Source: Escherichia coli (lineage in GTDB: Bacteria; Pseudomonadota; Gammaproteobacteria; Enterobacterales; Enterobacteriaceae). From it: DNA of 64,000 nucleotides. The translations under genes were made by a program, and so were the position numbers. Where the stretch lies: assembly GCF_046105845.1 (NCBI RefSeq), contig NZ_CP151004.1. The stretch is one strand, 5' to 3'. The notes beneath the pieces were generated by a model. The model saw nothing but the letters and a program-made list of their open reading frames with translations. It was not told the origin of the DNA and searched no databases. Of this stretch, positions 1 to 64,000 are shown one piece after another. How positions within the stretch are numbered: position 1 is the first letter of the stretch; every line of letters begins with the position of its first letter.

Positions 1-22
1 TTTCCCCCAAAAGATGAAACAT

Positions 23-326
23 TTGGGGCCATTTTGACTCATAGAGGAAAGCATCGCGCACAAACTTTTTCAGTTTATTTGTTGGCTTAATATTCTATTG
101 TTATCTTTATTTATATTGCATGAGGTGGTTTTTGGAGAGAAGAATGAGGAAGATGCGTCGAGCCACAGAAACGTTAGCTTTACATATAGCGGAGGTGATG
201 TGAAATTAATTTGCAAGAGAAATAATTTACATATCAAACAGTTAGATGCTTTTTGTCGTTTTTTAATATTTTTATGCTTGAGAAAAAATACGTAACTTAT
301 TTATGATATGGACAGTTTGGCCCCAA
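23..326. promoter_or_regulatory. fimS: fim switch (fimS) invertible element bounded by 9-bp inverted repeats; contains a sigma70-like promoter
   Basis: TTGGGGCCA at 23-31 and its reverse complement TGGCCCCAA at 318-326, directly beside fimE; TTGAGA (278-283) - 18 bp - TATGAT (302-307) on the + strand inside the element. Confidence 0.6.
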
Positions 327-373
327 TTGTCTTGTGTTTATTTGTTTTTTAACTTTATTATCAATAAGTTAAA

Positions 374-970
374 TCAAACCTCTTCTCTTTTTAATTTTTC
401 GTTTATGAGATTATTTCTTTCCCATAATCCGGCAAAACGAGCAGCATTACTGGCGGTATAACGCACAGTATGGCGAATATTTCGATGCCCGAGATAATCC
501 TGAATTAAACGGGTATCTGCACCACGCTCCGCCAGTTCATAACCGCAAGCATGCCTTAACATATGAGGATGAGTCTGCGTTACGGTTCCAGCTTCAATAC
601 CGGCATCGCGAATAATGCGATAGGCCTGCTGGCGAGAAAGCCGACTCCCGCGGCGAGAAATAAATATAGCGTCGGTCCGGTCAGCGCCTTTCCAGTTAGC
701 ACGTTCCTGGGTCCAGCGTTCCACGGCTTCACGCTCATCAAAACGTAACGGGTGAACGGTAGAAAATCCGTTCTTCAGTCGGCGAATATTTATTCGACCT
801 TCATTAAGGTCAAGATCCTGATAATGCAGATCAAGCAGTTCACTAATACGCATCCCATGCCGATATGCCAACAGAATAAGACAATAATCTCTGGCTCCCG
901 TTGCCCCGTAACAAACCGCCTGCATCATGGCCTGAACTTCTTTACCGGTAAGATAACGACGTTTACTCAC
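374..970 (-). CDS. fimE: type 1 fimbriae tyrosine recombinase FimE (198 aa)
   Basis: Full-length ORF; translation recognised as FimE with the tyrosine-recombinase C-terminal HxxR...Y region (HPHMLRHACGYELAERG...LGHRNIRHTVRYT). Confidence 0.93.
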   Translation of the reverse strand: MSKRRYLTGKEVQAMMQAVCYGATGARDYCLILLAYRHGMRISELLDLHYQDLDLNEGRINIRRLKNGFSTVHPLRFDEREAVERWTQERANWKGADRTDAIFISRRGSRLSRQQAYRIIRDAGIEAGTVTQTHPHMLRHACGYELAERGADTRLIQDYLGHRNIRHTVRYTASNAARFAGLWERNNLINEKLKREEV

Positions 971-1447
971 AATAGTAGTACTCCTAACTGAGATATATTT
1001 GAATGAATACCTATAGGAAACCTCAATCGGTCAAAATTAGCCCAATAGATAAAAAGATAACCACACACGAAGTGATGTGGCTATCAGTCAATTACATTAA
1101 ATATCATACAAAAATAAAATATCACCGATGTGACAACATCTATTTTCATTGATTTGATTCAATATAACAATAGATTGCAGAAGATTAACTTCCAGTTGCT
1201 TAAAAAATAAAGAAAAAAGTGTGGAAACAGGAGAATTTAAGTGATGTGTAAATTTATGAATGATTTTGTTTATTTATTTTGAAGAACATAAACCATTGGA
1301 TTTTGTATGGGTATGGTTAACTTAATGTTTATTATGATAATTAAGAATCACACTTACAATAACATCAATTAATAAATGGTTAATCATTTTTGATATATCG
1401 TAAGAATAATGTGTTTTTTAACACCATCCCTGGTATCCCATCCATCT

Positions 1448-2050
1448 CTATAAAACAGCGTGACGCTGTCTCCCTCTGGCTCTATCCCAGATGCCGTAAA
1501 AACGCCCTGCATTACTGGCGGTATACCAGACAGTATGACGAATATTGCGATGCCCAAGATAATCCTGGATAAGTCGCGTATCTATTCCCATATTCGCCAA
1601 AGCAAAACCACACGAATGGCGTAACATGTGCGGATGAATCTCCAGTGACAACCCGGCATTACCACCGGAAGTCGAGATAATATGGTAAAACTGTTGCCGA
1701 GAAAGCGGATTCCCCTTACGTGATAAAAATACCCACTCGCTCTCAGCATGCGGGTACGAAGTACGGATACTCAACCAGTTTTTTAAAGCCTGAACTTCTT
1801 TGTTCAATAGCGGGTGCGTTGTTGAAAAGCCTTTTTTTAATCGATGGATATATATACACTTTGCCTTAAGATCAATATCCGAAATCCTCAATCGACAAAT
1901 TTCACTCGCCCGGAAACCATGAATAAAAAAAAGCAAAGTCAGACAATAATTACGTGCTGCATGAGGCCCGGTATTTGCTGCTTTAAGGAGTGATTCGATT
2001 TCACTATGGGTCAGGAAGTTCCTTTTTTTGTTATCAGCCTTATTCTTCAT
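1448..2050 (-). CDS. fimB: type 1 fimbriae tyrosine recombinase FimB (200 aa; start taken at the internal Met MKNKADNKK)
   Basis: ORF paralogous to FimE (HPHMLRHSCGF...LGHRNIRHTVWYT); the 10-codon N-terminal extension in the ORF track is rejected. Confidence 0.92.
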   Translation of the reverse strand: MKNKADNKKRNFLTHSEIESLLKAANTGPHAARNYCLTLLFFIHGFRASEICRLRISDIDLKAKCIYIHRLKKGFSTTHPLLNKEVQALKNWLSIRTSYPHAESEWVFLSRKGNPLSRQQFYHIISTSGGNAGLSLEIHPHMLRHSCGFALANMGIDTRLIQDYLGHRNIRHTVWYTASNAGRFYGIWDRARGRQRHAVL

Positions 2051-3064
2051 CGTTTTTCCCTTATAATTACAGACGTGCACTAGCTGTGCTGGGTTAGCAA
2101 TAATCCAACATTTTTATCCTGATTATGTTTATAAAAGCGAACGTTTGCTTAATAACTAACGTAAGTGGACCAGTTCTTCTGAGTGAACTTAAATAGAGTA
2201 GCAACAGTTAATTATAATAACGTTGCCATACAAACGCTATGCTCTTGCATGCTATGTACCTTTATATATTTATCAATCTGATACGAATCTAATAATAACC
2301 CTCATCATTAATGCAACTAATCTTATCTATATATCATGTGATATGTTCTGTAACAAGTAAAATCAACATAAAAAATTCAGCAAAATTTAATATTCGTTCA
2401 ACTAGCCGTCTCACATATGACATTATTAGTCAACTGCATTTGCCACAAAATGGCTATTTCATGGAACGCAGTAATTTCTTAGTGGCTATTATCAAGCTAA
2501 TGCTTAGGTCCCTAGCTATTATTCCTACCTGGTTCGTCAGCTTAGGCCATGAGATTGTTACATTCCTTTTTATCCTGGAGATATGGGGGAACGCAGGCGA
2601 CGCTTTTTCATCTACATCCGTTGGTAAATATGGCTTTGGTCACTACGACTTAAACCTTCCTCAATCACAGCTATTCGCCGGGCGATACGGCAAACAAACT
2701 AAGTGAAACATCATCCTGAAAACACCAACATCAACAAGCCTCTCCAGATCGACTTCAGAAGCGACCAGTTACAAACCACAAATCAGGAAACATATTTCAT
2801 GGTGAGAATTATGCTCAACCTGATGGCGGGTAAACACTTGTTTTCACCACGCTCACTGAGTTAGCTTGCAAAGCTTCCCTTGTTTAGACCCTAAATAAAT
2901 TTTTTATAAAACAAACAGTTAAAAGAAAACCTTTAGTTTTTGAAGACCACCTCAAGTGTTCGTCTGGCTTCACATGGCATCTGCCTCTTAGAAAAAGATC
3001 GACATATTTTGTGACACGAATTGCAAATCTGGTTTTGTTGTATGGATTGCGTGATTTTTGATCT

Positions 3065-3086
3065 GGTATAACAGGTATAAAGGTGC
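3065..3086. promoter_or_regulatory. NanR operator-like GGTATA repeat in the fimB-nanC intergenic region
   Basis: GGTATAACAGGTATAAAGGTGCA, about 430 bp upstream of nanC; matches the GGTATA-repeat operator type known for NanR. Confidence 0.5.
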
Positions 3087-3502
3087 ACCACAATAGTCAA
3101 TGAGACAGGGCATCTCGCAATCTATGGCAAACATCACTTCAGTTCTTTCTCATCGGGTGATGAAAACGCACTTCTGTCTGAAAGGAATATGAAAATGAGA
3201 TCAACAGACACTCTATTTTATGACTCTGGGTAAAATGGATTGAGTAAGTGATATAGCTTACGAACATTCAAATCAATTAAACATCAGAAGAGATTTTATA
3301 CTCAGGTATTTAATCTGGTTCTCTGTTTATTTAAATAATGTGGAAAGAGAATTTTCACAGGAGACCTTATACAAAAAATATAAAATAAGCTACCCGTTGC
3401 CAAAGACACTATAAGCCTGGCAAAAAATATTACACAACATAAATGCTAATTGTTTATGCGGGCTTTGTATTGCTTTCTGTATCCTACAAATGAGTGAAAT
3501 AT

Positions 3503-4219
3503 ATGAAAAAGGCTAAAATACTTTCTGGCGTATTATTACTGTGCTTTTCGTTACCACTAATTTCTCAAGCTGCGACACTGGACGTACGTGGTGGATATCG
3601 TAGTGGAAGCCACGCCTATGAGACTCGACTCAAAGTCAGTGAGGGATGGCAAAATGGATGGTGGGCAAGTATGGAAAGTAATACCTGGAATACCATTCAT
3701 GATAATAAAAAGGAAAATGCCGCACTCAATGATGTTCAGGTTGAAGTTAATTACGCGATTAAACTTGATGATCAATGGACGGTGCGCCCGGGAATGTTAA
3801 CGCATTTTAGCAGCAACGGCACACGCTACGGACCCTACGTAAAACTGTCCTGGGACGCGACAAAAGATCTTAATTTTGGCATTCGCTATCGTTACGACTG
3901 GAAAGCTTACCGACAACAAGACTTATCCGGTGATATGTCTCGTGATAACGTTCATCGTTGGGATGGATATGTCACTTACCATATTAATAGTGATTTCACC
4001 TTCGCATGGCAAACGACGCTATACAGCAAACAGAACGATTATCGCTATGCAAACCACAAGAAATGGGCGACGGAAAATGCATTTGTTCTACAATACCATA
4101 TGACGCCCGATATTACGCCATACATAGAATATGACTACCTGGACCGTCAGGGTGTTTACAACGGCAGAGATAATTTATCGGAAAACAGTTATCGCATTGG
4201 TGTGTCATTTAAACTGTAG
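3503..4219 (+). CDS. nanC: N-acetylneuraminic acid outer-membrane channel NanC (KdgM-family porin, 238 aa)
   Basis: Signal peptide followed by beta-barrel-like sequence; conserved position upstream of nanM and nanS. Confidence 0.9.
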   Translation: MKKAKILSGVLLLCFSLPLISQAATLDVRGGYRSGSHAYETRLKVSEGWQNGWWASMESNTWNTIHDNKKENAALNDVQVEVNYAIKLDDQWTVRPGMLTHFSSNGTRYGPYVKLSWDATKDLNFGIRYRYDWKAYRQQDLSGDMSRDNVHRWDGYVTYHINSDFTFAWQTTLYSKQNDYRYANHKKWATENAFVLQYHMTPDITPYIEYDYLDRQGVYNGRDNLSENSYRIGVSFKL

Positions 4220-4238
4220 TAGACAGGAGACAGTCACA

Positions 4239-5345
4239 ATGAATAAAACAATAACGGCGCTTGCGATCATGATGGCTTCATTTGCCGCAAACGCGTCTGT
4301 ATTACCGGAAACTCCTGTGCCATTTAAAAGTGGTACCGGAGCAATTGATAACGACACTGTCTACATTGGTTTAGGTAGCGCAGGTACGGCATGGTACAAG
4401 CTGGATACACAGGCCAAAGATAAAAAATGGACAGCGTTAGCTGCATTCCCTGGCGGACCAAGAGATCAAGCAACCTCGGCATTTATTGATGGCAATCTGT
4501 ATGTGTTTGGCGGCATTGGCAAAAACAGCGAGGGCTTGACTCAGGTATTTAATGACGTACACAAATACAACCCCAAAACCAATAGCTGGGTTAAATTGAT
4601 GTCGCACGCGCCGATGGGCATGGCGGGCCATGTGACTTTTGTACACAACGGCAAGGCTTATGTTACTGGCGGTGTTAACCAGAATATCTTCAATGGCTAT
4701 TTTGAAGATCTCAACGAGGCTGGAAAAGATTCAACCGCTATAGATAAAATCAACGCCCACTATTTTGACAAAAAAGCAGAAGATTATTTCTTCAATAAGT
4801 TTCTGTTGTCTTTTGATCCCTCAACACAGCAATGGAGTTACGCTGGCGAATCTCCCTGGTACGGAACGGCTGGTGCGGCGGTTGTGAATAAAGGTGATAA
4901 AACCTGGCTTATTAATGGCGAAGCCAAACCAGGATTGCGAACGGATGCCGTATTTGAACTTGACTTCACCGGTAATAATTTAAAATGGAATAAGCTTGCT
5001 CCCGTCGCATCACCAGATGGCGTCGCTGGCGGTTTTGCGGGGATAAGCAATGATTCTCTTATATTTGCCGGAGGGGCCGGATTCAAAGGTTCACGAGAAA
5101 ATTACCAGAACGGTAAGAACTATGCGCATGAAGGCCTGAAAAAATCATATAGCACTGATATTCATCTTTGGCATAACGGGAAATGGGATAAATCGGGTGA
5201 ATTATCGCAAGGTCGGGCCTACGGAGTATCATTGCCCTGGAATAATAGTTTATTAATTATTGGCGGTGAAACTGCAGGTGGCAAAGCGGTGACGGATTCA
5301 GTTTTGATCTCTGTGAAGGATAATAAAGTCACAGTACAAAACTAA
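4239..5345 (+). CDS. nanM: N-acetylneuraminate mutarotase NanM (Kelch-repeat protein, 368 aa)
   Basis: Start at MNKTITALA with signal peptide and GGAGA-type RBS; repeated G-rich Kelch-like blades. Confidence 0.9.
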   Translation: MNKTITALAIMMASFAANASVLPETPVPFKSGTGAIDNDTVYIGLGSAGTAWYKLDTQAKDKKWTALAAFPGGPRDQATSAFIDGNLYVFGGIGKNSEGLTQVFNDVHKYNPKTNSWVKLMSHAPMGMAGHVTFVHNGKAYVTGGVNQNIFNGYFEDLNEAGKDSTAIDKINAHYFDKKAEDYFFNKFLLSFDPSTQQWSYAGESPWYGTAGAAVVNKGDKTWLINGEAKPGLRTDAVFELDFTGNNLKWNKLAPVASPDGVAGGFAGISNDSLIFAGGAGFKGSRENYQNGKNYAHEGLKKSYSTDIHLWHNGKWDKSGELSQGRAYGVSLPWNNSLLIIGGETAGGKAVTDSVLISVKDNKVTVQN

Positions 5346-5409
5346 TGCTTCAGGGCCCCAGTAAAGGGGCCCTGCTATCAATTTGTCATTTGTATTACGC
5401 GAAAATTAT

Positions 5410-6390
5410 ATGAACGCAATAATATCGCCCGATTATTACTATGTTCTTACCGTTGCTGGTCAGTCTAATGCCATGGCGTATGGCGAAGGACTGCCATTAC
5501 CGGACAGGGAAGATGCGCCTCATTCCAGAATTAAACAATTAGCGAGATTTGCGCATACGCATCCCGGAGGCCCGTCATGTCACTTTAACGACATTATTCC
5601 ACTGACTCACTGCCCACACGATGTTCAGGATATGCAGGGTTATCACCATCCTCTGGCAACGAATCATCAAACACAGTACGGCACCGTTGGCCAGGCACTG
5701 CATATTGCACGGAAATTACTGCCCTTTATTCCTGATAACGCAGGGGTTCTCATCGTTCCGTGTTGCCGTGGCGGATCGGCTTTTACCGCGGGCAGCGAAG
5801 GGACATATTCAGAACGGCACGGAGCCAGCCATGATGCTTGTCGTTGGGGAACGGATACTCCGCTATACCAGGATTTAGTCAGCAGAACGCGAGCCGCACT
5901 GGCAAAAAATCCGCAGAACAAATTCCTCGGCGTATGCTGGATGCAAGGCGAATTTGACTTAATGACCAGTGACTACGCGTCACACCCTCAACACTTTAAT
6001 CATATGGTTGAAGCCTTTCGTAGGGAGCTAAAACAATACCATTCTCAGCTTAATAATATTACTGACGCACCGTGGTTTTGCGGCGATACCACCTGGTACT
6101 GGAAAGAAAATTTCCCTCATGCGTATGAAGCTATTTATGGCAATTATCAAAATAATGTTTTAGCCAATATTATTTTCGTCGACTTCCAGCAACAAGGTGC
6201 AAGAGGACTGACGAACGCGCCTGATGAAGATCCAGACGATTTAAGCACGGGATATTACGGTTCAGCGTACCGGTCACCGGAGAACTGGACGACGGTACTG
6301 CGAAGCAGTCATTTCAGCGCGGCAGCCCGTCGGGGGATTATTTCTGACAGGTTTGTAGAAGCAATTTTGCAGTTTTGGCGCGAAAGGTGA
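5410..6390 (+). CDS. nanS: 9-O-acetyl-N-acetylneuraminate esterase NanS (326 aa)
   Basis: Start at MNAIISPDYYYVLTVAGQSNA with GQSN esterase motif; synteny with nanC and nanM. Confidence 0.88.
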   Translation: MNAIISPDYYYVLTVAGQSNAMAYGEGLPLPDREDAPHSRIKQLARFAHTHPGGPSCHFNDIIPLTHCPHDVQDMQGYHHPLATNHQTQYGTVGQALHIARKLLPFIPDNAGVLIVPCCRGGSAFTAGSEGTYSERHGASHDACRWGTDTPLYQDLVSRTRAALAKNPQNKFLGVCWMQGEFDLMTSDYASHPQHFNHMVEAFRRELKQYHSQLNNITDAPWFCGDTTWYWKENFPHAYEAIYGNYQNNVLANIIFVDFQQQGARGLTNAPDEDPDDLSTGYYGSAYRSPENWTTVLRSSHFSAAARRGIISDRFVEAILQFWRER

Positions 6391-6601
6391 GCGTTCATTA
6401 ATTTGATTTATTTGCATCCATTAGCGCTTTTAACTGCTCCGGCGTAAACGGTGGTTTGCGTCGGTGCAGCATCGCATGGCAATTAGGGCACACAGGAAGT
6501 AAAAAAACAAATGAGATCAAGGTAATATATCTTCACTTGCAGGCTTGAACAGCAGAAAATTTGCGAGCATGATCGCAATTATTTCACTGCCAGGGATATC
6601 A

Positions 6602-7474
6602 ATGGCTTCCAGTAAATCGCTACAGCAGGCAATTGCCAACATAAAAATCTGGCACAAGGGTGAACAGCGCGCGCCGCATAAGCCATTGTTATTGCTATAC
6701 GTATTAGCGGGATACCTGCATGGACATCCGCGCCTTTTCGATTATGGCTCGGAAATCTACGAACCTCTGCACAGTTTACTGGAACGTTTTGGGCCACAGC
6801 GTTCACAGTACCGACCTGATATGCCGTTCTGGCGATTACAAGGCGACGGATTCTGGCAATTACACAATGCCGAGCTTTGCTCAACAGCAGGGAGCAGCCG
6901 ACAACCGCCAGTGAAGGAACTGAACGAATACCACGTTGCAGGCGGTTTCGATGAACAGCACTACGCCCTGGTAACCGGCAATAAAAAACTCATCAATACT
7001 CTGGCGCAACAGATACTCGAAGCGCACTTCACCGAGAGTATTCAGGAAGAAATTGCTGACGAGCTGGGTTTTGATCTCCAGCAAATCCGTAAACAGCGCG
7101 ACCCGTTATTTCGCAAAAATGTATTACGCGCTTATAACTACCAGTGCGCGATATGTGGCTTTAATATGCGCCACGACGACACCACCGTCGCGCTTGAAGC
7201 GGCGCATATAAAATGGAAACAGCACGGCGGTCCTTGTGAAATTCCTAATGGCCTGGCGCTTTGCGCAATTCACCATAAAGCCTTTGATAAAGGATCGATT
7301 GGCCTGGATGAAAATATGCGGGTACTGGTCTCGGATGCGGTAAACGGCGGAGGGATCGTTGAGAAACTATTCTGGGATTTTGACGGGAAAACTATTGCGT
7401 TACCACAGGTGCGTAAAAATTACCCTTTTGAGGGGTTTGTAGAGTGGCATCGGAAAGAGGTTTTTAGGGGGTGA
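6602..7474 (+). CDS. HNH-endonuclease-domain protein with an uncharacterised N-terminal domain (about 290 aa)
   Basis: C-terminal CxxC...HIKW...NGLALCAIHH HNH-like motif; start chosen at ATG 6602 with an AGGGA RBS (the ORF track begins at TTG 6545). Confidence 0.65.
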   Translation: MASSKSLQQAIANIKIWHKGEQRAPHKPLLLLYVLAGYLHGHPRLFDYGSEIYEPLHSLLERFGPQRSQYRPDMPFWRLQGDGFWQLHNAELCSTAGSSRQPPVKELNEYHVAGGFDEQHYALVTGNKKLINTLAQQILEAHFTESIQEEIADELGFDLQQIRKQRDPLFRKNVLRAYNYQCAICGFNMRHDDTTVALEAAHIKWKQHGGPCEIPNGLALCAIHHKAFDKGSIGLDENMRVLVSDAVNGGGIVEKLFWDFDGKTIALPQVRKNYPFEGFVEWHRKEVFRG

Positions 7475-7784
7475 GGTAATACTTATTTTGCTGATTTAAC
7501 GTCTCTATCTGATTCAATTCGGCATCATGAACAGCCATGATATGCTTAATATGGGGCGAAGAAATTAGACCGTTATGATTGGTTTAGATTTCCGTTATTA
7601 CTTGCATTCGCTTTAGTTCCTAAAAGCCCCTGCCGTTAATGCCAGGCGCATTACGCAAAGGAGAATGATTAGTAAACAATAAGATTGAAAATCAGGAAGG
7701 CGACTCGCAATAAATCTGAAAGTCGCTTTCACATTGTTAAAATATATCCCTTACCACTCCTGTGTTGTGAACTGTTCATCACAC

Positions 7785-10700
7785 TTATAGCTGACGTTGA
7801 TCCAGACTGCTATATATCGCCTTTATTTCATTTTTTACGCCTTCGCCACGGTACACCAAAGACGTATCGTATCGTTGATATTTATCTTCTCGCGCAGCGC
7901 TGAACCAGTTAAAAGATCCAACGCACAACAACTCTTCATCCCTAATCACAATTTTGCTGTGAACGCGATTCACCAATTTTGTAGCAATGCCCATATTATT
8001 GAGCTTTTCGACTGCATCATTTAGAAGATGCAGTTTCTCCTGGCGCTTATCATCATCGATATGCGCAATATTGCAGTTTTTATCCGTTACCACGGTAATA
8101 TCAATACCTCGGGAGCGGGCCAGAGCCATTGACGTCAGAAACCCCGTTTGCTCCACTTTTTGCCAGGATAACCAGGGGGAAATAATCGTGATCTTCTGTT
8201 GAGCTGCGGCCAGAGCATTATTCAAGAATTCATCATGCTGCTCCACACCATGCAACGTTGAAATATGTGTCTGTGCGGAAATTAAATCCTGTCGTTTCTG
8301 AAACTCAAATTGCAACGCATTATTATCTGAAGCAAACAGAAATTTTGCCAATAACCCTCGTGGCGAAGATGCGGGCTGCATCTCAATAAGGTCCATATCG
8401 CCAAAGACCAGAAAACTATCCTTAGCGCGTGAGACAGCAACATTGAGGATACTGCTGTTGCTATCAAGAAACCTGCCATCTTCATGTTTTGAGTAGACTG
8501 GGGAAAAGAGAACAATCGCCCTTTCCGCACCCTGCAAGGAGTGCACAGTCCCCACTGTCAGTGAGCCCTCTTCGTCTTTGTCATTAATCTCCAGCTTACG
8601 CAATGACGTTTTGATGGCATTAACCTGCGCCGAAAATGGCGTCACAACACCAACAACTTTGTACAGAGGTTCCCCGTAATGGCGCTCTATATCATCCTTA
8701 TGTGTCGCCAGCCATGCTGCTATTGTTTCAGCTTCAAGAGGGTTATAACGGCTCCCCCCATTTGGCTTCATGCCTCGGCCATCAATATGCAGATATCCCA
8801 TTGCGGGAAAAATCGTCCCTTTTTCCATCCCTCTTTTAGGCTGCAACTTACCGTTATAGCAAAGTGAGTTACAGTAGCCGATGATGTTATTGAAACAGCG
8901 ACGATGCTCATACAGATACATTCCGCGCTCGAACTTGGGATCATACTGGTAGCGGGAGTTGAACTGGGCAACCTGCATTACGCTGCCAGATGCTGCACTT
9001 TTTCCAGACCTACACACATGGGAATATGTATTTATTAACTCTTCCTGAGTGCCACCAGAAAGAATATTCTCCTCAAGCATATTGCCCATATCAGTAACGG
9101 GTAGACAATTCCAGATTGGAGCTATTTGCTCCGTATCGCCAATCACCAGTGCTTTCTTCGCCAATGCAAAAGAGGCCGCAGCAACCTCCGGGAGTACCTG
9201 CCCTGCTTCATCGACAATCAGTAAATCGGCAAAGTTATATAAATAATTATTATCCGATGTTCTGTCCCCACCAAAAGATTTTCTCCTGTTCATATGGTAA
9301 GGCAACATGTAGCAGGTCATTACCACACAAGGAGTAAGTTTCATTCTTCTTAGCCAACGAGCCTCGGCGATAGTTGTCCCGGTAATTCCTTTTTCTTTTT
9401 GCAGGTTATCAATTGCCGCCATATCCATCAGCCAGCGACCTTCCCAATAATGAGTCGCTAACAAGAACGCTGGAAAACGAATCTGAGTATCGGCAAGCTC
9501 GTCCGCTCCGGCGAGGTTCAGCTCATCGTCTCCCCTGTAGCCCAGAGCATAAGTCAACCCGCGCCATTGTTTTGCTGCTTCCATTTCGCTTCGGGCTATG
9601 TCCTGCGCAAAGTTGATATTCTGTTGGCACGCCGCCTGCTCTTGTTGCGCTTTAGCGATCAAACTATCGATAAATTTATCAATATCTTCGGAACAATTTC
9701 CCTGGAACGCTGTCATTCTTGCGCCGAACGTAGAGTCCAGGAAGAGGTTAATCTGGTAATGGCGTTTAGCACGAACAGCAGGGAGCCATGACAAAAATGC
9801 ATACATAAGCGACTCATCGGCACGGTATTGCTGCCACTGCTTTTTACCTCTGGCTAAAAGTGAAATTTCGTTGCCAATATTGAGAAGAAGTGTGTTTTTG
9901 TCCTGAAGATACTGGTCGAGATTCTCACTGATGACTCGCTGTTCATGGCGGATATCATTGAGTCTGCGCCATGCAGGTTCGATTTGCTGAAGTTGCATAA
10001 CCTGTGAAGTTAAACGTTCATGCAAAAGCGTCACTACATGCTCTGGCGAATTGCACTCTCCAGCTCCAAACGCCGCCTCCGCTTTTTCAAGGTAAAAGGC
10101 CCGGGCTTTTTCCAGATATTCCAGGGATTCAACGCGGTTAAAAAAATCTTCAGTCTGGTATTTCTTCGCTGCCTCAACCTGACGGCTTTTAGACGGAAAA
10201 TAAGCGCCATAGCTTATTACTTCCGGCAACCAACGCCCAGACATTACGCCAAAACCAGTAGAGAAATCTTTTCCAAAGGCTTCAATAATATTGGTGACGG
10301 CCTGATTGTTAGTCGATGTGGCAATAATTACAGGAGGTTCAGTTTGATTAAGTGCGGCTCTTGTCCATTCGGTGGCAATAATAGAAAGCACCAGCGTAGT
10401 TTTACCCGTTCCCGGAGGACCGTTGACAGCGAGCATATCACCCTGCTGTTGAGTCAGATAATGGCTCAGGGCATCGCGCTGCGCCACTGCCAGCGGAAAC
10501 TTATCGCCGGAATGCCCCAGACGTTCGCAGAACATCGCATTCTTAGCGAGAAGTGGCTCCACTGGAGCCATTTCGTTTGAGGCAAAACGCGTTAATAGCG
10601 GAACCTTAACCTGGCTCATCAGAAGATGGTCATACATAGGCAGGATATGAACGCTGGCCCCTACATGCTGGCTAGCTTTAACAATATAACCGTATCCAGC

Positions 10701-11300
10701 CCGTTCGTATGGCTCAGATGTAGCGACCCAATTTCCAGCGACGTTTCTTAAAAGGTTATCTGACTGTTGTAGATAATTTTGCCAATGCTGACGATACCTG
10801 GCATGGCGTTCCGCTTTCTCTTCGTCAGTTTCTTCGTAATGTTCTGGTTCATCTTCATTAATGGTGGCTGTGTTATGCGTGGTTTTGTATTTGTCATATT
10901 GCGCCAACTCACCAATAGAAAAATGACCGGAAGGGAGAGGTTCAAGCAGATCGCGGGGAATAGTGGCTGAAGCGGCAGGAAACAAAAAACCTTCCCTATT
11001 CAGAAGAGCGGAGGTAACCAGTGGCGTGATAATTGCGGGTGCACCTGCCATTTGCTCTTTGCCATGCTTTACTATGCGGTTCCACACTTGGGGCCGTAAC
11101 ACGACTTCAACGGTTTTTACCGACTCCCCTTCACCGTCAAAAAATGCCCGAATAGTCTCGTCATCCAACTGCCCTGCGGTGATATTTATCCATCGAATGA
11201 ATGAATCTGTATCTTTACGTGAAAACGTTCCTTTACCAGATTCGGCGTCAGCTAAGGAGTTGCGCCAGTATGAAGTGAATCCCAATGTATTGCTGTCCAT
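7785..11300 (-). CDS. SF1 (Upf1-like) helicase fused to a C-terminal PLD-family HKD nuclease; Mokosh type II-like architecture
   Basis: Walker A GPPGTGKT (about 10397-10421), Walker B LIVDEAGQ, helicase motif [13 protein letters not shown]-terminal HSKIVIRD...GSFNW (HxKxxxxD...GSxN, near 7960); start taken at MDSNTLGF (11300). Confidence 0.8.
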
Positions 11301-11592
11301 TTTCCATTCCGTGACATAATAGAAATCATTGATTTCATTGATGTAAATATTACTTATGATTAAACATTGTCCACGATGCGAGCACGATCGCAATAAATAT
11401 TGTGCCTGGAGGATGGATTAGATTTTCTGAAAGAGCCGAATCCTTAATAGATAAGCGCAAACATACTTGGTTCGGTATTCTTAAGGGAATTAATATGGAT
11501 TGAACCAGGTGGAAAAAACAGCGGAAAAGATTTGTGTAGCGCGGATTTCAGGCATAAAAAAAGACCTCAGTTGAGGTCTATTTACATACTTT

Positions 11593-11610
11593 TGGTGCCG
11601 AAGGCCGGAC
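11593..11610. repeat. 18-bp direct repeat of the leuX 3' end; distal att-like boundary of the leuX island
   Basis: TGGTGCCGAAGGCCGGAC is identical to the reverse-complemented 3' end of the tRNA at 22703-22720. Confidence 0.7.
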
Positions 11611-11776
11611 CCGAATTTCACACCTAATAGACTGATATCAATATTGTTTATAAACAGGAATGAATAGTTATACCCGAACTTGTACCCACACGTTAAAATC
11701 CGTACAAAAAAATAGACATTGCAAGTGGGTATAAAGCCATACCAGTAGAACACCGATTTGGCTGTCAAAGCAAGAC

Positions 11777-13352
<1,576 letters not shown>

Positions 13353-13648
13353 TTTATTGATCTCAGGCTCACTCTAGCCATGGATAAAGAGCTTCATGAT
13401 CTAAGCTGACCTGCGGCGAACCTATTCTGCTAGCTGTAACTTTAGAGCGGTGCTCTCGGCGGAAACCATCGGCATGTGTACGCAAGAAAATAGCTGATTT
13501 GCTGTATACTTTGGCTATCACTACGCCAACATTCTCTGCGTATTCAAAAATCTGCCTGACAAAGTTCAGTTTTGTACTGTTTACATGACTCGATGGTTGT
13601 TGATGCTGGTTTTGTCATGTGAACGATAGATAGATGTAAGGCTACTTC

Positions 13649-13685
13649 TAGTCACATGTTCACTTGTGACTATGTAAGCTTACAT
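13649..13685. promoter_or_regulatory. Two adjacent perfect palindromes upstream of the methyltransferase operon (candidate operator)
   Basis: TAGTCACA-N8-TGTGACTA (13649-13672), immediately followed by the 14-bp palindrome ATGTAAGCTTACAT (13672-13685); about 245 bp upstream of the operon start. Confidence 0.3.
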
Positions 13686-13927
13686 ATCCCAGTCAGAGAC
13701 AGCTAATTGAAAAAGAGATATCATCATCAGCAATAGAAGTACAGAGATTGAGAGGCTTTATGAGATCCATTGATGTCACGAGCAATATACTAAATCTGTA
13801 AATTAACACCTTTGTGTTGCATGCTAATGAATTGCCCTTTAATGCAAACAAGTCAGTAGACGCCACAAAGAAAAAGCATGTAAATCTCCATTAAAACATA
13901 TAGATAGAAAGTTAAAAACGAGATAAC

Positions 13928-15718
13928 GTGGAATCGATTACCAAACTTTACCAGACCCCGCTGCCATCTACCCGTACTGGCCCTTTGTATAATGCGTTCT
14001 CATATCCAACAAAGATTTCACCAGAAGCTATAGCGGTTTACATTGCTACGCACACCGAGCCCGGTGCAACAGTGTTAGACGCATTTGCTGGTAGTGGTAC
14101 CACAGGCTTAGCCACTCTGCTCTGTGACCGCCCTACACTCGAAATGAAGCGAATGGCGGAAAGCCTCGGCGCATCGCCAAAGTGGGGACCACGTAATGCA
14201 CAACTTTTTGACATTGGAACATTAGGGTCATTCGTATCTCAGACCATGTGCAATCCTCCTGATCCTGACGAATTTGCAGATGCAGTGAAGGAGCTATGTA
14301 AACAAGCTGAGTTACAATTGGGTTGGTTATACAGTATTAAAGATGCCAATGGCCAAGTAGGCATGCTCCGCCATGCTATTTGGTCTGATGTACTAATCTG
14401 CCCTAACTGTAATACTGAGACCTCACTTTGGGATGCCAGTGTGAAAACTAATCCCATCAAAATGGCTGATTCTTTCATTTGTAAGGGTTGCCAGAAGCTC
14501 GTATCTATTGAAGCTTGTGAAAGAGCCACAGAGACAATCTCTGATGTTTTCGGAAGTACACAGTGCACCAAAAAACGAGTGTTAGCTCGCGTGCATGGAC
14601 GTTGCGGAACAACAAAGTGGCAGAGGCCTCCAACTGATGAAGACTATGAGATTTTGGCTCGCATTGCCGAAATGCAGCCTCCAACATCAGCCCCAAACGT
14701 TGAAATTGAATGGGGAGAACTAAGACGCTCAGGCTATCATTTTGGGATAGATAAGCTCCATCATTTCTATACAAAGCGTAATTTCATTGCGATGGCTTTA
14801 CTAATGGAGCTAGTCAATAACTTTAATGAAAGCGTTCGAGAGGCCTTGCGGCTTCTTGTCCTTAGCTACAATGCGAGCCATTCGACACTCATGACTCGTG
14901 TAGTGCTAAAAAAAGGACAAAATGACTTTGTACTTACGGGCGCTCAAAGTGGCGTGCTCTACATCAGCGGATTTCCAGTTGAAAAAAATCTTATAGAGGG
15001 TATTCGTCGCAAATCTAATTCGTTCATAAACTCGTTCCGGCTTTTATACGGTAGTCAAAGTCAGGTAACTGTTCATAATGTTAGCAGTGAAACTATGCCA
15101 CTCAAGGACAATTCCGTGGATTACGCTTTCACTGACCCTCCTTTCGGCGATTATATCCCATACGCTGAGCTCAATCAGCTCAATGAGCTTTGGCTAGGGC
15201 GTTCCACTGATCGTAAACGTGAAGTCATTGTGAGCCCTTCTCAAGCTAAGGGAGTGAAAGAATACGGCAGTATGATGGGTACAGTATTCAAAGAAATGTC
15301 TAGGGTACTGAAGCATGACGCATTAGCTACCGTAGTATTTCACTCCGCACATTCGGAGATATGGAGAGCTCTAGTTCAAGCTTATACCGAAGCAGGATTC
15401 GCAGTGGAAGCAACAAGCGTACTTGATAAAATTCAGGCAAGTTTTAAACAAGTAGTTTCGAATGTTTCTGTTAAGGGTGACCCTCTATTATTGTTATCTA
15501 AGCGCAGCCAAGAACGTTCAGAGTCTAAGACTTGTGATTTAATCGCCGCTGAGATAATCAATAATGCTAAAAATGATTTGAAACCCGATCCACAGCGTCT
15601 CTATTCACAATTTGTGGGAAGATGTCTCGAGCTGGGCAGCAACGTTACTATGGATGCAAAAACCTTTTATGCACTTGCTCAAACCAACGGTTTATGTGTT
15701 AAAGGAACCAATACGTGA
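13928..15718 (+). CDS. DNA methyltransferase-like protein (N4/N6 beta-class-like core with permuted motif order and a Cys4 zinc-ribbon insert), 596 aa
   Basis: SAM motif I VLDAFAGSGTTG at residues 48-60, preceded by a YPTK context; CPNC...CKGC cysteine cluster; motif IV FTDPPFGDY at residues 401-409 (about 15134); GTG start; stop overlaps the next gene. Confidence 0.8.
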   Translation: MESITKLYQTPLPSTRTGPLYNAFSYPTKISPEAIAVYIATHTEPGATVLDAFAGSGTTGLATLLCDRPTLEMKRMAESLGASPKWGPRNAQLFDIGTLGSFVSQTMCNPPDPDEFADAVKELCKQAELQLGWLYSIKDANGQVGMLRHAIWSDVLICPNCNTETSLWDASVKTNPIKMADSFICKGCQKLVSIEACERATETISDVFGSTQCTKKRVLARVHGRCGTTKWQRPPTDEDYEILARIAEMQPPTSAPNVEIEWGELRRSGYHFGIDKLHHFYTKRNFIAMALLMELVNNFNESVREALRLLVLSYNASHSTLMTRVVLKKGQNDFVLTGAQSGVLYISGFPVEKNLIEGIRRKSNSFINSFRLLYGSQSQVTVHNVSSETMPLKDNSVDYAFTDPPFGDYIPYAELNQLNELWLGRSTDRKREVIVSPSQAKGVKEYGSMMGTVFKEMSRVLKHDALATVVFHSAHSEIWRALVQAYTEAGFAVEATSVLDKIQASFKQVVSNVSVKGDPLLLLSKRSQERSESKTCDLIAAEIINNAKNDLKPDPQRLYSQFVGRCLELGSNVTMDAKTFYALAQTNGLCVKGTNT

Positions 15719-17763
15719 TGAGTAAGCATGATGATAATCATATCGAGATTAGCTGCCCTATAGACTTTGAACGGCGAAAACGGCTGGGGCAGTACTTCAC
15801 GGGTACCGGCCTTGGTCGTTTGCTTGCAGCCCTTGCTCAAGCCGAAAAGGCTGACAGCATCATAGATCCTATGGTGGGATCTGGAGACCTACTTGCCTCT
15901 TGTATAGAGATTGATGCTAAACCTGCTGTAATGGCAGGTATCGAGATAGATATGAAAGTACATAAGGCTTGTTCAAAGCGATTGCCACATGCACATTGTT
16001 TACTTGGTAATGCTTTCGATCCCAGGGTTATTGCACAGTTGCCCGTAAAATCATGGGATTTAGTAATCGCAAATCCCCCTTATGTTCGCTATCAATCCCT
16101 TCGGGATAAAGATCACAATTCAAGCGCATTTCCTTCCGCAATGCAAATTCGAAAAATGTTGCTTCGATCGTTAGAGTTGATAGATACACTCGATAAAGAA
16201 GATAAGCGACTTTTTGCCGAACTCATCCACGGTTATTCTGGTCTATCCGATTTGGCAGTGCCTGCATGGATTCTCTGCGCTGCTTTGGTTGAGAAAGGAG
16301 GACGTTTAGCTCTAATTGTACCTGAGTCGTGGCTTAGCCGAGACTATGCAACAATAGTGAATTACCTTCTGTTTAGATGGTTCGACATAGAATTTGTTGT
16401 AGAGGACGAACATGCGTCATGGTTTGAAGAAGCTCAGATCAAGACAACATTGATCATCGCCAAGAGAATTCAACGTCGCTCTTCCAAACTCTCAATTCCT
16501 GCTGAATATCACTATTGTCACATAGCACTTGCAGCCGCAGCAGCTAACAACAGAAGTCCTATAGGTGGTATTAACTTACCGGTAAAAGAGGCTGAAAAGC
16601 TCTTCGCAAAACAGGCTCAAATCTGGCTCCGAGATGCGTCTAAACATGAAACGGGCCTTGTTAGCACTCGTCCAATTTCTCTAAATCACTCTTGCAAAAA
16701 TATGATCGCGTCAGCTTCCCGCCAAAAGTGGTTTGCCACTATGAGTAAAGCTGATGATGTTTTCAGCAACGAAGACTATATACCTCATGAGATCCACGAA
16801 TGGATTAAAAGGAATACACTTACCCCTTCGTTCGATAGTTTTGAATCTATAGGCATCGCTGTTGGCCAAGGACTTAGGACAGGTGCTAATAATTTTTTTT
16901 ACGCTAGCGGAGAATTAAAAGACGGACACGTCGAGCTATCTTTTTTAGGCCCGTTATCAGGATTGAAAGCTAGAAGCTCAATCAACATCGTTAAGCCCAC
17001 ATTACGCCGCCAATCAGAGCTGCCTAATGGTTTTGTAATTTCTCCTTCTGATGCCAAAAGTTGGACGTTAGACTTAAGAAACTATGTACTGCCCGAAGAT
17101 ATTGGCGATAATGATATATCTTGCACATCATATGAGCTTATGCCAAATGAACTTGTTAAGGTCGTTAGAGCTGCACAAGAAGCAAACTTTGGCACAAGCG
17201 AGAGGCCGCTAAAAATTTGGGAGCTGACGGCGGTCGCACCTAATATCCGACCTGCAACACCTCAGACTCCCGCTCGTCATTGGTATATGTTGCCAAATTT
17301 TACACCTCGCCATCAACCAGATGTATTCTTAGCACGTGTAAATACGCTAACCCCTAAGGCTTATCTAAATCAAGATAGAGCATGCCTTATCGATGCTAAT
17401 TTTTCGACAATGTGGTTATTAGATGATTCAAAATGGTCAGCAACTACAATCCTCGCTTTTATGAATTCTACATGGGTTCAAGCTGTAATCGAGTGTCTGG
17501 GGTCGGTTATGGGCGGCGGGGCGTTGAAAGTTGAGGCCACTCACCTACGCAAAATTCCTGTTCCAAAGTTTAATGATGAGCAAAGAAAAATTCTTTCCGA
17601 TCTTGGAAAAAAACTTGTAAAAGGCACACAGGAAAAACTAGTTATTTTAGAGATAGATAGGATAATAGCTGAAGCTTTGGGCTGTAATGACATGAATATT
17701 GATGAACTTAAACAGATTACGCATTTAGGTCAAACTCGGCGGGCTAAACACAAAGGAAGGTAG
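15715..17763 (+). CDS. N6-adenine DNA methyltransferase, gamma-class (Eco57I/TaqI-like) with a C-terminal TaqI_C-like domain, about 682 aa
   Basis: GQYFTG (motif X), DPMVGSGDLL (motif I), NPPYV (motif IV, about 16072), GLRTGANNFFY (TaqI_C-like GxxTGxNxxF); start overlaps the upstream stop (GTGATGA). Confidence 0.8.
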   Translation: MMSKHDDNHIEISCPIDFERRKRLGQYFTGTGLGRLLAALAQAEKADSIIDPMVGSGDLLASCIEIDAKPAVMAGIEIDMKVHKACSKRLPHAHCLLGNAFDPRVIAQLPVKSWDLVIANPPYVRYQSLRDKDHNSSAFPSAMQIRKMLLRSLELIDTLDKEDKRLFAELIHGYSGLSDLAVPAWILCAALVEKGGRLALIVPESWLSRDYATIVNYLLFRWFDIEFVVEDEHASWFEEAQIKTTLIIAKRIQRRSSKLSIPAEYHYCHIALAAAAANNRSPIGGINLPVKEAEKLFAKQAQIWLRDASKHETGLVSTRPISLNHSCKNMIASASRQKWFATMSKADDVFSNEDYIPHEIHEWIKRNTLTPSFDSFESIGIAVGQGLRTGANNFFYASGELKDGHVELSFLGPLSGLKARSSINIVKPTLRRQSELPNGFVISPSDAKSWTLDLRNYVLPEDIGDNDISCTSYELMPNELVKVVRAAQEANFGTSERPLKIWELTAVAPNIRPATPQTPARHWYMLPNFTPRHQPDVFLARVNTLTPKAYLNQDRACLIDANFSTMWLLDDSKWSATTILAFMNSTWVQAVIECLGSVMGGGALKVEATHLRKIPVPKFNDEQRKILSDLGKKLVKGTQEKLVILEIDRIIAEALGCNDMNIDELKQITHLGQTRRAKHKGR

Positions 17764-17772
17764 CAGAATTTT

Positions 17773-20700
17773 ATGGGAACAATTTACAATGAAACTCAAG
17801 GCTTAGCATTTCTGAAAGAAGCTGTAGCACTTATGGCTGATGGAAAAGCTGAGGATGTTCTGCGACATGCGCTATCTGCCAAACTGCCGCTCATGTTCCC
17901 TAAACAGCCATGGTGGATAAAAGCACATGTTACAGGTACAGAGTCGCTTGCTAAATTTCATGAATTTGGTTCGAAAAAGTATGGATTCGTGGATGTATTA
18001 GTAGGTTCAACTGTTATTGAATATGAAAGAAATTTACAAACACAGGGTTCATTCACACATGGGCTCCATCAGTTAAAACAATATTGTGCTTCTCTTCTTA
18101 ACAGCCACACGCCTTCAGATCTTTTAGTTGGGGTACTATCAGACACGATTCGCTGGTATGCCTTTCGTGTTTCAGACGTAAAAGATATTTCGGCTGTTCC
18201 CGGTGCGACAAGCTACGGCCCTGAACATATTGATTTAGCTGAAATTGAATCCTATGACCTGTCGGCAGCTGGGAGCATTGAGGCCAAAAAGCTTGGTAAA
18301 TTCTTGGTTCGATATCTGGGCCGAGAAGGTGGACGAACTTTAGCAGCATCCATGCTAGCAAAGGATTTAGGCTTTGAAAGCTCATTTTGCGAAACACATC
18401 TCCAGCAAATAGAAAAACTAGTTGATGTAGCTTTTGTAAGCGATCCATCCTACGCTGGGTTAATCACCAAACTCTGGATGGATTTTGTTTCTTACTTGGG
18501 TGGTGAATCTGCTACAGGTAAATTTGATAAAACTTCATATATTGGAGAATTGTACATATTAACGTTAGCCAAGCTTATTTGCGCTAACGTACTTAGCGGT
18601 AAAGGACTTGTTAGCGACGATACGGAACTATTATCAATTCTAGATGGTACATTTTTCAAAGCGAAAGGACTTCCGAATCTTGTAGAATACGACTACTTCG
18701 GTTGGCTTAATAATAGCCCTTATGTTTCCCCCCTTGCCAAAGTAGCACGCGACATTCAGAACGATCTATTAGCTTATGACTTTGAGTCTGCTCCAGCTGA
18801 AGACCTATTTGGTTCTCTAATGGCTCAGCTTGCAACACGCGCTCAACGTCTTCTCCTCGGTCAAGAATGGACACCAGCATGGCTAGCTGCGAAAGTAGTA
18901 AATGAAGCCATCAACAAACTGCCATTAAACCAGCAACCAAGATTCATCGATATGTGTTGCGGTTCAGGCACTATAGTTGTGGAGACAGTAAAAGCGGTCC
19001 AACAACGGTTACTTGCAGCAGGCTCTAAGCCAGGAGAACCTGCTGCGTTAAGCTCATTAGCCACTGCAATTACGGCTTTCGATATAGATCCGCTCGCCGT
19101 AATGTTAGCAAAAGTGGGCTGGGTACTGGCTTGCAAGGACTGGCTTATACCTGGCCATGAAGCCTTAATTCCTGTGTATCACGCAGACTCACTATTTGCC
19201 AATACTCCGGTCACCAAGGTGTTTAGTACAACAGGCGAAGAGCAACGCAAGCTAAAGCTTGACACAGAAGAGGTTGACCTACCACAATTTTTGGTCGAAT
19301 CGAAACATCAATCTCTATTTGATGCACTTTTATCACGTGGTTATGATATGGCCATGAGTAGTGCTGCAGAAGCCAAATCAACGTTAAATAATGATGATAT
19401 TGAGATAATGGTTGATTCGGTAGCTTTGCATTTAGACTGTGTGCTGTCAGCTGAAGAACGCACATCTACATTATTCTTTTGCTGCCAACTGTTACGCGCA
19501 CTTGAAGCATTGCAACGTGCTGGTCGAAACGGCATTTGGTCATTCGTTCTGAAAAATAGCTTTCGCCCAGCCTTAGTGGCGGGCCGTTTTAATGGAATTG
19601 TTACTAACCCACCATGGCTATCGCTAAGCCGCATTGGTAGCAACCCTTATCGTAATGCGTTAAAAGCAAAAGCGGATAAATATGGAATTAAGCCATCTGG
19701 CGCTTCACACCTGCATGTTGAAATCGCGACGACCTTCTTGCTACATGCTATCGATCATTATCTTACATCAGATGGGGTTGTTGCATGTATCTTACCCGAA
19801 ACAGTTCTGAACGGTTCTCATCATGAACCATTCCGGTCATCCAAGTATCTATCAGCTAATAGTCCAGCAGCATTCAATCCACAAGAAATTTGGAAAGTGG
19901 CCAGCCAAACATTTAAAAATGAGGCCATTGTTCTATTCGGTTATAAATCTAAGCCAACATTTCCAGTAGTAAGCCTCTTGGGCCGAAAAGTTAGCAGTTC
20001 ATTTGAAGAATTCTGCGAGTTTCACATCGTTAATTCTGGAGGGAAGTCTGCTTGGGCATTAGACCGCCCTGTAACAGAAGTGTTGAAAGTGGAAACTAAA
20101 GATTCAATTGGACCTCTGTTTAGACAAGGAGCCGATATAATGCCCCGCGGAATTATTTTTCATGATATCAAAAAAAACGGAATATCATGGGATCTTGGTC
20201 CCATTCATCCCGGCTCATCACTATATTTTTTGCGTTCTGAGGGTAAAATTCTTAAGGACTTTTCTTTAAGCGCCTGTGGGGTGAACGATGGAGTGATATA
20301 TGATGTGCTTCTTTCAAAACATTTAGCCCCTTGGGAATTATCTGTAGGTTCAAAGGCCTTATTACCATTCCAGCGTAGTGACGATAAGTGGCTCGCTCGT
20401 ACTGGATCAAATATTGCAGCCCTAGGAGCTTCTACTGCCTCAGCAATCAAAGCTATGTTGACGGCAACCGGTGAAAACATAGAAGATTTCTTTTTACGAA
20501 TCGATACTGATCGCAAGAAATTAACCACCCAGAGTTGGAGCTCAGAAGACTGGGTTGTATTCGGGTCTGCTGGAGGTAAATGGCCATGCGCCGCTTACAC
20601 ACGCGGAGAGCAGATTCCCTGCTCTAAAACGATAATAGACCAAACGCTCTATTGGGGCGTAGTCAAAAGTGAGGATGAAGCGATATACATTACTGCACTA

Positions 20701-21018
20701 ATTAATAGTCCTGCGGTAATGAATGTGATTGTATCCCATCAACCTAGAGGATCCTTTGGGGAACGACACATACACAAGTTGGCTTTCGACCGGACACCTT
20801 CTTATGACCAAACCTCAGCTAAACATCTCGACGTTGTTCGCTCGGCGAAGGATTTGATGAATCAGTGGGCTAATCGTCGCATGGAAGCTGACATATCTCC
20901 CATGCTATCTCCTAGTGTTCACTTAATTACTCGCAGAAAAAAGATTCGTAATGCATTAGAGTCATTGCCTGCATGGGAGCCGTACGTGGCAGCCACTCAA
21001 GCTATATATGAAATTTAA
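17773..21018 (+). CDS. Large multidomain protein (1081 aa): HsdR/MmeI-like N-terminal domain, central gamma-class SAM-methyltransferase core, large C-terminal domain; Type IIG/IIL-like
   Basis: N-terminal D74...E83-x-E85...Q100xxxY104 pattern; GQEWTPAW (motif X-like); FIDMCCGSGT (motif I, about 18943); DIDPLAVMLAKV; NPPW (motif IV, about 19606); RBS AAGGAAGG upstream of ATG 17773. Confidence 0.8.
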   Translation: MGTIYNETQGLAFLKEAVALMADGKAEDVLRHALSAKLPLMFPKQPWWIKAHVTGTESLAKFHEFGSKKYGFVDVLVGSTVIEYERNLQTQGSFTHGLHQLKQYCASLLNSHTPSDLLVGVLSDTIRWYAFRVSDVKDISAVPGATSYGPEHIDLAEIESYDLSAAGSIEAKKLGKFLVRYLGREGGRTLAASMLAKDLGFESSFCETHLQQIEKLVDVAFVSDPSYAGLITKLWMDFVSYLGGESATGKFDKTSYIGELYILTLAKLICANVLSGKGLVSDDTELLSILDGTFFKAKGLPNLVEYDYFGWLNNSPYVSPLAKVARDIQNDLLAYDFESAPAEDLFGSLMAQLATRAQRLLLGQEWTPAWLAAKVVNEAINKLPLNQQPRFIDMCCGSGTIVVETVKAVQQRLLAAGSKPGEPAALSSLATAITAFDIDPLAVMLAKVGWVLACKDWLIPGHEALIPVYHADSLFANTPVTKVFSTTGEEQRKLKLDTEEVDLPQFLVESKHQSLFDALLSRGYDMAMSSAAEAKSTLNNDDIEIMVDSVALHLDCVLSAEERTSTLFFCCQLLRALEALQRAGRNGIWSFVLKNSFRPALVAGRFNGIVTNPPWLSLSRIGSNPYRNALKAKADKYGIKPSGASHLHVEIATTFLLHAIDHYLTSDGVVACILPETVLNGSHHEPFRSSKYLSANSPAAFNPQEIWKVASQTFKNEAIVLFGYKSKPTFPVVSLLGRKVSSSFEEFCEFHIVNSGGKSAWALDRPVTEVLKVETKDSIGPLFRQGADIMPRGIIFHDIKKNGISWDLGPIHPGSSLYFLRSEGKILKDFSLSACGVNDGVIYDVLLSKHLAPWELSVGSKALLPFQRSDDKWLARTGSNIAALGASTASAIKAMLTATGENIEDFFLRIDTDRKKLTTQSWSSEDWVVFGSAGGKWPCAAYTRGEQIPCSKTIIDQTLYWGVVKSEDEAIYITALINSPAVMNVIVSHQPRGSFGERHIHKLAFDRTPSYDQTSAKHLDVVRSAKDLMNQWANRRMEADISPMLSPSVHLITRRKKIRNALESLPAWEPYVAATQAIYEI

Positions 21019-21053
21019 TATAATATTTAGCTTGAAATTTTTTTAAATATTAA

Positions 21054-21088
21054 ATGATGGGAAATTTGTATAATTACCCCATCATTTT
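21054..21088 (+). terminator. Putative rho-independent terminator of the methyltransferase operon
   Basis: Stem ATGATGGG / CCCATCAT with a 16-nt loop, followed by TTTT, 36 bp after the gene-3 stop. Confidence 0.4.
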
Positions 21089-21266
21089 CTCTATAAGTTA
21101 ACTTAATGAAATTCTATTATCTAATAATGTAATGGCATCTCTAATGCTTGTCAGCTTATCCTAATTGAGTAGAGGTTTATGGTATAGACTTGTAGTAACA
21201 GGATAAGATTAATACACGATTGTTATAATTAGTTTGAACAAATCATTATAAGAATCATCAATTTAC

Positions 21267-22512
21267 CTACCCAAACTCAAACGGACTTACTCCTTTCTCC
21301 CGATTCGCATCAAGGTAATCAGCCCACCACTGCAGCATCAACCTCCTCTCCCCCAGATGCTCCGCCTTATGGATGTAGGCAGCCCTAGCAGAGCTACGCT
21401 CCTGATGGCTCATCTGCCGCGACACCGCATTCCTCGACCACAATCCCGATTCAATCAATGAGCTACACGCCATCGTTCTGAAACCATGTCCACATACTTC
21501 CGTTTTCGTGTCATAGCCCATCACTCGCAGAGCCTTGTTAACCGTATTCTCACTCATCGGCTTACGCGGATCGTGATTACCAACGGAGATCAGCTCTCGG
21601 TTTCCATTCATGCTTTTGATCTTTTCCAAAATAGCTAAGGCCTGACGCGACAAGGGAACAAGATGTGGAGTCCTCATCTTCGAACCACGTTGAGAATGCT
21701 TAACACCTTCCAGCGGTTCACGCTCTCCCGGAATCGTCCACATAGCCGTTTTAAAAATCCACTTCTGACCAGCGAGCAAAACGCAACTCGCTTGAACGGA
21801 TGAAAACCAGCAAAGTGAGTTCAACCGCCAGTCGTGTTAACGGCCTGCCAGAATAGTGATCAATGCGGTGAAGTAATTCAGTAATACGGTTAAGTTCCAG
21901 AGCTGCACGGTGCTGTCGTTTTGCCGTAGCAACCGCACCGGCAATCTCTTGTGCTGGGTTATAATCGATTAAGCCGCTCTGAACGGCAAACCGCATAATC
22001 GCAGTAGTTCGCTGTTGCAAACGAGCCGCAACTTCTAGTCGTCCGGAAGATTCCACCGCTTTGACGGGTACAAGAAGATCCCACGTCTTCAATTCAGCAA
22101 TGTTCCGCTTACCGATAGTAGTAAAGAGATTATCTTCGAAACTTTTCAATACACGAGCGCTATGCGATGCAGACCACTTCTGATTGCTGGCGTGCCAGTC
22201 TCTGGCAACCACTTCAAACGTTATCGCCTCTTGATCCTGCTCTATTTTAACTGCTTTCTTGTTCTCACTGGGAGCGACGCCATTAGCTAACAATTTACGG
22301 GCTTCATCCCGGCGTGTCCGGGCATCTGCCAGCGACTCTTGAGGGTATTTCCCCAGCGCCAGTATCTTCTCGTTGCCACCAAAGCGGTAACGTAGACTCC
22401 AGTATTTTGAATCGTTAGGGTGAACCAGCAACACCATGCCTTCGCCATCAGCCAGCTTATAGACTTTTATTTCAGGCTGGGCAGCACGAACCTTCACATA
22501 ACTAAGAGCCAT
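21267..22512 (-). pseudogene. P4-type (tyrosine recombinase) integrase next to leuX, reading frame split by a frameshift
   Basis: Two overlapping ORFs (22512-21751 and 21824-21267) together give an integrase of about 415 aa (N-terminal MALSYVKVRAAQ..., C-terminal catalytic region GHGFRTM...); overlap at 21751-21824. Confidence 0.7.
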
Positions 22513-22702
22513 GATGAGTGTCCTTTCAAAGGTTCTGTGTGGTACAAACATTATCGAACCGGGATATACCCACAGTTGTACCCACATCAGTAAGTTGATG
22601 TAGATTGAATTAGGTTGAGTGAAAAAGTGAGGAAGGCATTGCGGATACTGGATTTCAGACACAAAAAAAGCCGCCCTTGAGCGACTCGATTTGCATACGA
22701 TG

Positions 22703-22787
22703 TGGTGCCGAAGGCCGGACTCGAACCGGCACGTATTTCTACGGTTGATTTTGAATCAACTGCGTCTACCGATTTCGCCACTTCGGC
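22703..22787 (-). tRNA. leuX: tRNA-Leu (CAA), leuX
   Basis: Reverse complement reads GCCGAAGTGGCGAAATCGGTAGACGCAGTTGATTCAAAATCAACCGTAGAAATACGTGCCGGTTCGAGTCCGGCCTTCGGCACCA: cloverleaf with long variable arm, CAA anticodon, CCA end. Confidence 0.95.
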
Positions 22788-22982
22788 ACTGAAGAGGTAT
22801 GCGGAAAACGTTGTGGATTATACCTGTCGCACGCCACCATGCAAGCGCCAGCTTGCTCGCACCTCGCTAAGTGCTGAAATTTTCAGCATTGCATACAGCG
22901 ATGTGTAACCTTTGTCACACTCCAGGCACCCCGCCCTGCCATGCTCTACACTTCCCAGACAACACCAGAGAAGGACCAAAAA

Positions 22983-24002
22983 ATGTCGATGATAAAAAGC
23001 TATGCCGCAAAAGAAGCGGGTGGAGAACTGGAAGTTTATGAGTACGATCCCGGTGAACTGAAGCCACAAGATGTTGAAGTGCAGGTGGATTACTGCGGGA
23101 TCTGTCATTCCGATCTGTCAATGATCGATAACGAATGGGGATTTTCACAATATCCACTGGTTGCCGGGCATGAGGTGATTGGGCGCGTGGTGGCGCTCGG
23201 GAGCGCCGCGCAGGATAAAGGTTTGCAGGTCGGTCAGCGTGTCGGGATTGGCTGGACGGCGCGTAGCTGCGGGCATTGCGATGCCTGTATTAGCGGTAAT
23301 CAGATCAACTGCGAGCAAGGTGCGGTGCCAACAATTATGAATCGCGGCGGTTTTGCCGAGAAGTTGCGTGCAGACTGGCAATGGGTGATCCCACTGCCGG
23401 AAAATATCGACATTGAATCTGCCGGGCCGCTGCTGTGTGGTGGTATCACGGTCTTTAAGCCATTGTTAATGCACCATATCACTGCTACCAGCCGCGTTGG
23501 GGTAATTGGTATTGGCGGGCTGGGGCATATCGCTATAAAACTTCTGCACGCAATGGGATGCGAGGTGACAGCCTTTAGTTCTAATCCGGCGAAAGAGCAG
23601 GAAGTACTGGCGATGGGTGCCGATAAAGTGGTGAATAGCCGCGATCCGCAGGCACTGAAAACTCTGGCGGGGCAGTTTGATCTCATTATCAATACTGTGA
23701 ACGTCAGCCTCGACTGGCAGCCTTATTTTGAGGCGCTGACCTATGGCGGTAATTTCCATACGGTCGGTGCGGTTCTCACGCCGCTGTCTGTTCCGGCCTT
23801 TACGTTAATTGCGGGCGACCGCAGCGTCTCTGGTTCAGCAACCGGCACACCTTATGAGCTGCGTAAGCTGATGCGCTTTGCCGCCCGCAGCAAGGTTGCG
23901 CCGACCACCGAACTGTTCCCGATGTCGAAAATAAACGACGCCATCCAGCATGTGCGCAACGGTAAGGCGCGTTACCGCGTGGTGTTGAAAGCCGATTTTT
24001 GA
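22983..24002 (+). CDS. ahr: NADPH-dependent aldehyde reductase Ahr (YjgB), zinc-type alcohol dehydrogenase, 339 aa
   Basis: GHEVIG and CGICHSD zinc-ADH motifs and GIGGLGH Rossmann motif; start at MSMIKSYAA. Confidence 0.9.
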
Positions 24003-24005
24003 AAA

Positions 24006-24569
24006 TCATTCGCAGCGCTGATCTGAGGCGCTGCCCCCTTTCGCACATATTCTGTCTTGTCGTATCGCCAGCACGGCCTGCCGACATTGTTCGGTGACAT
24101 TGGCAATATCATGGTTGATATCAATGCGCACAATATCCTGTTCATCTGCTTGTGGACGCTCCAGCGCCTCAAACTGACTTTTTAGTAACGCTACCGGCAT
24201 AAAATGCCCAGCCCGCCGCTGCATTCGCGCGAGAATAGTTTCATAGTCGCCATCTAACCAGAGGAAATGAACATGGGGGCTACCCTTGCGTAAAATATCA
24301 CGATACTGTTTTTTTAATGATGAACAGACAATAAATCCTGTTTCATTCTTTTTATAAAGACTGTATGAAGCATCATTTAAGCGTTCCAGCCAGGGAAGTC
24401 GATCTTCATCAGATAATGGAATACCCTGCGACATTTTATCTATATTTTTGGCTGGATGAAGATCGTCACCATCAATAAATTTAGCAGATAATAACGCGGC
24501 AACCTTGCTACCAATTAATGTTTTACCACTCCCTGAAACGCCCATCAAAATAAAGCTTTCACCCGCCAT
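24006..24569 (-). CDS. idnK: Gluconokinase (thermosensitive) IdnK, 187 aa
   Basis: P-loop GVSGSGKT; conserved position before idnD. Confidence 0.9.
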   Translation of the reverse strand: MAGESFILMGVSGSGKTLIGSKVAALLSAKFIDGDDLHPAKNIDKMSQGIPLSDEDRLPWLERLNDASYSLYKKNETGFIVCSSLKKQYRDILRKGSPHVHFLWLDGDYETILARMQRRAGHFMPVALLKSQFEALERPQADEQDIVRIDINHDIANVTEQCRQAVLAIRQDRICAKGGSASDQRCE

Positions 24570-24785
24570 TTAAAATCTCCTGAATCATCTTACCTACTGC
24601 GATACTACGCCTGGTGGCATAATAATTTCACGTTTTTTTATTTCTGCTGATAAGAATTACAAGGCACATCACGTTATGCGTAACATAGTAATGTAACAAT
24701 TTTCTGACGTGATCTTCATCACAAATAATGACAATTAAAACCGCTTAAATGCTTCCGAGGTGTCTACCTGACCAGTGAGGAATTT

Positions 24786-25817
24786 ATGCAAGTGAAAACA
24801 CAGTCCTGCGTTGTTGCGGGCAAGAAAACTGTTGCCGTTACCGAGCAGACGATAGATTGGAATAATAATGGAACATTAGTAAAAATAACCCGAGGTGGAA
24901 TTTGCGGTTCCGATTTACATTATTATCAGGAAGGAAAAGTAGGTAATTTCATGATAAAGGCACCGATGGTGTTAGGTCATGAAGTTATCGGTAAAGTTAT
25001 TCATAGCGACTCATCAGAATTACATGAAGGGCAAACGGTAGCCATTAATCCGTCTAAACCGTGCGGTCACTGCAAATACTGCATTGAACATAACGAGAAT
25101 CAGTGTACAGATATGCGTTTTTTTGGCAGTGCCATGTATTTCCCTCATGTTGATGGTGGTTTTACCCGTTATAAAATGGTCGAAACGTCGCAATGTGTCC
25201 CTTATCCGGCCAAAGCTGACGAAAAGGTTATGGCTTTTGCCGAACCTTTAGCCGTCGCGATTCATGCCGCACATCAGGCCGGCGAGTTACAGGGCAAGCG
25301 AGTATTTGTTTCCGGTGTTGGGCCCATTGGCTGCCTGATTGTCAGTGCTGTGAAAACACTGGGGGCCGCGGAAATTGTCTGTGCCGATGTGAGTCCCCGT
25401 TCCCTTTCGCTGGCCAAAGAGATGGGTGCGGATGTGCTCGTAAACCCACAAAACGACGACATGGATCACTGGAAAGCGGAAAAAGGCCATTTCGATGTCA
25501 GCTTTGAAGTGTCCGGTCATCCTTCATCAGTGAATACCTGTCTGGAGGTCACTCGTGCACGCGGCGTAATGGTGCAGGTAGGTATGGGAGGCGCGATGGC
25601 AGAATTCCCAATGATGACATTGATTGGTAAGGAGATTTCACTCAAAGGCTCTTTCCGTTTTACCAGCGAATTTAATACCGCAGTGTCATGGCTGGCGAAT
25701 GGCGTTATCAATCCACTGCCTTTACTGAGTGCTGAATATCCCTTCACTGACCTGGAAGAGGCGCTACGTTTCGCCGGTGATAAAACCCAGGCAGCAAAAG
25801 TCCAGCTTGTTTTCTAA
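24786..25817 (+). CDS. idnD: L-idonate 5-dehydrogenase IdnD, 343 aa
   Basis: Zinc-ADH family (GICGSDLHYY, GHEVIG). Confidence 0.9.
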   Translation: MQVKTQSCVVAGKKTVAVTEQTIDWNNNGTLVKITRGGICGSDLHYYQEGKVGNFMIKAPMVLGHEVIGKVIHSDSSELHEGQTVAINPSKPCGHCKYCIEHNENQCTDMRFFGSAMYFPHVDGGFTRYKMVETSQCVPYPAKADEKVMAFAEPLAVAIHAAHQAGELQGKRVFVSGVGPIGCLIVSAVKTLGAAEIVCADVSPRSLSLAKEMGADVLVNPQNDDMDHWKAEKGHFDVSFEVSGHPSSVNTCLEVTRARGVMVQVGMGGAMAEFPMMTLIGKEISLKGSFRFTSEFNTAVSWLANGVINPLPLLSAEYPFTDLEEALRFAGDKTQAAKVQLVF

Positions 25818-25840
25818 GAGATAAATAAAGGAATAATACA

Positions 25841-26605
25841 ATGAACGATCTATTTTCACTGGCAGGAAAAAATATCTTGATTACCGGTTCAGCACAGGGC
25901 ATTGGCTTTTTACTGGCAACCGGCCTGGGTAAATATGGCGCACAAATAATTATTAATGATATTACTGCCGAACGCGCAGAACTTGCTGTAGAAAAACTCC
26001 ACCAGGAGGGTATTCAGGCCGTTGCCGCACCTTTTAATGTTACTCATAAACATGAAATTGATGCCGCCGTTGAACATATCGAAAAGAACATCGGCCCCAT
26101 TGATGTGCTGGTGAATAACGCCGGTATCCAGCGCCGTCATCCTTTTACTGAGTTCCCTGAACAAGAGTGGAATGATGTGATCGCAGTAAACCAGACCGCC
26201 GTGTTCCTGGTATCGCAAGCGGTAACTCGTCACATGGTTGAACGCAAGGCAGGTAAAGTTATTAATATTTGCTCGATGCAAAGCGAACTGGGACGTGACA
26301 CCATCACCCCTTATGCCGCATCGAAAGGGGCGGTAAAAATGCTCACCCGCGGCATGTGCGTCGAGCTGGCGCGCCACAATATTCAGGTCAACGGTATTGC
26401 GCCGGGCTATTTCAAAACAGAAATGACTAAAGCACTGGTTGAGGACGAAGCCTTCACCGCCTGGTTGTGCAAACGGACCCCCGCCGCACGCTGGGGAGAT
26501 CCGCAGGAACTGATTGGTGCTGCGGTGTTCCTTTCTTCAAAAGCCTCTGATTTCGTAAACGGCCACCTGTTGTTTGTTGATGGCGGCATGTTAGTGGCTG
26601 TTTAA
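25841..26605 (+). CDS. idnO: 5-keto-D-gluconate 5-reductase IdnO (SDR family), 254 aa
   Basis: TGSAQGIG Rossmann motif; YAASKGA catalytic motif. Confidence 0.9.
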   Translation: MNDLFSLAGKNILITGSAQGIGFLLATGLGKYGAQIIINDITAERAELAVEKLHQEGIQAVAAPFNVTHKHEIDAAVEHIEKNIGPIDVLVNNAGIQRRHPFTEFPEQEWNDVIAVNQTAVFLVSQAVTRHMVERKAGKVINICSMQSELGRDTITPYAASKGAVKMLTRGMCVELARHNIQVNGIAPGYFKTEMTKALVEDEAFTAWLCKRTPAARWGDPQELIGAAVFLSSKASDFVNGHLLFVDGGMLVAV

Positions 26606-26669
26606 CAGCCACCACCCTACGTGCAGCGCGAAAGCGCTGCTTTTCTGGCACTAATAAGAGATAAAGACT

Positions 26670-27989
26670 ATGCCATTAATCATTATTGCGGCAGGCGTCG
26701 CGCTGCTTCTTATCCTGATGATCGGCTTTAAAGTTAACGGCTTTATTGCCCTCGTTCTGGTAGCTGCCGTCGTCGGATTTGCCGAAGGGATGGATGCACA
26801 GGCCGTCCTGCACTCTATACAAAATGGTATCGGCAGCACGCTCGGCGGGCTGGCAATGATCCTCGGTTTCGGGGCCATGTTAGGCAAGCTGATTTCTGAT
26901 ACGGGTGCGGCACAACGTATCGCCACTACGCTGATTGCTACTTTTGGTAAAAAACGCGTGCAATGGGCGCTAGTGATCACCGGTCTAGTTGTGGGCCTCG
27001 CCATGTTTTTTGAAGTGGGTTTTGTCCTGCTGTTGCCGTTGGTATTTACCATCGTAGCATCATCAGGATTACCCCTGTTGTATGTTGGCGTACCAATGGT
27101 AGCAGCGCTCTCTGTAACCCACTGTTTTCTGCCGCCACATCCAGGGCCTACTGCCATCGCGACTATCTTTGAGGCTAATCTCGGAACGACTTTACTGTAT
27201 GGATTTATCATTACCATTCCGACAGTTATTGTCGCAGGACCGCTGTTTTCTAAACTGCTAACTCGCTTTGAGAAAGCACCACCGGAAGGCTTATTTAATC
27301 CTCATCTGTTTAGCGAAGAGGAGATGCCCTCCTTCTGGAACAGTATTTTTGCTGCAGTGATCCCGGTCATCCTGATGGCTATCGCCGCCGTTTGTGAAAT
27401 TACGTTACCGAAAACTAACACCGTGCGCCTCTTCTTTGAATTTGTCGGTAACCCTGCCGTTGCGCTGTTTATTGCCATTGTTATTGCGATTTCCACACTG
27501 GGCCGACGTAATGGACGCACCATCGAGCAAATCATGGATATCATTGGGGATTCTATAGGCGCTATCGCGATGATTGTGTTTATTATCGCTGGCGGCGGCG
27601 CGTTTAAGCAGGTATTAGTAGATAGCGGTGTCGGGCAGTATATTTCACACTTAATGACCGGAACTACACTTTCGCCGTTATTGATGTGCTGGACTGTTGC
27701 GGCGCTGTTGCGTATCGCTCTGGGCTCTGCCACCGTCGCGGCCATTACCACCGCGGGTGTGGTGTTGCCGATTATCAACGTTACCCATGCCGATCCCGCT
27801 TTAATGGTACTGGCAACCGGTGCGGGCAGCGTGATCGCGTCACACGTAAACGACCCTGGCTTCTGGCTATTTAAAGGGTATTTTAATCTGACGGTTGGTG
27901 AAACGTTGCGTACCTGGACGGTGATGGAAACCCTTATTTCTATTATGGGTTTGCTGGGCGTGTTAGCCATTAACGCCGTATTGCACTGA
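26670..27989 (+). CDS. idnT: L-idonate/5-ketogluconate/gluconate transporter IdnT (GntP family), 439 aa
   Basis: Polytopic membrane protein; synteny. Confidence 0.9.
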   Translation: MPLIIIAAGVALLLILMIGFKVNGFIALVLVAAVVGFAEGMDAQAVLHSIQNGIGSTLGGLAMILGFGAMLGKLISDTGAAQRIATTLIATFGKKRVQWALVITGLVVGLAMFFEVGFVLLLPLVFTIVASSGLPLLYVGVPMVAALSVTHCFLPPHPGPTAIATIFEANLGTTLLYGFIITIPTVIVAGPLFSKLLTRFEKAPPEGLFNPHLFSEEEMPSFWNSIFAAVIPVILMAIAAVCEITLPKTNTVRLFFEFVGNPAVALFIAIVIAISTLGRRNGRTIEQIMDIIGDSIGAIAMIVFIIAGGGAFKQVLVDSGVGQYISHLMTGTTLSPLLMCWTVAALLRIALGSATVAAITTAGVVLPIINVTHADPALMVLATGAGSVIASHVNDPGFWLFKGYFNLTVGETLRTWTVMETLISIMGLLGVLAINAVLH

Positions 27990-28055
27990 AAGAATAAAAT
28001 ATTGTGATGTAGTTTCGGGGGAAGATTGAAGATTCCCCCGACGTTGGGAGAAGTT

Positions 28056-29054
28056 ATGCGCAATCACAGAATTTCTTTACAGGATATCGCTACGCTGGCT
28101 GGCGTAACAAAAATGACCGTGAGTCGTTATATCCGCTCGCCGAAAAAGGTGGCAAAGGAAACAGGCGAGCGCATCGCCAAAATTATGGAAGAGATCAATT
28201 ATATCCCTAATCGCGCTCCCGGCATGTTGTTGAATGCACAAAGTTATACCCTCGGTATCTTGATTCCGTCATTTCAAAATCAACTCTTCGCTGACATTCT
28301 CGCGGGAATAGAATCCGTCACCTCTGAGCATAATTATCAGACCCTTATTGCTAATTACAATTACGATCGCGATTCCGAAGAAGAGTCGGTGATTAACCTG
28401 CTCTCTTATAACATTGACGGGATTATACTTTCGGAAAAATATCACACCATCAGGACGGTGAAATTTCTGCGTTCAGCCACCATTCCGGTCGTGGAATTGA
28501 TGGATGTACAGGGAGAACGGCTGGATATGGAGGTCGGTTTTGATAATCGGCAGGCCGCTTTTGACATGGTGTGTACCATGCTGGAGAAGCGAGTCAGGCA
28601 CAAAATTCTGTATCTCGGTTCCAAAGATGACACCCGCGATGAACAGCGTTATCAGGGGTATTGCGATGCGATGATGCTGCATAATCTTTCCCCATTACGC
28701 ATGAATCCACGCGCCATCTCATCCATTCATTTAGGAATGCAGTTAATGCGTGATGCCCTTAGCGCAAACCCGGATTTAGACGGTGTATTTTGCACCAATG
28801 ACGATATTGCGATGGGTGCGCTTCTGCTGTGCCGCGAGCGAAACCTCGCCGTGCCAGAACAAATTTCCATTGCGGGTTTTCATGGGCTGGAGATTGGCAG
28901 GCAAATGATCCCAAGCCTCGCCAGCGTAATTACTCCCCGTTTTGATATTGGTCGGATGGCCGCCCAAATGTTGCTGAGCAAAATTAAGAATAACGATCAC
29001 AACCACAACACTGTTGACCTCGGGTATCAGATTTATCACGGTAACACGCTTTAG
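28056..29054 (+). CDS. idnR: LacI-family transcriptional regulator IdnR, 332 aa
   Basis: N-terminal HTH ([21 protein letters not shown]); start at MRNHRIS. Confidence 0.85.
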
Positions 29055-29131
29055 GTTATTTTCTCTGCATTACACATATTCTCTTTGCCGGACGTTGCCT
29101 ATACTCCAGGCAGGAAACTGGAGGATATCTC

Positions 29132-30634
29132 ATGAGCGAACCCCTGTTAATTGCCCGCACGCCAGACACAGAACTGTTTTTACTACCCGCTATGGCTAAC
29201 CGTCACGGGCTGATTACTGGCGCAACGGGGACGGGTAAAACCGTTACGCTGCAAAAGCTGGCGGAGTCATTGTCGGAAATCGGTGTTCCGGTGTTTATGG
29301 CCGATGTGAAAGGCGATCTGACCGGCGTCGCGCAGGCAGGAACGGCGTCGGAAAAACTGCTCGCAAGGCTTAAAAATATCGGCGTAAATGACTGGCAACC
29401 TCATGCTAATCCGGTGGTGGTGTGGGATATCTTTGGCGAGAAAGGCCATCCGGTGCGGGCGACGGTTTCGGATCTGGGGCCGCTGTTGCTGGCGCGACTG
29501 TTGAATCTCAACGATGTGCAATCTGGCGTGCTGAATATTATCTTTCGTATTGCTGATGATCAGGGGCTGTTACTGCTCGACTTTAAAGATTTGCGGGCGA
29601 TTACCCAGTACATCGGCGATAACGCCAAATCCTTCCAGAATCAGTACGGTAATATCAGTAGCGCATCGGTTGGTGCCATCCAGCGCGGGCTGTTATCGCT
29701 GGAACAGCAAGGCGCGGCGCACTTTTTTGGTGAGCCGATGCTGGATATCAAAGACTGGATGCGTACCGATACCAACGGTAAAGGCGTTATCAATATCCTC
29801 AGCGCCGAGAAGCTTTATCAGATGCCGAAACTGTACGCCGCCAGTCTGCTGTGGATGCTTTCAGAGTTGTATGAACAATTGCCTGAAGCGGGCGATCTGG
29901 AGAAACCAAAACTGGTGTTTTTCTTCGACGAAGCACATCTGCTGTTTAACGATGCGCCACAGGTACTACTGGATAAGATTGAGCAGGTGATAAGGCTTAT
30001 TCGCTCAAAAGGCGTGGGCGTCTGGTTCGTTTCGCAAAACCCGTCAGATATTCCGGATAATGTGCTCGGGCAGCTAGGTAATCGCGTTCAACACGCTTTA
30101 CGGGCTTTTACGCCCAAAGATCAGAAAGCAGTAAAAGCTGCGGCGCAAACCATGCGGGCCAATCCGGCGTTTGATACCGAAAAGGCAATCCAGGAACTGG
30201 GGACCGGCGAGGCGTTAATCTCGTTTCTCGATGCGAAAGGAAGCCCTTCAGTGGTGGAACGGGCGATGGTGATTGCCCCCTGTTCACGAATGGGGCCGGT
30301 GACGGAAGATGAGCGTAATGGCTTGATTAATCACTCTCCGGTGTATGGCAAGTACGAGGATGACGTGGACCGGGAATCCGCCTATGAGATGTTGCAAAAA
30401 GGCTTTCAGGCCAGTACCGAGCAGCAAAATAATCCTCCCGCGAAAGGGAAAGAGGTGGCGGTGGATGACGGTATTCTTGGTGGATTGAAGGATATTTTGT
30501 TTGGCACTACCGGACCACGCGGCGGGAAGAAAGATGGTGTGGTGCAAACAATGGCGAAAAGCGCCGCCCGCCAGGTGACGAATCAGATTGTACGCGGGAT
30601 GTTGGGGAGTTTGCTGGGGGGGAGAAAAAGATAA
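29132..30634 (+). CDS. yjgR: Conserved P-loop NTPase YjgR (DUF853), 500 aa
   Basis: Walker A GATGTGKT; Walker B FFFDEAH. Confidence 0.9.
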
Positions 30635-30651
30635 GTCAGACGTGATCTGTG

Positions 30652-30690
30652 CCCCTCACCCTAACCCTCTCCCCAAAGGGGCGAGGGGAC
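30652..30690. repeat. GC-rich hairpin intergenic repeat (CCCTCACCCTAACCCTCTCCC...GGG), copy 1
   Basis: Between the convergent yjgR and lptG; near-identical copies at 34736-34768 and 58622-58656. Confidence 0.6.
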
Positions 30691-30752
30691 CGTTCGAACT
30701 CGTATTTGACTTTGTCAACAATAATAAAGGGAGCTTTCGCTCCCTTGTTAGA

Positions 30753-31835
30753 TTACGATTTTCTCATTAACAGCCACAGGCTGATTAAGAAGAAGCTGGC
30801 GCTTGGCAACAGTGCGCCGATAATCGGCGGGATGCCGTAAACCAACGTCAGCGGGCCGAAGATCTGGTCCAGTACGTAGAAGACAAAACCGAAGCTGATA
30901 CCGGTGACCACACGCACGCCCATCGGTACGCTACGCAGTGGGCCAAAGATAAACGACAGCGCCATCAGCATCATCACCGCCACGGATAGCGGCTGGAAGA
31001 TTTTGCTCCACATGTTGAGCTGATAACGTCCAGCGTCCTGACCACTCGACTTCAGATACTTCACATAGTTGTGCAAACCACTGATGGAGAGTGCATCCGG
31101 GTCCAGCGCCACCACGCCCAGTTTGTCTGGCGTGAGGTTGGTTTTCCAGGTGCCGCTCACCGTCTGCGAACCGGTGATCTGTTTCGGATTGGTCAGATCA
31201 GATTCATCAACCTGCGACAGACGCCAGACTTTATGTTCCGGGTCAAACTTCGCAGTAGCGGCATAGCGTACGGATTGCAGACGACGATTCTCGTTAAAGG
31301 CATAAATACTGATGCCACCTAACTCTTCGTCACCTTTAACCCGCTCAATGTAGACGAAGTTGTTGCCATCTTTCGCCCATAAGCCTTGCTGAGTAGAGAG
31401 CAACGAGCCGCCGTACATCGCCTGCGCACGGTAGTTACGCGCCATCTGTTCGCCCTGCGGCGCGACCCATTCGCCAATCGCCATCGTCAGCAAGACCAGC
31501 GGAATGGCGGTTTTCATCACCGACAGCGCTACCTGCATACGGGTAAAACCAGAAGCCTGCATCACCACCAGTTCGCTGCGCTGCGCCAGCATCCCAAGAC
31601 CAAGCAACGCCCCAAGCAGAGCCGCCATCGGGAAGAAGATTTGCACATCTTTCGGCACGCTCAGCAAGGTATACATTCCTGCGCCTAACGCGTCGTAACT
31701 CCCCTGCCCGGCTTTTTTCAGCTGATCGACAAACTTGATAATGCCCGACAGCGACACCAGCATGAACAGCGTCATCATGATGGTGGTGAAAATAGTTTTA
31801 CCGATATAGCGGTCAAGTACGCCAAAAGGTTGCAT
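30753..31835 (-). CDS. lptG: LPS export ABC permease LptG, 360 aa
   Basis: Recognised membrane protein; start codon overlaps the lptF stop. Confidence 0.9.
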   Translation of the reverse strand: MQPFGVLDRYIGKTIFTTIMMTLFMLVSLSGIIKFVDQLKKAGQGSYDALGAGMYTLLSVPKDVQIFFPMAALLGALLGLGMLAQRSELVVMQASGFTRMQVALSVMKTAIPLVLLTMAIGEWVAPQGEQMARNYRAQAMYGGSLLSTQQGLWAKDGNNFVYIERVKGDEELGGISIYAFNENRRLQSVRYAATAKFDPEHKVWRLSQVDESDLTNPKQITGSQTVSGTWKTNLTPDKLGVVALDPDALSISGLHNYVKYLKSSGQDAGRYQLNMWSKIFQPLSVAVMMLMALSFIFGPLRSVPMGVRVVTGISFGFVFYVLDQIFGPLTLVYGIPPIIGALLPSASFFLISLWLLMRKS

Positions 31836-32935
31836 CACACCGCTCCTTTACGCGAAAAACTGGCGCGCAGGCGGCGGACCGGCACGGTGTCCCAAAGGTT
31901 GAGAACAATCGCCAAAGCCAGATAAATCAGGTTAACGGTCCACATCCACAGCGTCGGGTCCAGCTTACCTTTACCGCCGTTCGATTTCAGGGAGGTCTGG
32001 ATCAGGAAGAAAAGTAGATACAGCAGCATGGCTGGCAGCATCGACAGTACGCGTCCCTGACGTGGGTTAACCACGCTCAGCGGTACGACCATAAGTGCCA
32101 TCATAAACACGGTGAATACCAACGTGATACGCCAGTTCAGTTCTGCGCGAGCACGATCGGTGTCAGTGTTCAACAATGTGCGCATGTCCATCTGGTCGGT
32201 ATCGTTCGGGTCGAGCGCCACCGCCTGGTGACCAATGATCGCCTGATAATCCTGGAAGTCCGTAATGCGGAAATCACGTAACAGTGCAGTGCCTTCGAAG
32301 CGCGTTCCCTGGTTGAGAGTGACGACCTGGGAGCCGTCGCGCAGCTGGGTTAAATGTCCGGAATCGGCCACCACCACAGAAGGACGTGCATTACCTTTTG
32401 GTCGAATTTGCGCGAGGAACACATCTTTGAAATCGCTGCCGTCAACGCTTTCGATGAACAGCACCGAGCTGCCATTAGTCGCTTGCTGGAATTGCCCTTG
32501 CGCCAGCGCCGCCATGCCAGGGTTCGCTTTCGCTTCTGCTAACACTTCATCCTGATGACGCGATGACCACGGTCCCGCCCACATCACGTTAACCGCCGCG
32601 ACGATTGCCGTGAATACCGCAAGGATCATTGCCGCTTTCACCAGAACCGCTTTGCTCAGGCCGCAGGCATGCATTACCGTAATTTCACTTTCGGTATACA
32701 GTTTGCCCAGCGTCATCAGCAGCCCGAGGAACAGGCTTAATGGCAGGATAAGCTGCGCCATTTCCGGCACGCCCAACCCGAGAAGGGAGAGCACCAGATT
32801 CGCCGGAATATCGCCGTCAACCGCTGCGCCGAGGATCCTCACTAACTTTTGACAGAAGAAGATCAAAAGCAAGATGAAGAGTATCGCCAGCTGGCTTTTG
32901 AGCGTCTCCCGCACCAGATATCTTATGATTATCAC
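31835..32935 (-). CDS. lptF: LPS export ABC permease LptF, 366 aa
   Basis: Recognised; divergent from pepA. Confidence 0.9.
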   Translation of the reverse strand: MIIIRYLVRETLKSQLAILFILLLIFFCQKLVRILGAAVDGDIPANLVLSLLGLGVPEMAQLILPLSLFLGLLMTLGKLYTESEITVMHACGLSKAVLVKAAMILAVFTAIVAAVNVMWAGPWSSRHQDEVLAEAKANPGMAALAQGQFQQATNGSSVLFIESVDGSDFKDVFLAQIRPKGNARPSVVVADSGHLTQLRDGSQVVTLNQGTRFEGTALLRDFRITDFQDYQAIIGHQAVALDPNDTDQMDMRTLLNTDTDRARAELNWRITLVFTVFMMALMVVPLSVVNPRQGRVLSMLPAMLLYLLFFLIQTSLKSNGGKGKLDPTLWMWTVNLIYLALAIVLNLWDTVPVRRLRASFSRKGAV

Positions 32936-46740: not shown

Positions 46741-47676
46741 ATGGCTAATCCGCTATATCAGAAACATATCATTTCCATAAACGACCTTAGTCGCGATGAC
46801 CTTAATCTGGTGCTGGCGACAGCGGCGAAACTGAAAGCAAACCCGCAACCAGAGCTGTTGAAGCACAAAGTCATTGCCAGCTGTTTCTTCGAAGCCTCTA
46901 CCCGTACCCGCCTCTCTTTCGAAACTTCCATGCACCGCCTGGGTGCCAGCGTGGTGGGCTTCTCCGACAGCGCCAATACATCACTGGGTAAAAAAGGCGA
47001 AACGCTGGCCGATACCATTTCGGTTATCAGCACTTACGTCGATGCGATAGTGATGCGTCATCCGCAGGAAGGTGCGGCGCGCCTGGCCACCGAATTTTCC
47101 GGCAATGTACCGGTACTGAATGCCGGTGATGGCTCCAACCAACATCCGACGCAAACCTTGCTGGACTTATTCACCATTCAGGAAACCCAGGGGCGTCTGG
47201 ACAATCTCCACGTCGCAATGGTTGGTGACCTGAAATATGGCCGCACCGTTCACTCCCTGACTCAGGCGTTAGCGAAGTTCGACGGCAACCGTTTTTACTT
47301 CATCGCGCCGGACGCGCTGGCAATGCCGCAATACATTCTGGATATGCTCGATGAAAAAGGGATCGCCTGGAGTCTGCACAGCTCTATTGAAGAAGTGATG
47401 GCGGAAGTAGACATCCTGTACATGACTCGCGTGCAAAAAGAGCGTCTGGACCCGTCCGAGTACGCCAACGTGAAAGCGCAGTTTGTTCTTCGCGCCAGCG
47501 ATCTCCACAACGCCAAAGCCAATATGAAAGTGCTGCATCCGCTGCCGCGTGTTGATGAGATTGCCACCGATGTTGATAAAACGCCGCACGCCTGGTACTT
47601 CCAGCAGGCAGGCAACGGGATTTTCGCTCGCCAGGCGTTACTGGCACTGGTTCTGAATCGCGATCTGGTACTGTAA
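46741..47676 (+). CDS. pyrB: Aspartate carbamoyltransferase catalytic subunit PyrB, 311 aa
   Basis: STRTR and HPLP motifs. Confidence 0.97.
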
Positions 47677-47688
47677 GGGGAAATAGAG

Positions 47689-48150
47689 ATGACACACGAT
47701 AATAAATTGCAGGTTGAAGCTATTAAACGCGGCACGGTAATTGACCATATCCCCGCCCAGATCGGTTTTAAGCTGTTGAGTCTGTTCAAGCTGACCGAAA
47801 CGGATCAGCGCATCACCATTGGCCTGAACCTGCCTTCTGGCGAGATGGGCCGCAAAGATCTGATCAAAATTGAAAATACCTTTTTGAGTGAAGATCAGGT
47901 AGATCAACTGGCATTGTATGCGCCGCAAGCCACGGTAAATCGTATCGACAACTATGAAGTGGTTGGCAAATCGCGCCCCAGTCTGCCGGAGCGCATCGAC
48001 AATGTGCTGGTCTGCCCGAACAGCAACTGTATCAGCCATGCCGAACCGGTTTCTTCCAGCTTTGCCGTGCGAAAACGCGCCAATGACATCGCGCTCAAAT
48101 GCAAATACTGTGAAAAAGAGTTTTCCCATAATGTGGTGCTGGCCAATTAA
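47689..48150 (+). CDS. pyrI: Aspartate carbamoyltransferase regulatory subunit PyrI, 153 aa
   Basis: C-terminal zinc domain (CPNSNCISH...CKYCEKEF). Confidence 0.97.
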
Positions 48151-48222
48151 TTGCGGTTGGTAATAAAAGTCTGGCTCCCTATAATGAGCCAGACTTTTTA
48201 CCGCTGTAATAAAGGAGAAATC

Positions 48223-48609
48223 ATGAGCAAAACTATCGCGACGGAAAATGCACCGGCAGCTATCGGTCCTTACGTACAGGGCGTTGATCTGGGCAATATG
48301 ATCATCACCTCCGGTCAGATCCCGGTAAATCCGAAAACGGGCGAAGTACCGGCAGACGTCGCTGCACAGGCTCGTCAGTCGCTGGATAACGTAAAAGCGA
48401 TCGTCGAAGCCGCAGGCCTGAAAGTGGGCGACATCGTTAAAACCACCGTGTTTGTGAAAGATCTGAACGACTTCGCAACCGTTAATGCTACCTACGAAGC
48501 CTTCTTCACCGAACACAACGCCACCTTCCCGGCACGTTCTTGCGTTGAAGTTGCCCGTCTGCCGAAAGACGTGAAGATTGAGATCGAAGCGATCGCTGTT
48601 CGTCGCTAA
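48223..48609 (+). CDS. ridA: Enamine/imine deaminase RidA (YjgF), 128 aa
   Basis: Start at MSKTIATENAPAAIGPY; the ORF-track N-terminal extension is rejected. Confidence 0.9.
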   Translation: MSKTIATENAPAAIGPYVQGVDLGNMIITSGQIPVNPKTGEVPADVAAQARQSLDNVKAIVEAAGLKVGDIVKTTVFVKDLNDFATVNATYEAFFTEHNATFPARSCVEVARLPKDVKIEIEAIAVRR

Positions 48610-48667
48610 TCTTGATGGAAATCCGGGCTATCATGCCCGGATTAAGTCTGATGACAAACGCAAAATC

Positions 48668-48766
48668 GCCTGATGCGCTACGCTTATCAGGCCTACGTGA
48701 TTCCTGCAATTTATTGAATTTGTAGGCCGGATTGGGCGTTTACGCCGCATCCGGCATGAACAAAGC
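48668..48766. repeat. REP elements (BIME) between ridA and mgtA
   Basis: GCCTGATGCGCTACGCTTATCAGGCCTAC and GCCGGATTGGGCGTTTACGCCGCATCCGGC palindromic units in inverted orientation. Confidence 0.7.
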
Positions 48767-48814
48767 TCACTTTGTCTGCAATCTGAATCCGGGCCACCAT
48801 GCCCAGTTTATTCT

Positions 48815-51511
48815 TTACTGCCAGCCGTAACGACGGCTATAGAACCCTTTCACCAACTGGGTTAACGTCATATACCCTGCCAGAATCGCAACCAGCCACG
48901 GGAAATAGCTTAACGGCAGCGCCTGCAGCTGCAGATAACTGGCCAGCGGTGAAAACGGCAATGCGATCCCGACAATCATCACGATCACGGTCATGATCAT
49001 TAACGGCCACGATGCACAGCTCTGAATAAACGGTACACGACGGGTGCGGATCATATGCACAATCAGCGTTTGCGACAGTAAGCCCACCACAAACCAGCCC
49101 GACTGGAACAGCGTTTGCGTTTCCGGCGTGTTGGCATGGAATACCCACCACATCAGGCAAAACGTCAGAATATCGAAGATCGAGCTGATCGGTCCGAAGA
49201 AGATCATAAAGCGCCCCAGATCCGCCGGATTCCAACGCTGCGGCTTTTGAATTTGCTCGTCGTCGACGTTATCAAACGGGATCGCCACCTGTGACACATC
49301 GTACAGCAGGTTCTGAATAAGCAAGTGTAACGGCAACATCGGCAGGAAGGGCAAGAAAGCACTCGCCACCAGCACGCTGAACACATTACCGAAGTTAGAG
49401 CTCGCCGTCATTTTGATGTATTTCAGCATGTTGGCGAAAGTGCGACGTCCCTCAATAACCCCCTCTTCCAGCACCATCAGGCTTTTTTCCAGCAGGATGA
49501 TATCAGCCGCTTCACGGGCAATATCTACCGCGCCGTCCACAGAAATGCCGATATCCGCAGCACGTAAGGCGGGCGCATCATTTATACCATCGCCCATAAA
49601 GCCAACCACATGCCCTTCGCGCTTCAGTAAGGTCACAATGCGTTCTTTATGCATCGGCGTCAGGCGAGCAAACAGCGTGGTGCGCTGTGCGAGATTTGCC
49701 AGTTCATCGTCAGATAGCGTTTCAATATCACTACCAATGACCACCTCTCCCGCGTCCAGCCCCACTTCATGGCACACTTTCGCTGCAACTAACTCACTGT
49801 CGCCAGTAAGGATTTTTACGGTAATGCCACTCGCTTTTAATGCCTTCAGTGCCGGAGCAGTTGTCTCTTTTGGCGGATCAAGGAAAGCAATATATCCTTC
49901 GAGGATCAGGTCGGATTCATCCGCTCGCTGGTAATCGCCTTCACGCGCTGGCAGGTATTTCGTCGCCACCGCAACCACGCGCAGCCCCTGACGATTCAGC
50001 GTATCGGTAACCCGCTTAATCTTACGCAGCATGGTGTCATCGAGTGGTACAATCTCGCCATTGTGACGCACCTGCGAACACACATTGAGGATTTCCTGCA
50101 ATGCGCCTTTGCAAACCAGCTGATGGTGTTCGGTATTTTCTGCCACTACCACCGACATCCGGCGACGCTCGAAATCAAACGGAATCTCATCAATTTTTTG
50201 CCAACGGCTGGCCAGCGAGCGCGCTGACTCTTCATCCGTACCTTCGAGCACCGCTGTATCAAGCAGGTTTTTAAGCCCGGTCTGGTAATGACTGTTCAAC
50301 CACGCGCTATGCAGCACGCGTTCGCTGGTTTTACCGGAGATATCGGTATGATTCTCCAGCACAATTTTATCCTGTGTCAGGGTGCCGGTTTTATCAGTGC
50401 ACAGAATATCCATTGCGCCAAAGTTCTGAATGGCATCCAGATGCTTGACGATCACTTTCTGTTTCGACAGCTTTACTGCGCCGCGCGCCAGCGTCGAGGT
50501 AACAATCATCGGCAACATTTCTGGCGTTAAGCCTACCGCGACCGAAAGCGCAAACAGCGCCGCTTCCCACCAGTCGCCTTTGGTGTAACCATTGATTAAC
50601 AGCACCACCGGTGCCATCACCAGCATAAAGCGAATCAGCAGCATACTGACGCGGCTGATCCCTTGCTGAAAGGCATTCGGCTCGCTTTCCTGCTCACTAA
50701 CACGCCCCGCCAGTTGACCAAACCAGGTGTTGGCTCCTGTAGCAATCACCATTGCTTGTGCCGTGCCGCTCACCACGGTGGTGCCCATAAAACACAGGGT
50801 GTCGCACTCCAGTGGATTGCTGTGCTCCGGCTGGCGAGTAGTAGCGGCTTTTTCCACGGGCAGAGACTCACCGGTTAACGACGCCTGAGCGACGAACAGA
50901 TCCCGCGCCTGCAAGATACGTAAATCTGCCGGGATCATATCCCCTGCCGCCAGTTTTATAATATCGCCGGGCACCAGCTGGTCGATCGGGATCTCCAGCC
51001 AGCCATTTTCGCCTTTGTCGTTAATTACGCGCAGCACCGTCGCGGTATTGCTGACCATCGCTTTCAGGGCATCTGCCGCTTTAGTGGAACGTGCTTCCTG
51101 AATAAAGTTCAGCAACGTAGAAATAGCGACCATTAGCGCGATAACGCCCGCGGCAAATAAATCTTCCGTGGCGTAAGAAATAGCGCCGAGAATGGTGAGT
51201 AAAATATTAAAGGGGTTGCGATAGCAGACCCATAAATGTACCCACCACGGCGACGGTTGTTGTGCGGGTAATTTATTATCACCATGTTGTTCGCGGGCAG
51301 ATTCCACTTCCGCCTGATTTAATCCTTCCGGATGGGTGTCGAACGTTTTCCACAATTCTTCTTCGGGCATCACCGCCATTTTCAGGCAATGCGCACTTAA
51401 GGACGGCGGGACCGCCGTATTCACTGTCTGCTGCGCGCCAGGCAATGGATCGCGATGAACCAGACGGGAAGGTAAATGGCGAATGAACCGGGTAAAAATT
51501 TCTTTAAACAT
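48815..51511 (-). CDS. mgtA: Mg2+-importing P-type ATPase MgtA, 898 aa
   Basis: DKTGTLT phosphorylation motif and GDGINDAPAL. Confidence 0.97.
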   Translation of the reverse strand: MFKEIFTRFIRHLPSRLVHRDPLPGAQQTVNTAVPPSLSAHCLKMAVMPEEELWKTFDTHPEGLNQAEVESAREQHGDNKLPAQQPSPWWVHLWVCYRNPFNILLTILGAISYATEDLFAAGVIALMVAISTLLNFIQEARSTKAADALKAMVSNTATVLRVINDKGENGWLEIPIDQLVPGDIIKLAAGDMIPADLRILQARDLFVAQASLTGESLPVEKAATTRQPEHSNPLECDTLCFMGTTVVSGTAQAMVIATGANTWFGQLAGRVSEQESEPNAFQQGISRVSMLLIRFMLVMAPVVLLINGYTKGDWWEAALFALSVAVGLTPEMLPMIVTSTLARGAVKLSKQKVIVKHLDAIQNFGAMDILCTDKTGTLTQDKIVLENHTDISGKTSERVLHSAWLNSHYQTGLKNLLDTAVLEGTDEESARSLASRWQKIDEIPFDFERRRMSVVVAENTEHHQLVCKGALQEILNVCSQVRHNGEIVPLDDTMLRKIKRVTDTLNRQGLRVVAVATKYLPAREGDYQRADESDLILEGYIAFLDPPKETTAPALKALKASGITVKILTGDSELVAAKVCHEVGLDAGEVVIGSDIETLSDDELANLAQRTTLFARLTPMHKERIVTLLKREGHVVGFMGDGINDAPALRAADIGISVDGAVDIAREAADIILLEKSLMVLEEGVIEGRRTFANMLKYIKMTASSNFGNVFSVLVASAFLPFLPMLPLHLLIQNLLYDVSQVAIPFDNVDDEQIQKPQRWNPADLGRFMIFFGPISSIFDILTFCLMWWVFHANTPETQTLFQSGWFVVGLLSQTLIVHMIRTRRVPFIQSCASWPLMIMTVIVMIVGIALPFSPLASYLQLQALPLSYFPWLVAILAGYMTLTQLVKGFYSRRYGWQ

Positions 51512-51780
51512 AAGGAGTCCCTCCGTACTGTCTGAAACAGTACAGAAATGTCTTCAGGCGTGGCGAAGCCTTACCTGAAGGTAATAAAGCTGAGCAGGGA
51601 CGTTAAAACGTCACGGCCTTACGCATCCGGTAACGCCGTGAAAAGACGGGCTTACCGGAAAAGTTTTAATCTCCGTCGAGGGAGAGGCGTGGGATCAGGT
51701 TCCATATAACCTCCGGTAAGTGAAAAAAGCGCCGCAAATAATAAGGAGAATCCAATAATATTCGTAGCATCTATGGCGAT
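51512..51780 (-). promoter_or_regulatory. mgtA 5' leader region (Mg2+- and proline-responsive), containing mgtL
   Basis: Long untranslated region between the promoter and mgtA that contains the proline-rich leader ORF. Confidence 0.5.
51652..51705 (-). CDS. mgtL: mgtA leader peptide MgtL, 17 aa
   Basis: [17 protein letters not shown] encoded immediately upstream of mgtA. Confidence 0.75.
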
Positions 51781-51889
51781 ATAATACCTGCTGGCAACTA
51801 AACCAACGATAAACCAGACTTTACCCATTGCTGAATGCACGGGTAAAGTTAGGCTCAAATAATTAAACAACACGTTACGGGACAACAGG

Positions 51890-52837
51890 ATGCAAAATCG
51901 GCTGACCATCAAAGACATCGCGCGCTTAAGCGGCGTGGGGAAATCTACGGTTTCCCGGGTGCTGAATAACGAAAGCGGCGTGAGCCAGCGCACGCGCGAG
52001 CGTGTTGAAGCAGTGATGAATCAGCATGGATTTTCCCCTTCCCGCTCTGCGCGCGCTATGCGTGGTCAAAGCGATAAAGTGGTCGCCATCATTGTTACCC
52101 GTCTGGATTCGTTGTCAGAAAATCTCGCCGTTCAAACCATGCTGCCAGCGTTCTATGAACAAGGTTACGACCCAATCATGATGGAAAGTCAGTTTTCCCC
52201 GCAATTAGTTGCCGAACATTTGGGGGTGCTGAAACGGCGTAATATCGACGGCGTAGTGCTGTTCGGTTTTACCGGCATAACAGAAGAAATGTTAGCCCAC
52301 TGGCAGTCATCGCTGGTTCTGCTGGCGCGTGACGCAAAAGGCTTTGCTTCGGTCTGTTATGACGACGAAGGGGCAATCAAGATCCTGATGCAACGGCTGT
52401 ATGACCAGGGACATCGTAATATCAGTTATCTCGGCGTGCCGCACAGTGACGTGACGACCGGTAAGCGACGTCACGAAGCCTACCTGGCGTTCTGCAAAGC
52501 GCATAAACTGCATCCCGTTGCCGCCCTGCCAGGCCTTGCTATGAAGCAAGGCTATGAGAACGTAGCAAAAGTGATTACGCCTGAAACTACCGCCTTACTG
52601 TGCGCAACCGACACGCTGGCACTTGGTGCAAGTAAATACCTGCAAGAGCAACGCATCGACACCTTGCAACTGGCGAGCGTCGGTAATACGCCGTTAATGA
52701 AATTCCTCCATCCGGAGATCGTCACCGTAGATCCCGGTTACGCCGAAGCTGGACGCCAGGCGGCCTGCCAGTTGATCGCGCAGGTAACCGGGCGCAGCGA
52801 ACCGCAACAAATCATCATCCCCGCCACCCTGTCCTGA
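51890..52837 (+). CDS. treR: Trehalose operon repressor TreR (LacI family), 315 aa
   Basis: N-terminal HTH (IKDIARLSGVGKSTVSRVLN). Confidence 0.95.
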   Translation: MQNRLTIKDIARLSGVGKSTVSRVLNNESGVSQRTRERVEAVMNQHGFSPSRSARAMRGQSDKVVAIIVTRLDSLSENLAVQTMLPAFYEQGYDPIMMESQFSPQLVAEHLGVLKRRNIDGVVLFGFTGITEEMLAHWQSSLVLLARDAKGFASVCYDDEGAIKILMQRLYDQGHRNISYLGVPHSDVTTGKRRHEAYLAFCKAHKLHPVAALPGLAMKQGYENVAKVITPETTALLCATDTLALGASKYLQEQRIDTLQLASVGNTPLMKFLHPEIVTVDPGYAEAGRQAACQLIAQVTGRSEPQQIIIPATLS

Positions 52838-52955
52838 TCGTTTCCTGAACGATAAATTGTGATCTTCGCTGCGTTTCGGGAACGTTCCCGTTTTTAAATT
52901 TTTCCGCGCAATATATTCTGCAGCCAACCAAAAATGTCATCTGCCATGGGGCTTT

Positions 52956-54377
52956 ATGATGAGCAAAATAAACCAAACGGATATCGATCGGTTGATTGAA
53001 CTGGTCGGCGGGCGCGGCAATATTGCGACGGTGAGCCACTGTATAACTCGCCTGCGCTTTGTCCTCAACCAACCGGCCAATGCCAGACCGAAAGAAATTG
53101 AGCAACTCCCCATGGTGAAAGGCTGTTTCACCAATGCCGGGCAATTTCAGGTGGTAATTGGCACCAACGTGGGTGATTACTATCAAGCACTGATAGCGTC
53201 AACCGGACAGGCGCAGGTTGATAAAGAGCAGGTAAAAAAAGCCGCCCGGCAGAATATGAAATGGCATGAGCAGTTGATCTCTCATTTCGCGGAGATTTTC
53301 TTCCCGTTGCTGCCCGCGTTGATTAGCGGCGGTTTGATCCTCGGTTTTCGCAATGTGATCGGCGATTTGCCCATGAGCAACGGTCAGACGCTGGCGCAAA
53401 TGTACCCTTCCCTGCAAACGATCTACGATTTTCTGTGGTTGATCGGTGAAGCGATCTTCTTCTACCTACCGGTCGGGATTTGCTGGTCAGCGGTGAAAAA
53501 AATGGGCGGTACACCGATCCTCGGTATCGTGCTTGGCGTAACGCTGGTTTCTCCACAGCTGATGAACGCTTATCTGCTCGGGCAGCAGCTGCCGGAAGTA
53601 TGGGACTTTGGCATGTTCAGCATCGCCAAAGTGGGCTATCAGGCGCAGGTGATCCCGGCACTGTTAGCCGGGCTGGCGCTGGGCGTTATTGAAACTCGCC
53701 TTAAACGCATCGTGCCGGATTACCTCTATCTGGTGGTGGTGCCCGTCTGTTCGCTGATCCTCGCGGTGTTCCTCGCCCATGCGCTGATTGGTCCGTTTGG
53801 TCGCATGATTGGCGATGGCGTTGCCTTTGCGGTACGTCACCTGATGACCGGCAGCTTTGCTCCGATTGGCGCGGCATTGTTTGGCTTCCTGTACGCCCCG
53901 CTGGTGATCACCGGCGTACATCAGACCACGCTTGCTATTGATTTGCAGATGATTCAAAGCATGGGTGGTACGCCAGTGTGGCCGCTGATTGCGCTGTCGA
54001 ATATCGCTCAGGGTTCCGCCGTGATAGGCATTATCATTTCCAGCCGCAAGCACAATGAACGCGAGATCTCCGTGCCTGCCGCTATCTCCGCCTGGCTTGG
54101 AGTCACTGAGCCTGCTATGTACGGCATCAACCTGAAATATCGCTTCCCGATGCTGTGCGCGATGGTTGGTTCTGGTCTGGCAGGATTGCTATGCGGCCTG
54201 AACGGCGTTATGGCGAATGGCATCGGCGTAGGCGGCCTGCCGGGAATTCTCTCGATTCAACCGAGCTACTGGCAGGTGTTTGCGCTGGCAATGGCTATCG
54301 CCATCATCATCCCGATTGTACTCACCTCGTTTATCTATCAGCGGAAATACCGCCTGGGCACGCTGGACATTGTTTAA
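52956..54377 (+). CDS. treB: PTS trehalose-specific EIIBC component TreB, 473 aa
   Basis: EIIB cysteine motif (VSHCITRLR) followed by a polytopic EIIC domain. Confidence 0.95.
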   Translation: MMSKINQTDIDRLIELVGGRGNIATVSHCITRLRFVLNQPANARPKEIEQLPMVKGCFTNAGQFQVVIGTNVGDYYQALIASTGQAQVDKEQVKKAARQNMKWHEQLISHFAEIFFPLLPALISGGLILGFRNVIGDLPMSNGQTLAQMYPSLQTIYDFLWLIGEAIFFYLPVGICWSAVKKMGGTPILGIVLGVTLVSPQLMNAYLLGQQLPEVWDFGMFSIAKVGYQAQVIPALLAGLALGVIETRLKRIVPDYLYLVVVPVCSLILAVFLAHALIGPFGRMIGDGVAFAVRHLMTGSFAPIGAALFGFLYAPLVITGVHQTTLAIDLQMIQSMGGTPVWPLIALSNIAQGSAVIGIIISSRKHNEREISVPAAISAWLGVTEPAMYGINLKYRFPMLCAMVGSGLAGLLCGLNGVMANGIGVGGLPGILSIQPSYWQVFALAMAIAIIIPIVLTSFIYQRKYRLGTLDIV

Positions 54378-54426
54378 TTTTCTTCGGGGCGCAATTGCGC
54401 CCCCTCGCATTTGCAGGAATAACGTA

Positions 54427-56082
54427 ATGACTCATCTTCCCCACTGGTGGCAAAACGGCGTTATCTACCAGATTTATCCAAAGAGTTTTCAGGACACCAC
54501 GGGTAGCGGCACCGGCGATTTACGTGGCGTTATCCAGCGCCTGGACTATCTGCATAAACTGGGCGTTGATGCCATCTGGCTAACCCCCTTTTATGTCTCT
54601 CCCCAGGTCGATAACGGTTACGACGTAGCGAACTATACAGCGATTGATCCCACCTACGGCACGCTGGACGATTTTGACGAACTGGTGACACAGGCAAAAT
54701 CGCGCGGGATTCATATCATTCTCGATATGGTGTTTAACCATACCTCTACCCAACATGCCTGGTTTCGCGAGGCGCTGAACAAAGCAAGCCCTTACCGCCA
54801 GTTTTATATCTGGCGCGATGGAGAACCAGAAACGCCACCGAACAACTGGCGTTCAAAATTTGGTGGTAGCGCGTGGCGCTGGCATGCGGAAAGCGAACAG
54901 TACTATTTGCATCTCTTTGCACCAGAACAGGCGGATCTCAACTGGGAGAATCCAGCGGTACGCGCAGAGCTGAAAAAAGTCTGTGAGTTCTGGGCCGATC
55001 GTGGGGTCGACGGGTTGCGCCTGGATGTGGTGAATCTGATCTCCAAAGACCCGCGTTTCCCTGATGACCTGGATGGCGACGGGCGTCGCTTCTACACCGA
55101 CGGGCCACGAGCACACGAGTTTTTGCACGAGATGAACCGCGATGTGTTTACGCCACGCGGGTTAATGACCGTAGGTGAAATGTCCTCCACCAGCCTTGAG
55201 CATTGCCAGCGATACGCGGCACTGACAGGCAGTGAATTGTCGATGACCTTTAATTTTCATCACCTGAAAGTCGATTATCCCGGTGGTGAAAAATGGACGC
55301 TGGCTAAACCTGACTTTGTAGCGTTGAAAACATTGTTCCGCCACTGGCAACAAGGAATGCACAACGTGGCATGGAATGCCTTGTTCTGGTGTAACCACGA
55401 TCAGCCGCGCATTGTTTCTCGCTTTGGTGATGAAGGTGAATACCGCGTGCCTGCGGCAAAAATGCTGGCGATGGTGCTGCATGGCATGCAGGGAACGCCA
55501 TATATCTACCAGGGCGAAGAGATTGGCATGACTAACCCACATTTCACGCGCATTACTGACTATCGCGACGTGGAGAGCCTCAATATGTTTGCCGAGCTGC
55601 GCAACGATGGGCGTGATGCCGACGAGTTATTGGCAATCCTCGCCAGTAAATCCCGTGACAACAGCCGCACGCCCATGCAATGGAGCAACGGCGATAATGC
55701 CGGGTTTACGGCTGGCGAACCGTGGATTGGCCTGGGCGATAACTATCAGGAAATCAACGTAGAAGCCGCGCTGACCGATGAGTCCTCGGTGTTTTACACC
55801 TACCAAAAGTTAATCGCACTGCGTAAGCAAGAAGCCGTTCTGACATGGGGCGATTACCAGGATCTGCTGCCAAACAGCCCTGTATTGTGGTGCTATCGCC
55901 GTGAATGGAAGGGGCAAACCTTGTTGGTCATTGCCAACCTTAGCCGTGAGATCCAACCCTGGCAGCCAGGGAAAATGCTCGGCAACTGGCAGCTTGTGAT
56001 GCATAACTACGAAGAAGCCTCACCACAACCCTGTGCCATGACTTTACGGCCTTTTGAGGCTGTCTGGTGGTTACAGAAGTAA
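54427..56082 (+). CDS. treC: Trehalose-6-phosphate hydrolase TreC (GH13), 551 aa
   Basis: GH13 catalytic motifs (DMVFNHTS, GLRLDVVN); start at MTHLPHWW. Confidence 0.95.
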   Translation: MTHLPHWWQNGVIYQIYPKSFQDTTGSGTGDLRGVIQRLDYLHKLGVDAIWLTPFYVSPQVDNGYDVANYTAIDPTYGTLDDFDELVTQAKSRGIHIILDMVFNHTSTQHAWFREALNKASPYRQFYIWRDGEPETPPNNWRSKFGGSAWRWHAESEQYYLHLFAPEQADLNWENPAVRAELKKVCEFWADRGVDGLRLDVVNLISKDPRFPDDLDGDGRRFYTDGPRAHEFLHEMNRDVFTPRGLMTVGEMSSTSLEHCQRYAALTGSELSMTFNFHHLKVDYPGGEKWTLAKPDFVALKTLFRHWQQGMHNVAWNALFWCNHDQPRIVSRFGDEGEYRVPAAKMLAMVLHGMQGTPYIYQGEEIGMTNPHFTRITDYRDVESLNMFAELRNDGRDADELLAILASKSRDNSRTPMQWSNGDNAGFTAGEPWIGLGDNYQEINVEAALTDESSVFYTYQKLIALRKQEAVLTWGDYQDLLPNSPVLWCYRREWKGQTLLVIANLSREIQPWQPGKMLGNWQLVMHNYEEASPQPCAMTLRPFEAVWWLQK

Positions 56083-56475
56083 ATCTTCCCTAAGCCCCGG
56101 TAATGCCGATCATTCCGGGGTTTTGTCTGTCAGCATGTTGTTTTTGTTGATTTTTCAACCAGCAAATTCATTAAAAAATTTACATATCGCTGTAGCGCCC
56201 GTCATCCGTACGCTCTGCTTTTTACTTTGAGCTACATCAAAAAAAGTTCAAACATCCTTGATGCAAAGCACTATATATAGACTTTAAAATGCGTCCCAAC
56301 CCAATATGTTGTATTAATCGACTATAATTGCTACTACAGCTCCCCACGAAAAACGTGCGGCGTTGTGGATAAGCGGATGGCGATTGCGGAAAGCACCGGA
56401 AAACGAAACGAAAAAACCGGAAAACGCCTTTCCCAATTTCTGTGGATAACCTGTTCTTAAAAATATGGAGCGATC

Positions 56476-64000: not shown

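What the first reader, a model, noticed from the sequence alone, without database searches (positions are those of the whole stretch)
30652..30690. Recurring GC-rich hairpin repeat downstream of three unrelated genes
The motif CCCTCACCCTAACCCTCTCCC followed by a complementary GGGAGAGGG arm occurs three times in the window (30652-30690 after yjgR, 34736-34768 after pepA, 58622-58656 after nrdD), each just past a stop codon and in the same orientation. It is distinct from the REP units also present. It is probably a known small E. coli intergenic repeat family acting as a terminator or mRNA stabiliser, but I cannot name it with confidence.
Basis: seen in the sequence. Interest (0 to 1): 0.3.

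Follow-up and report, generated by a model that had tools for sequence, protein, structure and literature searches.

The report
Three copies of the BoxC repeat
The recurring GC-rich hairpin is the long-known E. coli "BoxC" intergenic repeat (also published as PIT, TMECO type A and HPG1); it is real and non-random, but it is ordinary and is not a transcription terminator.

Summary
CCCTCACCCTAACCCTCTCCC occurs exactly three times, all on the + strand. The copies lie 18, 12 and 8 nt after the TAA stops of yjgR, pepA and nrdD, and none is expected by chance. Two details need correcting: copy 2 starts at 34726, not 34736, and copy 1 has an imperfect 3' arm (GGGGCGAGGG).

The reverse complement is the published BoxC / PIT / TMECO type A / HPG1 element. 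Copy 1 is identical to K-12 TMECO 7/11/15 and copy 3 to TMECO 2. E. coli genomes carry a median of 20 matches.

None of the hairpins has a T-run. Copy 3 lies inside the nrdDG operon, and published tests found no terminator or promoter activity. The shared orientation seen here is not general: K-12 copies split 9 same to 11 opposite.

The three copies are strain-variable alleles. K-12 has REP/BIME elements at exactly these three spacers, and these spacers account for three of the four breaks in 41 kb of otherwise collinear sequence.

The exact 21-mer, with the full three-block architecture, also occurs in many distant bacterial phyla and on phage contigs. No transposase was found next to it.

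Verdict: already known, low interest. Function and means of spread remain open.

The parts
30652..30696 (-). BoxC copy 1 (type 'A mm'). The canonical published orientation reads on the - strand; the + strand (yjgR mRNA sense) carries the C-rich complement. The core 30652-30687 is identical to K-12 TMECO 7/11/15. The tail is GACCGTTCG.
   Evidence: Holder 2015 Table 1
30665..30687 (+). Hairpin of copy 1: CCCTCTCCCC / AAA / GGGGCGAGGG, with one T-C mismatch and no T-run after it.
   Evidence: RNA fold z only -1.4
34725..34767 (-). BoxC copy 2 (type A, perfect stem), 12 nt after the pepA stop, in the pepA-holC spacer.
34738..34758 (+). Hairpin of copy 2: CCCTCTCCC / TAA / GGGAGAGGG.
   Evidence: dG -21.6 kcal/mol, z -3.2
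58622..58666 (-). BoxC copy 3 (type A), 8 nt after the nrdD stop, between nrdD and nrdG. The core 58622-58656 is identical to K-12 TMECO 2.
58634..58657 (+). Hairpin of copy 3: ACCCTCTCCC / TCAA / GGGAGAGGGT.
   Evidence: dG -20.3 kcal/mol, z -3.4
30651..30708 (.). Strain-variable segment of the yjgR-lptG spacer. K-12 has a single REP plus other sequence here instead.
   Evidence: about a third of E. coli genomes carry the BoxC allele
34722..34816 (.). Strain-variable segment of the pepA-holC spacer. Other strains have a BIME with 1, 2 or 3 REP pairs.
   Evidence: about 25% of genomes carry the BoxC allele
58621..58788 (.). Strain-variable segment of the nrdD-nrdG spacer. K-12 has a two-REP BIME here.
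   Evidence: 408 of 5426 genomes carry the BoxC allele
30727..30746 (.). Terminator-like hairpin between the convergent genes yjgR and lptG (AAGGGAGC TTTC GCTCCCTT), downstream of BoxC copy 1. It is conserved in K-12.

Best explanation
These are three copies of the BoxC interspersed repeat, also published as PIT element, TMECO type A and HPG1. BoxC is a roughly 45-bp three-block unit. On the - strand it reads CCCTC(T/G)CCC, a 3-4 nt loop, GGGAGAGGG, TTA, GGGTGAGGG, preceded by CG(A/G)(A/T)CGGT. I rate the identity at about 0.97.

Most likely the copies are selfish or neutral repeated DNA with no dedicated role at yjgR, pepA or nrdD. They sit in the few spacers next to gene 3' ends that tolerate insertions, the same niche that REP/BIME elements occupy. 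They are inherited as alternative spacer alleles that move between strains by homologous recombination of the flanking genes.

Read through from the upstream gene, each copy gives a 9-10 bp GC hairpin with no U-tract. It therefore cannot act as an intrinsic terminator. At most it is an incidental 3' barrier to exonucleases, which is inference only. On single-stranded DNA the G-rich strand can fold into a hairpin or triplex; others have shown this in vitro but did not detect it in vivo. How new copies arise is unknown.
For: Identity: the motif is exact three times with none expected. Copies 1 and 3 are identical over 36 and 35 nt to TMECO 7 and TMECO 2 of Holder 2015 Table 1. The 21-mer equals HPG1 of Kaplan 2016. 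Holder equates TMECO with BoxC and PIT. The copy number fits: a median of 20 and up to 37 places per E. coli genome, against a published 22-32 for BoxC.

Not a terminator: no T-run follows the hairpins and the scan does not call them. Copies lie within operons (nrdD-nrdG here; pstA-pstB in K-12). Published tests were negative.

Variable alleles: blastn against K-12 breaks only at the three BoxC spacers and at one contracted BIME across 41 kb. The BoxC alleles occur in roughly 34%, 25% and 7.5% of E. coli genomes.

Shared niche with REP: all three sites hold REP/BIME in K-12.

3'-end niche: K-12 loci are 7 convergent, 9 co-directional and 2 divergent. In other genomes convergent outnumber divergent 14 to 4.

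The hairpin is maintained: 57 of 96 distinct loops add extra closing pairs, against 21.8 +/- 3.9 in shuffles.
Against: No mechanism of spread was found. No target-site duplication is visible at the one near-empty allele. No transposase lies among ORFs flanked by units.

Exact conservation of a 21-mer plus the three-block architecture across distant phyla is hard to reconcile with purely neutral DNA. It hints at a sequence-specific partner or function.

A role as mRNA stabiliser was not tested and would also fit the position just after stop codons.

The REP co-location is only 3 of the 5 loci examined.
Confidence: 0.72

Rival explanations
1. A selected 3'-UTR or intercistronic RNA hairpin that protects the upstream mRNA from 3'-to-5' exonucleases, working like REP.
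For: The RNA hairpins are stable: dG -20 to -28 kcal/mol and z -2.6 to -3.7 for copies 2 and 3. They lie 8-18 nt after stop codons. They occupy exactly the spacers that hold REP in K-12. In yjgR-lptG and in K-12 ilvC-ppiC the unit lies between the stop codon and the true terminator hairpin. The hairpin apex covaries across lineages. The palindromic core would work in either orientation, which fits the absence of an orientation bias.
Against: There is no direct evidence. Copy 1 folds no better than shuffles (z -1.4). Absent alleles at other loci are near-empty or unrelated, so the hairpin is dispensable. A hairpin alone does not explain the conserved third block and tail. Earlier functional screens found no effect.
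Confidence: 0.18
2. A DNA-level non-B structure (intrastrand triplex or G-quadruplex/hairpin switch) that regulates neighbouring genes or drives local genome instability.
For: The - strand has four G3 tracts with 3-nt loops and a purine/pyrimidine three-block layout. Triplex formation was shown in vitro by CD and NMR. A G4/hairpin switch has been proposed. All three sites are breakpoints of collinearity with K-12. Holder found more variation at TMECO loci than at control loci.
Against: In vivo DMS footprinting did not detect the triplex, and with the complementary strand present the sequence forms a duplex. The variability may simply reflect gain and loss of the repeat and of REP/BIMEs. There is no functional class or distance pattern among the flanking genes.
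Confidence: 0.08
3. A Rho-independent transcription terminator for yjgR, pepA and nrdD.
For: A GC-rich hairpin lies just past stop codons.
Against: No U-tract follows the hairpins: the tails are GACCGTTCGAAC, AACCGATCGAGC and ACCGTTCCGTGC. The scan calls none of them. Copy 3 lies between the co-transcribed genes nrdD and nrdG (established knowledge), and a K-12 copy lies inside pstSCAB-phoU. A terminator-like hairpin follows copy 1 at 30727-30746. Published assays were negative.
Confidence: 0.02

Closest known systems
BoxC repeat of E. coli (Bergler 1992; Bachellier 1999), equal to PIT elements (Hoyne and Maher 2000, 2002) and TMECO type A / A-mm (Holder 2015)
   Same: The sequence is the same. 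Copy 1 equals TMECO 7/11/15, copy 3 equals TMECO 2, and copy 2 differs from TMECO 17 at one loop base and the last base. The copies are intergenic, number about 20-35 per genome, and vary between strains.
   Different: None of the three sites is among the 23 K-12 sites. They are occupied in this lineage and in 7-34% of E. coli genomes, while K-12 has REP/BIME there. I could not check whether they are among Holder's 63 strain-variable loci.
HPG1 putative G-quadruplex/hairpin motif (Kaplan 2016, PMC5100583)
   Same: The core dGGGAGAGGGTTAGGGTGAGGG is identical. The placement bias towards convergent gene pairs and 3' ends is the same.
   Different: It is only a different structural reading of the same element. 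Kaplan's suggestion of a terminator role inside operons is not supported here.
REP / BIME elements
   Same: Both are small GC-rich palindromic intergenic repeats near gene 3' ends. They occupy the same three spacers in different strains.
   Different: There is no sequence similarity. REP is mobilised by RAYT transposases, is about 15-fold more abundant, and has a shown mRNA-stabilising effect. None of this is known for BoxC.
REPIN-like inverted doublets / MITEs
   Same: In Pseudomonas and Asticcacaulis, and at 5 K-12 loci, units occur as inverted A+B pairs with a spacer, inside longer repeats that are near-identical within one genome.
   Different: The three window copies are single units. No target-site duplication was seen. 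No associated transposase was found.

Membership tests
BoxC / PIT / TMECO type A / HPG1 | Three-block sequence: CCCTC(T/G)CCC, short loop, GGGAGAGGG, TTA, GGGTGAGGG | tested here: met
   Two copies are string-identical to published TMECO sequences, and the third differs at one loop base and the last base. The 21-mer is identical to HPG1.
BoxC / PIT / TMECO type A / HPG1 | Strictly intergenic, tens of copies per E. coli genome | tested here: met
   All three copies lie in spacers. There are a median of 20 and at most 37 places per genome in 5408 of 5426 genomes.
BoxC / PIT / TMECO type A / HPG1 | Occupancy differs between E. coli strains | tested here: met
   The element is absent from K-12 at all three sites. 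Allele frequencies are about 34%, 25% and 7.5%.
BoxC / PIT / TMECO type A / HPG1 | Match to the original 56-bp BoxC consensus of Bergler/Bachellier | not tested
   The original papers are not held. The equivalence rests on Holder's statement and on the length and copy number in Petrillo 2008.
BoxC / PIT / TMECO type A / HPG1 | G-rich strand folds into an intrastrand triplex as single-stranded DNA | not testable with these tools
   Only the Watson-Crick hairpin can be computed. The triplex was shown in vitro by others for identical sequences.
Intrinsic (Rho-independent) terminator | GC-rich stem-loop immediately followed by a U/T-run | tested here: not met
   The stem is present. There is no T-run, and the scans call none of the three copies.
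REP / BIME | REP consensus GCC(G/T)GATGCG(G/A)CG ... CTTATC(C/A)GGCCTAC | tested here: not met
   There is no match at the three sites.
Any Rfam RNA family | Score at or above the family's gathering threshold | tested here: not met
   Nothing matches at the sites. Only sub-threshold hairpin matches appear, such as whalefall-1 at 16.7 bits against a threshold of 37.
MITE / REPIN (non-autonomous transposable element) | Defined ends with a target-site duplication, or a cognate transposase flanked by units | tested here: inconclusive
   No duplication is visible at the near-empty ilvC-ppiC allele. ORFs flanked by units are MFS, ADH and phage capsid, portal and tail genes, not transposases. Only loci around matches were available, not whole genomes.

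The most novel reading that the evidence does not exclude
BoxC is an active or recently active non-autonomous mobile element that spreads across phyla. The exact 21-mer, with the whole three-block architecture, is found in Gamma-, Beta-, Alpha- and Deltaproteobacteria, Verrucomicrobiales, a Gracilibacteria MAG and phage contigs. It often occurs as REPIN-like inverted doublets that are near-identical within one genome. On this reading an unidentified enzyme mobilises it in trans, and in E. coli it preferentially lands in or replaces REP/BIME spacers (3 of 3 here). Finding that enzyme would define a new class of small mobile DNA.
Probability: 0.12. Interest if true: 0.6.

Novelty: already known. 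Interest (0 to 1): 0.13.

Why it matters
The finding matters little in itself. The element has been described at least four times under different names since 1992. It is still not annotated in RefSeq records, so it keeps being rediscovered.

In practical terms, these hairpins should not be annotated as terminators. Spacers that hold them are the places where closely related E. coli genomes differ.

Two open questions remain worth someone's time. First, what copies the element: it has a pan-bacterial distribution and sits between phage structural genes, yet no transposase is associated with it. Second, why does it alternate with REP/BIME at the same spacers.

Tried and rejected
Rfam: the gathering search found nothing at the sites, and the E-value search gave only generic sub-threshold hairpin hits, including whalefall-1.

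Terminator scan: none of the three copies was called.

Orientation bias relative to the upstream gene: absent in K-12, recomputed from published tables as 9 against 11 overall and 6 against 9 for type A. It is also absent in 38 singleton copies from other genomes, using my own crude ORF calls (20 against 18).

Search for a mobilising gene: the ten longest ORFs flanked by units on both sides are ordinary or phage structural genes.

'BoxC always replaces REP': rejected as a rule. At ilvC-ppiC the BoxC-less allele is a near-empty site 41 bp shorter, with no target duplication. At tauD-hemB it is an unrelated 39-bp spacer.

GenBank phages: only 7 weak or mislabelled records.

Bachellier 1997 (Genetics), which I recall reporting boxC insertions at BIME loci, is not held. 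That point rests on memory.

Full report
**Observation.** The 21-mer CCCTCACCCTAACCCTCTCCC is present exactly three times in the window, at 30653, 34726 and 58623, always on the + strand. None of 100 dinucleotide-preserving shuffles gave a match even with three mismatches allowed. Looser patterns for the two purine blocks or for the hairpin find the same three sites and nothing else.

Each copy follows a TAA stop codon, by 18, 12 and 8 nt. The upstream ORFs end at 30634, 34713 and 58614. RefSeq annotation of matching E. coli records names them yjgR, pepA and nrdD, and collinearity with K-12 agrees.

Two corrections apply. Copy 1 has the arm GGGGCGAGGG rather than GGGAGAGGG, which gives one mismatch in the stem.

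It reads (A/C)CCCTCACCCTAACCCTCTCCC, a 3-4 nt loop, GGGAGAGGG, one variable base, then ACCG(T/A)TC(C)G.

**What it is.** The reverse complement is the element published as TMECO type A by Holder et al. 2015 (PMC4666352). They state that it is the same as the BoxC repeat of the 1990s and the PIT elements of Hoyne and Maher.

- Copy 1 is string-identical over 36 nt to their K-12 TMECO 7/11/15, of the 'A mm' type.
- Copy 3 is identical over 35 nt to TMECO 2.
- Copy 2 differs from TMECO 17 at one loop base and the last base.
- The same 21-mer is the 'HPG1' putative G-quadruplex motif of Kaplan et al. 2016.

A 51-nt query matches 5408 of 5426 complete E. coli genomes, with a median of 20 and at most 37 places each, almost all chromosomal. 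Published counts for BoxC are 22-32 per genome. RefSeq records carry no feature under the matches, and Rfam has no family for it.

**Terminator reading.** Copies 2 and 3 fold into perfect 9-10 bp GC hairpins as RNA, with dG -20 to -28 kcal/mol and z -2.6 to -3.7. Copy 1 folds no better than shuffles (z about -1.4). The DNA folds give the same picture.

No T-run follows any of them, and the consensus terminator scan calls none. A terminator-like hairpin lies downstream of copy 1 at 30727-30746 and is conserved in K-12. In K-12 ilvC-ppiC the BoxC unit lies likewise between the stop codon and the GC hairpin shared by the convergent genes.

Copy 3 lies between nrdD and nrdG, which are co-transcribed (established knowledge). 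A K-12 copy lies inside pstSCAB-phoU. Holder et al. report that Hoyne and Maher found no promoter or terminator activity and no effect on RNA polymerase. The terminator reading therefore fails.

**Orientation and position.** I combined Holder's Table 1 (strand of each copy) with their Table S2 (flanking genes). In K-12, 9 copies have the G-rich strand in the sense of the nearest gene whose 3' end faces them, and 11 have the opposite, which is the window's configuration. For type A alone, Kaplan's table gives 6 against 9. In 38 singleton copies from other genomes, with my own crude ORF calls, the split is 20 against 18.

Three of three in one orientation is therefore unremarkable. Position is not random, though. 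K-12 loci are 7 convergent, 9 co-directional and 2 divergent, and co-directional copies mostly lie nearer the upstream stop codon. In other genomes convergent outnumber divergent 14 to 4. This is the bias expected for any insertion that is tolerated away from promoters, and REP shows the same bias.

**Strain variation.** The window is collinear with K-12 positions 4,455,111-4,496,542 at 97.3-98.1% identity. The blastn alignment breaks in only four places: the three BoxC spacers and the mpl-yjgA BIME, which has three REPs in K-12 and one here. K-12 has no BoxC at the three sites. Instead it has:

- a single REP in yjgR-lptG;
- two-REP BIMEs in pepA-holC and nrdD-nrdG.

At pepA-holC the alleles found among E. 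coli are either the 133-bp BoxC spacer or a BIME with one, two or three REP pairs, at 159, 258 and 353 bp. I saw no empty allele and no combined allele. The BoxC alleles occur in roughly 34% (yjgR-lptG), 25% (pepA-holC) and 7.5% (nrdD-nrdG) of complete E. coli genomes.

K-12 has five REP-bearing spacers in this stretch, and the window has BoxC at three of them and nowhere else. With about 21 eligible spacers this is roughly p = 0.008, computed post hoc. The alternation is not a rule, however. At two K-12 BoxC loci the BoxC-less allele is a near-empty site 41 bp shorter with no target duplication (ilvC-ppiC), or an unrelated 39-bp spacer with its own hairpin (tauD-hemB). From memory, Bachellier et al. 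1997 already reported boxC insertions at BIME loci; that paper is not held.

**Wider distribution.** By then it had covered Pseudomonas, Asticcacaulis, Brady- and Mesorhizobium, Polaromonas, Methylobacillus, Methylomagnum, Contendobacter, deltaproteobacterial and Thermodesulfobacteriota MAGs, Verrucomicrobiales, a Gracilibacteria MAG and one Methanomicrobiaceae MAG contig.

Of 246 units in the genome and viral sets, 242 keep the first block 2-14 nt upstream. Of 96 distinct loops, 57 add extra closing base pairs, against 21.8 +/- 3.9 in shuffles, so the hairpin is maintained by compensating changes. The flanks are lineage-specific, but the tail CGAACGGT is shared between E. coli and one Pseudomonas.

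In two Pseudomonas genomes the unit is one end of a repeat longer than 130 bp that is built as an inverted pair of units. This is the same A+B doublet described at five K-12 loci.

The motif also occurs on more than 120 IMG/VR contigs, in several cases between capsid, portal and tail genes. Curated GenBank phages hardly have it. It is on 371 of 72,556 plasmid records. No ORF flanked by units was a transposase. The broad distribution was already reported, in more than 260 genomes.

**Mechanism.** Shown here or in the literature:

- the sequence identity with BoxC;
- the hairpin potential and its conservation;
- the absence of terminator features;
- strain-variable occupancy;
- the bias towards gene 3' ends;
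- in vitro triplex formation, with no in vivo signal.

Inferred: the copies are selfish or neutral repeats that persist in permissive 3' spacers. They are exchanged as whole spacer alleles by recombination. When transcribed they give at most an incidental REP-like 3' hairpin. How new copies are made is unknown.

**Verdict.** The element is already known and has been rediscovered repeatedly. Interest is low. The small residual interest lies in the unknown copying mechanism and in the alternation with REP at the same spacers.

Noticed in passing
L144 (IMGVR_UViG_3300037311_000496) 1164-6495; L164, L189, L207, L128: The exact BoxC type A 21-mer occurs on more than 120 IMG/VR viral contigs. On some, several units sit in the spacers between capsid, portal and tail-collar genes (Pfam). 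Holder 2015 stated that the motif was not found on phages or plasmids. Curated GenBank phages have almost none.
   Followed up: partly
L034-L065 (Pseudomonas sp. dw_612), L073-L100 (Pseudomonas sp. EaCA-3), L109-L119 (Asticcacaulis): In these genomes the unit is one end of a longer repeat (over 130 bp) that is near-identical within the genome. The repeat is built as an inverted pair of units with a spacer of about 45 bp, which is REPIN-like. L082 holds a full palindrome with a 21-bp stem. Two EaCA-3 copies (L074, L090) directly abut a Pseudomonas REP.
   Followed up: partly
window 61897-61927 vs K-12 4457189-4457274: The mpl-yjgA BIME has three REPs in K-12 but one REP in the window. This is the only break in 41 kb of collinearity that is not a BoxC site.
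   Followed up: yes
window 1-22646: Collinearity with K-12 ends at the leuX tRNA (22706-22787, - strand). The upstream ~22 kb is not in the K-12 stretch compared (only a 73-bp match, at 11543-11615) and carries an isrC match at 12163-12285, so it may be a leuX-associated island. Over the stretches queried, no complete RefSeq E. coli genome is more than 98.5-99% identical to the window.
   Followed up: no
window 33760-33954 (- strand): Rfam 'Ysr276' (Yersinia antisense sRNA) matches at 185.8 bits inside the pepA coding region. This may simply reflect conservation of the pepA coding sequence.
   Followed up: no
window 51605-51720 (- strand): A magnesium riboswitch (Mg-II aptamer) matches at 125.8 bits. 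By collinearity it is the mgtA leader, as expected.
   Followed up: no
window 58622-58657 (- strand): Copy 3 gives a sub-threshold Rfam match to whalefall-1 (RF01762), at 16.7 bits against a threshold of 37. The shared pattern is a hairpin followed by AGGGUGAGG. It is probably chance.
   Followed up: partly
window 34786-34800: A fragment CAGGGTGAGGAATG, resembling BoxC block 3 in the opposite orientation, lies about 30 nt after copy 2. It could be a remnant of an inverted partner unit or chance.
   Followed up: no
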